From Halobacteriovoraceae bacterium (GTDB lineage Bacteria > Bdellovibrionota > Bacteriovoracia > Bacteriovoracales > Bacteriovoracaceae), in NCBI GenBank assembly GCA_963719505.1, contig CAVRCF010000001.1:1152001-1216000 (forward strand): a DNA stretch of 64,000 nt. Reading direction: 5' to 3'. The position numbers and the translations under genes are program-made. The notes beneath the pieces were generated by a model that made no database searches, was not told the origin of the DNA, and was given only the letters and a program-made list of their open reading frames with translations. This document shows positions 1 to 64,000 of the stretch, in pieces; the first letter of the stretch is position 1, and each line of letters opens with the position of its first letter.

Positions 1-576
1 TGAGTTGGTTGAGTCTAGGTTCGTAATGTAGTTTCCATAGGCATGAACGTTTTCAAAGACTCGGTCAGAGTCAAACATTTGTGTTAAGGCTTTGAAGCGA
101 TAACCAAGACCGACACCAATAAGAGTCATGGACTGCTCGTTCGTTCCTCTTCTTAAGAAACCATCGGCATCGGGGTCATCACTTGATTCTAGCTCATCGG
201 CCAAGGTTGAATAAGCTCCAACAACACTTTGGAGTTGGAAAGCTAGCCATTGATCTTTATAAGAAGGCATCTTTTTCATCAATTGAATATTTAGAACTCT
301 AAGCTTGGCAAAGTCTTCTAAGCTTAAGGAAGTTTGGTAGCCAATAGACATCTTAAAAGAATCTTTTTTGGTATAATAGGTGTCTGTATAAATGCCGCCT
401 TCACCTTCGCTGTCTCTGATGAGACTTTCATTGTTAAGGTATATTTCCGGATTCTCTTTTATTTCAGAAGGGCCTAGTCTTTTAAGAGACTCTTGCTTAA
501 ATAGAAAAGCCGTCTCATTTGCATCGTTTGCAAAAACCAACGGACAAAATAAGGTTAAAAAAATCAAAAATCTCAT
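1..576 (-). CDS. Exported hypothetical protein (partial, runs off window start)
   Basis: ATG at 576 overlaps the TolC-gene stop (ATGA); translation MRFLIFLTLFCPLVFANDANE... has a signal peptide; frame stays open to position 1. Confidence 0.7.
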   Translation of the reverse strand, partial: MRFLIFLTLFCPLVFANDANETAFLFKQESLKRLGPSEIKENPEIYLNNESLIRDSEGEGGIYTDTYYTKKDSFKMSIGYQTSLSLEDFAKLRVLNIQLMKKMPSYKDQWLAFQLQSVVGAYSTLADELESSDDPDADGFLRRGTNEQSMTLIGVGLGYRFKALTQMFDSDRVFENVHAYGNYITNLDSTNS

Positions 577-2030
577 CGCACCACCAACCCTTCGAATCTT
601 TCTCCTGGAAAGTCGTCAACGCCCATCAAACGAGCTAGCTGTAGCTTGAAGAATAGATGTTCATATTTAGCGTTTTCAAATTCGATCAAAGAATTTGTCA
701 TAAGTTCTAAGGTCAGCTTTGTGTCTGCAAAACTTGATTTACTGCCGATATAGTTGTCGAGCGTCTTATCAAAAGTTTTCCGAATGCTTTTGACAAGCGC
801 AGCACTTGCTTCATACTTCTTTTCTAAAAACCTTATTTTTCTATGGAGTGTATTCACAGAGACTTTAATTTCTCTTTTTGATTCACGGTACTCAATCTCT
901 GAGATTCTTTTTCTGAGATAGGCTTTTTTATCTCTGTTGGTATTAAATAATCCACCGGCACCAAAGATTGTCCATCTCATATTTATTGAGGCGACAAGTT
1001 CAATGTTTTTATTGCCCGGACTTGTTTCAAAAGTATCTTGAGCTCCAGCATCAGAAAAATTGTGACGTAAAGCCCCAAACCTAACGTCAAACTTTGGTAG
1101 AGGCATGTTTTCTTTTAAGGCTTTTTGGAATGATCTATTAGCGTTATTGAGCCTGGTTTTGGCCGTTAAAAACTCGGGGTTTCTTTCTTGGGCAAACTGA
1201 TAAGATGTACCCGGAAGATTAGTTAGAGTCTTAAATTTTAATTCTTCGATAGGGGTGTAGGTTGTCTCAAGGTCATCTCCCACTGATTTCGCTAGAACTT
1301 GCTCAGCTTCTGTGACGAAGAACAATGAGTTCTGATACTCTTGGTGAGCTTTTAAAAACTCTGATTTTGCCTGAAAAAACTGCTGAGAATTAATTTTTTT
1401 CAAAGAAAGTTTCTCTTTTGCCAGTCTATAAATAAATGAATTTTGTCTGAGTTGATTCCTATTTGCTCTTGCAATCTTTTTAAACCGTATGAGATTGAAG
1501 TAATTGGCGATAATCTCAAAGCGAAGAGCTCTTCTTTGTTCTGTTAAAATCTGTTTTTGTCTTTTGTAGGTTTCTTTATTATTTTGATAGTCGAGGTAGT
1601 CTTTTCCCCAATTAAAAACAGTATAGTTTTCAATCTCTAAGCCCACGTACCCACTTGGAGTCTTGGATGTACCATCGCTATCATCAACGTCACCGTAAAG
1701 ATTATCGACGAGTGTTTCATCTGAATTGATTGTAAGGTTTAGCCTTGGAAACCAGAACTCTTTATAATCGTCGCTCCAATTTATGTCTAGAATTTCGCTT
1801 CTAAAGCGCCGTTCCTGTTGAAGAGCATTTCTTCTTAGGCCCTCTTCCAGGATGTCCTTTAGAGAAATGAGTTTTGATTCATTTTTCAAGTTGGCCGAAG
1901 GTTTTGTCTCGGTGCTTATTTTCTCGATATCTTCTAAATCGGCTTCAATTATATTTTGTGCGTAACCGATTGATGATACGAGAGTCACTAAAGCAACGAG
2001 GTGTAGTCTCCAAGTTGTTTTGAGTCTCAT
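573..2030 (-). CDS. TolC-family outer membrane efflux protein
   Basis: Signal peptide; two OEP-like repeats (WFPRLNL, MPLPKFDV); helical coiled segments; C-terminal LARLMG. Confidence 0.8.
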   Translation of the reverse strand: MRLKTTWRLHLVALVTLVSSIGYAQNIIEADLEDIEKISTETKPSANLKNESKLISLKDILEEGLRRNALQQERRFRSEILDINWSDDYKEFWFPRLNLTINSDETLVDNLYGDVDDSDGTSKTPSGYVGLEIENYTVFNWGKDYLDYQNNKETYKRQKQILTEQRRALRFEIIANYFNLIRFKKIARANRNQLRQNSFIYRLAKEKLSLKKINSQQFFQAKSEFLKAHQEYQNSLFFVTEAEQVLAKSVGDDLETTYTPIEELKFKTLTNLPGTSYQFAQERNPEFLTAKTRLNNANRSFQKALKENMPLPKFDVRFGALRHNFSDAGAQDTFETSPGNKNIELVASINMRWTIFGAGGLFNTNRDKKAYLRKRISEIEYRESKREIKVSVNTLHRKIRFLEKKYEASAALVKSIRKTFDKTLDNYIGSKSSFADTKLTLELMTNSLIEFENAKYEHLFFKLQLARLMGVDDFPGERFEGLVVR

Positions 2031-2095
2031 ATTGTGTGTTTCCCTTATTTGTCTCTAAGGGAAATACTAACATCACCAACAACGGCTCGTAAAAT

Positions 2096-2434
2096 TTATA
2101 ATGAAATTCCTGGGCAGCCTTTTCGAACGATATTCTCTTCCATGGACTTAATTCTAAACTTGGTTAGTCTAAGGTTGTTTTCTAAGGAGATTTTCGTGAT
2201 TTCAAGCTTTTTGCCAACCAATTTTTGATTTACTTTTACATCAGCTAGTAGCTTCTTATTTCTTCTCAATAGTGAGGTTAGCTTTTGTTTCGTTTCAATT
2301 TTCTGGTTTCGTTCTGAAATTAAGGCCTTGCATCTTTTACTAACCGCTGGATCCTTGATGACGTCTCTAATATTGTCTAGATTTGACGCGTATAGACCTA
2401 GGGAAAAAGTAAAAATTATAAATACAGCTTTCAT
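2096..2434 (-). CDS. Exported coiled-coil hypothetical protein
   Basis: 112 aa with signal peptide and paired Cys. Confidence 0.65.
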   Translation of the reverse strand: MKAVFIIFTFSLGLYASNLDNIRDVIKDPAVSKRCKALISERNQKIETKQKLTSLLRRNKKLLADVKVNQKLVGKKLEITKISLENNLRLTKFRIKSMEENIVRKGCPGISL

Positions 2435-2550
2435 GGGTATATTTTATCAGATTTTATGAGTTTTTATAGGAGAGGAAATAATGCTTCTTGTTAGACATTT
2501 GAGGTGGAAAAAATGGCCATAAAGTACCGAAATGGGTTAATATTCGCCCT

Positions 2551-3285
2551 ATGTCCAATAGTATAATTTTAATTCCAGCTCGATTTGCCTCCTCTCGTTT
2601 TCCGGGAAAGCCACTGGCGGCGATTAATGGCAAACCAATGATTCAACATGTGATTGAAAACTGTAAAGAGACAGGTTTGGACTATTGTGTGGTGACTGAC
2701 GATCAAAGAATCGAAGACTTTATAAAAAGCATAAATGAGAAAGTTGTTAGAGTCGATGATGATGTGGCTACTGGGTCAGAACGAATCGCTTTGGCTTATG
2801 AGCGTTTTTTTAAAAACAGAAACTATGAACTTGTTGTCAATGTTCAAGGTGATGAACCACTGTTAAAAGCCAAAACAATCCTAGAAGTCACTTCTTCTCA
2901 TTTGGAATCAACGGCAGATATTTTCACAGGATTAAATGAAAGAAGTTCCACTGAACCTGACTTTGATAATCCTAATATTGTTAAATGTATTTTTAATAGA
3001 AAGACCGGTTCGTGTTATTACTTCTCCAGAGCAAAAGTTCCATTTTCACGAGAAAGAGAACCTTATTCATGGTATCAGCATATTGGTATTTATTCCTACC
3101 GGCCACAGGCACTTTTAAAGTTTGTCTCTCTAGATGCTTCTTATCATGAAAATTTAGAAAAATTAGAGCAGCTCAGAGCACTCGATAATAATATGACGAT
3201 TAACGCCAAAATAATAAATGTAAAACTCATCGGTGTCGATGTTGAAGAAGATATTAAAAAAGTTGAGGGAGTTTTCTGTGAGTAA
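2551..3285 (+). CDS. kdsB: 3-deoxy-manno-octulosonate cytidylyltransferase
   Basis: IPARFASSRFPGKPL, NVQGDEP, HIGIY, EKLEQLR motifs. Confidence 0.97.
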   Translation: MSNSIILIPARFASSRFPGKPLAAINGKPMIQHVIENCKETGLDYCVVTDDQRIEDFIKSINEKVVRVDDDVATGSERIALAYERFFKNRNYELVVNVQGDEPLLKAKTILEVTSSHLESTADIFTGLNERSSTEPDFDNPNIVKCIFNRKTGSCYYFSRAKVPFSREREPYSWYQHIGIYSYRPQALLKFVSLDASYHENLEKLEQLRALDNNMTINAKIINVKLIGVDVEEDIKKVEGVFCE

Positions 3286-4900
3286 GAAGTCCAAAAAATA
3301 TATTTTTGTCACAGGCGGAGTTTCTAGTTCTCTGGGAAAAGGTCTTGCTGCTGCTAGTATTGCAAGCCTAGTTGAAAGACGAGGCATCAAGGTCAATATG
3401 TTAAAGATGGATCCCTATATTAACGTAGATCCTGGAACAATGAGCCCCACTCAACACGGAGAAGTTTTTGTCACTGACGATGGTGCTGAAACTGATCTTG
3501 ACCTCGGTCACTACGAGAGATTTACCACTTTGACGTTGAAAAAGAAAAACAACTTCACTTCTGGTCAAGTTTATTTACAAGTCATTGAAAATGAAAGAGA
3601 AGGAAAGTATTTGGGAAAAACCGTTCAGGTTGTTCCGCATATTACAAACGAAATAAAAAGAAGGATTCATTCCGCTGCGGAAGAGTCGGATGTCTTATTG
3701 GCAGAAATCGGTGGAACTGTTGGCGATATAGAATCGGGTCCCTTTATGGAATCGATTAGACAGTTTGCTCACGACGTTGGAAGTGAAAACGTTTTATTTG
3801 TCCACCTTGTGCTAATACCTTACCTACATGCAGCTGGGGAGTTGAAATCAAAACCCGCTCAGCATTCGGTAAAAGAGCTTCGAAGTATTGGGCTTTTCCC
3901 CAATATTATTATTTGTCGGGCCGATAGAGAAGTTGATGCTGATATTTTAGACAAAATCTCACTTTTTTGTAACGTCCCAAGGGCAAATGTTTTCCAATCA
4001 ATAGATCTGGATTCTATTTATAAAGTTCCACTGTCTTTTCATAAACAAGGTTTGGATACAAAGATCGCTGAGCTTCTTGGTATTTGGGCAAGTGAACCTG
4101 ACATCAAAGACATCGTGAAAGTTGTCTATAATATCGATAACCCTAAATCGTCTGTGAAAATTGGTATCGTTGGAAAGTATACCGATTTAACAGAGTCCTA
4201 TAAGTCTTTAGATGAAGCCCTAAGACATGGTGCCATTGCTAATCAGGTCGAATTAGAGATGATTTATATTGATGCTGAAGATATAGAAAAAGGCAAGACA
4301 CAAGAGCTTTTAAGTGTTGACGGTATTCTTGTTCCAGGAGGCTTTGGCCAAAGAGGAACTGAAGGGAAGATTGAAGCGATTCGAATCGCCAGAGAGACTA
4401 AAATTCCTTTTTTTGGAATCTGTCTGGGGATGCAATTGGCCATGATCGAGTATGCGAGAAATATGGCCGGAATAAAAAATGCCACAAGTATGGAGTTTGA
4501 TAAAGGTGGAGAATTCATCATCCACTATATGGAAGGACAGACTAAAGAAGGTAACAAAGGTGGAAGTATGCGCCTTGGGGCTTATGATTGCTCTCTTTCA
4601 AAAGGGAGTCTTGCCCATAAGATTTATAATAGTGAATTGATTTCGGAAAGACACAGACATCGTCTCGAAGTGAATAACGCCTACACTGAAAAACTTACCG
4701 AAAAGGGAATGATTGTCTCGGGTGTAAATGAGAAATTAAATTTGGTAGAAGTCGTTGAGTTGGGAGATCATCCTTTTTTCATAGCGTGCCAGTATCATCC
4801 CGAATTTAAGTCCAGCCCTTTTAAGCCTCACCCTCTTTTTGAGACATTCATAACGGCGAGCTTAAAAAGAAAGGGTGAGCGAGCTGATCACAAAAGTTAA
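3278..4900 (+). CDS. pyrG: CTP synthase
   Basis: FVTGGVSSSLGKG, DPGTMSP, GICLGMQ, RHRHR, QYHPEF; likely GTG start at 3278. Confidence 0.99.
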   Translation: MSKKSKKYIFVTGGVSSSLGKGLAAASIASLVERRGIKVNMLKMDPYINVDPGTMSPTQHGEVFVTDDGAETDLDLGHYERFTTLTLKKKNNFTSGQVYLQVIENEREGKYLGKTVQVVPHITNEIKRRIHSAAEESDVLLAEIGGTVGDIESGPFMESIRQFAHDVGSENVLFVHLVLIPYLHAAGELKSKPAQHSVKELRSIGLFPNIIICRADREVDADILDKISLFCNVPRANVFQSIDLDSIYKVPLSFHKQGLDTKIAELLGIWASEPDIKDIVKVVYNIDNPKSSVKIGIVGKYTDLTESYKSLDEALRHGAIANQVELEMIYIDAEDIEKGKTQELLSVDGILVPGGFGQRGTEGKIEAIRIARETKIPFFGICLGMQLAMIEYARNMAGIKNATSMEFDKGGEFIIHYMEGQTKEGNKGGSMRLGAYDCSLSKGSLAHKIYNSELISERHRHRLEVNNAYTEKLTEKGMIVSGVNEKLNLVEVVELGDHPFFIACQYHPEFKSSPFKPHPLFETFITASLKRKGERADHKS

Positions 4901-4928
4901 ATATATAATAAAAATTTGAGGAGATAGA

Positions 4929-5732
4929 ATGAAAAAGATGGATTTATTTATTGGGCCTTGTGTCCTCGAGAGTGAAGCTCTCGCGATGCAAGTGTGCGAG
5001 ACAATTTTAAAAGATCTTGAGCCGTTTAAAGATCAACTTAATATCTCCTTTAAGGGAAGTTTCGATAAAGCTAATCGTTCCGCAATAGACTCTTATAGAG
5101 GACCTGGAATTGATGAGGGGCTTAGAATTTTAGAAAAAGTTTCAGATACCTTTAAGATAAAAACAATAACAGACTTTCATTCACCCGCTCAGGCTGACCT
5201 TGTCGCAAGCGTTGTTGATACTCTACAGGTTCCAGCTTTTTTATGTCGTCAAACCGATATGATCCTAGAAGGGGCAAAAGCTTGTAAGAGATATGGAGGA
5301 CAACTGAAAGTTAAAAAAGGTCAGTTTTTATCTCCTGAAGATACAAAAAATATTGTTGAAAAAGCTCTTAACTACTTATCTCTCGATAATATTCTTCTCA
5401 CTGAGAGGGGAACGAGTTTTGGATATAATAATTTAGTTGTCGACATGGCCAGTTTTCAAATCATGAAAAGTTTTGGTGTGAGAACAATTCACGATGCCAC
5501 TCACTGTGTTCAAAGACCGGGGGGATTAGGTAAGTCTACGGGTGGAAAAAGAGAGCAGATTGAAACCCTTGCTAAAGCCGCTATTGCGGCAGGTGCCGAT
5601 GGTATTTTTATGGAAGCTCATCCAAACCCAGAAAAAGCTTTATCAGATGCTACCAGTCAGTTACCACTGACTTCAGTAAAACCGCTAATAGAAAAGCTTT
5701 TAAGAGTAAGACAAGCAGTACAGGAACAATAA
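4929..5732 (+). CDS. kdsA: KDO8P synthase
   Basis: GPCVLES, SFDKANRS, KKGQF, DATHCVQRPG. Confidence 0.97.
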   Translation: MKKMDLFIGPCVLESEALAMQVCETILKDLEPFKDQLNISFKGSFDKANRSAIDSYRGPGIDEGLRILEKVSDTFKIKTITDFHSPAQADLVASVVDTLQVPAFLCRQTDMILEGAKACKRYGGQLKVKKGQFLSPEDTKNIVEKALNYLSLDNILLTERGTSFGYNNLVVDMASFQIMKSFGVRTIHDATHCVQRPGGLGKSTGGKREQIETLAKAAIAAGADGIFMEAHPNPEKALSDATSQLPLTSVKPLIEKLLRVRQAVQEQ

Positions 5733-5733
5733 A

Positions 5734-6273
5734 ATGAAAAGAGACCTAAGAGCAGAAAGTAAGAAGTATCAAGATAAACTTTCAAAAATAAAGATTGCAC
5801 TTTTTGATGTTGATGGGATTTTAACAGACAGTAAAGTTTATTGGGATGGTGAAGAGAATGGTTTTAATAGATGCTTTAACACCTATGATGGCTACGGACT
5901 CAAAACACTACAAAGAGCAGGCTTGAAAGTTGGAATCATCACCGGAGGAGATAGTCTTGGAGTTAAGAAAAGATTTGAAGGACTCGGTGTTGACTATTTA
6001 AAAATGGGAAAGACAGATAAAAGAGAAGGCTTTGAAGAAATTATGGCCGATTGTGGTTTTGACAAAAGTGAAGCTCTCTACATGGGGGATGAATTTTTTG
6101 ACCTTCCTATTTTAAAGCAAGTTGGTTTTTCAGCAACCGTGCCTCATGCAAGTCATGAAATCCAAGAAGAGGTTGATTATATCTCCCAGCGAGAGGGTGG
6201 CGACGGATGTGTGAGAGAGGTTATCGATATGGTTCGCTATGCTCAAAATATCGTTCCCAAAATAGAATACTAA
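5734..6273 (+). CDS. kdsC: KDO8P phosphatase (HAD family)
   Basis: FDVDGILTD, DGYG, GDEFFD, GGDGCVREV; in kds operon. Confidence 0.93.
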   Translation: MKRDLRAESKKYQDKLSKIKIALFDVDGILTDSKVYWDGEENGFNRCFNTYDGYGLKTLQRAGLKVGIITGGDSLGVKKRFEGLGVDYLKMGKTDKREGFEEIMADCGFDKSEALYMGDEFFDLPILKQVGFSATVPHASHEIQEEVDYISQREGGDGCVREVIDMVRYAQNIVPKIEY

Positions 6274-6878
6274 TGAAAGATTTTAAAATCGGAAAAAGAT
6301 TATACCGGTCAACAGCACTTCTTGAATTTAAAGCTATCTTTCTTTTGATAGCGACATGGGTTCTTGTTAACCTTTATTTTAAAACATATTCCGACCCAGA
6401 CTTCATTGCTAAAGGTTATGACTCATTTGAGGATGTTATTGAGTTTCATTCAATTTATCCGGCACAAGCACTGGGTTTTTTTATTGGGACACTTATCCCG
6501 ACTCTTTATTATTCTTTTTTCAGGGGGATTGTTTTCTTTGAAAAAGGAATGGTTATAAATCGTGGAATTCCATTTTTTAACCAAAGTTTAAAGTACTGCG
6601 ATATTGATTCATTTCGAATTGTTCATCCAAGGTTTCTAATTTCAATTAAAAGAAAAGAAACTGAAGAAGAGACACTTTTTACTATTAGAGATTTAGATAG
6701 GGTTGTCGCTATTTTTGATCAGCATGGAATTGAAGCTGATCTAGGAGCTGCACCTGACGAAGCCAAAAAAACGGTTAGTCGAAAGCTTATTTGGGGATTT
6801 ATTATTTTTGGGACTGTCGTAAGTATATTACAATACACGGGAATCATGATTGAAATAAATCGCTATTTATTTAGATAA
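6273..6878 (+). CDS. Membrane protein, hypothetical
   Basis: Three hydrophobic segments; ATG at 6273 overlaps the kdsC stop. Confidence 0.7.
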   Translation: MKDFKIGKRLYRSTALLEFKAIFLLIATWVLVNLYFKTYSDPDFIAKGYDSFEDVIEFHSIYPAQALGFFIGTLIPTLYYSFFRGIVFFEKGMVINRGIPFFNQSLKYCDIDSFRIVHPRFLISIKRKETEEETLFTIRDLDRVVAIFDQHGIEADLGAAPDEAKKTVSRKLIWGFIIFGTVVSILQYTGIMIEINRYLFR

Positions 6879-7779
6879 AATAGTGGTCGACCGTCTTGGC
6901 CTTATCGAGACGGTTTAATAAGCCTTTAAAATTCTCATTGTCTTTAAAACTTTCATTTAAAACAATTGTAATTGAATTTGTTTGTTCTCGATCCATCTCA
7001 CGAAGTTTTGAGTATAATTCTCGTGATGCCAAAGTTGGATCATCTGGTACAATCCAAGTCGATATGCTGGGGTCTCTAGAGAGGGACCTTTTCTCTAATG
7101 TAATAGGTTTCTTTGGCATGTAATGGTGCTTGAGTGCTCCAGGGGAAACTGGGCTCTCTCCTTCTTTTACACACAAATCAATATTTGCATCCTTGAGCGC
7201 TTTTTCTAGTTCACTTTTTGTGACAGCTCCTGGTCGATAAATTTGAATCCGATCGGGCAATACACCTATGACTGTTGATTCAATACCAACACTGCAAGGC
7301 CCGTCATCTAGAATGTACACACTTTCACCAAATTCATCTTTAACATGAGAGGCTTTCGTCGGTGAAATTTTCGTGAATTTATTTGCTGACGGCGCGGCTA
7401 GTGGAGTTTTTGTTTTTGCAATCAATTCTAGAGTGACTTTATTATTTGGGCATCTTAAGCCAACATCTGGGAGGCCACTTGTAATAAGATCATTAATCTT
7501 TTCATTTTTTGGTATGACCAAAGTTAGAGGGCCTGGCCAAAATTTAGTGGCAAGAACGTCACAAGTTTTGTCCCAACGAGTTGTAAGACTTCTGGCCATT
7601 TCAATAGAGGAGACATGAACGATAAGGGGATCAAAAAATGGTCTTTCTTTAGTTTTAAAGATTTTTCTTATAGCGACTTCACTGTAGATTGATCCCGCTA
7701 GACCGTAAACTGTTTCTGTTGGAATGGCGACCAGTTCTTCTTGCTTTATTAATTGGCAGGCTTTTTCTAATTCATTCAT
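6871..7779 (-). CDS. sua5: L-threonylcarbamoyladenylate synthase (Sua5/TsaC)
   Basis: PTETVYGL, FWPGPLT, AAPSAN, GIEST, SPG..HY. Confidence 0.95.
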   Translation of the reverse strand: MNELEKACQLIKQEELVAIPTETVYGLAGSIYSEVAIRKIFKTKERPFFDPLIVHVSSIEMARSLTTRWDKTCDVLATKFWPGPLTLVIPKNEKINDLITSGLPDVGLRCPNNKVTLELIAKTKTPLAAPSANKFTKISPTKASHVKDEFGESVYILDDGPCSVGIESTVIGVLPDRIQIYRPGAVTKSELEKALKDANIDLCVKEGESPVSPGALKHHYMPKKPITLEKRSLSRDPSISTWIVPDDPTLASRELYSKLREMDREQTNSITIVLNESFKDNENFKGLLNRLDKAKTVDHYFI

Positions 7780-9764
7780 TGTACTGGTACGGTCGTTCCT
7801 ATTTCTCTTGTAAAGTTATCAATTACACCAAGCCCTCTAAATTGACCAGTCTTAAAAAAGGTCGAAAAAGGTGCGCCAGTATTTGTTTGTGCTGTCATGG
7901 TGCCATGGACAAAAACATTCTGTTCACCAAAGATATTATAGAGGTCTATCAGGTGATCTGTTTTAGAAAAATATTTTCCTACAAACCTTCTTAGTTTCGT
8001 CAGGTTTCTCTGACCAGTCTCCTCGACATGCTCTTTGTAATCAAAATACCTCGCAGTAAGAGTCTTCACACAGGCATTTCGACCAATTTGAGGACGACGA
8101 AGCATTTTTGATCTTTTTCTTGAATTTAACCAATCTTTTAATCGTCTACTATTACAGGTTCTCACGATTGCTGTAACAATATGTTCGGTAGAAAGGCCAT
8201 GGAAGTAGGTAAGTCCAGTTTTTTCGACTTCAATTTGGCTTTCAAAATTTAATGGTCCTTTCAGTTTTTCATCTGAAACTAAGGAAGCCACCTCTCTATT
8301 AAGATTTGACCAAGCTTTTATTCTTTGTACCGCATTTCGTTTTAATTTTCTGTCAAACCAGCGGTGAGTTTTATTCGCCTGATATTTTTGGGTGAAACGT
8401 AGTGAAAATTCTTCATCAGTATTCACAGTTTCTTTTTCTAAATCACTTTTACTCTCATACTCAAGCTTCATCTTTTGAGAGGACTCAGCATAATTGGCAA
8501 CACCGGTGTCAAAGTCAAAGATTCTAACGACAACGATATTAATGAGACGACTTAATAGATTTTGAATGTATTTTGTCGACTGAGAGTAGTGGGTATAAAA
8601 AAGGCTTTCGACACCATCTTTTATGATTCTTACCTGTTGAGTTTGTTTTTTTCTAATCTTTCCAAAAAGTAAAACACTATATCTTGAGTTGAAATTTTCT
8701 TTCACTCTATCTTCTAGAGAAATAATATTTTGTTTCCATGAATTAATAGTGTCTGTTTGTCCTTTTATAATCTTTTTAAATTCCCCGTGGTGGGCTTCGG
8801 AGTTCATCATAAGGCTTATGTCTCTTTCAAAAAAAGAGAGATTTTGTTTATTGGTCTGCCCATAGGAATACTCAAGCTCTCCTTCAAGCAAAGTAAGTTT
8901 AAGAAGATTAAAGAAATCGAGTTGAACTGAAACTGCAGCCGTCGCTGTTATATTCCAGGACTTCTCCCTAGAGACTCTTAAAATCTCATCCTCTTTCTTT
9001 ACATCTGATTGACCCAGACTTTGTAAGATGACTTCGTTTTGAAAAGCGACATCGACTAAAACACCAGCTGATGCAGATATTCCTGATCCTGGAGAGGTAA
9101 ACTTTCCGCCTGCATTAAAGTAGAATGAATCTTCTTTTTTTAGAATTTGATAGGGATCCATATTGATGACATGGTCGACATTAAATTTACTAAAAGAGAG
9201 AAAGAGCTTTGAGTAGTCTGCTCCAACACCTTGGCTATACGTTTCAGCAAAGTGATAGTAGTGATAGACCCTTTTAAAGCCAACACCAACGAAGGCGCCA
9301 ATGTCTGCTTGCGATATCTCTACAACACCATCTTCTTTTAATTGTGACAGGTAGCTAGAAGCATCGATACTAACAGTTAAAGTATCGTGGACGATAAACT
9401 TGTTCGAAAACATATCTGGAGTAATTTCTCTGTTTGCGTATAGTTTTATATTTCCGGCAGGCTTTCTCCAACTGAAGCCAGAAAAGTTTAGAACTCCTCC
9501 GCCAATATCGTGATTTAAAATAAGTGGGCGAGATTCATTCTCGCCAATTTGGTTATAATTGTGACCGACAATCTCATTGATTCTTTCGATCAGTGGCGAT
9601 TGAGAATCTGGAGCAATATTTTTTAATTGAGAAGACTTAGAAGTCCTAAGATTCTTGGCCGCCAGATCTCCCTTAATTGAGAAATGTTTGAATTCATAGG
9701 AGAAGGATGAAAAGCAAAAAAGTGTGCTGACCAAAAGAACTATGCTTGAATAAGAATTCGTCAT
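7776..9764 (-). CDS. Large exported hypothetical protein
   Basis: Long ORF; AGGAG RBS before ATG 9764; signal peptide. Confidence 0.75.
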   Translation of the reverse strand: MTNSYSSIVLLVSTLFCFSSFSYEFKHFSIKGDLAAKNLRTSKSSQLKNIAPDSQSPLIERINEIVGHNYNQIGENESRPLILNHDIGGGVLNFSGFSWRKPAGNIKLYANREITPDMFSNKFIVHDTLTVSIDASSYLSQLKEDGVVEISQADIGAFVGVGFKRVYHYYHFAETYSQGVGADYSKLFLSFSKFNVDHVINMDPYQILKKEDSFYFNAGGKFTSPGSGISASAGVLVDVAFQNEVILQSLGQSDVKKEDEILRVSREKSWNITATAAVSVQLDFFNLLKLTLLEGELEYSYGQTNKQNLSFFERDISLMMNSEAHHGEFKKIIKGQTDTINSWKQNIISLEDRVKENFNSRYSVLLFGKIRKKQTQQVRIIKDGVESLFYTHYSQSTKYIQNLLSRLINIVVVRIFDFDTGVANYAESSQKMKLEYESKSDLEKETVNTDEEFSLRFTQKYQANKTHRWFDRKLKRNAVQRIKAWSNLNREVASLVSDEKLKGPLNFESQIEVEKTGLTYFHGLSTEHIVTAIVRTCNSRRLKDWLNSRKRSKMLRRPQIGRNACVKTLTARYFDYKEHVEETGQRNLTKLRRFVGKYFSKTDHLIDLYNIFGEQNVFVHGTMTAQTNTGAPFSTFFKTGQFRGLGVIDNFTREIGTTVPVQ

Positions 9765-9866
9765 AATTCTCCTTGTGCGACGCGTTACAACTATACAAAC
9801 TGTATCTTTTTCGGTTATACTCATTCACTTCTTTACTTCTATAGTGCGTTATAATCGGAGAAAACG

Positions 9867-10121
9867 ATGGATGTAACTAAATTCAAGGCTTTATTAGATG
9901 AACAGAATTCTTGGCCAGAATACTATACTTTTAAGTTTGTCGTTTTAGCTGACAAGAAGGATCAGGTTCTTGAGCATCTTGCTGGTCATAAAGTTACGGT
10001 CAGAGAGTCTAGTGGTGGAAAGTATCTTAGTTTTTCAAGCCGTTTATTAGTGAACTCTTCTGAGGAGGTTGTTGCCGTCTATGCTAGCCTCAAAGATGTT
10101 GAGGGTATAATGTCTCTATAA
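9867..10121 (+). CDS. DUF493/YbeD-like protein
   Basis: WP..YTFKFV, RESSGGKYLS pattern. Confidence 0.85.
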   Translation: MDVTKFKALLDEQNSWPEYYTFKFVVLADKKDQVLEHLAGHKVTVRESSGGKYLSFSSRLLVNSSEEVVAVYASLKDVEGIMSL

Positions 10122-10136
10122 AGATCAGGAGTCATA

Positions 10137-11165
10137 ATGAATTATAAAACAGCAATTATTTTTGGTGCAGGAGCTTTTGGAACATCTATCGCTTCAGTCC
10201 TTTCTGAAAACTTTGAGCAAGTCATTGTCAAAGTGAGATCTCAAGATATCTATGACTCTATTAAAAACGGTGAGAATGCAATTTATCTACCTGGGCAAAA
10301 ACTCGCTGATAATATTGTTCCCGCTCTAGACTGGGATGAGGTTGATAAATTAACTAAAAGTTCGAAAGTTGAACTTCTCGTTAATGGTTTGCCAACAAGT
10401 GCTATCTGCCCTTTTTATTCTGAAAATAAAGATCGTTTTTTGAAATACTTTGAGGCAAATATCCCTTTTGTTTCGCTCTCAAAAGGAATTGATCCAGACA
10501 CTTTAGAGTTACCTGATGACTTATTTAATCATTACTTCTCAGCTCATCACGATAAATTGACTTATTTGTCAGGACCCTCTTTTGCTAAAGAGATTCTAGA
10601 TAAACAAGTCACTATCGTCTCTCTCGCTGGTAAAAGTCCAGACGTACTTCTTAATGTCAGCTCAATGCTTCAGACCAATTATTTTAAAGCCTTTCCCACG
10701 TATGATGTGAAGGGTGTGCTGTTGGGCGGTGCTTTAAAGAATATCTTAGCTATTGCAGGAGGTATCTTAGAGGGAATGGGCTATAATCATAATACTAGAG
10801 CGGCGATGATCACTCGAGGTATTACTGAAATGCTACGATTTGGTAAGGTTTATAACGCAAGACCTGAGACTTTTTATTCTTTCGCTGGAATGGGAGATTT
10901 AATCCTCACGACGACAAGTAATTTATCGAGAAATAAAACTTTCGGTTTAGAAATTGCTAAAGGAAGAAAACCCTCAGAGATTATAGCCTCTCAAAGAAGT
11001 GTCGTTGAGGGCTATAAAACGACAGCGGCTGCTCATAAACTTGCGAGCAAGTACCATATAAGAACGAGTTTGTTTGATGGTATTTACCAGATACTCTATA
11101 ACGATACGACTCCAGAGGAAGTTATCACAAAACTCATGGAGCAACCGGTTTCAACTATTGATTAG
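10137..11165 (+). CDS. gpsA: NAD(P)H-dependent glycerol-3-phosphate dehydrogenase
   Basis: GAGAFGT, SKG, SGPSFA, GGALKN, GDLILT, SRN. Confidence 0.96.
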   Translation: MNYKTAIIFGAGAFGTSIASVLSENFEQVIVKVRSQDIYDSIKNGENAIYLPGQKLADNIVPALDWDEVDKLTKSSKVELLVNGLPTSAICPFYSENKDRFLKYFEANIPFVSLSKGIDPDTLELPDDLFNHYFSAHHDKLTYLSGPSFAKEILDKQVTIVSLAGKSPDVLLNVSSMLQTNYFKAFPTYDVKGVLLGGALKNILAIAGGILEGMGYNHNTRAAMITRGITEMLRFGKVYNARPETFYSFAGMGDLILTTTSNLSRNKTFGLEIAKGRKPSEIIASQRSVVEGYKTTAAAHKLASKYHIRTSLFDGIYQILYNDTTPEEVITKLMEQPVSTID

Positions 11166-13317
11166 CTTTTATTGTATCCCTTATTTTTGAGATGGATACA
11201 GTCTCTCCTAAATGAATAATCTTACCGCTTGGTGTTTGCATAAAATAAGCTGGAACACCAACGATATGATATTTGTTTAGGAAAGAAGTAATATAATCAT
11301 CCCTTTTGGTCCAGTCTGCGAGAAGCAGCTTCATATCATTTTTTTCTACAAGCTCAGTAAAAGAATCTGTATTTAGAACAAGCTTTTTATTCACTTTACA
11401 TGTCAGACACCATTTTGCGGTAAAATCAACAAAGACCCATTTTGATTCTTTAGCGATTTCAGACATTGACTCTTCTGACCAACGGTTCCAAGTGACATCC
11501 GCTTGAGAATTTATTTTAGCTTTTGCTTCGCCAATCTCAAGACCATTATTGGAAATTGTTGATATGGTTAATCCAATTGGAATAAGAAAAATCAGAAGAT
11601 TCCAAAAAAAGACTTTTGATATTTTTTTTCTAAAGTAGAAAGCCATAAAAAGAGAGATGAAAATGGTGTTGTAGTAGATACCAAAATAATTGAAATCGAC
11701 CAAGGCCATAAAGACATCGTAGAGCCAAACGAAAGTCAAAAGAAGAGTGAAACCTAAAATATTTTTTAATTTATCCATCCAAGCACCTGGTTTCGGAAGG
11801 AATGAAATAAGGGCAGGGAAAAGACCCGTTAGGATAAAGGGAAATGAGAGTCCAAGTCCTACGAAGAAGAAGATCAGAAAAATACCTGATGTTCCTGTTG
11901 TAAAAGCAAACGTGAGAGCTGTGCCTAGGAATGGAGCAGAACAGGGAGTTGATAAGATTGTTGCTAAAACACCGTTAAAGAAATCTCCACCCATACCTTC
12001 TTTAAGCTTGGTATTTCCAAGTTTTCTTCCGCCTGGAGTTAAAAATTCAAAGAGCCCAAGCATATTCATGGCCATAACTAGAAGAATAATCATCATTGTA
12101 AAAACAAAACCAGGAGATTGAAGTTGAAAGCCCCAGCCAATTTTTTCACCTGTGGACTTCAAGAAGATAATGACAACTCCAAAGATCATAAATGTGGCAA
12201 TGACCCCCGCTGTATAGGCCAGGTTATGTTTTAAAATCTTTTTCTTAGACTGCTCAGAATGTGATATTAAACTAAAGAGCTTTAAAGAGATAACAGGGAG
12301 TACACATGGCATTAGATTCAAAATCAATCCACCAAGAAAAGCAAACAGAATAAATGTAAGAAGACTTGTACTACTGTCGGGGTTAGCAAAAGTGAGATCT
12401 TTTAGAGGTGTTAGCTTATCTAAAATTTTATTAAAAGAGCTATCTCCGGTTGCTGAGAACTCATAGAGAGGAACATCAATAATAGAGGCATTTTTTGTTT
12501 TATCATATTGCAACAGAAACTTTACATTCAAAGGCTTATCGAATCGACCCGTTTTTGGAAGTGGAATAGCTGGTTCTTCATAGATTCCATTCCAGTCAAT
12601 ATAGATTCTTCCATAAAGAGTTTTGTTTTTTTCGTCATAGAAAAGCTTCTCATGTTTGTAATCAAAAAGATTAATAAGGTAGGGGGTTAGAAGATTACTT
12701 TTGCTATCAAATTTCTCTATTTGAATATCCGAAAAACTATATTGTAAGACGAGAGTATTCTCCTCTTCACCCTTAGAGAGAAAAACTTCTAAATTATTGG
12801 GCTTTGGTTCCATACTTGGAAGTGCTTCAAAAGCTTTTACAATTTCACCAATATCAAAACTATGATTTGCCGTTTTACCTAAAAGGTTATCAAAGACTTT
12901 TATTTTTACATCACCATCGCCTGGGATACAGATGTCTTTACACACAAGCCATTGTCCTTTTATACCCAATGTTTTATTTTTTAAGGAGTCCGGTAGCTTA
13001 AAGAAGTAATGTTGTGTATATCCGTATCCAAACGCTAAAATATCTCCCGCTTCCATATATTTCTTTGGCGTCGGCCACGGAAATGGTTCAAGCTTAATTT
13101 CTTTTTCGTTAGCACTAAATTTAAACTTTGTCGTCAATCCGGCATCGCCTGGATTTTTCCAGTAGGTGTGCCAATCTTTGTCATGAACAAGACTGACTGC
13201 GAGAAGATTTTGCTCACCCATTTTAAATGCAATGGCACTCATGTCGACGTGTTTCTCTGCATTTAGAGTCAATGCGAAGAGATTTAGTGAGAAAAGGAGT
13301 GTTACAATTTTATACAT
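11155..13317 (-). CDS. DsbD-family thiol:disulfide interchange protein
   Basis: WHTYWKNPGDAG, LNLMPCVLPV, TPCSAP, thioredoxin WCLTC. Confidence 0.92.
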   Translation of the reverse strand: MYKIVTLLFSLNLFALTLNAEKHVDMSAIAFKMGEQNLLAVSLVHDKDWHTYWKNPGDAGLTTKFKFSANEKEIKLEPFPWPTPKKYMEAGDILAFGYGYTQHYFFKLPDSLKNKTLGIKGQWLVCKDICIPGDGDVKIKVFDNLLGKTANHSFDIGEIVKAFEALPSMEPKPNNLEVFLSKGEEENTLVLQYSFSDIQIEKFDSKSNLLTPYLINLFDYKHEKLFYDEKNKTLYGRIYIDWNGIYEEPAIPLPKTGRFDKPLNVKFLLQYDKTKNASIIDVPLYEFSATGDSSFNKILDKLTPLKDLTFANPDSSTSLLTFILFAFLGGLILNLMPCVLPVISLKLFSLISHSEQSKKKILKHNLAYTAGVIATFMIFGVVIIFLKSTGEKIGWGFQLQSPGFVFTMMIILLVMAMNMLGLFEFLTPGGRKLGNTKLKEGMGGDFFNGVLATILSTPCSAPFLGTALTFAFTTGTSGIFLIFFFVGLGLSFPFILTGLFPALISFLPKPGAWMDKLKNILGFTLLLTFVWLYDVFMALVDFNYFGIYYNTIFISLFMAFYFRKKISKVFFWNLLIFLIPIGLTISTISNNGLEIGEAKAKINSQADVTWNRWSEESMSEIAKESKWVFVDFTAKWCLTCKVNKKLVLNTDSFTELVEKNDMKLLLADWTKRDDYITSFLNKYHIVGVPAYFMQTPSGKIIHLGETVSISKIRDTIKANQ

Positions 13318-13361
13318 TTTATGACCTTTTAAAATATTCAAATTTTCATTACTATATGTGT

Positions 13362-14162
13362 ATGGATTATACACCAAATTACAATAAACCTCTTAGAATT
13401 ATCTGTTTAACAGAAGAATCTGTAGAAACACTTTTTGAAATTGGAGCGGGTGATCAAATCATTGGCGTCTCGCAATTTGTGAAGAGACCACCTGAAGCTT
13501 TAAAAATTCCCAAAGTTTCAATGTTCACAAGTTCTAATATAAAAAAGATAATAGATCTGCAACCAGATCTAGTTTTAGGGTTTTCAGATATCCAAAAAGA
13601 TATCGCAAAAGATCTAATTGAAGCGGGTATTGACGTTTGGATCGCTAATCATAGGTCGGTAGACGACCTTTTAAAGTACATCTCTACTTTATCCATGATG
13701 GTTGACAGAAAAGATCAAGGTCAGAGACTTATTCAAAAAATTCTTCTCAAAATTTCTCATGCACAAGAATTTTCAAAAAGCTTAGAGAAAAGACCCAAAG
13801 TATACTTTGAAGAGTGGGACGATCCCCTGATAAGTGCGATTACCTGGGTGAGTGAAATTATTGAAATCTGTGGCGGAATTAATGTCTTTAAGGACAAAGC
13901 TTATGGCAACCTAGCAAGTGAGAGGTTTGTCTCGCATGATAAAATTATAGAAGCCAACCCCGACATTATGTTTGCCTGCCACTGTGGAAAGAGAGTAAAT
14001 ATTCAAAAAATTAAAGAAAGAAAAGACTACGCAAACCTTGCTTTTATCAAAAACGATCATATCTTTGAGTTAGAACCGGAGATCTTTTTGCAGCCGGGTC
14101 CGGCAGCTGTGCTGGATGGTATCGATCAGCTATTGGAAATCTTTGAAAAATGGAGAGAGTAG
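13362..14162 (+). CDS. BtuF-like cobalamin/Fe-siderophore binding protein
   Basis: RIICLTEE, PDLV, FEEWDDP, QPGP. Confidence 0.85.
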   Translation: MDYTPNYNKPLRIICLTEESVETLFEIGAGDQIIGVSQFVKRPPEALKIPKVSMFTSSNIKKIIDLQPDLVLGFSDIQKDIAKDLIEAGIDVWIANHRSVDDLLKYISTLSMMVDRKDQGQRLIQKILLKISHAQEFSKSLEKRPKVYFEEWDDPLISAITWVSEIIEICGGINVFKDKAYGNLASERFVSHDKIIEANPDIMFACHCGKRVNIQKIKERKDYANLAFIKNDHIFELEPEIFLQPGPAAVLDGIDQLLEIFEKWRE

Positions 14163-14735
14163 ATGAAGGCTTTGTTTTTGATATTATTTTTAGCGACTAA
14201 TTCTTTATACGCTCAAGATGAAATGAGCCAGCGAGAAAAAATTCTACAGGAGTTCATGGAAAGTCGAAAAGCCATGATGGACAAGATGCTTGATGCATTT
14301 GGAGAGGATGATTTCTTCCAAGATGATATGGACGATGACTTTTTTAAGTCGATCATAGGTGACAGATTCCAAAAATTTCAAAGTAGTAAAATGGTAAGCG
14401 TTGAAAGCTTAACAAATAATGATGGAAGTATTGATGTCTTTATTAGGCCTATTGATAAGACGGTAAAGTTAGATATTGAAACCAAAAGTGATGCTATTGT
14501 TGTTAAGGCAAAGCAAGTTGAAAAGATTGAAAATGAAAGTAAATCTGGGCTCTCTTTTCGCTCTAGTAACCAAAGTATGACTCAGACCGTTCCGATCCCT
14601 TTTGGATATATTGCTAAAGCGCCCCGAGAAGTCGACGGAAAAATTTTAATATCTCTTGTCAAAAAAGGTCGTGGGGCAGTCAAAGATTTAGACAAAGTTC
14701 CTCTTCCAAAAAGAGAAGGTGAAGATACAATCTAG
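14163..14735 (+). CDS. Exported hypothetical protein (possible Hsp20-like fold)
   Basis: Signal peptide, Met/Phe/Asp-rich N-terminus, beta-rich C-terminus. Confidence 0.55.
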   Translation: MKALFLILFLATNSLYAQDEMSQREKILQEFMESRKAMMDKMLDAFGEDDFFQDDMDDDFFKSIIGDRFQKFQSSKMVSVESLTNNDGSIDVFIRPIDKTVKLDIETKSDAIVVKAKQVEKIENESKSGLSFRSSNQSMTQTVPIPFGYIAKAPREVDGKILISLVKKGRGAVKDLDKVPLPKREGEDTI

Positions 14736-15680
14736 CTATTTTTCCCACTCGGGAATGGATTCAATTTCTTCTTTAAGTTTTAAATACGAATAGAGTCTAT
14801 TGAGATGGATTCTCTCCTCAAGGATATCTTCATCTAAGCTGTGAAAGAAACAGCCTTTAGAGTTGTCTTCATGCTTGCAGTCTTTAAATTTACATCTCCC
14901 AAATAACGGTGCTAGGTCAGGAAAGAGATTGGGAAGATCTTCAGCTGCGATATCGAGTAAGCTTAAAGTTCTTACTCCTGGAGAGTCGATCATAAGAAAG
15001 TTTTTACAATCGACAACTTCGGCCCATGTTGTGGTGTGAGCTCCCTTATTAACTTTTTTGGCCAAACGAGAGCTCAATAGATTGACCTTGCCGTCACTTA
15101 GACTTGAGATAAGTTTACTTTTTCCAACACCTGACTGGCCTAAGCAAATGGCAGTTTTATCTTTCAGAAGTGACTGGAGTTCTAAAAAGTCGTCTCTAAA
15201 TCTTGGATCATTAGGATCCTCGGAATTGAGCAGAAATACTCTCACTCCTAGGGACTTAAATTTTTCGAGCTCAAATTCTAATTCGAAGTCATCTTCATAC
15301 TCGTCCATCTTATTCAATATGATGGCCGCCGGCACGTCCCACTGAACAGCTCTGGTTAAATATCGATCGAGTAAAAAAGGTTTGTACTTGGGGTTTGATA
15401 CACTAGACATGATAAGAATGACATCGACATTGCTGGCAATAACTTTCTTTTTATTTGTTCTGACTATTTTTCTGAAAATCTCGTTCTCTCGCGGCTCGAT
15501 TTCAATAATGTCGTAGTCATCAGAGTCTAAGCCTTGTTTGAGGATGACATTGTCACCAACGACCGGATGATCCTTTTTCATGACTTCTCGAAGAACCGTC
15601 GCCGGGACAATATCGTCTGCGCCATCAATTTTGCAGTCGAAAACTCTCTTGGCGGATCTAAAGATTTTGGCTTTTATCAT
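14736..15680 (-). CDS. rsgA: Ribosome small subunit-dependent GTPase A
   Basis: VVGD, NKMD, GQSGVGKS, HTTT, DSPG, CKFKDCKH zinc finger. Confidence 0.95.
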   Translation of the reverse strand: MIKAKIFRSAKRVFDCKIDGADDIVPATVLREVMKKDHPVVGDNVILKQGLDSDDYDIIEIEPRENEIFRKIVRTNKKKVIASNVDVILIMSSVSNPKYKPFLLDRYLTRAVQWDVPAAIILNKMDEYEDDFELEFELEKFKSLGVRVFLLNSEDPNDPRFRDDFLELQSLLKDKTAICLGQSGVGKSKLISSLSDGKVNLLSSRLAKKVNKGAHTTTWAEVVDCKNFLMIDSPGVRTLSLLDIAAEDLPNLFPDLAPLFGRCKFKDCKHEDNSKGCFFHSLDEDILEERIHLNRLYSYLKLKEEIESIPEWEK

Positions 15681-15834
15681 TCCAAGAGAATACAAGTATT
15701 TACCGAGAATAAAAAGTGACAAAAATACTCTTATAAATTTTATTTCCTTTGTTGACAGACAAGGCAAAAGGGCTTAAATTTTACAGCCTATCTACATTAA
15801 TTCTCTGTAATTAGAGGTATTTAGATTATCCAAT

Positions 15835-15911
<77 letters not shown>

Positions 15912-16009
15912 TTTTAAGTCATTTCAAGTACTTGCAATCATTATGTTTTAAGCCCTAAAGTCGAACCCGTAAAGGTTCGATAAACCTATGAGCTTAAAAT
16001 GAGGTTTTT

Positions 16010-17251
16010 ATGCAAGTGAGAAAAGTAAAAAACAGTGATGGGTCTGTGCGTTATCGGTACAGGTACTATGAGAAAGGTAAATTAAAGTCTGTTCTCAACA
16101 GTGACCTCCCTTATCATCCAAAAACTGATGAACAAGCAGAAGTACTAAGGAAGAGATTAGAGTCAACCTATGAGGCTGCCAAGTTAGAAACGAAGAGCCA
16201 AGAAGAATGGCACGAGAAATACTACAGCTATAACTCCCTATTTGAGACTTTCGCAAAGTACCGCAAAAAAAAAGCTAAGAACTCCTATAAAGACAAGCTT
16301 TCATATTTTAGAAACTATGTTCTTCTCTACTTTTTAGAAATCCAAAAGCTTGAGAATCTTGAGACCTGGAAAGAAAGGCGGTACGACTTCGTATTGTGGC
16401 TAAGAGAAAGAGATAAGATGCGAGGAGAAGGTAAATTAGCTTCTCAGACTATCAATCATATAATCACAGAGTTTAATGTATTTATTGATTTAATGGCTCA
16501 GACAGGCAAAATAGAAGCTCCTTTTACTATAAATTTACTGCACAAGGATGAACTCAACAAAAGAGGAGCTGAGGCGGTCCTTTCCGATGAAGAAAGTGAA
16601 CTTCTTTTAGAGGAGCTAGCAAAATTTGATGTAAAAAGCTCTGAAATCTTCAGGGTGCTTCTAAATACAGGTATGAGATACAACGAATTGTTAAGCCTTG
16701 AGAGATCTAGTATTAAAAAGGGTGAAATCCCCGAAAAATCACTGACCAAAGCACTCAACTACGGAATGGCTAATAAAACAATGTATTGTTATATTGTTCT
16801 AAGCTCTCAAATAGATAAATCCACAGGTAAAAGAAAGCCTCTTAAGTCAAAGAAGCAAATCTCTATCGCTGACTCAAGGTTTGTTCCTATTTATGATAAA
16901 GAAACATTCAATATTTTAGTTAGGGCCTTAAAAGAATCTAAAGCTAAAGAAGAAGAAACTTTATTTCACTACTTTTACAAGTATTCTCGATTAAATAGAG
17001 CTTTGAAGAAAGCTTATGATCAAATTGGTCAGTACACAAAAAAGTATTCTTATAAGTCTTCTCACTCTGCAAGGCACACGTATGCTACTTATTTATCTCA
17101 AATTGATCCATCATCTTATTTAGCGACGACTATCTTAGGGCATAACTATCAAACATCGGCTCGGTATAATCACACTCACGCAATATTAATGAAAAAGCTA
17201 ATTAATGAAGCTAATACGGTTGATATAGATGACTGGGAAGAAGTTGCATGA
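16010..17251 (+). CDS. Tyrosine recombinase / integrase
   Basis: TGMRYNEL, HSARHTYAT, LGH...Y catalytic residues; adjacent to attL. Confidence 0.93.
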   Translation: MQVRKVKNSDGSVRYRYRYYEKGKLKSVLNSDLPYHPKTDEQAEVLRKRLESTYEAAKLETKSQEEWHEKYYSYNSLFETFAKYRKKKAKNSYKDKLSYFRNYVLLYFLEIQKLENLETWKERRYDFVLWLRERDKMRGEGKLASQTINHIITEFNVFIDLMAQTGKIEAPFTINLLHKDELNKRGAEAVLSDEESELLLEELAKFDVKSSEIFRVLLNTGMRYNELLSLERSSIKKGEIPEKSLTKALNYGMANKTMYCYIVLSSQIDKSTGKRKPLKSKKQISIADSRFVPIYDKETFNILVRALKESKAKEEETLFHYFYKYSRLNRALKKAYDQIGQYTKKYSYKSSHSARHTYATYLSQIDPSSYLATTILGHNYQTSARYNHTHAILMKKLINEANTVDIDDWEEVA

Positions 17252-17520
17252 CAATTACGCAAGCTAAAATTAAAGAATATAACGCAGATCTAATTAGAGT
17301 TAGAAATACAAGGCGCGATAGGTTTTTGGATACTTACCCAGACTACAAGAGCTTCTATCATTTTTTAATAAAGAAAGGTGATTCAAACATATGTTTTCGC
17401 ATTTTGACGGAGTTTATAGATAGAGATCTTAAAAATTTCCATTCCCCCAATTTTGAAGATTGGATATTTGAAGTAATAGCCAAAGAAGCAGAAAATCTTT
17501 TTTGTCTACCTTACTTTTGA
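17248..17520 (+). CDS. Hypothetical protein coupled to the integrase
   Basis: ATGA overlap with the integrase stop. Confidence 0.6.
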   Translation: MTITQAKIKEYNADLIRVRNTRRDRFLDTYPDYKSFYHFLIKKGDSNICFRILTEFIDRDLKNFHSPNFEDWIFEVIAKEAENLFCLPYF

Positions 17521-17680
17521 GATCGTAACTAGTTTTAGAAAATTTAGTCGAAAATTATGACACCTTATTAATGTCTGGACCCGGAATTATTAACTCTTAA
17601 GCCTTCTTGGAATAATTAAGAGATCTTAACTCATGGCAAATTCAACAATGACGATAAGGGATAGTGACCAAGGAGAATCT

Positions 17681-18052
17681 ATGAAGTTTTTGTTATTGAA
17701 CATTATTTTAATGACATCGTTTAATTTGATGGCCTGTAGGGTTAGAGTTACTAATGGAGTAACGAATGAATCTAAAACATTTCAAGCTACTAAATTTCCT
17801 TTCAAACTAAGTTTAGGAAACTCTAATTGGGTCTGTTTTTTAGATAAAGGTACTTATTCGAAGGAAAGCTATTATGGATTTAAATGTTCCATAGGGTCCA
17901 ATGCATCCTTTCTTTCTTCAACTATTGATAAACATAGTAGCGACTATATAAGTTCGATTCTTGTAGAGAAAAATCCAAAAACTCAATTTGTTATAGAAGC
18001 AGATAGATGTGACTTGAAAAAATCAAAAACAAAAAAGAGTCCTGCCTCATAA
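17681..18052 (+). CDS. Small secreted Cys-containing protein (paralog of 18191)
   Basis: AAGGAG RBS, signal peptide, AC-x-V...FPF...W-x-C pattern. Confidence 0.75.
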   Translation: MKFLLLNIILMTSFNLMACRVRVTNGVTNESKTFQATKFPFKLSLGNSNWVCFLDKGTYSKESYYGFKCSIGSNASFLSSTIDKHSSDYISSILVEKNPKTQFVIEADRCDLKKSKTKKSPAS

Positions 18053-18190
18053 GAAATGATTCTTAAACTCTTTAATGATTAAAGTTCATGCTGTTAAACT
18101 CTCTCAGGAAAAGTGTAAAACAGGATTAGATGATAAAGATTTGTGTGAAATTATTTAATAGTAAGATTAGTTTAATTAAAAGGATGATTT

Positions 18191-18529
18191 ATGAAAAATT
18201 TATTATTAGGGATATGTTTCTTCGGTTCATTTTACTCTTATGCCTGTCAAGTTGAAATAAAAAATTTAAATAATACTAATGACGTTATAAAAAGTAAGGT
18301 GGACAGCTATCCCTTCAATATATCTCTTCCTGGTACAAAATGGACTTGTGCAATTATGAAGTCTCCTGGGGAGCCCATTTATTACCAAACTTTATGCACT
18401 ATTGGTGATGAATATAGTGTCATATCTACAGCTGTTCATCGAGAAACAAAGTTCGCAGAAATTGGTCTTGCTGAAAAAAAGACAAAGAAAATGTACCAAA
18501 TTTTACTAAAAGAGTGTCATGTAAATTGA
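18191..18529 (+). CDS. Small secreted Cys-containing protein (paralog of 17681)
   Basis: AAGGA RBS, signal peptide, ACQV...YPF...WTC. Confidence 0.75.
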   Translation: MKNLLLGICFFGSFYSYACQVEIKNLNNTNDVIKSKVDSYPFNISLPGTKWTCAIMKSPGEPIYYQTLCTIGDEYSVISTAVHRETKFAEIGLAEKKTKKMYQILLKECHVN

Positions 18530-18532
18530 GGA

Positions 18533-18560
18533 CGTAGCCACTACGATTGTAATGGCTACG
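18533..18560. terminator. Hairpin between convergent genes
   Basis: CGTAGCCA...TGGCTACG inverted repeat. Confidence 0.55.
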
Positions 18561-18603
18561 AGAGATTAATTAATCCTTAGAGTTTGAGAGAACTTAAGAT
18601 GAA

Positions 18604-18837
18604 TTATTTATCCCAATCACATACTAATTCAGCAGTACAAGTTGTATTTCCTCTAAAGTCTGTAGTGCATCTTGTAACTGTCCTACAAGCTTTTGGTATC
18701 TCATCCATGATTTCATATGATTCTTCATTATAAGCTTTAGTATGAGCAACTAGATCTTGAAGTGTTAATACAGATCCCGTTCCTGCGATTGATGCGAATG
18801 ATAACGTTAATCCAACTACCATAATAATTTCTTTCAT
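18604..18837 (-). CDS. Small secreted four-Cys protein
   Basis: GGGG RBS, signal peptide, CRTVTRC...CTAELVC. Confidence 0.7.
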   Translation of the reverse strand: MKEIIMVVGLTLSFASIAGTGSVLTLQDLVAHTKAYNEESYEIMDEIPKACRTVTRCTTDFRGNTTCTAELVCDWDK

Positions 18838-19101
18838 AATTTTCCCCTATGTATAATTGCTTAATTGCAACTGACGTTCATAAAGCAACAGGTGGGCCAT
18901 TATATGATCTATATAGGTTATTGAAATATCGTTAACGACGTTCCGAAAATGGATTTTATTGTTCTGAATATAGAATCTTTTTAGAATATTCCATATTTCA
19001 TGAGAGACTTCTTCTGTGAGTGATATTTAATTTATCCTCTCTAATGATTCGGTTCTTGATTATATTCATTACTATTTTCTTCAACACTGTAATCTATTTG
19101 T

Positions 19102-19719
19102 TTAGTACGGCGATCGAATAGTATTCAGAAAGGAAATATACTCCAAGATAATTCTAACTTCTCTTTTAAAGGTCCTACTAAAATCGTTCAGCTTTTGAAG
19201 ATCTAAAAAGCGTTCATGATATATATCTATTGCTTTATGAAAAGCTTCTGAATGAGGTGTTCCTCCGTTCTTGAGAAGATCAATAAGTGACCTTTCCTTA
19301 CTGTACATTTTTACATTATGCTTCTTATCGATTCTGTAATCTTCTATACCGATTAACTTGGATCGACCTACTCTAGTAGCAATAAATAGGTCATTCTCGG
19401 TCAGGGTTGAGTTTCTCGGAATATCAACAGAAAGGGGGCTGGGGAATTGCTCTCCCAATCCGTGATAATATAGCGAGGAAGTACCAGACACAACAGCATT
19501 AGGGTGAGTCTTAGCTAAAGCGATTAGATTCTCGTTGGCCGGGTTATGTATATCTTCGCCTACAATATAGAGACCTCTGCTTATCTGCTTCAAAACTCCG
19601 GCCTTTTTAAAACGTGATATTTCTGTTCTATTACCTAGAAGCTTCAATAGCTCTTTAGTTGAGTACATCTCGCCTTCGTGTCGTTTTAAAAAATCAGTAT
19701 ATTTCTTAGATTTAAGCAT
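19102..19719 (-). CDS. AbiEi-like (type IV TA antitoxin) wHTH transcriptional regulator
   Basis: GVLKQISRGLY, VVSGTSSLYYHGL, YSKERSLID motifs; TACAAT 6 nt before ATG 19719 suggests a leaderless mRNA. Confidence 0.8.
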   Translation of the reverse strand: MLKSKKYTDFLKRHEGEMYSTKELLKLLGNRTEISRFKKAGVLKQISRGLYIVGEDIHNPANENLIALAKTHPNAVVSGTSSLYYHGLGEQFPSPLSVDIPRNSTLTENDLFIATRVGRSKLIGIEDYRIDKKHNVKMYSKERSLIDLLKNGGTPHSEAFHKAIDIYHERFLDLQKLNDFSRTFKREVRIILEYISFLNTIRSPY

Positions 19720-19993
19720 TGTTATATTGTACACCACTTATTGTATTATTGGTATAGAATGTAACAAAGCCAAAGAAGAAAAGGGATATATCACCACAAG
19801 TGATTGATTTTACTCGGTTTCTCATACCAACATCCCTTAACCACTATACCGATGGTTTTTCAAAAAATTGCAGATATATCGAAAATAGCCTATAATGAGC
19901 CATATAGTGCATCTTGTAACAAGCTGATCACTTACTTGCGTTTATGCTTACGATAGCTTGGCGAGGCTAATAAGGTATTATTAGAGGATATTT

Positions 19994-20692
19994 ATGAAGA
20001 CATATACAATTAGAGATTATGAGTTCGAAGAAGGGCTCTATAAGGCAGATTTCCTTAGAGTTGTCTTAAACGGTGGTCAGGATATAAAAGAAGGTACTGA
20101 TGAGTACAAAGAGCTTATTAAGAATGGGATGAACCTTCACAGAGCAGTTGGTCAGCATAGCGATTATCTACACAAACTTAGAAGAGGTTTTTACTATATC
20201 GGTCCCAAGAATAAAGCTCAGAGAAAAACATTTGATTGGGAGATCATCCACGAGTTTTATCCAGATTTTGTTGTTTCTAGAATCCATGCTTTATATCTCT
20301 GAAAGCTCATTGATAAAGAAGATATTGATCAAGATTCAATTTCTCTAGACTATTCCAGTGAATCGAAAAGAAATACGGGTAAAGAGTTAGATATCAAGTT
20401 GTTAGTTGATGAGCGCTTTAAGCCATACATGTACGACATATATAAATTCAAAAATGGAGCCCAGGTTAAGTGCTACACAAAAGAGAGAGCTCTAATTGAT
20501 GCATTTCTAATAGGGAATAAAGACAATCGAAATATCTACTTTAAGGCTATCAGTCGCTATTTCAAGTCAGAAGGCTTCTCTCCTGAGGTTCTCGAACGGT
20601 TTTCTAAGCTTAAGAAAGTCTTTAAGAGAGAATGCAAGGATATCATTGGCAAATTAGAGCATTTAAACTTTCTGAAGAAGAATAAGCTCTAA
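19994..20692 (+). pseudogene. Second AbiEi-like gene interrupted by in-frame TGA at 20300-20302
   Basis: ORFs 19994-20302 and 20399-20692 share one frame with no other stop; LHKLRRGFY, VVSRIHALYL*KL, YTKERALID align with the 19102 paralog. Confidence 0.75.
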
Positions 20693-20778
20693 AGACTTAT
20701 ACCTAGTTTTTCTTTAGCTTACTAATACTATTGCTAAACATGCTTCACAGGAGAGCTTGGTAGAGTAGGTATCTCCTA

Positions 20779-21393
20779 TTAAGACGATTTCCTCAAAAAC
20801 AGTTCTCTCATGGTTTTCTTTTCGTCGACATGAGAATAATTCTGGACCATTTTTAAACTCATCTTTAAAGTTTGAGCTATCTGTAAATCTGATAGATTCG
20901 AATTCAGAAGAAGTGAAACGTTACTATGTCTGAGACTATGTAGATCTAGGTCATCGCCTAGGTCTTTCCTTATACATCTGTAACAGAGGTTTCTAGAGAT
21001 TCGGCCATCTTTATTCTTGAAGATAAACTCCTGAGGTTTAAGCCTCTTAAAGATTCTTTCCAGTAAAGGGTTTATAGATGGATCAATAGTAATATATCTC
21101 TCAGTATCAAAGTCCTTTTTCTTCTTTAGAACCTTCATCTTTGCTGTGTAGAACCCATCCTCTAAAACGAAGTCTTTCTTCTTTAAAGATAGGGATTCAG
21201 AGATTCGTGCCCCTGAGCAGTAGATAACTGAATAAAGAAGCCTAAAAATTTCATCGATTTCCTCGTCTTGAATAAGAGTATCTAAGAAAGCACTCAGCTT
21301 AGAATCTTTGACAACACAGACCTTTTTACCTTTAGAAGAGGTTGCTCTAACGGATTCGTAGAAAAAGTCTTTATATCTGTCATTAATTTCCAT
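20779..21393 (-). CDS. Small tyrosine recombinase (catalytic domain only)
   Basis: GARISESLSL, HSLRH, C-terminal Y (VQNYSH); AGGAG RBS. Confidence 0.88.
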   Translation of the reverse strand: MEINDRYKDFFYESVRATSSKGKKVCVVKDSKLSAFLDTLIQDEEIDEIFRLLYSVIYCSGARISESLSLKKKDFVLEDGFYTAKMKVLKKKKDFDTERYITIDPSINPLLERIFKRLKPQEFIFKNKDGRISRNLCYRCIRKDLGDDLDLHSLRHSNVSLLLNSNLSDLQIAQTLKMSLKMVQNYSHVDEKKTMRELFLRKSS

Positions 21394-21576
21394 TGATTGC
21401 TCCTATGTCTGAATAAAGAATATCACGTATTGACGCGGCACGCAACAAAATACTCCATATTGTTGCATCGTCTATGAAAAACTTAGTTAAATCGGTAGTT
21501 TAGATGGTTTCAGTCTATTAAAGTTCTCCACAGCTATTTCGATAACTTACAACTGTGGAGGATTGAACTAATAAGA

Positions 21577-21855
21577 TTATTCGTTTAAGGCAAGGTTTTC
21601 TAAATCTCTCTGAACATATTCTAGATTTTGCTCAGCTATTTCGAATGTAATAGTATTTTCTAACTCTCTCTCTATAGATTCTCTCAAACTCGGTCCAACT
21701 TTTCCGCTCTCGTATTCTTTTTGATAATAAGCTTCTTTATCGAACTCACTCATAGTAAAGTGCTTGTATTCAGCAAGTGTTTCTATATACTGCTCAACTA
21801 CTTTGTTTTCGTACCTGTCTCTTTTAATATTTTCATACTCTTGCATATCCAACAA
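21577..21855 (-). CDS. Hypothetical acidic protein
   Basis: ORF overlapping the upstream gene end. Confidence 0.55.
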   Translation of the reverse strand: MLDMQEYENIKRDRYENKVVEQYIETLAEYKHFTMSEFDKEAYYQKEYESGKVGPSLRESIERELENTITFEIAEQNLEYVQRDLENLALNE

Positions 21856-22519
21856 ATCTCTTGAATTGTCGAAAAACTCTTTCGAGTAACGGCTCTGTTT
21901 CTATGTTTTCAGCTACAACATTATAAAACACATCCCTATTTCGTTCGTCGTCAATCACTCTCAACATCTCTCGGCCAATATCCGTGAAATTTTCTCTGAC
22001 TACTTTGTCTTCATTCGCTAGAAGCTTAAGGGCTTCTACTATCTTTGGTTCTAGTTTTTTCGAAAAGGGATTGTAAACGGCGTACTCATTGACTAGCGCT
22101 TCAGACAAAAGCGAAAAGTTGTTTAAAATAAATTTGAAGGATTTTATATCTAGGCTTTTTAGTTTGTGAAGAAGGGTTGGGTGCCTTTCTTTAAGGAGCT
22201 TTGAAAATTTCTCCAGATTCTTTTTTGAGAGAGGAAGCATAGAGACAATACTGTCGAAAAGCTTGTTAGTGATGTCATTTACGAATGTTTCTTCTTCAAT
22301 TTTTTTAGCTGTCTTCTTTTTATCTTTAGCTTTAGTTTTAGCTTTTTTATTAAGCTTCTTGCTAGTTTTTTTACTATCTATAACTTCTTTCTTAGTTATC
22401 TGTGTATTTCCAGATTTATCATTGAAATGGTAGTATGCTCCACCAAAACAAAGAACGGTAACGATTAAAGAAATTCCAATTGCTCCAATTATAATACTAA
22501 TTATTATTCTTAACATCAT
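21833..22519 (-). CDS. Membrane-anchored protein with Lys-rich linker
   Basis: N-terminal TM helix, KKAKTKAKDKKK linker, AAGGAG RBS. Confidence 0.7.
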   Translation of the reverse strand: MMLRIIISIIIGAIGISLIVTVLCFGGAYYHFNDKSGNTQITKKEVIDSKKTSKKLNKKAKTKAKDKKKTAKKIEEETFVNDITNKLFDSIVSMLPLSKKNLEKFSKLLKERHPTLLHKLKSLDIKSFKFILNNFSLLSEALVNEYAVYNPFSKKLEPKIVEALKLLANEDKVVRENFTDIGREMLRVIDDERNRDVFYNVVAENIETEPLLERVFRQFKRFVGYARV

Positions 22520-22593
22520 CCTTCTCCTTGTTGTTTTTCATTTAATATACCTTTCCTGCTTATCTACTTACTCTCTTGTTGTGTTTTCAAATC

Positions 22594-23781
22594 CTAAAAC
22601 TTAGAGATCAGCTGAGCTGTTCCATTTGGATAGATAATTACAATTGAAACCGTCCAAGAAGATGCCCCGCCCCTGGCATAGTTTTGCTTCGAGATATCAG
22701 TTAAATGACCTACGGAGAAGTTCTCTCCTGAATATCCCCCAGCGTGATTATGACCTGTACACGATTTTGGTATGTATTTCTCAGCTGATCTATAATTAAA
22801 GCGAGCCCCGTTACTGCCTTTGTGACCATGGAGACTCATTTCGAACCCACACTCTTGAACCGGAGTATCATCCATAAAATTAATGTTTCTGTTTATTTTA
22901 TGGTATTTTTTCAGTGCTATTTCTATAGTAGGAACTGACTGATTAAGAGATAATGTATTTCTCATAAGTTCTGCTTTTAACTCATGAAGAATAATTTTAT
23001 CAATTTCTGCCGCCTTTCTAAACTTCTCGTCGTCTTTTAGAAAGCGATCTAAAAAGTCATCATGATTTGACTCAACGATATTGAGTGTTTTAAATTTAGA
23101 AGAAATCTTATTAAGAGTTTTGGCTAGGGAAGCAAGTTCTTTTTCTAATGAAACCCCATAAGCTATCTTATTTGTTATATACATAGAGGAGTTAACCTCG
23201 TGCGGGTTTAAACTGATGCCGTCGAAGACATCTCCAACATAAATATTCTTAACTCCTACTTTTTGAGCGTAGTTAGTTGCCCAAGCTAACGATTTCTTAT
23301 CATGAGTAAATTCGTGTAGATCTCCGAACAGACAAGCTTTTGCGTTGCCTTTTTTCCATCCATTCTTTGTAAATAATATTCCGTTATCATAGACTTTATT
23401 GTCTCTTTGAGTGAGATTTCTGATTTCAAACTTAGTATCGTTTTTAACCGAGACTAATAGGGCATATGGCCCAACACCTAAACCAACCATAGCTCTTGTC
23501 GATCTGTTTACTGTCGGTATATGACTTAAGTAGTTCTTATTAGATGACATATAGATAGCGCTGGACCCTTGAGATGCTCTACAGGCAGCCATTTCGCTGA
23601 TCTGAGCACAAGGAAAGACAACAAGATTCTTATTAAACTCTATAGTTACGTACTTATTCTTATTGTTCTTAACAAGTAAGCAGAGCTTAGCCTTATATCT
23701 CTTCTTGATCTGAGCTAAAATCTCAGAACTAAATTCACCAAGGTTCTCTTCTCGAATAATAATATAGTTGGTTGCCTTCAT
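22594..23781 (-). CDS. Calcineurin-like metallophosphoesterase, phage T5 A1-like
   Basis: GDLH, GDVFD, SNHD, HGHKGSNGAR, GHNH, Y..G.SSW...IIYPNG. Confidence 0.75.
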   Translation of the reverse strand: MKATNYIIIREENLGEFSSEILAQIKKRYKAKLCLLVKNNKNKYVTIEFNKNLVVFPCAQISEMAACRASQGSSAIYMSSNKNYLSHIPTVNRSTRAMVGLGVGPYALLVSVKNDTKFEIRNLTQRDNKVYDNGILFTKNGWKKGNAKACLFGDLHEFTHDKKSLAWATNYAQKVGVKNIYVGDVFDGISLNPHEVNSSMYITNKIAYGVSLEKELASLAKTLNKISSKFKTLNIVESNHDDFLDRFLKDDEKFRKAAEIDKIILHELKAELMRNTLSLNQSVPTIEIALKKYHKINRNINFMDDTPVQECGFEMSLHGHKGSNGARFNYRSAEKYIPKSCTGHNHAGGYSGENFSVGHLTDISKQNYARGGASSWTVSIVIIYPNGTAQLISKF

Positions 23782-23790
23782 AGCTCCCCC

Positions 23791-24321
23791 TTAAGCCGCC
23801 AGCTTCGTTGATGCTTTTTTTTGTTTCTTGTTCTCTCTTGCTCTTTTATTATTTTCTGCACTTGTGACAACTTCCAAGTTCTCGGCTCTATTATCTGACC
23901 TAATCTTATTACCGTGATCAACTTGGCATTTGGTGCCCAAAATTAGACCAGTAAAGCATTCGATCATTAATCTATGCACATACATGTTATTCGATTTTCC
24001 TTTACCGATTCCATGGGTAATGTAGCGATATTCATTAGGCTTAGCGGTTAGCTTTCTCTTTTTCCTGGGACCAAATACTTCACCTTTGATATTTATCGAG
24101 AGTGGCAAGTATGGGTGAGCTATCAATTTCTCTTTGAAATTCTTCTTTTTAAACGCCTTAGCCTTAGCAATAGCTTCTTTGAATTTCTTATTGACTAAAT
24201 CAATCTTCTCGACGCCAATCGGTGTCATCGTCTGAGCTTTGATCTTTCTGTCGTTCATCATTTTTTGTGTTTGTGTCATTTTCTTTGCTTTTGCTTTCAT
24301 CTTCTTTGCTTTTGTTTTCAT
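23791..24321 (-). CDS. HNH endonuclease (homing-type) with Lys-rich N-terminus
   Basis: YVHRLMIECF, VDHGNKIRSDNRAENLEVVTSAENN. Confidence 0.88.
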   Translation of the reverse strand: MKTKAKKMKAKAKKMTQTQKMMNDRKIKAQTMTPIGVEKIDLVNKKFKEAIAKAKAFKKKNFKEKLIAHPYLPLSINIKGEVFGPRKKRKLTAKPNEYRYITHGIGKGKSNNMYVHRLMIECFTGLILGTKCQVDHGNKIRSDNRAENLEVVTSAENNKRARENKKQKKASTKLAA

Positions 24322-24549
24322 CTCGCCTCCCAGGCTATTACGTTCTTTAGAGCATTTGCCCGTTCTGGAAAGTAATATACCTTTGTTGAAAAAAAGTGCT
24401 TTTTTAGGGGGTTTAGAATCGAACCATTTGTTACAAACTGTTGTTTTTGTTGGTTTTTTACTGCTTTCGCCATTTTGAGGGTGATTTAAAATAAAACGAA
24501 AGGGAGCTATTTTTTTTTGAGAGGTATATTGTTAAAAACGGACCAAGCG

Positions 24550-24675
24550 ATGGAGCTAATTGTGTTTAAAAGAGAGCCTAGTATTTTAGAGAAGACGATA
24601 GAATCAACAATCGATGTCTTTGTCGTTGGATTTAAAGCTACTCTGTATTTAATAATTCAAATGCTAAGAGAATAA
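24550..24675 (+). CDS. Putative 41-aa peptide
   Basis: MELIVFKREP...QMLRE, just after a promoter-like motif; weak RBS. Confidence 0.4.
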   Translation: MELIVFKREPSILEKTIESTIDVFVVGFKATLYLIIQMLRE

Positions 24676-24698
24676 ATTAAATCACTTCGGAGAGACTC

Positions 24699-24827
24699 AT
24701 GGAAAATAATGAATTTACAATATCTAAGATATGTTTTTTGACCATAGTTTCAGGATTATTCCTTGGAATTCTGGTCACTTATTGGTCTGTTAACGAGATT
24801 ATTCTAGTTATCGAATCACTCCGCTAG
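24699..24827 (+). CDS. 42-aa single-TM peptide
   Basis: GGAGAG RBS; MENNEFTISKICFLTIVSGLFLGILVTYWSV... Confidence 0.6.
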   Translation: MENNEFTISKICFLTIVSGLFLGILVTYWSVNEIILVIESLR

Positions 24828-24893
24828 ACCAAGCGAGGCCCTCTTGAATCTAAAAGGTATATTAAGCAAAACAACAACAACAAGGAGAGGATA

Positions 24894-25388
24894 ATGGAGA
24901 AAGAATTCAACACTACTGTAGAAGACAAGTTTAGAGACGCTCAAAACCTGTTTAAGCAACAACTAAGGAGTAACAACAAGGCTGAGAAAGCTATTGGTCT
25001 AGTATTTTTCTCCCTAACTACTTCGTGGACTCTAGTCCTTATTCATAGCTATCTCTTTTCTACTTATTTCGATAAAAGCTTTAAGGATCTTTATATTCTA
25101 ACTGTTTTCATCTCCATACTTTTTTCTGGAGGCTTGGATTATTCCCTATTTGCTCTCTTCAGATTTACAACGAGCAAAGTGGTATTAATCGTCAATATCG
25201 TACTTTTCTCATATCTATATTATGTAGTTGGAACTCATTCGCTTTTAATTGGACTGGCTATCAACATTGCTCTTCTGTTTTATAGATTCTTAGCACCCAG
25301 TAAGTACTTGATGTTCAGTAATGAATTTATAGATGAGCAGCAAGCTAACCTTAATATCAAATCAACAGATTTATGTAAAAGACACTAG
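24894..25388 (+). CDS. Multi-pass membrane protein
   Basis: About four TM segments, AAGGAGAGG RBS. Confidence 0.75.
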   Translation: MEKEFNTTVEDKFRDAQNLFKQQLRSNNKAEKAIGLVFFSLTTSWTLVLIHSYLFSTYFDKSFKDLYILTVFISILFSGGLDYSLFALFRFTTSKVVLIVNIVLFSYLYYVVGTHSLLIGLAINIALLFYRFLAPSKYLMFSNEFIDEQQANLNIKSTDLCKRH

Positions 25389-25397
25389 GAGGTCATA

Positions 25398-25868
25398 ATG
25401 CATCTTAATAAATTAATATCAGCACAACGATTAGCGGCATCAGAGCAAAATAGCTTTCCGGCTACAGTATCTCCTAAGGCTGATTACGTAATTAAATTTT
25501 TGTTTGCTGTTTTGCTATATCCTCTTTATTTACTATTCAAAGTTAAAGAGAGTATTTTAAATTCTTTTAAAAATAGAAGAACCACCAAGGTATGGGATGA
25601 CGAAGATCAAGAGTTTAAAAACACTCAAGCCGCCAGTGAAACTATCGCCTACGATACAAACCTTCTTCATAGCATAAGAATTATCTTTTCTTCTTTTATG
25701 ATGATTGATGATGATAACAAAGAAAGAAGGTTTTATCACCAATACTACAACGTCACCGAGCTAATCGCTTATGTATCATCACTATATAGACATGTGGACT
25801 ATATTTTACTTTGCGTGTTTTATACAGGGTTCTTGGTAAGATTCATGAAATTCGTATTGGAGTCGTAA
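25398..25868 (+). CDS. Membrane protein
   Basis: AGGAGG RBS, two hydrophobic segments, TAATG coupling to the next gene. Confidence 0.7.
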   Translation: MHLNKLISAQRLAASEQNSFPATVSPKADYVIKFLFAVLLYPLYLLFKVKESILNSFKNRRTTKVWDDEDQEFKNTQAASETIAYDTNLLHSIRIIFSSFMMIDDDNKERRFYHQYYNVTELIAYVSSLYRHVDYILLCVFYTGFLVRFMKFVLES

Positions 25869-28465
25869 TGGAAGATAAATATATGTATTTAATTATTGCC
25901 GTTTGCCTTTTATTTGTAATCCCGGTAATAAAGTTACTTGGTTGGCTTTTAAGTAAGATTATTCGTGTTAATCCAATTCATGATAAGAATTATTATGACA
26001 AGATTAATAGAGAGAATAATAACGGGGGAGAGACTCCATATGGGGAGTTACTTACCTTAAGAGATCTTACTGTTATACAAAAGACTCGAAAGGTTTATAA
26101 CTATACAGATAATCTTGGATACCAAAGAAGAGAAGAGAGGGAGATTGAAGAGACTATTTATCCATCTGTTAAGAAGATAAAAAATGGTGTCCAAATCCAT
26201 TTCAGCGAAGAGTTAAGGAATACTGAGTTTACAAAAGATAGCTATACTCGATATATCGCTGATGTTTTTAACCAGAATTCTGTTACTGAGACTAAGAAGC
26301 TCCTAATGGTGAGAACTCCAAATCCATATATTGTTAATTACTTCCAAGTACATCCAGTTAATTACATGTTTAAGACGCCAATTGATGAGGATAGTGAGTT
26401 TAAAGCCAAACTCGATAAAGTATTAGATAAAGACAGCGCAGAACTTCTATTTGGAGAACCTCAAGTTGAATTAAACGTTCCGGATCAGATAGTTTGGCCA
26501 TTAACAGCTTCTCCTCATGTATTAGTTGCTGGTCAGACAAGATCCGGTAAGACTAAGACTATACTTAGTTTTATAACTCAAATTGCTACTGTCTATCCAG
26601 AGTCTAAATTTTTCTTCGCTGATGGTAAGAGTTCACCTGACTATGATCATTCTGCGGAATTTTTATCATCTCTACCTGTAGCAAAACCCCACCATAGTGA
26701 AGATCCATTAGTGAATCTCGCTTACATGGTTGATAAGGTGTGGGCAGAATATGAGAATCGTAAGAGATTATTTGAAGAACTAGCAGTTAAAGGAAATTCA
26801 TGTAGTACCTATATTGAGTATAATAATTATGTAGATGAAAAGCTCCCTCGTGTGTTTTTATTTATTGATGAATTTGCAGCGTTTTGTTTACTTGCCCCAG
26901 ATAAGGTAGCCTCTCTATTAACAGTCAAAGGTACTCTATTTAACAAGATTAGAAGATTGCTCGCAGAATCGGCTTCATATGGGTTTAGTATTATAATAGC
27001 TTCTCAAAGGGTACAAAATACGGATTTCCCAACTGCAATTCGTGATAATCTAACTACGTGGCTTATCCATTCAGTAAATGAGAAAGCTGCTGAATTTCTT
27101 GATCTTAAAGGGAAGGTGGGGAAACTTAAGCCTGGAGCGTTCATATTGAAGATACAAGGTTTAAGGTGTGAAAACTCTGGCGAAGCTAATATCGAATCAA
27201 GATTGCCTTATGTCGGTAACGAGCCTCAAAAGGTTAAGACCTTAAAGAAGGATATAGTTAAAGAATCTTTTGATGAAGATTACATTTATACTACTGGACT
27301 TGATACTGATTATTCCAAGCTTCCTCCTAATTCATTAAAGAAATATGTAAAGAACCTATTTTGTGTAAGAGAAGGTTTTGAAGTTATCAAGAATGAAGAT
27401 GCTGAACATGATCACCTTTCTCTGTTTGTTAAGAAAGGTAATAAGCAATATGCAATTGGTTTCGTTGAAGTAGATGAGCTTATAGATGAAACATTCTATA
27501 CTCGTTTAAATCGATTTCTTTCAGATGAAGAGAAGCTAATGCAGAAGATTTTTTTTGTAAGAGGTAATATTACCTCAAAAGCTAAAGAAACAAATATCTC
27601 TGAACTAGTTGATATGAACGGTGATATCGCCCTAATACAGCAGGATTATGTGCGTAGGCTTAAGAAGGCTAAGAAGCTGTATGATGATGGGGATAGTGAA
27701 GAGATCTTCTCTGCATTACTTGTTGGTATCAAAGCAGATGAGAAGAAAGAAGCTCTTTTAATCGACAAGAAGGATGCTGAGCTAGGAAGTGTTGAGATCT
27801 CTATTAACGAATTAGAAAGGATCAATAATCTCTCAGGATCTTCTGATGCCCAAAAGATAGCTAAAGGGGAGCAGTTTGAGAGATTCGTTCACGCTCTATT
27901 TAGACAAATTGGTTGGACTACATACACCCCAGAACTGCTATTCGCTAAGAGGATCTATAAAAGACCTGGCGATGTTGGGGATTTAGGGCTGGATATGTTA
28001 TTAGCTAAAACAGATACGGATCTCAGAGAACTATCGCAAGAAGAAGCTGATAATAGAGTTGCTGTACAGATCAAGAATTGGAACTCAGCAATTCCGGCAA
28101 AGGTTCTTGGTGAAGTATTGAGATCCTACCACAATTTTAAATGTCTCAAGAATGGAACTCCTATCAAAAAAGGGATGGTTGTCTCAACGTCCACATACAC
28201 CCAATATACAAAGTTAGAGGCTTCAAATCAAGGAATAGAGCTCATAGGATACAATGACCTAAGAAAGCTCGTTATAGACGCTGTGAGGGACGCTCAGAGC
28301 GCAGGAGAAGCACATCAGGCTATCCCTTTTGCTGAGATGGATAGAGATGAGCAAATCCTTCATTTAAACGAGCAAGGACTAAGTTTGAGAGATATCGCTA
28401 CTAGAGTAGGGGTTAAGTCTCCATCTACTGTTAGGAACGTATTGAAAAAAGCGGAGGCTGCATGA
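25868..28465 (+). CDS. FtsK/SpoIIIE-family ATPase fused to Mrr-like restriction endonuclease and C-terminal HTH
   Basis: N-terminal TM; PHVLVAGQTRSGKT Walker A; FIDEF Walker B; ASQR; GEQFE...GDLGLD...AVQIK; GLSLRDIATRVGVKSPSTV. Confidence 0.88.
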   Translation: MEDKYMYLIIAVCLLFVIPVIKLLGWLLSKIIRVNPIHDKNYYDKINRENNNGGETPYGELLTLRDLTVIQKTRKVYNYTDNLGYQRREEREIEETIYPSVKKIKNGVQIHFSEELRNTEFTKDSYTRYIADVFNQNSVTETKKLLMVRTPNPYIVNYFQVHPVNYMFKTPIDEDSEFKAKLDKVLDKDSAELLFGEPQVELNVPDQIVWPLTASPHVLVAGQTRSGKTKTILSFITQIATVYPESKFFFADGKSSPDYDHSAEFLSSLPVAKPHHSEDPLVNLAYMVDKVWAEYENRKRLFEELAVKGNSCSTYIEYNNYVDEKLPRVFLFIDEFAAFCLLAPDKVASLLTVKGTLFNKIRRLLAESASYGFSIIIASQRVQNTDFPTAIRDNLTTWLIHSVNEKAAEFLDLKGKVGKLKPGAFILKIQGLRCENSGEANIESRLPYVGNEPQKVKTLKKDIVKESFDEDYIYTTGLDTDYSKLPPNSLKKYVKNLFCVREGFEVIKNEDAEHDHLSLFVKKGNKQYAIGFVEVDELIDETFYTRLNRFLSDEEKLMQKIFFVRGNITSKAKETNISELVDMNGDIALIQQDYVRRLKKAKKLYDDGDSEEIFSALLVGIKADEKKEALLIDKKDAELGSVEISINELERINNLSGSSDAQKIAKGEQFERFVHALFRQIGWTTYTPELLFAKRIYKRPGDVGDLGLDMLLAKTDTDLRELSQEEADNRVAVQIKNWNSAIPAKVLGEVLRSYHNFKCLKNGTPIKKGMVVSTSTYTQYTKLEASNQGIELIGYNDLRKLVIDAVRDAQSAGEAHQAIPFAEMDRDEQILHLNEQGLSLRDIATRVGVKSPSTVRNVLKKAEAA

Positions 28466-28875
28466 ACAAATCAGATATAATTGAGAAGATCGAAACTCTT
28501 AAGAGTATGCCTGTTTTTAAGAAAAGGTTCTTGTCTAAAGATGGGTATCTAATTCCCATTAGGCTCACAATCATCAAATCGAACAAGATTAATGCCTGCG
28601 TATACAAACAAGGATCAAGAAGGGATGTCGCCAATATGAACGTTAATTCGTCATATTTTGGTTTAACTGAGAATCAGAAACTTTTCATTATAGCGCATGA
28701 GATGACCCATATTTTACATAGGGACTATTCTTTCATAGGGGCTCATTTACCTATAGTTTCTCGCATTAAAGAGAAAAGGGCAGATATAACAGCCGCCAAA
28801 GTATGTCGAGATATGGGTATTGATATGGGTGAAATTATAGAACTATTTAAGGGGCCACAAAAGAGGAATATTTAG
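28462..28875 (+). CDS. HEXXH zinc metallopeptidase-like protein (ImmA/IrrE/M48-like)
   Basis: FIIAHEMTH...EKRAD; ATGA overlap with the FtsK gene. Confidence 0.75.
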   Translation: MNKSDIIEKIETLKSMPVFKKRFLSKDGYLIPIRLTIIKSNKINACVYKQGSRRDVANMNVNSSYFGLTENQKLFIIAHEMTHILHRDYSFIGAHLPIVSRIKEKRADITAAKVCRDMGIDMGEIIELFKGPQKRNI

Positions 28876-28940
28876 CAGGATAGCTTCGTTTCTTGAGGAC
28901 TCCCATCCATCTCATTATGATCGATTTCAATACCTCAAGG

Positions 28941-29123
28941 TGTTCATTCAAGTGTCCATTTAGCTGTTCATATCTGTCCAATCCAGATTGAACGGCCGTT
29001 CATTTCAAATTCTAAATTGCTGTAATTACATGAGAATGAACACTTAACAGGTGAAATGAACAGGTTTCAGAGAATATTTGTGTGTGACGGAATATATTGA
29101 TAATTATCGATATATTTTGAACA
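28941..29123. repeat. TGT(T/C)CA direct/inverted repeat array
   Basis: Direct copies at 28941, 28953, 28965, 28975; palindrome TGAACGGCCGTTCA at 28989-29002; inverted TGAACA at 29037, 29057, 29118. Confidence 0.65.
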
Positions 29124-29296
29124 GCAGATGTTGGATGAGGGAGAGGAGAGCCTCATATATTAAGCCCTTAGATTATATACATATAAATATTATTTAATTA
29201 GTTGTTTAGTTAGTTGCTTAATGAGCTTACGTAGATCACTGACTCCTATGATCTTTATGTAAGCTCACTAACTTCATACTTACACAACCTTTTGGA

Positions 29297-29893
29297 CTAT
29301 CTTGATTTATCTAGATCAACTCTGTATTCAGTCCCTAGTTTGCCTTCGATCTCGTGATAAGTTAGCACAAAATCTTTTGTCATTATGACCTCTCCAGCTT
29401 GGATTACTTTAGGATTATTAAATCCCTCATTTATAGCTTTCTCTAGTTCTAAAGCATTCTTCCTCTTAACCTTATTGCGCTTCATCCCAAGGCAGTGAAA
29501 ACCAGAACAATCCCATTTCATAAGAGCTTTTTTAGCTTGTTGTTTAAGTGCTTCAACATCAGAAGAATTGTCTATGTAAAGAGAATAGTCATCCAAGGTT
29601 TTATATTCAATATGTTTCACATCTTTATCATGGGTGTAGGTAACTTTCACATTGAATTTCTTTGTTATAACTTCTAACCCAGATCTGATAATTTTGATCT
29701 CCTCTTTGCCTACTTGATCAAGAACTTCTATTTTGTGATTGAGAGTCGTTCTATTTTCATTGTTTATTGTCTCGTAATATCTATCTCTGATCTTCTCATT
29801 TAATGAGTTGCTTACTTCCTCTGGTAGAGAAGAGGTACAACTAGCAAAAAATAGAATTGATATTACACTAAGTAGGTTTCCGATTTTGATCAT
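29297..29893 (-). CDS. Lipoprotein, hypothetical
   Basis: Lipobox FASC; AAGGAG RBS. Confidence 0.75.
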   Translation of the reverse strand: MIKIGNLLSVISILFFASCTSSLPEEVSNSLNEKIRDRYYETINNENRTTLNHKIEVLDQVGKEEIKIIRSGLEVITKKFNVKVTYTHDKDVKHIEYKTLDDYSLYIDNSSDVEALKQQAKKALMKWDCSGFHCLGMKRNKVKRKNALELEKAINEGFNNPKVIQAGEVIMTKDFVLTYHEIEGKLGTEYRVDLDKSR

Positions 29894-30013
29894 TTATTCT
29901 CCTTTTTGGTTTCGTTATGAAGTGTTGCCTTTTAGTATTATAGCACAGTATGTAACGATGCGTTAGTGTTAATTTAAAATGGTTCTAGTTTCATTATTTG
30001 GAGATAATCAATG

Positions 30014-30288
30014 AAAAGCGACCACCAATAAATTTTATATAAAAAAGCGACCACCAATAAATTTTATATAAAAAAGCGACCACCATTAAATTGTTTAAAA
30101 GCGACCACCTCAAGTGTTTGAAATATCGATCAGGTGATCCATTTTAAAAAGCGACCACTAGTTTTGCTAAGTATTTGATACTACATAAAAGCGACCACCT
30201 TTAATTGGATCTGGTCCGAAAAAAGGACGTAAATAGCCGTAAATATGCTGGATTAGGTGGTCTCACTAATAATTAATAAAAGCGACCA
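30014..30288 (+). repeat. Iteron-like array AAAAGCGACCA(CC) x7
   Basis: Copies at 30014, 30043, 30072, 30097, 30147, 30187, 30278; inverted GGTGGTC at 30256; IHF consensus at 30168-30180. Confidence 0.9.
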
Positions 30289-30304
30289 TTAAGAAGAAAT
30301 CTTA

Positions 30305-30829
30305 TTAGAATCTTGGGGGTGGAGAACAAAGAAGTTTTCTTTCCTGATTATCTCCAACACATTCTTTTACATATTTATCGTTATGAAGATTTGGTGTTCT
30401 AGAGCAGTCCCACTCTTGAAGTTGTTTGAAAGCGTAACTTTCATCCAATTTCCAAAAAGTCGTATGAACAGCAAGAGAATATTCGCTCTGATTTTTTTCT
30501 ATTACATAAGTAAACATCTGTTTCTTTGGGTCCACTTTTGTGATCTTATAGAACAATCCTCTTTTTTGATCGATCAAACATTTTCCTACGCTGATTTGAT
30601 TCCACTTCAACATGTCATAAGTATTCTGATACGGTCTATTTGGAAGCTTGTCACCGTCAGTTAGTTTAACTGGGGCGACTCTCGCTTTTTGCTCTTCACT
30701 AGCTCCTAAGAGCGCTGAACCTTCTGGCATATTAACAACTGAAATTTCTGTACACTTACCATCTCGACAAACAATTTCACCGAAAGCAATTGTAGAAGTA
30801 AGTAAGCTAATTAAAATTAATAGTCTCAT
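30305..30829 (-). CDS. Secreted Cys-containing hypothetical protein
   Basis: Signal peptide, six Cys, AAGGAG RBS. Confidence 0.75.
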   Translation of the reverse strand: MRLLILISLLTSTIAFGEIVCRDGKCTEISVVNMPEGSALLGASEEQKARVAPVKLTDGDKLPNRPYQNTYDMLKWNQISVGKCLIDQKRGLFYKITKVDPKKQMFTYVIEKNQSEYSLAVHTTFWKLDESYAFKQLQEWDCSRTPNLHNDKYVKECVGDNQERKLLCSPPPRF

Positions 30830-30904
30830 TTGATCTCCTTGTTTCTAGTATATCACAGAAATGTTACAATATGCGTAGTTTTATGTGTTTTTAGCAGTTT
30901 GTAA

Positions 30905-31459
30905 CTAAGCTACAGAACGTTGCCATTCCTCATCTTCGTCATCAAAGTGAGAATCAAGTAAAGTCCCTCTGTAAAAAAGCTCAGGAAAAGCATCCACAAC
31001 GGAATCGATCTCCTCAATTGTAGTGTCTAGGGCAATGATCATGTGATTCAAATCCATTTCAGTCTGTAGTAGCTGGAAAATTTGTCTTTGTTTCGAATTC
31101 AAACGACTAAGGCCTTCTACTGGTATCTCGACAGCTACATCTTTAAACTGTACTGAAGAGAGCGGTGGAACTATCCCTGTTGTTATTGCTATCCTGGAAT
31201 CCCAATCAATGATTCTTTTTATAGCTTCTTCATTAATTAAACTGTTAATAGAAGCGGTGATATGAGTTTCGAGATCAGATTCTTCCGAATCCCAAGTTCT
31301 CAAGCCTAGCCAAATAGCGATATTTCCTAATTGTGAAACTTCTTCTCGATAGAAAGAGTCCTCAATCATAATTGAGTCAGCAATTTTCTGAATCAACGGT
31401 CTAAATTTAGCTAATTGGTTTTTAAAAGTCTCTTTTTCGCTTTTCTTTGAGTTTTTCAC
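30905..31459 (-). CDS. Degenerate sigma-70-family-like protein
   Basis: FRPLIQKIA...EEVSQLGNIAIWLGLRTWD...LETHITASI resembles region 2; LSRLNSKQRQIFQL resembles the start of region 4; GGAG RBS plus GTG. Confidence 0.6.
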   Translation of the reverse strand: MKNSKKSEKETFKNQLAKFRPLIQKIADSIMIEDSFYREEVSQLGNIAIWLGLRTWDSEESDLETHITASINSLINEEAIKRIIDWDSRIAITTGIVPPLSSVQFKDVAVEIPVEGLSRLNSKQRQIFQLLQTEMDLNHMIIALDTTIEEIDSVVDAFPELFYRGTLLDSHFDDEDEEWQRSVA

Positions 31460-31805
31460 ATCTATTCTCCATTAGTTGTATAAAGCCTTATGCTTCGTAT
31501 CCGTAATATACCTTTCAAGTTGAAGATCTGTTCAGAGGCTCGTACAGATGCTTCTCATATCAATATACATGCTCTGAAAGCTCCATATCGGCTTATACAG
31601 GCCTTTCAGAGGCTTTCTTTGTGTTTGGGCTTGGACTAAGGCTCTAAAAGGCTTATATATAGCTTCTAGAGATGATTTGATGTTGCTCTTTCGTTTTATG
31701 ATATTATCTCTAAATTAGAGGTAATTTTTTGGGTTGATCGGGAGAATGTTGGAGATACTCAGAAAATGCTCGTTTTTGAGCTAAGTTATTGAAAATATTC
31801 GTTGT

Positions 31806-31833
31806 CTTTAACATAATGATACTTATCTAATAA
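31806..31833 (-). other. dif-like XerC/XerD recombination site
   Basis: Minus strand TTATTAGATAA-GTATCA-TTATGTTAAAG: 11-6-11 layout; XerD arm matches TTATGTTAAAT at 10/11. Confidence 0.75.
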
Positions 31834-31943
31834 TACACTCACTTTAATCTTATTATTACACCTCATCTCTAATTTATTATTCCTCATTTATATATCTACC
31901 ACTAAACCTTTTTTTTCAGGGATTTTCACTTTTGACGATAAAT

Positions 31944-33125
31944 TTACGCTACTAATTTGTAGCTAGAATCTATATCGTAAAGAGCTCTCATTGTATCTAC
32001 CATTATGATGTATAATTCGTCTCGATGCTGCTTTTTTACGATTATCGAATCATGTACAGTCAGACAAGCGATCTCTTTACTATTTAGCACCTTTATACAC
32101 TCTATCATGATGCTAGAATCTTCTTTCTGTAGTCTAGTTCCTTCTTGTCTGTAGAAGAACTCAGAAATGGCTTTATGCTTATCTTCAATCGCTGCAACAA
32201 GAGCTACAACCTTCTTTCTAACCCTCTTTAGGTTAAATTCATCAAATCCTTCTTGAAGCTTATTAAAAATCGAATTCACAGCAACCCCGTAAGATTTAGA
32301 ATTTAACATTATTAAAAGGGCTATTTTGATATCATCTCTCGAGAATCCATGGATGTTATAAATATCTTCAGGTCTTTTAACATCCTTTGCTAGATACAGA
32401 AGGGTTGGGTGCAGAGCTTTAAAATCGATTTCTACCGTTGCTTCGTTGTCAAATGTGATCGTTTCTCTTTCGGATTTTGATAAATTCGTGCAGCTATTAT
32501 AGATTCGGCCGCCTAAATTCAAATCGGAAGAACTATAGACAATGCTGAGTTCCAGAGAACATAAAGGCCTGAAGGCTGTATCAATGATAGTGTTGTTTAG
32601 AAGCTCTACGTGTTTGCTCATTATCGAGTCTCGGTACTGGATCTCAGTTTTTTTATCAGCATCTATTTGGACTTGGACCTTAGTCTTTATACCTTTTTTG
32701 GATTTGTCTTTTTCCTGAGCCCGGGCTCCTCTCCAAATCACCGTCCTAACTAACACCTTATCTATCTCATCCTTATTTTCAGCAAATATCTTTTCGAGTT
32801 TCTGGGTACGCTTTATTCTTGTTGGTATCTTTTGCTTCTCACTTACTGAATGCATCACTAGAGTCACATAGGCATTATTATGAAGCCACTCTATAATAGG
32901 CGATACTGTATACTGATTAAAACTTAATGTCCTGAATTTAGACACTCCAACCAATTCATGCTCGAGATAAAGATTGATTAAAGTTAAGTGAAGGAAATCG
33001 CGGTGCTTATGCCCTCTAAGCTTTTTACCTAAAGATTTGATGTATTCATCGTAAATCAAATCTGTAACTATCCCTGAAAAAGGCTTGATATAATCTCTGA
33101 ATTTCTTGTAATCAACTTGATACAT
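31944..33125 (-). CDS. Stand-alone family-A polymerase-like palm-domain protein
   Basis: GGRIY; motif A EIDFKALHP; motif B-like RDDIK; LQKEDS; motif C TVHDSII; GGAGAG RBS before ATG 33125. Confidence 0.7.
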   Translation of the reverse strand: MYQVDYKKFRDYIKPFSGIVTDLIYDEYIKSLGKKLRGHKHRDFLHLTLINLYLEHELVGVSKFRTLSFNQYTVSPIIEWLHNNAYVTLVMHSVSEKQKIPTRIKRTQKLEKIFAENKDEIDKVLVRTVIWRGARAQEKDKSKKGIKTKVQVQIDADKKTEIQYRDSIMSKHVELLNNTIIDTAFRPLCSLELSIVYSSSDLNLGGRIYNSCTNLSKSERETITFDNEATVEIDFKALHPTLLYLAKDVKRPEDIYNIHGFSRDDIKIALLIMLNSKSYGVAVNSIFNKLQEGFDEFNLKRVRKKVVALVAAIEDKHKAISEFFYRQEGTRLQKEDSSIMIECIKVLNSKEIACLTVHDSIIVKKQHRDELYIIMVDTMRALYDIDSSYKLVA

Positions 33126-33413
33126 TATTCTCTCCATTTGAAGTTTCAAAAAATGTTGAAACTTGGCCATAGCTCCATTATACCTTCGAAGATTTTTTCT
33201 CTCGATGCCCCATAAACATTGGTCTTCAGAGTCTTTTTAAGTGATTGATTTCCCTTCCTTAAATTACAAAGTGTCAAATAGCTGAACAGCTTCACCATTC
33301 AAAGTGTTTAGTTTGAATACAAAGCCTTGAGCTCTGAGTTTTTGATTATTTTCGTCTCGAACTAAAAAGGTATATTTACAGAAACAGAGAAGAAAGAAAC
33401 AAAAGGAGTTCAG

Positions 33414-33905
33414 ATGAGGTTGATATGTATGATAATTTTATTTTTTGCTAGTTTAGAGGTTTTTTGCCAAAGCCATATTGTGAGGCAAGGTGAGAAACTT
33501 GAAAACATTGTTTCTGAGAGATCCGGGCTTAGTGGATATGATCTGATTCTTGAGGTAGGTAGAATTTCTGCTCTCAATGAGCTTGGCAACCCTCATCATA
33601 TTGAACCTGGCCAGATTATCTCGTTCGATCCTGAAGAAAAATCAAAGAGAACTATTAAAACGATCGTTAAAAAAGTCTATATCGTCACCCCAGAAAAACT
33701 AAACACCCTTTCAACTTCATTCGGTCTATCTCGAACCCAAGCTAACTGGAGGGTCGATGCAAATCAAAGAGATGTGAATATAAGTTATGAGTGGGAAACA
33801 AATGTTCGTCTTAATTACATACGTCATTTTAAAAATTCTGACTTCAATGCTGGAGGTTATATCGGAAACTCTGAATTTGGAGCATCTATCGGTTGGGATT
33901 TCTAA
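33414..33905 (+). CDS. LysM-domain exported protein with C-terminal beta-signal
   Basis: HIVRQGEKLENI...LNELGNPHHIEPGQII; ends FGASIGWDF. Confidence 0.75.
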   Translation: MRLICMIILFFASLEVFCQSHIVRQGEKLENIVSERSGLSGYDLILEVGRISALNELGNPHHIEPGQIISFDPEEKSKRTIKTIVKKVYIVTPEKLNTLSTSFGLSRTQANWRVDANQRDVNISYEWETNVRLNYIRHFKNSDFNAGGYIGNSEFGASIGWDF

Positions 33906-33970
33906 TAAAGGTATATTTTACTTGTGAATAATACACGCACAATGCCTGAGTAGGCAAAGAGAGGTTTTTT

Positions 33971-34636
33971 ATGTTTAAGTTATTGAAAAAGGGAATCAAG
34001 ATTATTGTTCTAACTGTCATCGCACTGATTTTAGGTTTTAAAATGTGCTCCGGTCCAGACAAAGAAGTTATTAAAAAAACACCACAACCAGAAGAATCAT
34101 TGTCTTTTAAGATTCCCAAAAGCTTGGTTGGTAAGCAAATTTATACATGCGATATTCAATCTTTGTACAATGTAGAAGTGACTGCTGAATGTGCATGTAC
34201 TCAAAGCGAGTGCAATTTCAAAGTTAAGCCTATCGATTTGTTTTGGAGTGCTGATTTAAAATTAAATATTGGAGATGGAAATACAATCTATCGCTCTTAC
34301 AAAAGAGATAGGGATTATTCAGGAAGTTGTACTGGATCTAGTTTTAGCGGGTGCGATAATTGGGAAAAAAGAAAAGAAGAAGTTATAGATAGTAAAGAAA
34401 CTATTCATAAACTAAAAGTTAATAGATGGATTGAAAGATATGCACAGAGAGAAAAAGAGAAAACCTGTGAAATTTCTGAGCAAATCAACGCTGAAGTGAC
34501 TACTGAATGTGCATGTACCAAAACAGAGTGTCTTGTCGGGATCACTCCAACGTATGATAAATGGGATGTAGAGCTCAAAATCAGTACCAAAGATAAAAAG
34601 CCCAAGTTCTACCGATTACATTCAAAAAGAAAATAA
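33971..34636 (+). CDS. Membrane-anchored Cys-rich protein with internal duplication
   Basis: TC..EVT.ECACT..EC motif occurs twice. Confidence 0.7.
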   Translation: MFKLLKKGIKIIVLTVIALILGFKMCSGPDKEVIKKTPQPEESLSFKIPKSLVGKQIYTCDIQSLYNVEVTAECACTQSECNFKVKPIDLFWSADLKLNIGDGNTIYRSYKRDRDYSGSCTGSSFSGCDNWEKRKEEVIDSKETIHKLKVNRWIERYAQREKEKTCEISEQINAEVTTECACTKTECLVGITPTYDKWDVELKISTKDKKPKFYRLHSKRK

Positions 34637-34697
34637 AGAGCACGTCTTAAATAAATTGTATTAGGCCCTACGGGGCTTAATTCCTTAAGGAGGAAAG

Positions 34698-35951
34698 ATG
34701 AAAAAAATATTTTTTTTACTATTAACAATATCTAGTTTGATCTCGTGTAGCAAAAAGGAAGACACGAAATTAGTTGATGCATTCGACATTCCACCAGTTA
34801 AGCAAACTAATAATACGCCTGTGAGTTCTAATGATTCAGTTCTAACGAGGTTCAATAGAGTTTATAATGACTCTCTACAAGCTTCTGATAGCGATTCTGA
34901 CCCACTTGTGTATTCATTGGTGACTAATGCCTCAAATGGAGTTGTTGTAATTACAGATAGCTCTTCAGGCTCTTATACATATACTCCCAATACTGGTCAT
35001 GTAGGAGCTGATAGTTTTGAGTTTAAAGTAAACGATGGAACAGAAGACTCTAACACTTCTCTTGTGAACATTGACGTTAAAAACCCCGAAACAATCTATG
35101 TCGGCACTAGCAATGGACTATCAATTTCTACTGATGGCGGTTTAACTTTTGTAAATAGACTGGAGACTTTAGATGTTAAAGATATTCAAATAACGGAGTC
35201 GGGCGATATCTATGTCGGAACAAACTTCGACATTTATATTTCTACTGATGGAGGTTCAACCTTTACTTCAAGATACTATGGTAGTGATGATTTCGTTAGT
35301 ATGTATATTGACAGCTCAGGCGCTATCTTTGTTGCGACAGACTGGGAACTGCTAAAGTCTACAAATAACGGACTGTCATTCAATTCTTTACTCTCTTCTT
35401 CATTGTTACAATCGGTAGATGGCGATGATTCAGGAAATATTTATGTTAGTTATGAGCTCTTTGGTTTTTCTATCTCTACTGATGGAGGAAGCAACTTTAC
35501 TAATTATTCAACAGCAAATGGACTTGGAAGTGATGATTTGTTTTCTTCTTTTGTAGATACTAACGGAACAATCTATGCATCAACCTTTAACGGTTTATCA
35601 ATTTCGACTGATGGAGGAAGTAACTTTACTAACTATACAACTGTAAATGGACTTGGAAGTGATGATTTGTTTTCTTCTTTTGTAGATACTAACGGAACAA
35701 TCTATGCATCAACCTTTAACGGTTTATCAATTTCGACTGATGGAGGAAGTAACTTTACTAACTATACAACTGTAAATGGACTTGGATCTAATCAAATAAC
35801 TTCAGTTTTTGCTGATGGCTTTGGTGGTGTTTACGTAGGAACTGTTAATAGTTTCAATATATCATTCGATAGTGGAGAGACTTTCATTAATTTAACAACA
35901 GCTGCCGGTTTAGCCGGTAATGGCGTCAGTGAATTAGTAGTAATAGAGTAG
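34698..35951 (+). CDS. Lipoprotein with Ig/cadherin-like domain and Asp-box (BNR) beta-propeller repeats
   Basis: Lipobox LISC; YTYTPN..G.DSFEFKVNDG; repeated STDGG.F. Confidence 0.85.
   Translation: MKKIFFLLLTISSLISCSKKEDTKLVDAFDIPPVKQTNNTPVSSNDSVLTRFNRVYNDSLQASDSDSDPLVYSLVTNASNGVVVITDSSSGSYTYTPNTGHVGADSFEFKVNDGTEDSNTSLVNIDVKNPETIYVGTSNGLSISTDGGLTFVNRLETLDVKDIQITESGDIYVGTNFDIYISTDGGSTFTSRYYGSDDFVSMYIDSSGAIFVATDWELLKSTNNGLSFNSLLSSSLLQSVDGDDSGNIYVSYELFGFSISTDGGSNFTNYSTANGLGSDDLFSSFVDTNGTIYASTFNGLSISTDGGSNFTNYTTVNGLGSDDLFSSFVDTNGTIYASTFNGLSISTDGGSNFTNYTTVNGLGSNQITSVFADGFGGVYVGTVNSFNISFDSGETFINLTTAAGLAGNGVSELVVIE
35516..35786 (+). repeat. Exact 129-bp intragenic tandem duplication
   Basis: AAATGGACTTGGA... 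recurs at 35516, 35645, 35774 with identical intervening sequence. Confidence 0.9.
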
Positions 35952-35974
35952 AAGTGTAAATTTCCAGATTTGAT

Positions 35975-36175
35975 CTATCTTATGACTTGAACTGGAACCG
36001 CATATCTCTCATTATTCGATATCTGGGATTCAACAGTCCCAGATATATTAACATGACTGTAATCAATTACTTTTTCTATTCTTGAATACATAATCACATT
36101 AATGATTAAAATAAATAAAAGTAGGACGTTTGATCGTTCTGTCCAGATTTGTTGTACAATTTTGTTATCTTTCAT
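35975..36175 (-). CDS. Small single-TM protein
   Basis: GGGAG RBS; one hydrophobic helix. Confidence 0.55.
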   Translation of the reverse strand: MKDNKIVQQIWTERSNVLLLFILIINVIMYSRIEKVIDYSHVNISGTVESQISNNERYAVPVQVIR

Positions 36176-36341
36176 TTTTAACTCCCATTACTCACTAATT
36201 TTAACATGAATTCTCTTATTCAGAGTGAGACTTTGTCTTAATTTATATTAAGCCTCAAGTCGTTAATCCAATATCTTCATATTAAGATGAAATTAATCCC
36301 GTTTTATTGTATAGTATCTATATCAAGTACTAAAGGAACTT

Positions 36342-37010
36342 ATGAAACTCGTTTTCATTTCGGACACTCATTCTAAACATCGTGAGCTAGGCAAGCTTGC
36401 TGGAGACATCCTTATTCACTCGGGTGACTTCACCACGAAGGGAGAACTAGAACAAGTTATAGACTTCGTTGATTATCTCTCCAGTTTAGAATTTAAAAAC
36501 ATCATAGTCATCTCCGGTAATCATGATTTCTGCATGGAATCAAATAGCGATATTAGAGAAGAGTGTGAAAAGATATTTAAAGATGCGGGAATAATATATC
36601 TCAATGATAGTGGAGTTACGATAGAAGGCCTTAAGTTTTTTGGATCTCCAGTATCTCCGCATTTTGCAGGATGGGGGTTCGAAAAGACTCGCGGTACTGA
36701 TATTAAGAAGCATTGGGATTTAATACCAGCTGATACTGATATTCTAATAACTCATGGTCCAGCGTTCGGTCTTTTAGACAGAACTCTCGACGGAACAAAC
36801 GTAGGCTGTGAGGACCTCAGAGAGCGTATTCACGAAATTAAGCCCTTAATCCATGGTTGCGGCCATATACATGAAGCATACGGCGAATTGGAGTCTGAGG
36901 GGACATTGTTTATAAACGCTTCTTCCTTAGATATTTTTTATCGCTGTATAAATGATCCAATCGTCGTTGATCTTAAAAAAGACAAGGACGGAAAATACTC
37001 ATACAGATAG
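36342..37010 (+). CDS. Metallophosphoesterase (MPPED/239FB-like)
   Basis: SDTH, HSGD, GNHD, THGP, GHIHE. Confidence 0.92.
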   Translation: MKLVFISDTHSKHRELGKLAGDILIHSGDFTTKGELEQVIDFVDYLSSLEFKNIIVISGNHDFCMESNSDIREECEKIFKDAGIIYLNDSGVTIEGLKFFGSPVSPHFAGWGFEKTRGTDIKKHWDLIPADTDILITHGPAFGLLDRTLDGTNVGCEDLRERIHEIKPLIHGCGHIHEAYGELESEGTLFINASSLDIFYRCINDPIVVDLKKDKDGKYSYR

Positions 37011-37051
37011 TAACGACTAGCAAAGAAATAGATTTAACAACTCTGATAGGA

Positions 37052-37285
37052 ATGACTGTCACGGTGAGTGATGAACATGAAAAGTTAACCACTGACGAGA
37101 AAACTGAAATCGTAATACTTTTAAGGGAAATTGGTCATATGTATGACTTTGCTGAAGAGGGGACCGAAATAGTTACCAAGATCTATGAAGATATTTACTT
37201 CTCTTATATTAAAATATCTCAAAACTCTGATATTTCCAAAGGTGAACTAAATATGCTAATTTCTAAGCTTGCTTCAGTTAAGTAG
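37052..37285 (+). CDS. Hypothetical protein
   Basis: 77-aa ORF. Confidence 0.5.
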   Translation: MTVTVSDEHEKLTTDEKTEIVILLREIGHMYDFAEEGTEIVTKIYEDIYFSYIKISQNSDISKGELNMLISKLASVK

Positions 37286-37305
37286 TTCCACTAAACTTGA
37301 GCAAC

Positions 37306-37701
37306 CTATTTATCTTCACTAGATATAGTCTGAATCTTATCGATATTCATTAATAATATAAGCTCTATATTAAAGCTCTGATGTACAAGGCAACGGAACT
37401 CCTCAAATGAATCTGAGTGTTTGATGGCAAAATCAATAAGTGTCTGATTATCTGGTCTTTTGAGACATGTATTGATGGTTAATCCGTCAGACTTAATGAT
37501 ATGTAAAATCCCTCGCATAAATTTAGGGAAATAACCTTCTCCACAGTATTCCAATACAAGTTTGTATTCATCGGTATTCAGAACATCTGCAATCGCTTCC
37601 CTGGATAGGGAAGTGTAAAAATTCAAAATATTTGAGATGTCTAAAGCTTTATTGTAAGCCTGGTTATTGTAAAAAAGCTCACCTTGATCATATAGTTTCA
37701 T
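37306..37701 (-). CDS. Hypothetical protein (paralog of 37688)
   Basis: GGAGG RBS before MKLYDQ; ILNFY motif shared with neighbour. Confidence 0.7.
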   Translation of the reverse strand: MKLYDQGELFYNNQAYNKALDISNILNFYTSLSREAIADVLNTDEYKLVLEYCGEGYFPKFMRGILHIIKSDGLTINTCLKRPDNQTLIDFAIKHSDSFEEFRCLVHQSFNIELILLMNIDKIQTISSEDK

Positions 37702-38086
37702 GACTCTTATCCTCCGAATTTTTTGTAATAAATGTTTTAAGTACATCTACAAAAGCAAAAGCTAACAGAACTCGGAATGATGCAAAGGACTTAGAATTTT
37801 TCGCACAGTAATCCACAATCATATCTTTTGTTTTGTTAGACAAAGTCGTTTCTGTCTTAGCTCCGTCATCTGTAATGATTGTTATTAGCCCTTTGTAGTG
37901 AATTATCTGGAAGTGACCATACATTTCAAGTAACTCCTCTCCAACTGATTTATTCAATTCATCTACTATTGTTTCGTTTGTTGTAGGGATTGGCATATAG
38001 AAATTGAGGACTATAACTTTATCTGCCGCAGCGGATATGTTTCCGTTGTCATAATCTTCCTTTGCTTGATTATACAATATTTGCAT
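37688..38086 (-). CDS. Hypothetical protein (paralog of 37306)
   Basis: AAGGA RBS before MQILYNQ; VLNFY motif. Confidence 0.7.
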   Translation of the reverse strand: MQILYNQAKEDYDNGNISAAADKVIVLNFYMPIPTTNETIVDELNKSVGEELLEMYGHFQIIHYKGLITIITDDGAKTETTLSNKTKDMIVDYCAKNSKSFASFRVLLAFAFVDVLKTFITKNSEDKSHETI

Positions 38087-38609
38087 CAGCTTTTTCCTTG
38101 TTATATTGTGTGCAAAATTCACTTTACAATATAGATTGTAACACACTGCGCTGGAGTTTGCAACGCTTCTTGTCAGATTTATAGTTTTCAACCTCCAAAA
38201 ATTCAAAAAACCTCATAAAATTACTAAATACCTAAATTTATCCTCATAAAACTCATCAAAATCTCTAAATACCCTAATAAAGATATTTCAAACTCTCTTG
38301 ATGCCTTGCTGTAGGAGCTCTCAGTCTATCTGGTTTTTTTCTGTGCGGTATAATTAGAGCTATGGGCAAGATTTGAAGAATTTCTTCAGAGTTCTGAAAG
38401 TCTGTATTGGATTACTAATGCTGATCTCAATCATTGGAAGAGATCAAAAGGCCAAGGATGGTCAATATCCAATCAAAAACTCAAAGCAAACTAGCAATTT
38501 AGTCCGGCATTGTTAGAGCTATGGCCAAGATTTGAAGGTTTTATAAGTCCCTAAAAACCCACTTTATTGACACTTTAATGAGTAAAATCTATTATTTAGG
38601 CAACTTTAG

Positions 38610-38637
38610 GGTTCGAATCCTGCTGGTTGCGCCATTT
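38610..38637 (+). repeat. attR core (duplicated tRNA-Arg 3' end)
   Basis: Identical to 15887-15914. Confidence 0.97.
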
Positions 38638-38894
38638 ATCTTATAACTTCTCCAAAATGACCGATTTACCCATTATGACACGCTAAAGTTGTGTAGATAA
38701 AAACAATGTTCGTCGCGTTATATCCTACCAAATGTTAAATACTATAGTTTTAAATCTTGATAGGATACTCAATCGGTAAGGCATAAAAATTATCCTTGCT
38801 AGGTAAGTTTTGATACCCTTTAACGGTGTAGGACTAAAAATGATAAAATCTAACGAGTTAAGGACTTAATCATTTTTAGAAAAACAGGGACGTA

Positions 38895-41453
38895 ATGCAA
38901 AAAAGAATTTTAGCACTTCTTACATTCATAGCTGTCATGACCACTTCATGTGGAGATCTTTTCATGACGGACAAAAATAAAAGCTCACTTGGAAGTAATA
39001 TATTAGGAGCGAATTGTGCTTTTGATTCAAAGGCTTTCTCAAGAATTTTAGAAGAAAATATAAAAGGCGATATTCTTTGCCTTGAAGAAAAAATAGATAT
39101 GTTTATCAAGTTCGTTAGAACAGATAGGCCAGGCTTTGTTTCTAAGAAGACCTTATTAGAAGTTCTCGACACAGATATTGTTGATCTAGGGGATGAAGAT
39201 ATCACTCCTTTAATTGACTCAATTTTTGATTTAAGTTTTGTCATTTTTGGAGGTGACAATGGTTACATATCAGAAGGTGATGTCGATAAAATATTTGATC
39301 TCATGATCTACTTCAATGAAAAAATTTACCTTAATGTTTATAAGTACTTTGTAAATGAGGATCAAGTCAACTTCGAGAGACATGAGTATGCAAGAAACCA
39401 AGTCTATAATGGGATGGCCCTTATTTCTGATCGACTTAAGACACTGACTGACGGTGGCTCTTTGTCGAGGTTAGATACGATAAACTCTGAAGAATTTTTA
39501 CAGAACTTCTTTGGAGAAGATGAAGATCGTCTCTCTAAAGTTAAATCTTTTATGTTCTTAAAGAAAGTTTTTCTCGGTGGTGAAAAGTACTCACTAACAA
39601 ACAGAGAGATGCTCGACGCTATAGAGAAGCTTCCTGAGTTAACGCTTGTTGCGCTAGACTTGAGCCAAGCGACCAATTTCATTTTTAAAGATGATCTTCG
39701 TCAAATGCTTATGGTTTATAATAACGATGCAAAATTAGTTAGAAACAATCTTTTCTATGATCAAAATAGTACTCAGAAACTTTTTTCATTGTATGATCTT
39801 TTTGATTCTATAGAAAAAATTCTTCCTGAATTTGGTAACCCCGATGAGCAATTGCCAGATGTAGATTATGCCTTTCACTTGAGAAAGTATCCTCTAGAAA
39901 TTGTTGAAATAAAAAGAATACTCATGGGAAATACGACAGGGTCGGGGAACTTTAGTACTCAAGATATCTCAAAGCTTTTAACTCACGCTGAAAATGTTTT
40001 TGATGAGTCTGAATTCTTCTTCAAAATGTATGATTTTTATAAAGCTGACCTCAATTCATCAAGACCTGTATCAAGAGACTTTAGTGAATTCCCAACCAAT
40101 AGCGAAAGAGAGAGAGTCTATAGAGATCACTTTGCAAGCATCGCTTACAATTACAAATATTTTAAAGGAAATCGAAAAGCTCCCGTTTTTGGACACGAAT
40201 ATAAGAGAAATGCTTCAGGTCTTGTAGAGATTAGAGCGCTTGAATATCTTGTTACTGAAATTATGAAGACCTATGGTAAACAAGACGATGCTGCTCGTGG
40301 TGGCTATCATATGGAACTCATTCCGCATGTTAAGCCTCTAATTGATAATTTAAAACGACTGCTTCGCGACATTGGTCTGACTAAAGTTGGAAGAAGTTAC
40401 AAAAGAGATAGAGATGGAAATATTCTACCTTTCCCTGAAGGTGGCTTTGCACCAGAAGTAACAAGTACAGCTGAAAACCTTGTTCTAATGTCGACTTTGT
40501 TTCAAAACCAATCTGACGGATGTGACAGTAAGAATAATGGACCTTGTATGGAGGTTCCAGAAATAACAGAGTTTTTTGTAGGTGTGTTAACGGCCCTCAG
40601 TGTAAAAGAGTCTTTCAATAAGCTAATGCACGAAGAATGTGGCAACGATGTTGACGAATTTGGAAGATTTCATGTGAGATGTTTTAGAGAGAAATTTATT
40701 ACGGTTCTGAATAAACCTTACGATAATGAAGGAAATAAACTCTCTGATTCTATGCCTCTTTTATATTCATTTACTCAGGAGCTAACAGATAGTCTTCCAG
40801 ACGGTGCGAGTCCAACTGAGTCTACAAGTTACTTAAAGTTTATTAATGAAACAGATGCCTTCACACGGACTTGTAATTTTACTAAAGATGAAGATGGACA
40901 ACAGATCGATATTCCAATGACTGAAGATGATGCCTTTGGATTTTTTGCTGGCCTATTAAATGTTGAATCAACTCTTTTGAGATTCGATGTGAATGAGAAT
41001 AATAAAATGGATGATGGTTGTGATGATCGAATCTTAAGAAAATATAGAATCTGTAAGAAGACCTCATCAGAGGTGAATGAAGTTAATAATGCTTATTATG
41101 AAGTCTACGAAAGTGCGATTCAGGGCTTAGTTGCTCCAAATGGTGGATTCATGACAAAGCTGTCAAAATCAATTTTTCAATACCTTATAAAGTATGGAAA
41201 GGTTCCTGACACATCTAATTTTGGAAGTCTTTGGGCTTACGCTAAATTCCTTGTACGAATTAATAAGAAGGCTGATGCAAGTAGAACAACAATTGCAACC
41301 GTTTTGAAAACTCTTGGTGAAGAGTCCGCAAATGCGAAAGACTATCCTTTCAAGTGTGAAGAGTGCGTTGTTGGTGATCCATCTATCAAGTGTGAACCAG
41401 ATGATGGTGTTTCTTGGGATTATGACTGGAATAGCCAAGATATTTCTCTTTAA
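38895..41453 (+). CDS. Large lipoprotein, hypothetical
   Basis: Lipobox TTSC; 852 aa. Confidence 0.8.
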   Translation: MQKRILALLTFIAVMTTSCGDLFMTDKNKSSLGSNILGANCAFDSKAFSRILEENIKGDILCLEEKIDMFIKFVRTDRPGFVSKKTLLEVLDTDIVDLGDEDITPLIDSIFDLSFVIFGGDNGYISEGDVDKIFDLMIYFNEKIYLNVYKYFVNEDQVNFERHEYARNQVYNGMALISDRLKTLTDGGSLSRLDTINSEEFLQNFFGEDEDRLSKVKSFMFLKKVFLGGEKYSLTNREMLDAIEKLPELTLVALDLSQATNFIFKDDLRQMLMVYNNDAKLVRNNLFYDQNSTQKLFSLYDLFDSIEKILPEFGNPDEQLPDVDYAFHLRKYPLEIVEIKRILMGNTTGSGNFSTQDISKLLTHAENVFDESEFFFKMYDFYKADLNSSRPVSRDFSEFPTNSERERVYRDHFASIAYNYKYFKGNRKAPVFGHEYKRNASGLVEIRALEYLVTEIMKTYGKQDDAARGGYHMELIPHVKPLIDNLKRLLRDIGLTKVGRSYKRDRDGNILPFPEGGFAPEVTSTAENLVLMSTLFQNQSDGCDSKNNGPCMEVPEITEFFVGVLTALSVKESFNKLMHEECGNDVDEFGRFHVRCFREKFITVLNKPYDNEGNKLSDSMPLLYSFTQELTDSLPDGASPTESTSYLKFINETDAFTRTCNFTKDEDGQQIDIPMTEDDAFGFFAGLLNVESTLLRFDVNENNKMDDGCDDRILRKYRICKKTSSEVNEVNNAYYEVYESAIQGLVAPNGGFMTKLSKSIFQYLIKYGKVPDTSNFGSLWAYAKFLVRINKKADASRTTIATVLKTLGEESANAKDYPFKCEECVVGDPSIKCEPDDGVSWDYDWNSQDISL

Positions 41454-41477
41454 ATTGAGTATAATATAAAAAATAAC

Positions 41478-41502
41478 AAGCCCCAGTCGATGGGGCTTTT
41501 TT
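41478..41502 (+). terminator. Rho-independent terminator
   Basis: AAGCCCCA-gtcga-TGGGGCTT followed by a T run. Confidence 0.75.
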
Positions 41503-41515
41503 AATGAGGTAAGAG

Positions 41516-42112
41516 ATGAAAAATTTATTAGTATTAGGAGTTGTTGCTCTAGCGTTTTCTTGTTCTTCAAGAAAGCTTCAAAAAGACTATAAAGTAGTAG
41601 ATGCAAGTCAAATGGAGATTCCTGAGTGGATTTCAGAGTACGAAGAATACCTTGAGGATGTCGATACAAAAAAATTCAATTTTTATAAGTACGAGACAGA
41701 GCCTAAAAATAATAGAGAGATGGCTTGTAAAATTGCTAAGGCTGAAGCTTCAAGTCATGTTGCTGGAGAGCTTAAGACAAAGATCAAGGATGTTCTAACA
41801 AAGTCTACTGAAGGTGATGCTACGGAGCTAGGTGGGAAGTTAGACGAGTATGTTAGCAACACGATGGTTATGGATATTGAAAGTAGTTTGAGTGGTTTAA
41901 AGATTGCAAAGACATACTGGGAAAAAAGAGCATATTCAAAAGAGCTTGGGGCAACGAACGACTATAGAGCTTGGTCTTGTTCAGTGCTTTTAAAGATTTC
42001 TAAAAAAGACTTAAAAAACTCACTTGCTAAAGTTGAAGCAAAAGCTGTTGAGCTTGCACCAAATAAAGCCAAAGAGAATGTTAAAAATATGATCGATAAG
42101 ATTGTTGAATAA
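41516..42112 (+). CDS. LPP20-like lipoprotein
   Basis: Lipobox AFSC, PEWI, A..A...A...VA pattern. Confidence 0.65.
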   Translation: MKNLLVLGVVALAFSCSSRKLQKDYKVVDASQMEIPEWISEYEEYLEDVDTKKFNFYKYETEPKNNREMACKIAKAEASSHVAGELKTKIKDVLTKSTEGDATELGGKLDEYVSNTMVMDIESSLSGLKIAKTYWEKRAYSKELGATNDYRAWSCSVLLKISKKDLKNSLAKVEAKAVELAPNKAKENVKNMIDKIVE

Positions 42113-42738
42113 TGAATGAGCTAAGTCGTGTTCCAACCTATAGTGAACTCAAAGAAGAGGGGATTAAGTCTCTTATTTTTGATATGGATGGAACGCTTCT
42201 AAACTCTGAGGTTCTTCATGAAAAAGCTCTTATTGAACTTTTAGGAAAGAAAAAAGAGCCAACGAGAGAGCTTCTAGATCTCTTTGTTGGAGTTGCAGAA
42301 CCTTACGTTCACAAAACTTTACTAACTAAAGAAATTATTGATCCCATCTCTTTTACCGACTTTGTAAAACTCAAAAATGAAAAGTTTGTTGAATTTTTAA
42401 AGGACAAAGAAGTCTTCGATCAAGTTCTTAATCCTAAGGTGGTTGAGCTCATTGACGAGGCAAGATCCGATGGGCTTAAAGTTGCACTTGTCACGGCCAG
42501 CGAAAAAAATACGACTGATATTTTTTTAGACTCGTTGAACTTGAAAGGTAAATTCGATTTGATCTTAACCAGAGAAGATACAGAAAAAACAAAACCCAAT
42601 CCAATGCCTTATCTTGAGGCATTCAAAAGACTTGGCTTCAATGCTTCTGAATGTATCATATTTGAAGATTCAATTATTGGCTTGCAGGCTGCAATGGAGT
42701 CTAAAGCTAATGTTTATAAAGTTTCTTGGTATTACTGA
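42112..42738 (+). CDS. HAD-family phosphatase
   Basis: FDMDGTL, KPNP, FEDS..G. Confidence 0.92.
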   Translation: MNELSRVPTYSELKEEGIKSLIFDMDGTLLNSEVLHEKALIELLGKKKEPTRELLDLFVGVAEPYVHKTLLTKEIIDPISFTDFVKLKNEKFVEFLKDKEVFDQVLNPKVVELIDEARSDGLKVALVTASEKNTTDIFLDSLNLKGKFDLILTREDTEKTKPNPMPYLEAFKRLGFNASECIIFEDSIIGLQAAMESKANVYKVSWYY

Positions 42739-43010
42739 AGATTATTTTCGTGAAAGTCTTTTTCATTAATTTTCACTTTGGGAAGTTCTTCATTAAATGA
42801 ATCTTTAATACTTATCGGTATCTGAATCGCTTTATACTTTTTGCCATTACTAAGTCTGATCCAATAACCATCAATCACATCTCTTTCAACCGTTGTCATC
42901 TTTATAGGTTTAATACTTATAATATGATCCGTGTTGATAAGGATGCTGGTGACTTCTTCAACTCGTTGAGCTTCATTGTGATTAATAATTTTAAAACGTG
43001 CTAGCTTCAT
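42732..43010 (-). CDS. Hypothetical protein
   Basis: GGAG RBS, 92 aa. Confidence 0.65.
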   Translation of the reverse strand: MKLARFKIINHNEAQRVEEVTSILINTDHIISIKPIKMTTVERDVIDGYWIRLSNGKKYKAIQIPISIKDSFNEELPKVKINEKDFHENNLQ

Positions 43011-43112
43011 ACTTTTCTCCGATAACTCACTGTATCAAAGAAAAGCTAAGTTTTTGATAGTCTTGAAAAAGTTACACTACTGTCAGGCCAGAGGTGGCAG
43101 AATCAAGAGATA

Positions 43113-43133
43113 AAGCCCCAATAATTGGGGCTT
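43113..43133 (-). terminator. Terminator-like hairpin
   Basis: AAGCCCCAAT-a-ATTGGGGCTT downstream of the 43141 gene. Confidence 0.55.
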
Positions 43134-43140
43134 AGAGGCA

Positions 43141-43809
43141 TTACTTATAGAATTGATCAGCGATATCTTTTACGATGTAACCAATGGCATAGGGGACGGT
43201 AAAAGGCCTGTCGTCATTATGATTGTAAGCGTGACCATAGCCCATCTTATGAACCCATTCATGGGCCATATTAGCTGCAACGTCTTTGGGCGTCCATGAG
43301 GACAGTCTAAAGAACTTGGTATTAATCCAAATTCTCATTGTATCAGGGAGAGTATAACCTTTAACTTTGGACCACGGGTTTTTGCTTTTGTAGAGAGTTA
43401 AGTCAAAATTCATCACTCCAGGGCTTCCTGGCATGAGAACTTCCGCCCCTGTCATGAGATGATCATAAATCTCTTGATTCGTTTTTCCATTGTTTTCATT
43501 GAATTGTTTTTGTCCTTTGAAAGTGAAGTTTAGGACTCTTTCTTTAAACTCTTGGGAGTTCATTATCTTTAGCAAAAGGGTATTAGCTTGTTCTATTTTT
43601 TCCTTGTCAGCATTTCTCGTGAAATTTCTAAGATAGATATCAGTGGTTAGAGTCCCTCTCGCTGAGAGATCGAACTTTTTTAAATGTTCAGTAGACATGT
43701 CACTTGGACTTGAAGTTGCATCTATTTCAATAAAGTCGGCATAGCCGCTTGAGTAGGCTCCTTGAGATATAAAAACACTTAAAAATATAGTGAGTAGTGA
43801 CTTTTTCAT
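43141..43809 (-). CDS. Secreted zinc metallopeptidase-like protein
   Basis: Signal peptide; AHEWVHKMGYGH. Confidence 0.8.
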   Translation of the reverse strand: MKKSLLTIFLSVFISQGAYSSGYADFIEIDATSSPSDMSTEHLKKFDLSARGTLTTDIYLRNFTRNADKEKIEQANTLLLKIMNSQEFKERVLNFTFKGQKQFNENNGKTNQEIYDHLMTGAEVLMPGSPGVMNFDLTLYKSKNPWSKVKGYTLPDTMRIWINTKFFRLSSWTPKDVAANMAHEWVHKMGYGHAYNHNDDRPFTVPYAIGYIVKDIADQFYK

Positions 43810-43915
43810 TGTCTTTCCTTTTTGATCTGTGATTGTGTGTGTTTAATTTTCGGAATTTGATGGATTTGAAATTAAGCTTATTACCAAAGAGGAAATTTTT
43901 GCTTAGGAAGTTACA

Positions 43916-44512
43916 ATGAATTTAGACAGTGTGTTGGAGTCTACTTATCAAAACTTTGAGCTCGATGGGCCAAAGCTGAGAAGAGAGTCTCTCAATAAAA
44001 GAATGCAAGCACTAAATGAGCAGGGTAAAGACTGTTCTAATTGCTCGGGATTCTGCTGTACTTCTGCCCACAACTCAATGCTCATCACTCCGCTGGAGGC
44101 CCTTGAGCTTTACTCCTACCTAAACAGAAAAAACCGTGTCACCGAAGAATTAGTGGATCGTTTAAAGCAAAATATATCTGAGTTTAGGTTAGATAAAGAA
44201 TTACTTGTGGGCTCTGGTAGAGTCTTTCGCCGCAATTATACTTGTCCATTTTATAGGCATGAAGGTTTTGGTTGCTCTATTTCACCCAAGCACAAACCTT
44301 ATGGCTGTCTCAGCTTCAATTCGACTGCCAGTGGTGTCAACTCCTCTGGGCACTGTAAAGTTTATGGAGAGGTAATAGAGGAGAGAGAAGCCATTTATAA
44401 AAAGAAAGAAGATAGTGCCAATGAGTATTTAAAGACGAAATTGGGACTTTACTGGGACAAGAAAAATATAAGTTCAGCCCTTATCGAATTGATCAATTTA
44501 ATCAAGCAATAA
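43916..44512 (+). CDS. YkgJ/CxxCxxCC zinc/iron-chelating family protein
   Basis: CSNCSGFCC, CPF, CSI...KPYGC. Confidence 0.75.
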   Translation: MNLDSVLESTYQNFELDGPKLRRESLNKRMQALNEQGKDCSNCSGFCCTSAHNSMLITPLEALELYSYLNRKNRVTEELVDRLKQNISEFRLDKELLVGSGRVFRRNYTCPFYRHEGFGCSISPKHKPYGCLSFNSTASGVNSSGHCKVYGEVIEEREAIYKKKEDSANEYLKTKLGLYWDKKNISSALIELINLIKQ

Positions 44513-44604
44513 AAATAAAAATTTGTCTTTTGTTAATTCTAATTTCCTCTATAATTGTAGTGATTTAACTATATATTTGTTTGCTTTTTTAAGAGGAGAA
44601 ATCA

Positions 44605-46809
44605 ATGACTAAGCAAGTTCGTTTTCAGGCTAAATTAAACGCCTATAAAACCCAAACAAGAAAGTTTAATGTTCCATCAGATGTGAATGGAAAACCTCTT
44701 AGAGTAAGTGACTATTACGGGGAAAATGTTTTTAACTACGAAAATTCAGATATCCTAACAAAAAATGATAAAAAAGATATTTCTGATATTATTGGAAAGC
44801 GTAGAGATTTTGATCGAGACATTGCTGAGAAAATGGCAAATGCAGTATTGAGCTGGGCTCTGAGTAAAGGTGCAACACACTTCACTCACTGGTTCCAACC
44901 CCTCACTGGATCAACAGCTGAAAAGCACGATGCATTTTTAACTATTGAAGGTGGAAAACCAATTGAAAAACTATCTGCTTCTCAACTTATTCAAGGTGAA
45001 CCGGATGCTTCTTCTTTTCCAAATGGTGGATCGAGATCAACATTTGAAGCTAGAGGGTATACGTCTTGGGACTTAACTTCTCCTATCTTTTTAAGAATTG
45101 CCGAAAACGGTAAAACACTTTGTATCCCAACAGCTTTTGTTTCTTACTTAGGTGACGCTCTAGATATTAAAACTCCACTTTTAAGATCGATCACTAAGCT
45201 TTCAAAGGCTGCTATTGAGTTTTGTAATTTAACGAATTCCTCTTCACGTGAGTCTGACAAAATCGATGCTATTGATATTACAATCGGCTGTGAGCAAGAA
45301 TATTTTTTAGTTGATAAATCTCTCTATTTTGAAAGACCTGACCTTGTTATGGGCGGGCGAACAGTTTTTGGTGCATCTACTTCTAGAAACCAGCAACTAG
45401 ATGATCACTACTTTGGTACGGTTCCTGATAGAATTTTGGCTTTTATGCAAGAGGTTGAGGTTGAGTTATATAGACTAGGGATTCCTGCTAAAACTAGGCA
45501 TAACGAAGTTGCTCCTGGGCAATTTGAACTTGCACCTATTTTTTCAAGCGCAAACGTAGCTGTCGATCAAAATCAAATTATTATGGCCATACTGCAATCA
45601 GTTGCACTAAAGCACGACTTTGTTTGTTTGCTTCACGAGAAACCTTTTCAAGGAATTAATGGTTCAGGGAAACACTTGAACTGGGCCATGGGTGGTAAAG
45701 GGGTTGGAAATCTTCTAGAACCAACAGAGACTCCTCATACGAACTATAGATTTTTGGCCATGATTGCGATCATTTGTGAAGCGGTTTATCGCCACGGCGG
45801 ACCTTTGAGAACAGCGATTGCAAGTCATTCAAATGATCACCGTCTCGGTGCCAATGAAGCACCTCCTAGTATTATTTCCGTTTTCTTGGGAGATACTTTA
45901 ACGGCAATTTTAGATGCTTACTCTTCTGGGGAAAAATATGACGATAAGAGTGAAACTTTCCTCGATCTAAAAGCTGAGCAACTGGCAAGACTTGTCAAAG
46001 ATAACACCGACAGGAACAGAACTTCGCCATTTGCCTTTACCGGAAATAAGTTTGAGTTTAGAGCCGTTGGATCTTCGCAGAATGTTGGTATTCCAGCGAC
46101 AGTTTTAAACGGAGCAGTTGCTTCTGTTTTAACTGAGATGAATGTTCGAATAAAAAAAGAAAAAGAAGAAGGAAAATCAATTGATGATGTTTTAATGGGT
46201 ATTACAAAAGACCTTTACAACAACTCAAAAAATGTTGTCTTCAACGGTGATGGATACTCTCAAGCTTGGCAAGATGAAGCGGCTAAAAGAGGACTTCCAA
46301 ACCTTAAGACATCACCAGATGCCCTAAGAGTTATGAAAGACGCAAAAGCTAATGAATTTCTTATAAACCAAGGAATCTATACAGCATCAGAAATTGAAAC
46401 AAGATACAATGTAAGAGTTGAGCGCTACTGTAAATGTAGAGAGATTGAATTTTCAACTCTTATTTCAATGATTCAAAAAGATGTATTGCCAGCGGCAATA
46501 AAATATAAAAATGAAATTGCCAGCTCTATTGTGAACCAAAAAGCTGCTGGGGTCGAAGCTAAAGCTGACCTGCAGATTCTAAAACTTATCAACACGCATG
46601 TTGAAGATCTTATGAACAATACTCAAAAGCTTCATAAAATGCTTGAAGAGAATGAAGGTCAAGATGATATCAACTATGCAGATAAGATAGCTAAAGAGAT
46701 GTTCCCATTATCTGAAAAGATTGGTCTCATTGTCTCTGAGCTCGAAGAAAACGTGTCAGAAGAGATTTGGCCACTACCAACATACTTTGATTTACTTTTT
46801 ATACGATAA
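44605..46809 (+). CDS. glnA: Glutamine synthetase type III
   Basis: THFTHWFQPLTG, EPDASSFP, HNEVAPGQFE, NGSGKH, DRNRTSPFAFTGNKFEFR. Confidence 0.96.
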   Translation: MTKQVRFQAKLNAYKTQTRKFNVPSDVNGKPLRVSDYYGENVFNYENSDILTKNDKKDISDIIGKRRDFDRDIAEKMANAVLSWALSKGATHFTHWFQPLTGSTAEKHDAFLTIEGGKPIEKLSASQLIQGEPDASSFPNGGSRSTFEARGYTSWDLTSPIFLRIAENGKTLCIPTAFVSYLGDALDIKTPLLRSITKLSKAAIEFCNLTNSSSRESDKIDAIDITIGCEQEYFLVDKSLYFERPDLVMGGRTVFGASTSRNQQLDDHYFGTVPDRILAFMQEVEVELYRLGIPAKTRHNEVAPGQFELAPIFSSANVAVDQNQIIMAILQSVALKHDFVCLLHEKPFQGINGSGKHLNWAMGGKGVGNLLEPTETPHTNYRFLAMIAIICEAVYRHGGPLRTAIASHSNDHRLGANEAPPSIISVFLGDTLTAILDAYSSGEKYDDKSETFLDLKAEQLARLVKDNTDRNRTSPFAFTGNKFEFRAVGSSQNVGIPATVLNGAVASVLTEMNVRIKKEKEEGKSIDDVLMGITKDLYNNSKNVVFNGDGYSQAWQDEAAKRGLPNLKTSPDALRVMKDAKANEFLINQGIYTASEIETRYNVRVERYCKCREIEFSTLISMIQKDVLPAAIKYKNEIASSIVNQKAAGVEAKADLQILKLINTHVEDLMNNTQKLHKMLEENEGQDDINYADKIAKEMFPLSEKIGLIVSELEENVSEEIWPLPTYFDLLFIR

Positions 46810-46907
46810 TTGTGTTTTTTTGACCACAAACAGCATTGTGATTAAGTATTGATTTACATTCCCCTTTAGTTTTTCTATAAAAAGGAAAATTTAAAGGGGG
46901 AGTATTC

Positions 46908-47786
46908 ATGAGATCATTTTTGTCAGTCGCGTGTCTTTTGCTGTCATTCCAGGCAGTTGCAGGTCTAAAAGTTAAAATTATCGATATTATAGCTGAAGAA
47001 GAGTTTCTTTTATTAGCAGACAATGGTCTTGTTTACGAATTGACTAGTGATGACCCAGAAGTTCTCGACTTCGCTTTTTATGCAAAAGAGCATAATTTGG
47101 AAGTCGAAATTGTAAAGCCTCTCCTTAGCTTAGATGCTGTTTTTGATAATAGAGAGTCTGTAAGAACTCTTAAATTAGACTACACACCGAACTCTCAAAC
47201 TTCTCCAAAATTAAATGACAAGAATGTTTTAAATATCCCAACTCCACTTGATAATTATGAGGTGTCTAGCGTCTCAGAAGAAAAGGCAACAGAGCTATTT
47301 TCTTCAATGAGAACTGATACTAGAAGAAGGTCTCAGTGCTATAACCGAGCTCATGTTTGGACCTATGAACTAAGTAAAAAAGTTGTTAACGGTAAGAAGT
47401 TAGATCTTGGTAAAACTTGGCTATTTTTTACAAGAAAATACATTAGAGAATATAGATATAAGTGGTGGTTCCACATTGCTCCCTATATTAAGGCTGATTC
47501 ACAGGTAAGGGTTTTAGATAGAAAGTTTACAAAATCACCTCTTCCACTTCAAGAGTGGACGGACGAATTCATGCACAACAATGCAAAATGTAAGGTTATT
47601 GAATATTATAACGATTACAGAGAGAACCAAGAGGTAGAGTCATGCTTTATTATCAATTCTAGCATGTACTACTGGCAACCACTTCATATAGAGGGTTTAG
47701 CCGATGGTGATGCTGAACCGACAAGTTATAGTGAGTACTCTATTGAAAAAGCCTATAGAGATGCAATCAGAAGATGGAAAGAGTAG
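46908..47786 (+). CDS. Exported protein-glutamine glutaminase-like protein
   Basis: QCYNRAH, WWFHIAP, VLD Cys-His-Asp triad pattern. Confidence 0.7.
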   Translation: MRSFLSVACLLLSFQAVAGLKVKIIDIIAEEEFLLLADNGLVYELTSDDPEVLDFAFYAKEHNLEVEIVKPLLSLDAVFDNRESVRTLKLDYTPNSQTSPKLNDKNVLNIPTPLDNYEVSSVSEEKATELFSSMRTDTRRRSQCYNRAHVWTYELSKKVVNGKKLDLGKTWLFFTRKYIREYRYKWWFHIAPYIKADSQVRVLDRKFTKSPLPLQEWTDEFMHNNAKCKVIEYYNDYRENQEVESCFIINSSMYYWQPLHIEGLADGDAEPTSYSEYSIEKAYRDAIRRWKE

Positions 47787-48400
47787 TGTTTAAAAAAAGC
47801 TTACTCTTTTTAGCCGTGAGCTTAGTTATATCTTGTGGAGGGCCTTCGGCCAGTGGAGAGCCAGATGGGGTCGATGCTGTTGACCACAGGCTCTTTGTCT
47901 CAAGTACGACAAATACTGGAAAATTTGAAGATGGATCCTTAGAGGGTTTAGCCGCAGCCGATAAGTTTTGTAATGATCTTGCTGAAGATGTGAATCTAAC
48001 GAGAGATTATAAAGCCGTAATGAGTGATAGCATCACTGACGCTAAGACAAGACTCTTTATAACAGGAGCAATCTATACAGTTGCAGGATCAGAAAAAACT
48101 TTAATTGCCGAGTCTGCAACTGATTTTTGGAACGCGAGTGCTACTGATTTAAAAAATAATATCTCAAGGGATGAAACAGGCGCCTTTTTGTCTGGAAACG
48201 ATCAAGTCTGGACTGGCTCAAGCTCAGCTGGAACGAAAAACACCACTCACTGTAGCGACTGGAAAGTCGAAGAAGCCGGTGTTAACGATCCAAATAAGGG
48301 TACGGTGGGAGAACTAAGCAGAATTGATGGCCTTTGGATTGATAATACAACTGAGGTTAATTGTAATCTCTCGCTGCGAGTCTATTGTATCTCCCAATAA
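47774..48400 (+). CDS. DUF1554-like (endostatin/C-type lectin fold) lipoprotein
   Basis: Lipobox VISC, GLAAADKFC, VWTG, C.DW, VYCISQ. Confidence 0.8.
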   Translation: MERVVFKKSLLFLAVSLVISCGGPSASGEPDGVDAVDHRLFVSSTTNTGKFEDGSLEGLAAADKFCNDLAEDVNLTRDYKAVMSDSITDAKTRLFITGAIYTVAGSEKTLIAESATDFWNASATDLKNNISRDETGAFLSGNDQVWTGSSSAGTKNTTHCSDWKVEEAGVNDPNKGTVGELSRIDGLWIDNTTEVNCNLSLRVYCISQ

Positions 48401-48594
48401 GGACTTGAAAATATTACATTTTTTTCTTTAATTTAAAAAAAAGATTTACAGATATAAAATCAAATTATAAAAGCTGAAAAAAATAATTAATTAACGATAA
48501 AAATGAGCTCATTTTTTGAAGGTTTTGAACTTAACTTGTATCTTATCAAGTTTAATAGAATCGGCCCTCGAGATGATGTCTCAAACGGTTTTGT

Positions 48595-48622
48595 AGGGCT
48601 CCTTAGGGAGCCCTTTTTTTTT
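48595..48622 (+). terminator. Rho-independent terminator
   Basis: AGGGCTCC-ttag-GGAGCCCT followed by a T run. Confidence 0.75.
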
Positions 48623-48635
48623 GGAAAAGATCGCA

Positions 48636-49217
48636 ATGGAAACAATTATCAATGATGAAAGAGGATCACAGGTTCTCTTAGAGCAAAATTTCCTTTCAAA
48701 AGAAGTCTCCTCAAAGTTACTTGAAGAGATGGAAGGTCTGGAGTGGTCTAACCATTCCATTTTTATTTTTGGTAAGTGGGTTAAAGAGCCTCGCTCTGTG
48801 GCTTTTCTTGGTGATACTGGAGTAAGCTATACTTATTCCAAGCAAAACCTAGAGGCAAAAAATTGGACGCCACAGCTTTTAAGATTAAAAAATAAAATTA
48901 ATAAAGAATTTAACCTGGATGTTAACTCTGTCCTTATCAATAGCTATGAAAATGGCGAACAGTATATGGGCTGGCACTGTGACAATGAAAAAGAGCTCGG
49001 GAAAAGTCCAAGTATCTGTTCAATAAGTTTAGGTGCATCTCGAGACTTCCTCTTTCGAGATAAAAGTGACCACACTAAAAAAGTTAAAGTCGTTCTTGAA
49101 AATGGTGATCTACTTTTAATGGAAGGAAAAACTCAAGAGTTTTGGGACCACGCGCTTCCTAAAAGATTGAAAATTAAAAAGAGAAGAGTTAATCTGACTT
49201 TTCGACAGATTCTATAA
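48636..49217 (+). CDS. AlkB-family 2OG-Fe(II) dioxygenase
   Basis: MGWHCD, H..P, RVNLTFR. Confidence 0.92.
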   Translation: METIINDERGSQVLLEQNFLSKEVSSKLLEEMEGLEWSNHSIFIFGKWVKEPRSVAFLGDTGVSYTYSKQNLEAKNWTPQLLRLKNKINKEFNLDVNSVLINSYENGEQYMGWHCDNEKELGKSPSICSISLGASRDFLFRDKSDHTKKVKVVLENGDLLLMEGKTQEFWDHALPKRLKIKKRRVNLTFRQIL

Positions 49218-50187
49218 CTTTGCGTATATCGATTGTTTCAGAGCATTTAAAATGACCTAGAGGGCAGGCTTTTTTTCCGTGCAGACCACAGGGACGACAT
49301 TCAAGGTCTTCATCAGTATGAATCACGCAGCTATTATCACTTAGAGGGTAGTAGCCAAAGTCTTTAATTGTTGAACAAAAAATAGCCGTTGTACGAGCGT
49401 TGACTGAACTGGCAAGGTGCAGAGGAGCTGAATCGTTGACGATCACTCTTTTTGAATTTTGCATTAAGTAAGCTGACTCCGTTAGGGATAAGACGCCACA
49501 AAGATTTGTCCCAGTATCTTCTCTAATTGAATCAATATACTCTTTGTCATCAGGGCCACCAATAAAGTAGATATGATAAGTCTTTTCTAGCTCTTTAGTC
49601 AGCTGCATCCACTTGTGCTTTGACCACTGCTTTGTAAACCATACACTTGAAGGGGCCATAACGAGATAAGACTTTTTATCATTAGTAAGAGTGTCAACTT
49701 TGTTGATCTCTTCTTGAGAGAAGTAAAGCTTTGGTCTCACTGGAGAGTGGAGAGACTCATTGAGTAGAAGAGCATTTCTTTGAACTTCATGTTGAATGCG
49801 ACCATCTTTAAGAAAAGGAATTTGATGCTTTATTTTTTTTGTAAAAAAGAAAGACAGGGGGTTTTTATCAAAGCCCACTGTGACTTTCGCTCCGGCAATA
49901 AGACAAAAGATTCCAGAGCTGGTAAATCTTTGGATATTCAAGATGAGGTCATAATTTTCTTTTCTTGCGTTCAAAGCGAGCTTTATAAGAGAGGAATATT
50001 TATTTTTCTTCTTATTCCAGACAATGATATTCGTAATATGAGGATTGTGCATTAAGAGCGATTGATTTCCTTGGCGTAGCAAAAAATCAATACTTGAGTT
50101 TGGATACATCGCCTTTGTTTGCTCGACAAGGGATGTCGCAAGGACAACATCTCCAATAAAAGCTGTTTGCATGATGAGTATTTTCAT
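49189..50187 (-). CDS. Glycosyltransferase family 9 (heptosyltransferase)
   Basis: IGDVVL, KQW, NDSAPLHLA, CRPC. Confidence 0.92.
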   Translation of the reverse strand: MKILIMQTAFIGDVVLATSLVEQTKAMYPNSSIDFLLRQGNQSLLMHNPHITNIIVWNKKKNKYSSLIKLALNARKENYDLILNIQRFTSSGIFCLIAGAKVTVGFDKNPLSFFFTKKIKHQIPFLKDGRIQHEVQRNALLLNESLHSPVRPKLYFSQEEINKVDTLTNDKKSYLVMAPSSVWFTKQWSKHKWMQLTKELEKTYHIYFIGGPDDKEYIDSIREDTGTNLCGVLSLTESAYLMQNSKRVIVNDSAPLHLASSVNARTTAIFCSTIKDFGYYPLSDNSCVIHTDEDLECRPCGLHGKKACPLGHFKCSETIDIRKVIESVEKSD

Positions 50188-51236
50188 GAGACGAGCTCTA
50201 TTAACTGCTGTGTTGTTTTATTGCGATCAAAAGTCTTCTTTAATTTCTCCAAACCATTTTGTTGAATTTTTTCTATCTCTTTTGAATCTTTTGCCACTTC
50301 TACTATTTTTCTTGCCATGCTATCAATCTCATTAACGTTGAAAAGAAAGCCACTAGAAGAGTGATCAATGACCTCTCTATTGCTTGAAACATCGTATGCA
50401 AAAATACATTTTCTATTGAGTAAAGCCTCTAGTAGGGCATTTGATAAACCCTCAAATCGAGAGGGAAAAATAAAGAAATCGATACGCTTAAAAAATAAAT
50501 GAGAGTCTGTGTGGCCAATAAGCTTCACCTCATTTTCTAAACCACGAGACTTAATATCGGCATCAAGAACCTCTTGAAGAGGACCTGTTCCGGCGATTAA
50601 GATCTCAAAGTTAAAGTCCTGTTCTTTTAAAACCACAGCAAGCTCTATTAGATCTGTTTGGCCTTTTTGTTCAACGAGTCTCCCGAGGTTTCCAAGCACC
50701 AATTTGTCGTTTCTTTTCTTTGGAGGTGGTACTTCAAGAAGAGAGACACTGTTGTAGATGACGTGGATCCTATCTTCCAGCTCCGGAAAATTCTTTGTAA
50801 TTGAACTTGCAACGTTTTTAGAGTTCGCTATGAAATGAGTGAGACAGTTTATATAAATATTTTTATTAATCCAATTTCTTTTAATAGGGTGGTCCATTCC
50901 TCGGCGGTAAATAATTTTTGAAATCCCAAGTTTTTTAGCAATTGGAGCCACAAGTTTAACATCTTGAGGGAGATTGAGAATAACTGTTTTGGGCTGGGCT
51001 TGATAAAGAAATGATTTAACTTTTGCTTTTTTTCGAGGATTAAGAAAACTAAGCTTTCCTGATTTTATGGTAAAGATTGTATAGGGTTTATTTTTTATCT
51101 TTTTGTAAAGTTCACTATTCTCATCGCAAATAAAACTTATCATAAAACCAGCAGTGTAGAGAAGGGCTGCTTGTTCATAGTGCCATTTTTCACCGCCGCC
51201 CCATGCTTTATTGGTGTTAGCGAAGCATACTTTCAT
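50184..51236 (-). CDS. Glycosyltransferase family 4
   Basis: WGGGE, GRLVEQKG, PSRFEGLSNALLEA. Confidence 0.92.
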   Translation of the reverse strand: MKVCFANTNKAWGGGEKWHYEQAALLYTAGFMISFICDENSELYKKIKNKPYTIFTIKSGKLSFLNPRKKAKVKSFLYQAQPKTVILNLPQDVKLVAPIAKKLGISKIIYRRGMDHPIKRNWINKNIYINCLTHFIANSKNVASSITKNFPELEDRIHVIYNSVSLLEVPPPKKRNDKLVLGNLGRLVEQKGQTDLIELAVVLKEQDFNFEILIAGTGPLQEVLDADIKSRGLENEVKLIGHTDSHLFFKRIDFFIFPSRFEGLSNALLEALLNRKCIFAYDVSSNREVIDHSSSGFLFNVNEIDSMARKIVEVAKDSKEIEKIQQNGLEKLKKTFDRNKTTQQLIELVS

Positions 51237-52012
51237 TTTCTTTCGAACTTTTCACCGTTATGCATACGCCAAACTTTCACGTTTCTTATGAAAACATTCC
51301 AAGCTCCCATGCTAGAGATAATAAGCCCGGCTTTTCCGTCTAATATTCCTCTTTCCATAATAAAGCGCTTAAAAAAAGCAAACATTGGTTTTACTACCAG
51401 ATGATAACTGGTTACTTTTTTGATTTTATCAACCCGATCTAGCGCGGCCCAAGTCGTGTAGCGATCACCTTTTTGTAAGTGAGCCGTTAGACCTTTGCCA
51501 GAATAGGTATCGTGTTTCAATTTACCTTTTAATCTTCCCACCGTACCTTCTGCTTCGATCTCTGCATGGACGTGCTTGTCCTGATAGCGACATTTACTTT
51601 TTCTAAAAAGCCTAATGACAGCATCTCCTGACCAGATATGGTTGAGTTTTTGATCCATAAAGTAATTATCTCTTCCAATCCAGTAAGCAACATGACTTGG
51701 GTTATTGATAGTCTCTTTAATTTCTTTCACTAATTGCTCGTTTGTTCTCTCATCAGCATCGAGAAGAAAGATCCAGTCGTTTTGAGCTTGGGGGATAGTC
51801 CAATTCTTCTGCGCCGCAGAGTGAACATATTCATGTTCTAAGAGTTTAATCTTGTCATGACTTTTCATCTGCTCTTTGACAATGGCAGTTGTATTGTCAG
51901 TACTAAAAGAGTCAACAACGATGACCTCATCAGCAAAAAGACAGGACTCAATGGCCCCAAGAATATTAAACTCTTCATTGAAGCTGGGAATGATTGCAGT
52001 TATTTTTTCCAT
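51233..52012 (-). CDS. Glycosyltransferase family 2
   Basis: IIPSFNEE, VVDSFSTD, LDADE, VHA; true start MEKITA at 52012. Confidence 0.92.
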   Translation of the reverse strand: MEKITAIIPSFNEEFNILGAIESCLFADEVIVVDSFSTDNTTAIVKEQMKSHDKIKLLEHEYVHSAAQKNWTIPQAQNDWIFLLDADERTNEQLVKEIKETINNPSHVAYWIGRDNYFMDQKLNHIWSGDAVIRLFRKSKCRYQDKHVHAEIEAEGTVGRLKGKLKHDTYSGKGLTAHLQKGDRYTTWAALDRVDKIKKVTSYHLVVKPMFAFFKRFIMERGILDGKAGLIISSMGAWNVFIRNVKVWRMHNGEKFERK

Positions 52013-52140
52013 AGTACCTTTATAAAACGAATAAAGCCTAAAGCCAATCTTTTTGATGCACAATGCAAAGTGTCTAATTTTTAAGGGGGATATACTTTTA
52101 TTATAGCATTTTAAGTGATTTAATAAGGGAGAAAAAATAT

Positions 52141-52227
52141 TGGTGCTCGAGGCGAGACTTGAACTCGCACAGCCATAAGGCCGAGGGATTTTAAATCCCT
52201 TGTGTCTACCGATTCCACCACTCAAGC
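52141..52227 (-). tRNA. tRNA-Leu(TAA)
   Basis: GCTTGAG/CTCGAGC acceptor stem, anticodon stem AGGGA-TT-TAA-AA-TCCCT, long variable arm, GTTCAAG, CCA. Confidence 0.96.
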
Positions 52228-52276
52228 ATAGGATGAATTGGTATATTGAGATAATAACAAGGATTAGTCAATAAAA

Positions 52277-53800
52277 ATGAAACAATTATCTAAGAAATTC
52301 GCATTCGTAATTTTGGTTTCAAGCCTCTTGGGTGGCTGTGCTTTTTTCAAAAAGGAAAACTCACAAGTTGTTTTTGGCAATAAAGAATATGCCGATGCAT
52401 TTGTTTCTTCTATTGAACCAAAGTGGTTTAAAGGTGCTGAGAGATTCGCCATTATAGATCAGCAGAAGAAACCTGTCGTTCATCGATTTTTTGATGTTAA
52501 TCCCTTTAAAAATATAGAAAGTGGAAAAGTTAATGTTGTTATAACGACTCCAGCTGACTCAGAGTTTTTAAATCAAATTGATCTCACTTCAGGGCAGATT
52601 TTTATCGATGAAAAATTTTGTTCTCAAAAAGATGAATTTGCTCAGCTTGATGGTGATGTTGAAAATAATAAATTCTTTAGTCTGGGTGTCTTACCAAGAG
52701 TACTCGACCAATTAAATGACCCTCAAAAAGTGGTTGTTTTTGGTGGAGAAGAATACATTAAAAAACACTATAAAAGTCACAGCTTTGATGTACGGGTGAT
52801 CGGTGGTTTTGTCGAGCAAGTATGTCCATTTGGTGGATGTTTTAAGGCTGACCAGTGGCTTTCTCGAATTGTTTTAGTTGCGATTCAAAATGGCGATGAG
52901 AAATTAAAAGATGTTGTGGATATCGTTGATCTTCAAAACAAGGTCGATTGGAATTATTTCCGAGCCTTTATTCAAAATGGGCAGGGAAAAAATAAAATTT
53001 CAGGAAAATATTTTGCTCGAAATAGAATGGGAGCCATTGTTTCAGCTAAACAAGCTCTCTCATACATCAATAAAAACTCTACAATTTTCTCTATAGATAA
53101 ACTAAAGCAGATGCGTCTTTCTTGCTACAAGCTCTACGACTATCTGTGGAAAGATTTAAGCTATGAAAGCACCAGTTCTATGGAAGCAAAAAACCTGGCC
53201 CAAGTCAGAGAAAAAGCAATCTTACTAAATCAAAAAAGAAAAGAAGGAATGAAAGACGATCCTTTTTGGAGGCGATTTGCTAAGAATAATAAAAAATTTG
53301 GAAAGCAATATAATACCTGTGTCCAATATGTGAATCCTACTAATATAAATGATGATCCGAAAAGACACTGGTTCTTCTCTTATCTTACGGCTTTTCACAG
53401 CCTGCAAAATCTTGGCTACGCTTTTAACTGCAATCGAAAGGTATGGGAAGTTAACCCCGTAGTGATTGAAGGGAAGAGGGTTAAGTCATTACAGGAACAA
53501 TTTCGAAACTGTTCAGATAAGGACTTGGATAGAGCCTTTGAGTATGCGCCCAGTATGTTCGACACTTTGAGAAAAGGCAATAGAGTCTCTTATCGATATA
53601 TTGATTATGACAGTGGCTCAAAGGGGACTCACCACAAAATATATAATTGGGTAAAACTCTCTCCTGGTTCAATGTCTTGTCGTGAAGAAAGTGAGCGAAA
53701 TTTTTCTTTGGAGAGATCTATTTTTCCAAAAGATGTTGTTTGGGAAAAAAGAGGAAAGAGTAAAAAAATAAACTCCGCAGAAAGTGGAGTTATCTATTAA
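52277..53800 (+). CDS. Lipoprotein, hypothetical
   Basis: Lipobox LGGC; Cys pairs. Confidence 0.75.
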   Translation: MKQLSKKFAFVILVSSLLGGCAFFKKENSQVVFGNKEYADAFVSSIEPKWFKGAERFAIIDQQKKPVVHRFFDVNPFKNIESGKVNVVITTPADSEFLNQIDLTSGQIFIDEKFCSQKDEFAQLDGDVENNKFFSLGVLPRVLDQLNDPQKVVVFGGEEYIKKHYKSHSFDVRVIGGFVEQVCPFGGCFKADQWLSRIVLVAIQNGDEKLKDVVDIVDLQNKVDWNYFRAFIQNGQGKNKISGKYFARNRMGAIVSAKQALSYINKNSTIFSIDKLKQMRLSCYKLYDYLWKDLSYESTSSMEAKNLAQVREKAILLNQKRKEGMKDDPFWRRFAKNNKKFGKQYNTCVQYVNPTNINDDPKRHWFFSYLTAFHSLQNLGYAFNCNRKVWEVNPVVIEGKRVKSLQEQFRNCSDKDLDRAFEYAPSMFDTLRKGNRVSYRYIDYDSGSKGTHHKIYNWVKLSPGSMSCREESERNFSLERSIFPKDVVWEKRGKSKKINSAESGVIY

Positions 53801-54225
53801 TGTTTACATCAATTAAAGAGGGCCTTTTATCTTGGGCCGAAAAAGATCTATATATCACAACAAGTTTCACTGGAACTGATATTGTGACGGACTTAATTTC
53901 ACACCTAAACTCTCAGATGGAAAAAGAAGACTTTATCATCAGCGACGGAGACAATAATGATATCGGAGCTAATCTCATTATTATCTGTGGGTTTATAAAT
54001 TTAAAAAATATTGAACTTCTCAAAATAAAGATGAAGTCACTCAGTGGACCAAAGTATGTCATTACAGCCGGACAGATGATCAATAACTCTTTAAAGTTTC
54101 CCGACTATAATTTTTCTTCTATCCGAGGAATCATAAAAGTTGATCAACATGTCTATGGACCTAAGCCTAGTCGCCGAGACATTGTGAATGCGATTTTGAG
54201 ATTGGGTGAGCGGGAACAGGTATGA
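53800..54225 (+). CDS. Degenerate NuoB-like protein
   Basis: ANLIIICG, GPKYVITAG, VDQHVYGPKP align with NuoB, but the Fe-S cysteines are missing. Confidence 0.65.
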   Translation: MFTSIKEGLLSWAEKDLYITTSFTGTDIVTDLISHLNSQMEKEDFIISDGDNNDIGANLIIICGFINLKNIELLKIKMKSLSGPKYVITAGQMINNSLKFPDYNFSSIRGIIKVDQHVYGPKPSRRDIVNAILRLGEREQV

Positions 54226-55751
54226 ACTTAAATCAAATCCTTTCTGAGTTAGAGCCTCATCAACCACAAATTTCTCAAAAGACGATTATTATAAAATCCG
54301 AGAAATCAAATATTCTTGCTCTGGCTCTCTTGATAAAAGAGAATCTTGGATTTATCCACTTTCTAAACTTCCACGTGATTGAATGTGACGATGATAAATT
54401 TAACTTCCACTATACTGTCTACAATCAACAACTCGAATTATTTATCCGAGTTGACCTCCTAGACCAGGAGCCTGAGGATTGCCTCAGTATTAGTGGTATT
54501 TGGACCAATGCTCTTTATTTTGAGAATGAAACTCACGAACTTTTTGGGGTTGAATTTGATTCTCTTAATAGCCAAAGAAGGTTTTTATTTCCAGAGAACT
54601 TAGACGGGTTTCCTCTGCGTAAAAGCTTTAAATCCTTTACTGAGAAAAAAGTTATAAACAGTCCCAGAAGACTCAATGGAGTAGTTAAGACTCCCAGTGC
54701 AGAACAATCATCTGATGAGATCATCTTTGATCTCAGCTTGGATGAGAAAGTCGTCAGTCAGTTTGACTTTGAGATGGGCTTTCGTCATTTTGGTTTGGAA
54801 AAGGATGCAAGGGGAAAGGATATAGATCAAGTGCTTGGAAGGATTGGCTTTTTAAATGCACGGTCTTCTTCAAATTGGACTCTTCTACTGGCCGATGCCA
54901 TTGAGAAAGAATTTAAAATCGCTGTTCCCGAAAAGGGCCAGGCAATAAGAATGATCTTGATGGAACTCACAAGGATTAGAGAGCATCTTTACACCTTGCT
55001 AAAGTTGGCCAAGGTTGCTGGCTATACAGATTTTTATGTCAACCTCTCTCTTTGGTACCAGCAAACCTCCGATCAGATGCGAGAGCTGCTAGGTCATCGA
55101 AACCCTCTTTACATGAATTGTATTGGCGGAGTGACTCAGAATATACCCGGGGGCTGGACTACATCTTGTTTGAGCTATATTACGAAATTGGAAAAGGACT
55201 TGGCTTTTGAGTACAAAGCCATGGTCTCCTCTAAGCTTTGGACAGAAAAATTAAGTTGTGGAAAACTTGAACGAGAGGATATTCTTAGCTACAGCATTTC
55301 TGGACCTGTTATGAGAGCAGGCGGTTTGAATCATGACTTAAGGAAAAGTGGATCTATGTATTTTTATCCTGATGTTACTTTTGACGTTCCGCTTGGAATA
55401 AAAAGTAAGTCTTTCGATAGGTATTTGGTTCTCGTTGAAGAAATTTTTCAATCGGTTAAAATTCTTTTTCAAGTCTTAGATAATATCCCAGGCGGTGGAT
55501 TTAGAGCTGATGGACTGTCTAAAGACTCTCTTCTTGGAGAGCGCTTAATTCAAAATTCAATTGAGGGAGCAAATGGAATTATCAGTCTTAGCGCTTTAAT
55601 AAATGATGGAAAGATGAAGTCATTGAAGCTCAGTTCAAACTCACAAAATACACTTCAATCGATAAAAGAAGTTATGATCGGGAGTGACTATGATGACATT
55701 GATCTTATATGGCATTCACTTCAAATTAATATGAGTGAGGTAGAGAAGTGA
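54222..55751 (+). CDS. NuoC/D-like fusion (divergent)
   Basis: W.NA..FE.E..ELFG, GFPLRK; GFRHFGLEK, ELTRI..HL, SGPVMRAGG..DLRK. Confidence 0.8.
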   Translation: MNLNQILSELEPHQPQISQKTIIIKSEKSNILALALLIKENLGFIHFLNFHVIECDDDKFNFHYTVYNQQLELFIRVDLLDQEPEDCLSISGIWTNALYFENETHELFGVEFDSLNSQRRFLFPENLDGFPLRKSFKSFTEKKVINSPRRLNGVVKTPSAEQSSDEIIFDLSLDEKVVSQFDFEMGFRHFGLEKDARGKDIDQVLGRIGFLNARSSSNWTLLLADAIEKEFKIAVPEKGQAIRMILMELTRIREHLYTLLKLAKVAGYTDFYVNLSLWYQQTSDQMRELLGHRNPLYMNCIGGVTQNIPGGWTTSCLSYITKLEKDLAFEYKAMVSSKLWTEKLSCGKLEREDILSYSISGPVMRAGGLNHDLRKSGSMYFYPDVTFDVPLGIKSKSFDRYLVLVEEIFQSVKILFQVLDNIPGGGFRADGLSKDSLLGERLIQNSIEGANGIISLSALINDGKMKSLKLSSNSQNTLQSIKEVMIGSDYDDIDLIWHSLQINMSEVEK

Positions 55752-56197
55752 TAATAAATCTAAAAAGATATAAAGAAAGTAGTATTAATAAAGGTCTTTT
55801 GGGAATTCTGAAAAAGATGTTTTTATCTTTAAATCAACCCCTCGTTTTAGATCTTTTCTCTACAATGAGAAAGACGCGGGCGTATCAAGGATATCCAAAG
55901 TATCTAGTTGACCCTTTAAGTGGAGTCGACCTGTGCACCACCTGTAGGATTTGTGAGTCAATATGTCCCTCAGGCTCAATAGAGATCACAAAGTCTAACG
56001 ATGGTTTTAACGGGCCCATAAACAAGGCACCAAAGGAATTTAAGCTAGATCTTTTGAGCTGCGTGAAGTGTGGGTTTTGTATCAGTGACTGTCCCGAAGG
56101 TGCATTGTCAGGTAATGGAGAGTTTGAGCAGAGTGATTTCGAGCAAAAAGTTATCGATTTAAAAAGAAAAGTTTCAGACACAGGTATAAGTACCTAA
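55748..56197 (+). CDS. NuoI-like 2x[4Fe-4S] ferredoxin subunit
   Basis: CTTCRICESICP and CVKCGFCISDCP. Confidence 0.85.
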   Translation: MIINLKRYKESSINKGLLGILKKMFLSLNQPLVLDLFSTMRKTRAYQGYPKYLVDPLSGVDLCTTCRICESICPSGSIEITKSNDGFNGPINKAPKEFKLDLLSCVKCGFCISDCPEGALSGNGEFEQSDFEQKVIDLKRKVSDTGIST

Positions 56198-56287
56198 AAT
56201 CTCTTCTCATTAAGATTTTTTACAGTTGTTCCAGTTCTAGGATTAAGCTAAAATGAATGAGAGAGTAAATAGACACGAGGCAATAAA

Positions 56288-57376
56288 ATGATTAAATCAA
56301 TTCTAAAAACAGCAGGACCACTAGTTGGTATCTATGCTTTAGCACTATTCCTAATTTCAACCTTCATTGGCGATCAGGGATTTATAGGTGAGATATTTCA
56401 AGAGAATACAGCTCTTAAATTTATCGTCTATGCGATTTTTATCACTCATGTCACGATTAGTTCTATGAGTTTGTCTTTTCATCGTTTTCATACCCACAAA
56501 GGTGTGGTGATCAACAAGACCCTAGATATGATCATGCAAATCAATCTTTGGATGGTTGGTGGAATGTCAAAGTTGGATTGGGTATCAGTTCATATTTATC
56601 ATCATGCTCACTCAGATAAAGAAAAAGATCCCCATTCACCAGTTCAAAAAGGACTTTTTCATGTTCTTTTTTTAGGGATCTTTGATTATGCCAAAGCACG
56701 GGTAAGCGATCCAGTAGTTCGAATTAGAAAAACAATAAAAAGAAATAAGCTTGAGCAGTTTATGGCCGATCATACGTTGTTGGGTGCTATTATTCTTTCT
56801 GCCATAAATCTTATTTTACTTGGTCCAGTCTATGGAACAATTTTATCTCTGATAAACTTTTCTGTTTCACCTATTTTCGCAGTTGGTGGAGTCAATGGTT
56901 TTGCTCATTGGTGGGGCTATAAAAACCATAACTACCATGACAATAGTAGAAATTTAGGCTTTCTCTTCCCCCTTAACTTCTTGATCTGTGGAGAGCTCGA
57001 TCATAATAATCATCACGCTCATCCAAAGTCATGTTCTTTCAGACATCGATGGTTTGAATTTGATTGGGGATATTTCTACATCAATATTTTGGCGAAGCTT
57101 GAACTTGCGAAAGTTAAAAATGCTTATACGACTAAGAGTTTAAAAGAAGAGATGAGTAAGAATATTACTCATCTTCTTGAAAATGATTTTCGCTTTCAAA
57201 AACGTATGGAAGAAATAGCTAGAGACCTTAATACGACTTATTCTGAATTAATAAAAATGATTGATGACTATATAAAGGGTAAAAAAGTGAAGCTCAATTA
57301 TGAGATGAAAGAACTCATTTCAGAAGCAAAGAGAACTTTTTATGCTAATTATAGACTTGGCTTGAGATACAATTAA
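56288..57376 (+). CDS. Delta-9-type fatty acid desaturase
   Basis: His boxes HRFHTH, HIYHH, DHNNHH; DPHSP. Confidence 0.9.
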   Translation: MIKSILKTAGPLVGIYALALFLISTFIGDQGFIGEIFQENTALKFIVYAIFITHVTISSMSLSFHRFHTHKGVVINKTLDMIMQINLWMVGGMSKLDWVSVHIYHHAHSDKEKDPHSPVQKGLFHVLFLGIFDYAKARVSDPVVRIRKTIKRNKLEQFMADHTLLGAIILSAINLILLGPVYGTILSLINFSVSPIFAVGGVNGFAHWWGYKNHNYHDNSRNLGFLFPLNFLICGELDHNNHHAHPKSCSFRHRWFEFDWGYFYINILAKLELAKVKNAYTTKSLKEEMSKNITHLLENDFRFQKRMEEIARDLNTTYSELIKMIDDYIKGKKVKLNYEMKELISEAKRTFYANYRLGLRYN

Positions 57377-58032
57377 TAAAATATAGAGTCGCGTGAAACT
57401 TCTTTATTTAGTGAATGGAGAAGTTTCATGTAGATCTTCCTGTCAACGAGTTCCCCCCCAAAAGATTCAACTATAGGTGTAACCATTTGAGTGTCAACAA
57501 AAGGTATTTTCGCCCTCTCAACGGCTTTTAATAGGTAGTAAAGAGCGACCTTCGATGCATTATCCTTTTTGTAAAACATTGATTCTCCGGATATGATTTC
57601 TCCAAAACAGGCTCCATATAATCCACCGACGAGGTGACCTTCGTGATAGACACTGACACAATAGGCTTTACCGACATCAAAAAGATTTGAGTAGCCTTCA
57701 ATAATATTTTCGTAGATCCATGTACCGTACTCGTGCTTTCTTTTGGTCATTGCACATTCGGTAATGACTCGTCTAAAGTCAGTGTTAAACTTAACTTCGT
57801 AATCCATCTTTTTTATGAATTTTAAAAGAGATTTAGAGAATTTACAGTTTTCAACTTTGATCATTCCTCGAGGGTCAGGGGCGAACCATGTAAGAGGATA
57901 TCCTTCTTCAACCGGCCAAGGAAAAATTCCTCTTGAGTAGGCGTCAGTTAATGTTTGAATATCAAGATGACCACCAACAGCTAATAAGCCGTCCTCTGAG
58001 GCCATCTCGACGTCGGGAAATATACTTTTCAT
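57373..58032 (-). CDS. aat: Leucyl/phenylalanyl-tRNA--protein transferase
   Basis: GLLAVGG, AYSRGIFPW, GGLYG, GESMF, ASKVA. Confidence 0.96.
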   Translation of the reverse strand: MKSIFPDVEMASEDGLLAVGGHLDIQTLTDAYSRGIFPWPVEEGYPLTWFAPDPRGMIKVENCKFSKSLLKFIKKMDYEVKFNTDFRRVITECAMTKRKHEYGTWIYENIIEGYSNLFDVGKAYCVSVYHEGHLVGGLYGACFGEIISGESMFYKKDNASKVALYYLLKAVERAKIPFVDTQMVTPIVESFGGELVDRKIYMKLLHSLNKEVSRDSIFY

Positions 58033-59111
58033 TTACTCATAACTTCTAAAATTTTTCGGGCTATAAGACTCGCGCTTTCAACCGTTGTATCTGGCTCAGG
58101 AGCTAATTTACTCTTTAGAGCACTGTGGACAAATGGGGCAACTTCAACAACATCGCCACCTGTGACGTGACACACTTGTGAAATTCTCTCTATAAGTTCT
58201 ATACACCGGTGTGGCTCAAGACCATCGATTTCAGGAGTTCCTGTTGAACTGGCATATTGGGCATCGAGAGCATCAATATCAAAGCTTATATAAACCTCAT
58301 CTATTTTTTCATCTTTTAAATATTTAATCGTTTGATCTTCAACACTAGAGGTTCCAAACTCGGATGCCCAAAATTGCTGAACACCTAGCTTTGATTCCCA
58401 ATATTCTTTTGGTTGTCCACTCGAGCGAATTCCAAACTGAAGAAGGTGGGATGGTTTTTCTAAAAGTTCAATCATATGAAAAGCCCAAGAGGCAAAGCAG
58501 ATGTCAATCCCTAGTCTTTTGGGCATAAGATCGGTGTGGGCATCAAAGTGAATAACAGCAACTTTTTTACCGGCAGCTCTTCGTCCTTTAATCCAAGATT
58601 TTACAACGGGATAGCTTACTGAATGGTCTCCCCCGAGAGAAAAAACTTTTTTATTCTGACTGATAAGAATATCACTAACTTCCTCTGCGATGCTAAGACC
58701 ACTTACCTTGAGATCCTCACCATTGTAGAGTGCTTCTTGGCATGAGCGAATAGTAGCTTCATTGAGGTACTTGTCATGGAGAAGGTGAGGGATAACTCTT
58801 ACGTCTCCAATATCAAAGTAGTGGGGATGACCGATAGATTTTTGAATATGTTCTCTTATAAATAATGGACCCCAGTTCGCCCCTCTTTGAATTCCGCCAC
58901 CTGTGTCAATACACAAGCCCATCATGATAGGGAGCTGAGTCGATTTATAGTCGGCAAGGTTCTCTCTCCATTTGCTTTCGACCTCACTTGGCTCGGTCGT
59001 ACTAAATTGAATTCTATGGAGTGACTCTTTATTTTCTTTAGCCGTATGAACAGTGTAGACGCCATTTCCGGGAGGGCATAAGTAGTGTCCAAGTTTTTCT
59101 ATCTCTTTCAT
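58029..59111 (-). CDS. Arginase/agmatinase family ureohydrolase
   Basis: GGDHS, DAHTD, SFDIDALD, TGTP. Confidence 0.9.
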   Translation of the reverse strand: MKEIEKLGHYLCPPGNGVYTVHTAKENKESLHRIQFSTTEPSEVESKWRENLADYKSTQLPIMMGLCIDTGGGIQRGANWGPLFIREHIQKSIGHPHYFDIGDVRVIPHLLHDKYLNEATIRSCQEALYNGEDLKVSGLSIAEEVSDILISQNKKVFSLGGDHSVSYPVVKSWIKGRRAAGKKVAVIHFDAHTDLMPKRLGIDICFASWAFHMIELLEKPSHLLQFGIRSSGQPKEYWESKLGVQQFWASEFGTSSVEDQTIKYLKDEKIDEVYISFDIDALDAQYASSTGTPEIDGLEPHRCIELIERISQVCHVTGGDVVEVAPFVHSALKSKLAPEPDTTVESASLIARKILEVMSK

Positions 59112-60091
59112 AAAAGCATTCCTTCGTGAACTTTATTTTTTAAATTAAGTTGAGAGTAATCATCTATAAATTTATCAAACCTTTTCGATGCAAAAGCTTT
59201 TAAAGCTTCACTCACAAGATGGTATTCGTATTGGATGATATCATCGCCAAGCTTATTTGAGACTCCAGCGATATGTGATGTTTTATTTATATTTGAGACG
59301 CTATTGAGATCACTTGGAAGAAAAGGTTCTTTTTCAAAAACATCCAAATAAGCAAAAGCTTCATTATTATTGAGCAGAAATTCCTCTAAATCTTTTTGAA
59401 CGATAAGACCGCCTCGAGCAGCATTAATAATGAGGACTTTTTGGGAAAGACTATCTAGGAATTCCTTATCAATCATTCCAGCACTTTTTGGATTAAGGCT
59501 GCTGGCCAAGATAACGACATCAAACCTTGTCGATTCAATCTTTTTTATTTGCCTTTTGATTTTAATAAACTCTTCTTCATTATAAGGGTCGTAAAACTTA
59601 ATATTAGGGCAAAGAGCACAAAGGGTATTCATGAGAATTTTGCCGATCATTCCGGCGCCAATAATTAAAACTTTTTGATCTCTTAAGAGAGGCCTATTCC
59701 ACGAGCGATCTTCCTGCCAATGTCTCTGGTTTGGAACCTGACACAGATGACCAAGAAGACAGGAGAGTATATACTCAGCGACAGCGTGGGCGCGAATTGG
59801 ATTCCCTACTAAGATCGGAAATTTTGAATTTTCACAAAAATCGACTCCAAAGTTATCATAACCAGAGTTTGGGTGAATCATGAGAATGGTTTTATCTATA
59901 ATTTCTTGGGGAATCTCTTCGGGAATAGTGTGAGTGTTTGAAATAAGGATAAAGGGAGAGTCCCTATCAATCTCAGAGACCGAGGTTAAGTAGACAACAT
60001 CAGGAATTCTCTCGAGCGCCTCTTTCTCCTTGGCAAAGAAGTTTGATTGCTGATAAGATGATGCGTTGAGTCTGTATATTTGCACGGTCAT
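59108..60091 (-). CDS. D-isomer 2-hydroxyacid dehydrogenase family
   Basis: GAGMIG, INAARG, LDVFEKEP, SHIAG. Confidence 0.88.
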   Translation of the reverse strand: MTVQIYRLNASSYQQSNFFAKEKEALERIPDVVYLTSVSEIDRDSPFILISNTHTIPEEIPQEIIDKTILMIHPNSGYDNFGVDFCENSKFPILVGNPIRAHAVAEYILSCLLGHLCQVPNQRHWQEDRSWNRPLLRDQKVLIIGAGMIGKILMNTLCALCPNIKFYDPYNEEEFIKIKRQIKKIESTRFDVVILASSLNPKSAGMIDKEFLDSLSQKVLIINAARGGLIVQKDLEEFLLNNNEAFAYLDVFEKEPFLPSDLNSVSNINKTSHIAGVSNKLGDDIIQYEYHLVSEALKAFASKRFDKFIDDYSQLNLKNKVHEGMLL

Positions 60092-60185
60092 GACTCATTT
60101 TAGTTGATTTGACCTAGTCAGACTAGGGAAAATCTGACTGGCGAAAAAGGGATTTCCCGTGTACTATGCGTGCAAAAGAGGTCAT

Positions 60186-60962
60186 ATGATATCAATAAAG
60201 TCGAACAGAGAAATAGAAATTATGAAAGAGTCTTGCCAGCTAGCCGCAAAAACTCTGAATTATATTGAAGATAAGTTAGAAATTGGGATGACAACAGAAG
60301 AAGTTAACGAGCTTTGTCATAATTTTATTATCGAACACGGTGCTTATCCATCACCTCTAAATTATAATGGTTTTCCAAAGTCAGTTTGTACCTCACTCAA
60401 CGAAGTAATTTGTCACGGAATTCCAAGCAAAAAAGACAAGCTAAAAGATGGAGATATTCTTAATATTGATGTCACAACATATTTTAAAAATTTTCATGGA
60501 GACACCAATAGAACGTATTATATTGGTAACGTTAAACCTGAAATCAAAGAACTCGTAAGAACAACTTATGAGTGTATGATGGAGGGAATAAAAATTTGTC
60601 GTCCAGGTGCACATCTTGGTGATGTTGGAGCGGTTATTCAACAGATCGCTGAGTCTAGAGGCTATAGCGTTGTGAGAGAGTATTGCGGTCACGGTATTGG
60701 AAGAGAGTTTCATGAAGAACCTCAGGTTCTTCATTATGGAAAGAAAGGGACAGGAGTTGAGCTTAAAGCTGGAATGACCTTTACCATCGAACCAATGATT
60801 AATCTTGGTTCTAGACATTGCAAACTTTTGAAAGATGACTGGACTGTTATTACTAAAGATAAAAAAGTGTCTGCTCAATTTGAGCATACTATATTGATAA
60901 CCGAATCTGGTTATGAAATTTTAACTCTGGATCCTGATGGAAAAACTGAACCTTCAATCTAG
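60186..60962 (+). CDS. map: Methionine aminopeptidase type I
   Basis: CHGIP, DVT, GDT, GHGIG..FHE, IEPM, AQFEHT. Confidence 0.97.
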   Translation: MISIKSNREIEIMKESCQLAAKTLNYIEDKLEIGMTTEEVNELCHNFIIEHGAYPSPLNYNGFPKSVCTSLNEVICHGIPSKKDKLKDGDILNIDVTTYFKNFHGDTNRTYYIGNVKPEIKELVRTTYECMMEGIKICRPGAHLGDVGAVIQQIAESRGYSVVREYCGHGIGREFHEEPQVLHYGKKGTGVELKAGMTFTIEPMINLGSRHCKLLKDDWTVITKDKKVSAQFEHTILITESGYEILTLDPDGKTEPSI

Positions 60963-61632
60963 TGTTTCTCTAGATATAGATAATAAAGAAAATATTGTAA
61001 AAATTGGTTCCAACAATTTAGCGGAGCCTCTAAAAAGTCGAGTCCAAAATCTATTCGAAAAACACGGCTCTGATACAATTGAGAAATGGCTAAGTATAGA
61101 GTCCGATGGGCAGCTTTTAACTGATTTGGCGTTGTTAAAAATTAGATCGGCTATCTATGACTTTAGATCAAACTACTTCCACTTAAAGCTCTTAAATAAA
61201 GACGTTGTCGATCCTCTTTTATGTCGTTGTTTAGAAATTCGTGTCTCAAAAGTGAAAGAGCTTTATCATGAGCACAAAGGCGACCGTAAAAAGATTTTAG
61301 TCAACTCCCAAGTCAGCGGTATTTGCGGTGAATGTCAGATCGACTTCAATAATCTTTTTAGTTCATTTGAAATTGAAAAAGGTTATATTAACGGAATTGA
61401 TTCAAAGGTTTGGGTTAAAAAAGTTGATCGTCTCATTGGTGAATTTTATTATGTTTGCCCACCAGAGTACTCACAAATGAAATTTACCGTCATTAGTATG
61501 GACGCATTTAATTTAAAAATAAGGTGTGACAAAGGGGAGAGTTCTCTCAACCGAAAAGAGATTACAAGCACTCTCGCAAACTTTTTTAAAAGTGAAATGA
61601 AACTTGAAGTTAAACTAAGCGTCGTTCTTTAA
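60937..61632 (+). CDS. BFD-like [2Fe-2S]-domain protein
   Basis: LCRC...GICGEC. Confidence 0.6.
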   Translation: MEKLNLQSSVSLDIDNKENIVKIGSNNLAEPLKSRVQNLFEKHGSDTIEKWLSIESDGQLLTDLALLKIRSAIYDFRSNYFHLKLLNKDVVDPLLCRCLEIRVSKVKELYHEHKGDRKKILVNSQVSGICGECQIDFNNLFSSFEIEKGYINGIDSKVWVKKVDRLIGEFYYVCPPEYSQMKFTVISMDAFNLKIRCDKGESSLNRKEITSTLANFFKSEMKLEVKLSVVL

Positions 61633-61640
61633 ATCTCTAT

Positions 61641-62210
61641 CTAAAAACAATCTGGGCCAGCAGGAAGATTTTTTAATTTCTTGAAAAAATTCTTTGAGTT
61701 TCTAATCGTGTCGAGCGTCCCTTCAATACCAACTTCAATGAGAAGATGTTGAGCGTTTTCATAAAAAGAAAGTATCTCTGGGACTCTTTTCTTTAAACAA
61801 TTAGGATCTTTGTAATTGCTTTGAAGGCGAGTGAGATAATTAATAAAAACCTTAAAGCTTCTGGCTTTTAATTCTTCTATCGATAGCTTATCCATACTTC
61901 TCAATTGGACATTACTTTTTGCAGCACTCGATACAAAAAGTAATCCGCTTTTTGCTAATATCGTTTCTAAAATCGCTAATGAAGTCATTTTTTCTGCACA
62001 AACTCTTTTCAAAATTTCAGGCTTCATATCGATCGATTCGTTTAACTGTAAAAGGTTGGAGATCATCTCTTGGTTGAGTTTATAGTATGCACCTGTTACT
62101 TTTTCTTTGTGAATCCTTGCCTCTTCTTGGCCTAGACATATCAGGTATGGTCTTGACGCAGCAAGCAGGTTTAGACTTATAAGAAAAAAAATATATGTAA
62201 AATGTCTCAT
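61641..62210 (-). CDS. Exported hypothetical protein
   Basis: Signal peptide, Cys pairs. Confidence 0.65.
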   Translation of the reverse strand: MRHFTYIFFLISLNLLAASRPYLICLGQEEARIHKEKVTGAYYKLNQEMISNLLQLNESIDMKPEILKRVCAEKMTSLAILETILAKSGLLFVSSAAKSNVQLRSMDKLSIEELKARSFKVFINYLTRLQSNYKDPNCLKKRVPEILSFYENAQHLLIEVGIEGTLDTIRNSKNFFKKLKNLPAGPDCF

Positions 62211-62258
62211 TCTTTTATTATAGTCTAAAGATCAAGAAAATAAAATACGGAGTCTTTT

Positions 62259-63041
62259 TTGAAAGATATGAGCTTAACCGACCATTTAGAAGAATTGAGA
62301 ACAAGAGTCATTCGCGTGGCTATTATTTTAATCGTCTCATTTATGGCCTGTTATGGATTTGGTGAGCAACTCCAAGAAATTTTATTATCACCTTTAAGGT
62401 CAGCACTTGGTGTAGAGGGAAAAGTTGTTTTCTTGGGACTGCTTGATAAAGTTTTAACCCAGTTTCAACTCGCTTTTTGGAGCTCCGTCATTGTGTCTTC
62501 TCCCCTTTGGTTTAGAGAGGCATGGTTATTTATTAGGCCTGGACTCTATGATAAAGAGGCAAAGCTTATCAGACCCTTCGTCTTTGTAGGCTTTATACTC
62601 TTCTGCTCTGGTATTGCTTTTGGATACTTTGTTGTTTTTCCAAATACTTTTGGCATCATTATGCAGTTTGGGGTGGGAAATGTAGAGGCAACGATTAGTC
62701 TTAGGGAATATATTGTTCTAGCGCTTAAAGTCCTCGTCTTTTTAGGTGTTCTTTTTCAACTTCCAAATCTCATGCTTATTTTAGGTTTTATGGGACTAGT
62801 CGATAAAAAGTCTCTTTCAGAATACAGAAGATATGTGATCGCGGTGTTTGCTGTTTTGTCAGCAATCCTAACACCTCCAGATGTTATTACTCAATTGGCC
62901 CTTTTGATTCCTTTAACTTTGCTCTACGAGATTGGCCTTTGGTCAGTGGCCCTTATTGTCGAGCCTTTTAAAAAGAAAAGGGACGAGGATTTTGAGGAAG
63001 AATTTGATCATGATGATAAAAATGACCAGCTAAACCCTTAG
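62259..63041 (+). CDS. tatC: Twin-arginine translocase subunit TatC
   Basis: HLEELRTR, FIRPGLY, FQLP, LTPPD. Confidence 0.96.
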   Translation: MKDMSLTDHLEELRTRVIRVAIILIVSFMACYGFGEQLQEILLSPLRSALGVEGKVVFLGLLDKVLTQFQLAFWSSVIVSSPLWFREAWLFIRPGLYDKEAKLIRPFVFVGFILFCSGIAFGYFVVFPNTFGIIMQFGVGNVEATISLREYIVLALKVLVFLGVLFQLPNLMLILGFMGLVDKKSLSEYRRYVIAVFAVLSAILTPPDVITQLALLIPLTLLYEIGLWSVALIVEPFKKKRDEDFEEEFDHDDKNDQLNP

Positions 63042-63116
63042 AATTTAAGGCAAACTCTCTTAAAATGTTCATTTCAGTTTTCTTTTCATCTCACCGATAA
63101 GGAGTTGAGGTGAATT

Positions 63117-63800
63117 ATGATTATTGAACTCATTGATGTCGACTACAAAATACCAAACGGTGATACAGTTTATGAAGGGTTAAACTTCAAGCTAGAGCTG
63201 GGTGAATTTTATGGTGTTCTAGGAAAAAACGGAGCTGGTAAGACAACTCTAATAGATCTTCTTATGGGGTATCGACCTATAACGAGTGGTTCAATAAAAG
63301 TTTTAGGCGAAGACCCTATGGGACTTACGCGAAGAAAAAAGAAAAATATCTTTGTTTTATCACACGATATTCAAATCCAAAGCTCTCACAGTATTGATAA
63401 CTACCTCGAGTTTACTCGATTTTTTTATGAGAACTACGATCGGGTGAAAGAGAAAGAGCTTCTTAAGTACTTTGGCCTGGATCCAAATTCAAAGATGGGA
63501 TCACTATCAACGGGACAAAAAGTAAAAGCTCAAATCGTTGCCGCTATTTCAGCAAGACCAAAACTTTTTCTTATGGATGAAGTCACTGCGGTTTTAGATC
63601 CGGAATCAAGAAAACAGTTTTTTAGTCTCTTGAAAGAGCTTCACGCAGAAAAAAGCTGCAGCCTTATCATGGCAACAAATATTGCAGAAGACTTAAACGG
63701 CGTAGTTAATAAGGTGCTATTCATCGATCATAAGCATGCAGATGTTCATGATGTTAGTGAGATAGAGCATCTCTTTAATCTCGATAGGGAGGCTGCTTAA
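63117..63800 (+). CDS. ABC transporter ATP-binding protein
   Basis: GKNGAGKT, LSTGQ, MDE..LD. Confidence 0.92.
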   Translation: MIIELIDVDYKIPNGDTVYEGLNFKLELGEFYGVLGKNGAGKTTLIDLLMGYRPITSGSIKVLGEDPMGLTRRKKKNIFVLSHDIQIQSSHSIDNYLEFTRFFYENYDRVKEKELLKYFGLDPNSKMGSLSTGQKVKAQIVAAISARPKLFLMDEVTAVLDPESRKQFFSLLKELHAEKSCSLIMATNIAEDLNGVVNKVLFIDHKHADVHDVSEIEHLFNLDREAA

Positions 63801-64000
63801 ATGAAAGTCTTTCTTCATTTATTCCTTTCAAACTTAAAATATAACAAACTCGAGTTGGGAATCTCATACTTTATTACTGCGGTTGTTATTGTTTTTGTTC
63901 ATATTTTTAGAGATACAAAAAGCACTGATGCAGACTTCCTTTTTTCAATTGCATTCTATGCGATGCTCTACGCCTTTTATACAAATAGAAGAAAATTCAA
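63801..64000 (+). CDS. Membrane protein, probable ABC permease (partial)
   Basis: ATG right after the ABC ATPase stop; hydrophobic segments; open to window end. Confidence 0.6.
   Translation, partial: MKVFLHLFLSNLKYNKLELGISYFITAVVIVFVHIFRDTKSTDADFLFSIAFYAMLYAFYTNRRKF

Follow-up and report, generated by a model that had tools for sequence, protein, structure and literature searches.

Gene, Reading Frame and Host Element

The window, meaning the whole 64,000-nucleotide stretch of Halobacteriovoraceae DNA that was analysed, carries on its minus strand at 31944..33125 a gene for a protein of 393 amino acids, counted from the ATG at 33125, in which a winged helix is predicted to precede a minimal family-A polymerase. 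The open reading frame, described at about this length in an earlier note on the same DNA, is a real gene. The open frame extends to a second ATG at 33170 (31944-33170, minus strand, 408 amino acids), and residue numbers throughout refer to this 408-residue frame, in which M16 corresponds to the ATG at 33125. The latter is the likely start, since the Shine-Dalgarno-like GGAGAG lies 6 nt before it, whereas the ATG at 33170 is preceded by GGAG at only 2 nt; the gene call of a public copy that is 97-98% identical (P0002) likewise starts at residue 16. The source genome holds a single copy, and the gene is present in 2 of 61 related genomes (the source genome counted), a distribution that indicates a mobile gene.

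The gene lies within an integrated element of approximately 22.7 kb at a tRNA-Arg gene. The left boundary, attL (15887..15914, plus strand), sits at the 3' end of tRNA-Arg(TCT) (15835-15911) and belongs to a perfect direct repeat of 28 nt (repeat family D7), whose second copy, with 100% identity, is attR (38610..38637, plus strand). Beside attL is a gene for a tyrosine integrase (16010..17251, plus strand; Pfam Phage_integrase E 9.2e-10, phrog_1 integrase E 2e-25). Among those open reading frames of the element that were scanned with Pfam and PHROG, no helicase and no other polymerase was detected.

An iteron-like array (30016..30289, plus strand) is situated 1.6 kb from the polymerase gene and is flanked by two genes for secreted-looking proteins. 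It comprises six exact copies and one near copy of AAGCGACCAC, a motif for which 1.4 matches are expected in the window and 10 occur, 7 of these inside the array. The array is a candidate for the element's origin or for an operator. Iterons received no support as a general partner of the family: at a strict criterion of at least four exact 10-mers within 300 nt, which degenerate repeats may escape, 3 of 80 loci qualified, and these had no fixed position.

Several other features had been proposed for the flanks of the gene. A G-free tract of 100 nt (31819..31918, plus strand; C-free on the coding strand), which begins 26 nt past the stop codon, was confirmed as the longest of the window, the longest runs in 200 shuffles having a mean of 53.7 and never exceeding 81. 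The hairpins proved to be imperfect inverted repeats of 10-16 nt, found in both flanking spacers. The IHF consensus is indeed present at 33238-33250, but it is no better than a chance match because the window contains 8 such matches against 7.98 expected, and it was rejected as evidence. No dif-like site was found beside the gene; the window's best match to a 28-nt dif consensus, at 21609 in a rough scan, had 9 mismatches.

The spacer downstream of the polymerase gene measures 484 nt and contains no open reading frame of at least 50 amino acids. Beyond it, on the same strand, lies a gene for a 184-residue sigma-70-like protein (30905..31459, minus strand), recognised through Pfam (Sigma70_r2, E 0.021), NCBIfam (sigma-70 models, E 0.0024 and 0.025) and a protein atlas (score 0.96 to Sigma70_r2 clusters). 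On these three matches its candidacy as an OB-fold single-strand binding (SSB) partner was rejected. The search for relatives of this protein returned its own copy and no others, and an AlphaFold2 model made without an alignment reached a pLDDT of 36.5.

Active-Site Motifs and Their Conservation

All of the motifs named in the earlier note are present at the places given there, as verified codon by codon. Motif A (E247-I-D249, within EIDF; 32424..32432, minus strand) contains D249 as the predicted metal-binding aspartate. The motif B helix (32301..32339, minus strand) reads R278-DDI-K282-x7-N290-S, Leu being the residue before N290; the Tyr of Pol I and of T7 RNA polymerase is replaced by this Asn. 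Motif C (32046..32054, minus strand) is V-H373-D374-S375, for which the consensus in an alignment of 85 family sequences is IHDSF. In that alignment R222, G221, E247, D249, K282 and H373 are each found in 85 of 85 sequences, D374 and N290 in 84, R278 and S375 in 82, and D269 in 79. The motifs are thus not a matter of chance, being nearly invariant among 85 relatives. Overall identity among the aligned sequences is a mere 19-32%, and the retention of R222, D249, D374 and the R-x3-K pair in 82 to 85 of 85 despite such divergence is what an active enzyme would show. The same retention, of the catalytic aspartate pair, the hairpin arginine and R-x3-K alike, weighs against the view that the polymerase-like domain has lost catalysis, leaving a DNA-binding regulator or a protein of the partition type. 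Two observations speak for that view, namely the resemblance of the N-terminal domain to MarR and PadR repressors (see below) and the loss of the canonical YG of motif B, and it is considered very improbable.

Sequence searches with the protein gave little. Against Pfam no domain was found at E <= 0.1, the sole weak match being Peptidase_C3 (E 0.6), and NCBIfam, PADLOC and PDB (phmmer) searches returned no match. The only library match was phrog_4756, annotated as of "unknown function", and the protein-atlas search reached unnamed clusters only. Single-protein searches of viral contigs and of metagenome contigs detected no relatives. A family profile (A1) compared with PDB sequences reached winged-helix regulators and no polymerase, with PadR and MarR regulators aligned at profile positions 55-145 (best E 0.0064).

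Predicted Structure

The AlphaFold2 model of the 408-residue protein (mean pLDDT 84.5, pTM 0.76) consists of two domains. The first, at residues 22-143 (32742..33107, minus strand), resembles a MarR/PadR-like winged helix according to both VIA-align and the family-profile search. In VIA-align, residues ~22-143 matched many MarR-type regulators (Z 8.1-6.8, 76-103 residues aligned), values that suggest a winged helix-turn-helix fold and that can also mark common folds. A linker follows at residues 144-170 (32661..32741, minus strand); it is basic and modelled with low confidence, pLDDT falling below 50 at residues 142-144 and 146-166. The basic N-terminal region reported earlier corresponds to a lysine- and arginine-rich stretch at about residues 100-170. 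In the model the linker may form the tip of a thumb: helices 123-141 and 171-192, with the low-confidence stretch 142-166 between them, are candidate thumb helices that may pair, and in 8 of the 16 best VIA-align rows the alignments of Pol I-type chains begin at model residues 140-148.

The second domain, residues ~171-408 (31947..32660, minus strand), is modelled mostly at pLDDT 90-98 and is assigned by Foldseek and VIA-align to a minimal family-A polymerase core. A long helix leads into a beta-hairpin that bears R222 (strands 209-212 and 220-224), followed by the palm and compact fingers, with helix 278-290 after strand 243-250. Foldseek against the PDB gave 13 matches at E <= 0.001, the palm fold being matched with a probability of 1.00, and each of the 46 matches listed is either a family-A DNA polymerase or a mitochondrial RNA polymerase. 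Among 48,161 PDB representatives, the 16 that VIA-align ranks highest belong without exception to the Pol I-type DNA polymerases or the T7-like RNA polymerases (Z 13.4-8.1). The fold and family assignment is well supported at the level of predicted structure. The earlier note had described a family-A polymerase-like protein with neither exonuclease nor helicase, open to refutation should the predicted fold lack a right-hand palm; the model and fold searches gave a family-A right-hand palm with mini-fingers and neither additional domain.

Family Distribution and Genomic Neighbours

The family comprises 4,636 representative clusters at 50% identity (E <= 0.001). Its genomic neighbourhoods were surveyed in 80 loci retrieved with a 21-row family alignment, and neighbour clusters were named from a Pfam scan of one representative each. 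Within 5 kb of the family gene, 49 of the 80 loci carry a tyrosine-integrase cluster and 26 carry a serine-resolvase cluster. Methylase and restriction genes are also found near family members, many relatives residing in islands rich in restriction-modification systems.

Relatives are present in ICP1 and in many Vibrio phages of 120-140 kb. Phage Barba19A, which carries a family member, also encodes a primase and a DNA polymerase (gp027, gp026), and one phage relative stands first in an early operon. Where a phage genome has its own primase and DNA polymerase, the family protein is not the only replicase and could have another task. A search of the literature on ICP1 gp100 found nothing relevant. 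Phages such as ICP1 are thought to be dependent on host transcription.

These settings bear on the proposal that the protein is an accessory polymerase rather than the replicase of its element, with a role in defence, counter-defence, repair, or the filling of gaps during integration or excision. Phage copies that stand beside full replication modules are in keeping with such a role, as are the many relatives in restriction-modification-rich islands and a relative, P0126, that forms one protein with a DRT4-type defence reverse transcriptase placed ahead of it (PADLOC Drt4, E 8.2e-176). A parallel is offered by the integrative element ICETh2 of Thermus, for which deletion of the primase-polymerase is described as leaving element replication unaffected, the enzyme being linked to defence against incoming DNA (PMC7693054). 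No PADLOC model matched P0001 or its closest full-length relative, P0010, and the commonest partner of the family is an immediately adjacent integrase or resolvase, which makes a core gene of the element likelier than cargo. An accessory role is accordingly rated as rather unlikely.

Relationship to Pol I and T7-Type RNA Polymerases

The closest structural matches of the core are Pol I-type enzymes (Klenow, Taq, Bst and the apicoplast polymerase apPol; Z 13.4-11.6, ~224-240 residues aligned). A local hhalign comparison of the family profile with 14 Pol I polymerase domains brings hairpin, motif A, Q..D and motif C into a common register, placing GGRFY..Q on TGRLSS..PNLQNIP, ELDY on ADYSQ, LQxxDS on IQGTAAD and IHDS on VHDE. 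In the Pol I of the host itself, ADYSQ of motif A is aligned with the family's ELDY, and the motif C region reads QVHDEL. Taken alone the hhalign result is weak (P 0.0099), and the polymerase assignment rests on predicted structure and motif register. By several measures the protein falls outside the canonical PolA group. The Pol I-type model DNA_pol_A (PF00476) gives no match at E <= 1, whereas it matches the host's own Pol I at E 1.2e-157; canonical motif B is R-x3-K-x3-F-x3-YG, whereas here Leu or Asn replaces Phe and N290-S replaces Y-G; canonical motif C is HDE, here HDS; and the exonuclease domains of Pol I are absent.

Structural matches to T7-like RNA polymerases are nearly as good. 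With Z 13.3 over 221 aligned residues (rmsd 3.1), the mitochondrial RNA polymerase of yeast is level with the top DNA polymerase (Z 13.4), and T7 RNA polymerase (Z 12.7, 337 aligned, rmsd 8.8), a further T7-like match (Z 9.6) and the small N4 RNA polymerase II (Z 8.1) follow. The protein might accordingly be an RNA maker, that is, a minimal single-subunit RNA polymerase or RNA primase guided by its winged helix to start at specific sites of the element or phage. This reading draws on motif C, on the loss of a ribonucleotide-excluding glutamate, and on phage copies that coexist with separate primases and DNA polymerases, one of them at the head of an early operon. T7 RNA polymerase has LIHDSFGT at 809-816, and its IHDSF (810-814) is identical to the family motif C, where Pol I has VHDE. 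In Pol I and in CcPol, the polymerase of SCCmec elements, ribonucleotides are kept out by a Glu that stands five residues beyond the Asp of motif A (PMC7581432). In the family this position is occupied by His (H254) in 77 of 85 aligned sequences, whereas T7 RNA polymerase has G542; His in this gate position might nevertheless obstruct the 2'-OH.

Other features point away from RNA synthesis or set the protein apart from T7-like enzymes. The T7 O-helix carries R627, K631 and Y639 (T7 record), and the equivalent of Y639 is here N290. The GGRFY..Q, ELDY and Q..D motifs align with Pol I and not with T7; in hhalign with T7 RNA polymerase, motif C alone is in believable register. The core of ~240 residues is far smaller than that of the T7 or N4 RNA polymerases, at about one quarter the size of T7-like enzymes. 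Neither a promoter-binding N-terminal domain nor a specificity loop of the T7 type was recognised, and searches of Pfam RNA_pol, of the PDB with phmmer and of PDB sequences with the family profile gave no match to a T7-like RNA polymerase. Of the sequence features compared, motif C is the one in common with that group. The sigma-70-like gene directly downstream, moreover, suggests that the element is transcribed by the host core enzyme. On balance it is rather unlikely that the protein makes RNA. Were it to start RNA de novo at such specific sites, no smaller T7-type RNA polymerase or RNA primase would be known, and the enzyme would be common to thousands of integrative elements and to phages such as ICP1.

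Relationship to TV-Pol and CcPol

The protein fits the TV-Pol family described by Iyer et al. (2008; Biol Direct 3:39; PMC2579912), which was predicted in that work to lie near the ancestral minimal form of the Pol I-type and T7-type polymerases. In that account a TV-Pol is globular, has 400-600 residues and is built on a minimal superfamily-A core. Its hairpin holds an Arg that never varies, its catalytic Asp residues number two, its fingers bear R-x3-K along with a conserved Asp, its thumb is made of two antiparallel helices, and it is never fused to a nuclease (PMC2579912). Here hairpin, palm and fingers are represented by a beta-hairpin with R222 (85/85) ahead of the palm, an RRM-like palm with D249 (85/85) and D374 (84/85) as its metal-binding pair, and a fingers insertion after the first palm strand in which D269 is followed by a helix bearing R278-x3-K282. 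The protein is likewise free of a nuclease domain, and its setting is a 22.7-kb tRNA-Arg element with an integrase.

A subset of TV-Pols is reported to possess an N-terminal domain, to adjoin lambda-type integrases, gamma-delta resolvases or transposases, and to occur in restriction-modification islands (Iyer et al., 2008; PMC2579912). The present family likewise has an N-terminal domain, with integrases, resolvases and restriction-modification genes as neighbours, and its taxa overlap those of TV-Pol (Rhizobiales, Rhodobacterales, Methylobacterium, Flavobacteriales and delta-proteobacteria). There are also differences. The TV-Pol N-terminal domain is called uncharacterised and all-helical in that account, whereas here it is modelled as a MarR/PadR-like winged helix; the integrase is adjacent in the TV-Pol subset but lies 15 kb off and on the opposite strand here; and a D5-type helicase, given as a TV-Pol partner (PMC2579912), is absent from the scanned open reading frames of this element. 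The comparison with TV-Pol, which had been raised earlier, thus agrees feature by feature in motifs and mobile setting, and the kinship is one of features rather than of direct alignment.

Microcystis phage Ma-LMM01 was searched for a TV-Pol with the family profile, and nothing was obtained at E <= 1. Its ORF MAP_030, tentatively taken as the TV-Pol of this phage, gave a weak local hhalign match (P 0.013) with a matching motif pattern and IHNS as motif C. A PF00476 match at about 157-158 kb in the same genome was rejected as the TV-Pol, being an ordinary DNA polymerase.

In the full-text literature from 2019 onward, no bench study of any TV-Pol was found except for CcPol, an atypical member. 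CcPol acts with a partner, MP, as a DNA primase-polymerase (Bebel et al., 2020, eLife, PMC7581432; Rice, 2023, PMC10061031), and its primer-independent DNA synthesis is the one biochemical precedent (PMC7581432). Both proteins have a family-A catalytic domain, are encoded on an integrative element, and have two catalytic aspartates (D169 and D324 in CcPol; PMC7581432), CcPol having been assigned to TV-Pol by Iyer et al. The spacing of this pair differs, at 125 residues here versus 155 in CcPol (PMC7581432). CcPol is described as requiring the small OB-fold protein MP and as sharing an operon with the helicase Cch2, whereas the neighbour here is sigma-like and the scanned open reading frames of the element include neither an SSB-like partner nor a helicase beside the gene, the features of a PolA-SSB primase (PMC7581432). 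CcPol also retains the ribonucleotide-excluding Glu and Phe of Pol I, where the present protein has His and Leu or Asn (PMC7581432).

Proposed Function

Primase-polymerase or replication initiator is the most likely function. The fuller proposal, that the protein is a TV-Pol-type, site-guided minimal family-A enzyme that primes or initiates replication of its element, is one to which we give about an even chance. The winged helix, by analogy with MarR- and PadR-type regulators, would be a sequence-specific binder of double-stranded DNA. Under this proposal the 22.7-kb element would first excise from tRNA-Arg, and the winged helix would then direct the polymerase core to a particular site within it, for which the array at 30016-30289 is the obvious candidate. 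The nucleotidyl-transferase core of ~240 residues would begin a short strand de novo or extend a 3' end, and host replisome proteins would continue synthesis, since neither a helicase nor a processive polymerase is among the scanned open reading frames of the element. The priming activity, the choice of nucleotide and the link to the iterons are all putative.

The family is of a known but barely characterised kind, of which this protein is a new member. Its N-terminal-domain branch is very large, is "hypothetical" in all libraries searched and is present in well-studied phages; the supplement to Iyer et al. (2008) may already name it. A purified member would reveal the abilities of the smallest family-A core, the manner in which a repressor-like domain aims a polymerase at a site, and whether such elements prime with DNA or RNA.

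The proposed arrangement has counterparts on small replicons. ColE2 Rep and ORF904 of pRN1 each join a sequence-specific DNA-binding module to a primer-making module, which in both is an archaeo-eukaryotic primase fold, in contrast to the family-A palm of the protein described here.

Gene and Predicted Fold

The polymerase gene lies on the minus strand in an open frame of 408 aa (31944-33170) with two candidate ATG starts. The ATG at 33125 (residue 16) has GGAGAG 6 bases upstream, while that at 33170 has GGAG at just 2 bases and follows a promoter-like -10 hexamer ending at 33177. P0002, a public protein of 97-98% identity, starts at residue 16. Because of the GGAGAG spacing and the P0002 start, 31944-33125, encoding the 393 aa proposed in the earlier note, is the likely gene; residue numbers here follow the 408-aa frame. 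The motifs picked out in that note are all present in the translation, namely E247-I-D249-F in the motif A region, a motif B helix with R278-x3-K282 ending in L-N290-S, and V-H373-D374-S as motif C, as is the basic N-terminal region (residues ~100-170).

An AlphaFold2 model was built from A1, an alignment of the query and 84 relatives, and has a mean pLDDT of 84.5 and a pTM of 0.76, with pLDDT 90-98 across most of residues 220-400 and a disordered stretch at residues 142-166. Foldseek returns 13 PDB matches at E <= 0.001, and all 46 of the rows shown are family-A DNA polymerases or mitochondrial RNA polymerases, the former including apicoplast apPol, Bst, Taq, Klenow, Aquifex and mycobacterial Pol I, Pol nu and Pol theta. 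[quoted passage not shown] Its matches include apPol (Z 13.4, 224 aligned, 3.6 A), yeast mitochondrial RNA polymerase (Z 13.3), Klenow (Z 12.9), T7 RNA polymerase (Z 12.7), T7 DNA polymerase (Z 12.2) and N4 RNA polymerase II (Z 8.1). From rank 17 onward they are mainly MarR-type regulators, aligned over residues ~22-143 (Z 8.1-6.8), and the family profile matches PadR/MarR chains among PDB sequences at profile positions 55-145 (best E 0.0064). Together, the Foldseek, VIA-align and profile matches lead to a predicted architecture of winged helix, basic linker and polymerase core of ~240 residues, with neither exonuclease nor helicase. The absence of both had been claimed in the earlier note and is borne out by this layout; a right-hand palm, whose absence would have counted against the note, is predicted, and the best matches of both structural searches are all of family-A type. 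The fold and family assignment is very probably correct, and the predicted identity of the N-terminal domain as a winged helix is new.

Family Size and Active Site

Three further points are new: how large the family is, that domain libraries lack it completely, and that model phages carry it. Pfam gives no match to the protein below E 0.6, and none is found in NCBIfam, in PADLOC or by a sequence search of the PDB; the PHROGs match is phrog_4756, of 'unknown function' (E 7.8e-44, residues 88-392). A word-indexed protein search finds 7 relatives only, and an exhaustive HMMER search of 1.84 billion representatives finds 4,636 clusters at E <= 0.001, of which 1,703 reach E <= 1e-10. The best 150 HMMER matches are mostly 400-480 aa long with a common region at residues ~205-398, and the 84 relatives in A1 were chosen among them for a length of roughly 340-520 aa. 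Although they share 19-32% of residues with the query overall, several columns hardly vary: G221, R222, R235, E247, D249, Y271, K282 and H373 (85/85), D374 and N290 (84/85), R278 and S375 (82/85), D269 (79/85) and H254 (77/85). That the protein is catalytically dead is highly improbable. The gene is single-copy in its own genome and present in two of the 61 related genomes searched, its own included. The second copy, in G026 (L004 / L007 10451-11659, minus strand), has one in-frame TAG within the match and is surrounded by transposase, S24 peptidase and NUDIX genes; it may be decaying.

When A1 is aligned locally by hhalign with Pol I polymerase domains (14, taken from the genome of the window and from related ones), the statistics are weak (P 0.0099, score 28.7), but each conserved block meets its Pol I counterpart: GGRFY..Q aligns with TGRLSS..PNLQNIP, ELDY with ADYSQ (motif A), LQxxDS with IQGTAAD, and IHDS with VHDE (motif C). 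The corresponding record for T7 RNA polymerase reads D537-GSCS-G542, R627-x3-K631-x7-Y639 and LIHDSFGT. From this register and the T7 residues, the family active site reads as a mosaic of Pol I and T7 traits. The hairpin and motif A resemble those of Pol I, whereas motif C, IHDSF, is identical to that of T7 RNA polymerase. Five positions after the motif A Asp the family has His, in place of the Glu of Pol I and CcPol, the SCCmec primase, and the Gly of T7; the Glu is described as helping to exclude ribonucleotides (PMC7581432). In the O-helix, the Tyr of Pol I and T7 is replaced by Asn. RNA synthesis, the other activity suggested in the earlier note, is possible with such a mosaic, but the sigma-like gene carried by the element counts mildly against a role of the protein as its transcriptase, and we consider this activity unlikely.

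Relationship to TV-Pols

TV-Pols, a predicted family of mobile-element primase-polymerases, are described as proteins of 400-600 residues with a minimal superfamily-A core, a two-helix thumb, an invariant-Arg hairpin, a two-Asp palm, and fingers bearing a conserved Asp and R-x3-K, a nuclease never being attached (Iyer et al., 2008; PMC2579912). One subset is reported to have an uncharacterised N-terminal domain, to adjoin gamma-delta resolvases, lambda-type integrases or transposases, and to occupy islands containing restriction-modification operons (Iyer et al., 2008; PMC2579912). The hairpin Arg, both Asp residues, the fingers Asp and R-x3-K are all found in the polymerase protein. As a possible counterpart of the two-helix thumb, the model has helices at residues 123-141 and 171-192, parted by the low-confidence stretch at 142-166. 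Genomic context was drawn from loci fetched by the pattern LP[VI]HDSFIV (248 stretches matched, 240 confirmed, best 80 kept), a biased sample consisting mostly of Pseudomonadota; ORFs within 5 kb were called and clustered, and the clusters were identified by Pfam from a single representative each. The largest cluster occurs in 49 of the 80 loci and is represented by a tyrosine integrase (43 of 53 members on the same strand, median position 1 kb upstream), the second in 26 of 80 and by a serine resolvase. Smaller clusters comprise methylases, ResIII/HsdR-type helicase-nucleases, an HTH protein and a relaxase. These neighbourhoods match the 2008 description, and the taxa overlap.

The family profile has no match in Microcystis phage Ma-LMM01. 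MAP_030 of that phage (L106 22746-24266, minus strand), a 506-aa hypothetical protein adjoined by two transposase genes, has its motifs in the family's order with IHNS replacing IHDS, and hhalign to the family gives P 0.013 only. Our guess is that it is the Ma-LMM01 TV-Pol, and it may be an inactivated relative. The polymerase protein thus fits the TV-Pols by defining features, published members being compared by description, with no significant alignment to one obtained. The TV-Pol reading is the most economical. CcPol, with its small partner MP, is described as synthesizing DNA without a primer and as requiring two Asp (PMC7581432); it is the sole TV-Pol with a bench study in the literature found, which held no later bench work. 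In a reclassification of PolA from 2023, CcPols are placed close to a canonical subfamily, and the passages searched mention no winged-helix branch. The protein belongs to a known, almost uncharacterised kind; the earlier observation was correct in its core, and its structural and family interpretation is supported. For a priming or replication role, the chances are about even.

Phage and Defence-Linked Relatives

Readings other than TV-Pol stay alive because of the active-site mosaic, the phage relatives, and the defence-rich islands with a DRT4 fusion. Relatives occur in 235 of 50,697 phage records, from Rheinheimera, Vibrio (including ICP1), Aeromonas and other phages, and the best 11 BFVD matches are two-domain, full-length proteins (E 7e-20 to 3e-15). 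In some Vibrio phages the gene is present twice. Both ORF100 of Vibrio phage ICP1_2012_A (L107 4026-5693), on which no literature was found, and gp041 of Rheinheimera phage Barba19A (L108 8365-9672) are labelled 'hypothetical protein'. In Barba19A the gene is first in an early operon, and since this phage encodes its own Toprim primase and DNA polymerase, the homologue there is not the sole replicase. Many bacterial copies are located in defence-rich islands, and in a 937-aa protein (P0126) the polymerase-like domain (residues 719-926) lies C-terminal to a DRT4-type defence reverse transcriptase (residues 11-509, PADLOC Drt4 E 8.2e-176). An accessory role, to which such settings would be suited, is nevertheless rather improbable.

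The Integrated Element

After a tRNA-Arg(TCT) gene (15835-15911) comes one for a tyrosine integrase (16010-17251). A perfect 28-nt direct repeat, at 15887-15914 and 38610-38637, comprises at its first position the last 25 nt of the tRNA gene plus 3 nt, and the pair therefore bounds an integrated element of ~22.7 kb; near-identical copies of two element proteins, P0002 among them, are encoded by a public contig whose length, 22,652 nt, is close to that size. The element encodes a second, short integrase-like ORF, an HNH nuclease and several secreted-looking proteins. It has no capsid genes, and no helicase or second polymerase was found among its ORFs scanned. An 884-aa protein (25811-28465, plus strand) joins a P-loop of the FtsK/SpoIIIE type to an Mrr-type restriction nuclease domain and, at the C-terminus, an HTH, and its function may be DNA translocation for transfer, or defence; it also matches PADLOC mad8 (E 7e-18) and SspH (E 2.7e-13). 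A 395-aa phosphoesterase-like protein (22594-23781, minus strand) matches phrog_1745, 'DNA transfer protein' (E 1.8e-50). Its homologue in G026 (L007 11731-13983, plus strand; 28% identity over 273 aa, E 2.7e-27) is divergent from the polymerase-like gene, and the two genes may travel together.

The polymerase gene is followed downstream by a 484-nt spacer and then, in the same orientation, by a sigma-70-like gene and a gene for a secreted-looking protein; an iteron array comes next. The spacer opens with the G-free tract noted earlier as flanking the gene (31819-31918, 100 nt). A second tract at 38185-38281 is likewise G-free on the plus strand, and a third at 18122-18219 is C-free on it. All three, of ~100 nt, lie inside the element, lack C on the local coding strand, and exceed every other such run in the window (longest in 200 shuffles, 81); the first two have the word ATGAGG in common on the coding strand. 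The sigma-70-like protein (30905-31459, minus strand, 184 aa) is assigned by weak HMM matches and by its similarity to Sigma70_r2 clusters in the protein atlas (score 0.96). A collection of 5.8 billion proteins holds no relative of it other than its own copy, and its single-sequence fold has a pLDDT of 36.5.

The iteron-like array (30016-30289), between two genes for secreted-looking proteins, repeats AAGCGACCAC six times exactly and once nearly so, the first three copies at 29-nt spacing; over the window as a whole, 1.4 matches would be expected and 10 occur. Arrays of this kind do not characterise the family: by a strict criterion, 3 of the 80 loci have one. Under the TV-Pol reading, the element would excise, after which the site-specific DNA-binding domain would position the minimal polymerase, for which the array is the obvious candidate site. 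The polymerase would then make or extend the first strand, and host proteins would complete the remainder of replication. Elsewhere in the element, a 417-aa lipoprotein-like ORF (34698-35951) with Big_9/cadherin-like and Reg_prop repeats contains three tandem 129-nt repeats at 35463-35849 (100, 93 and 67% identity).
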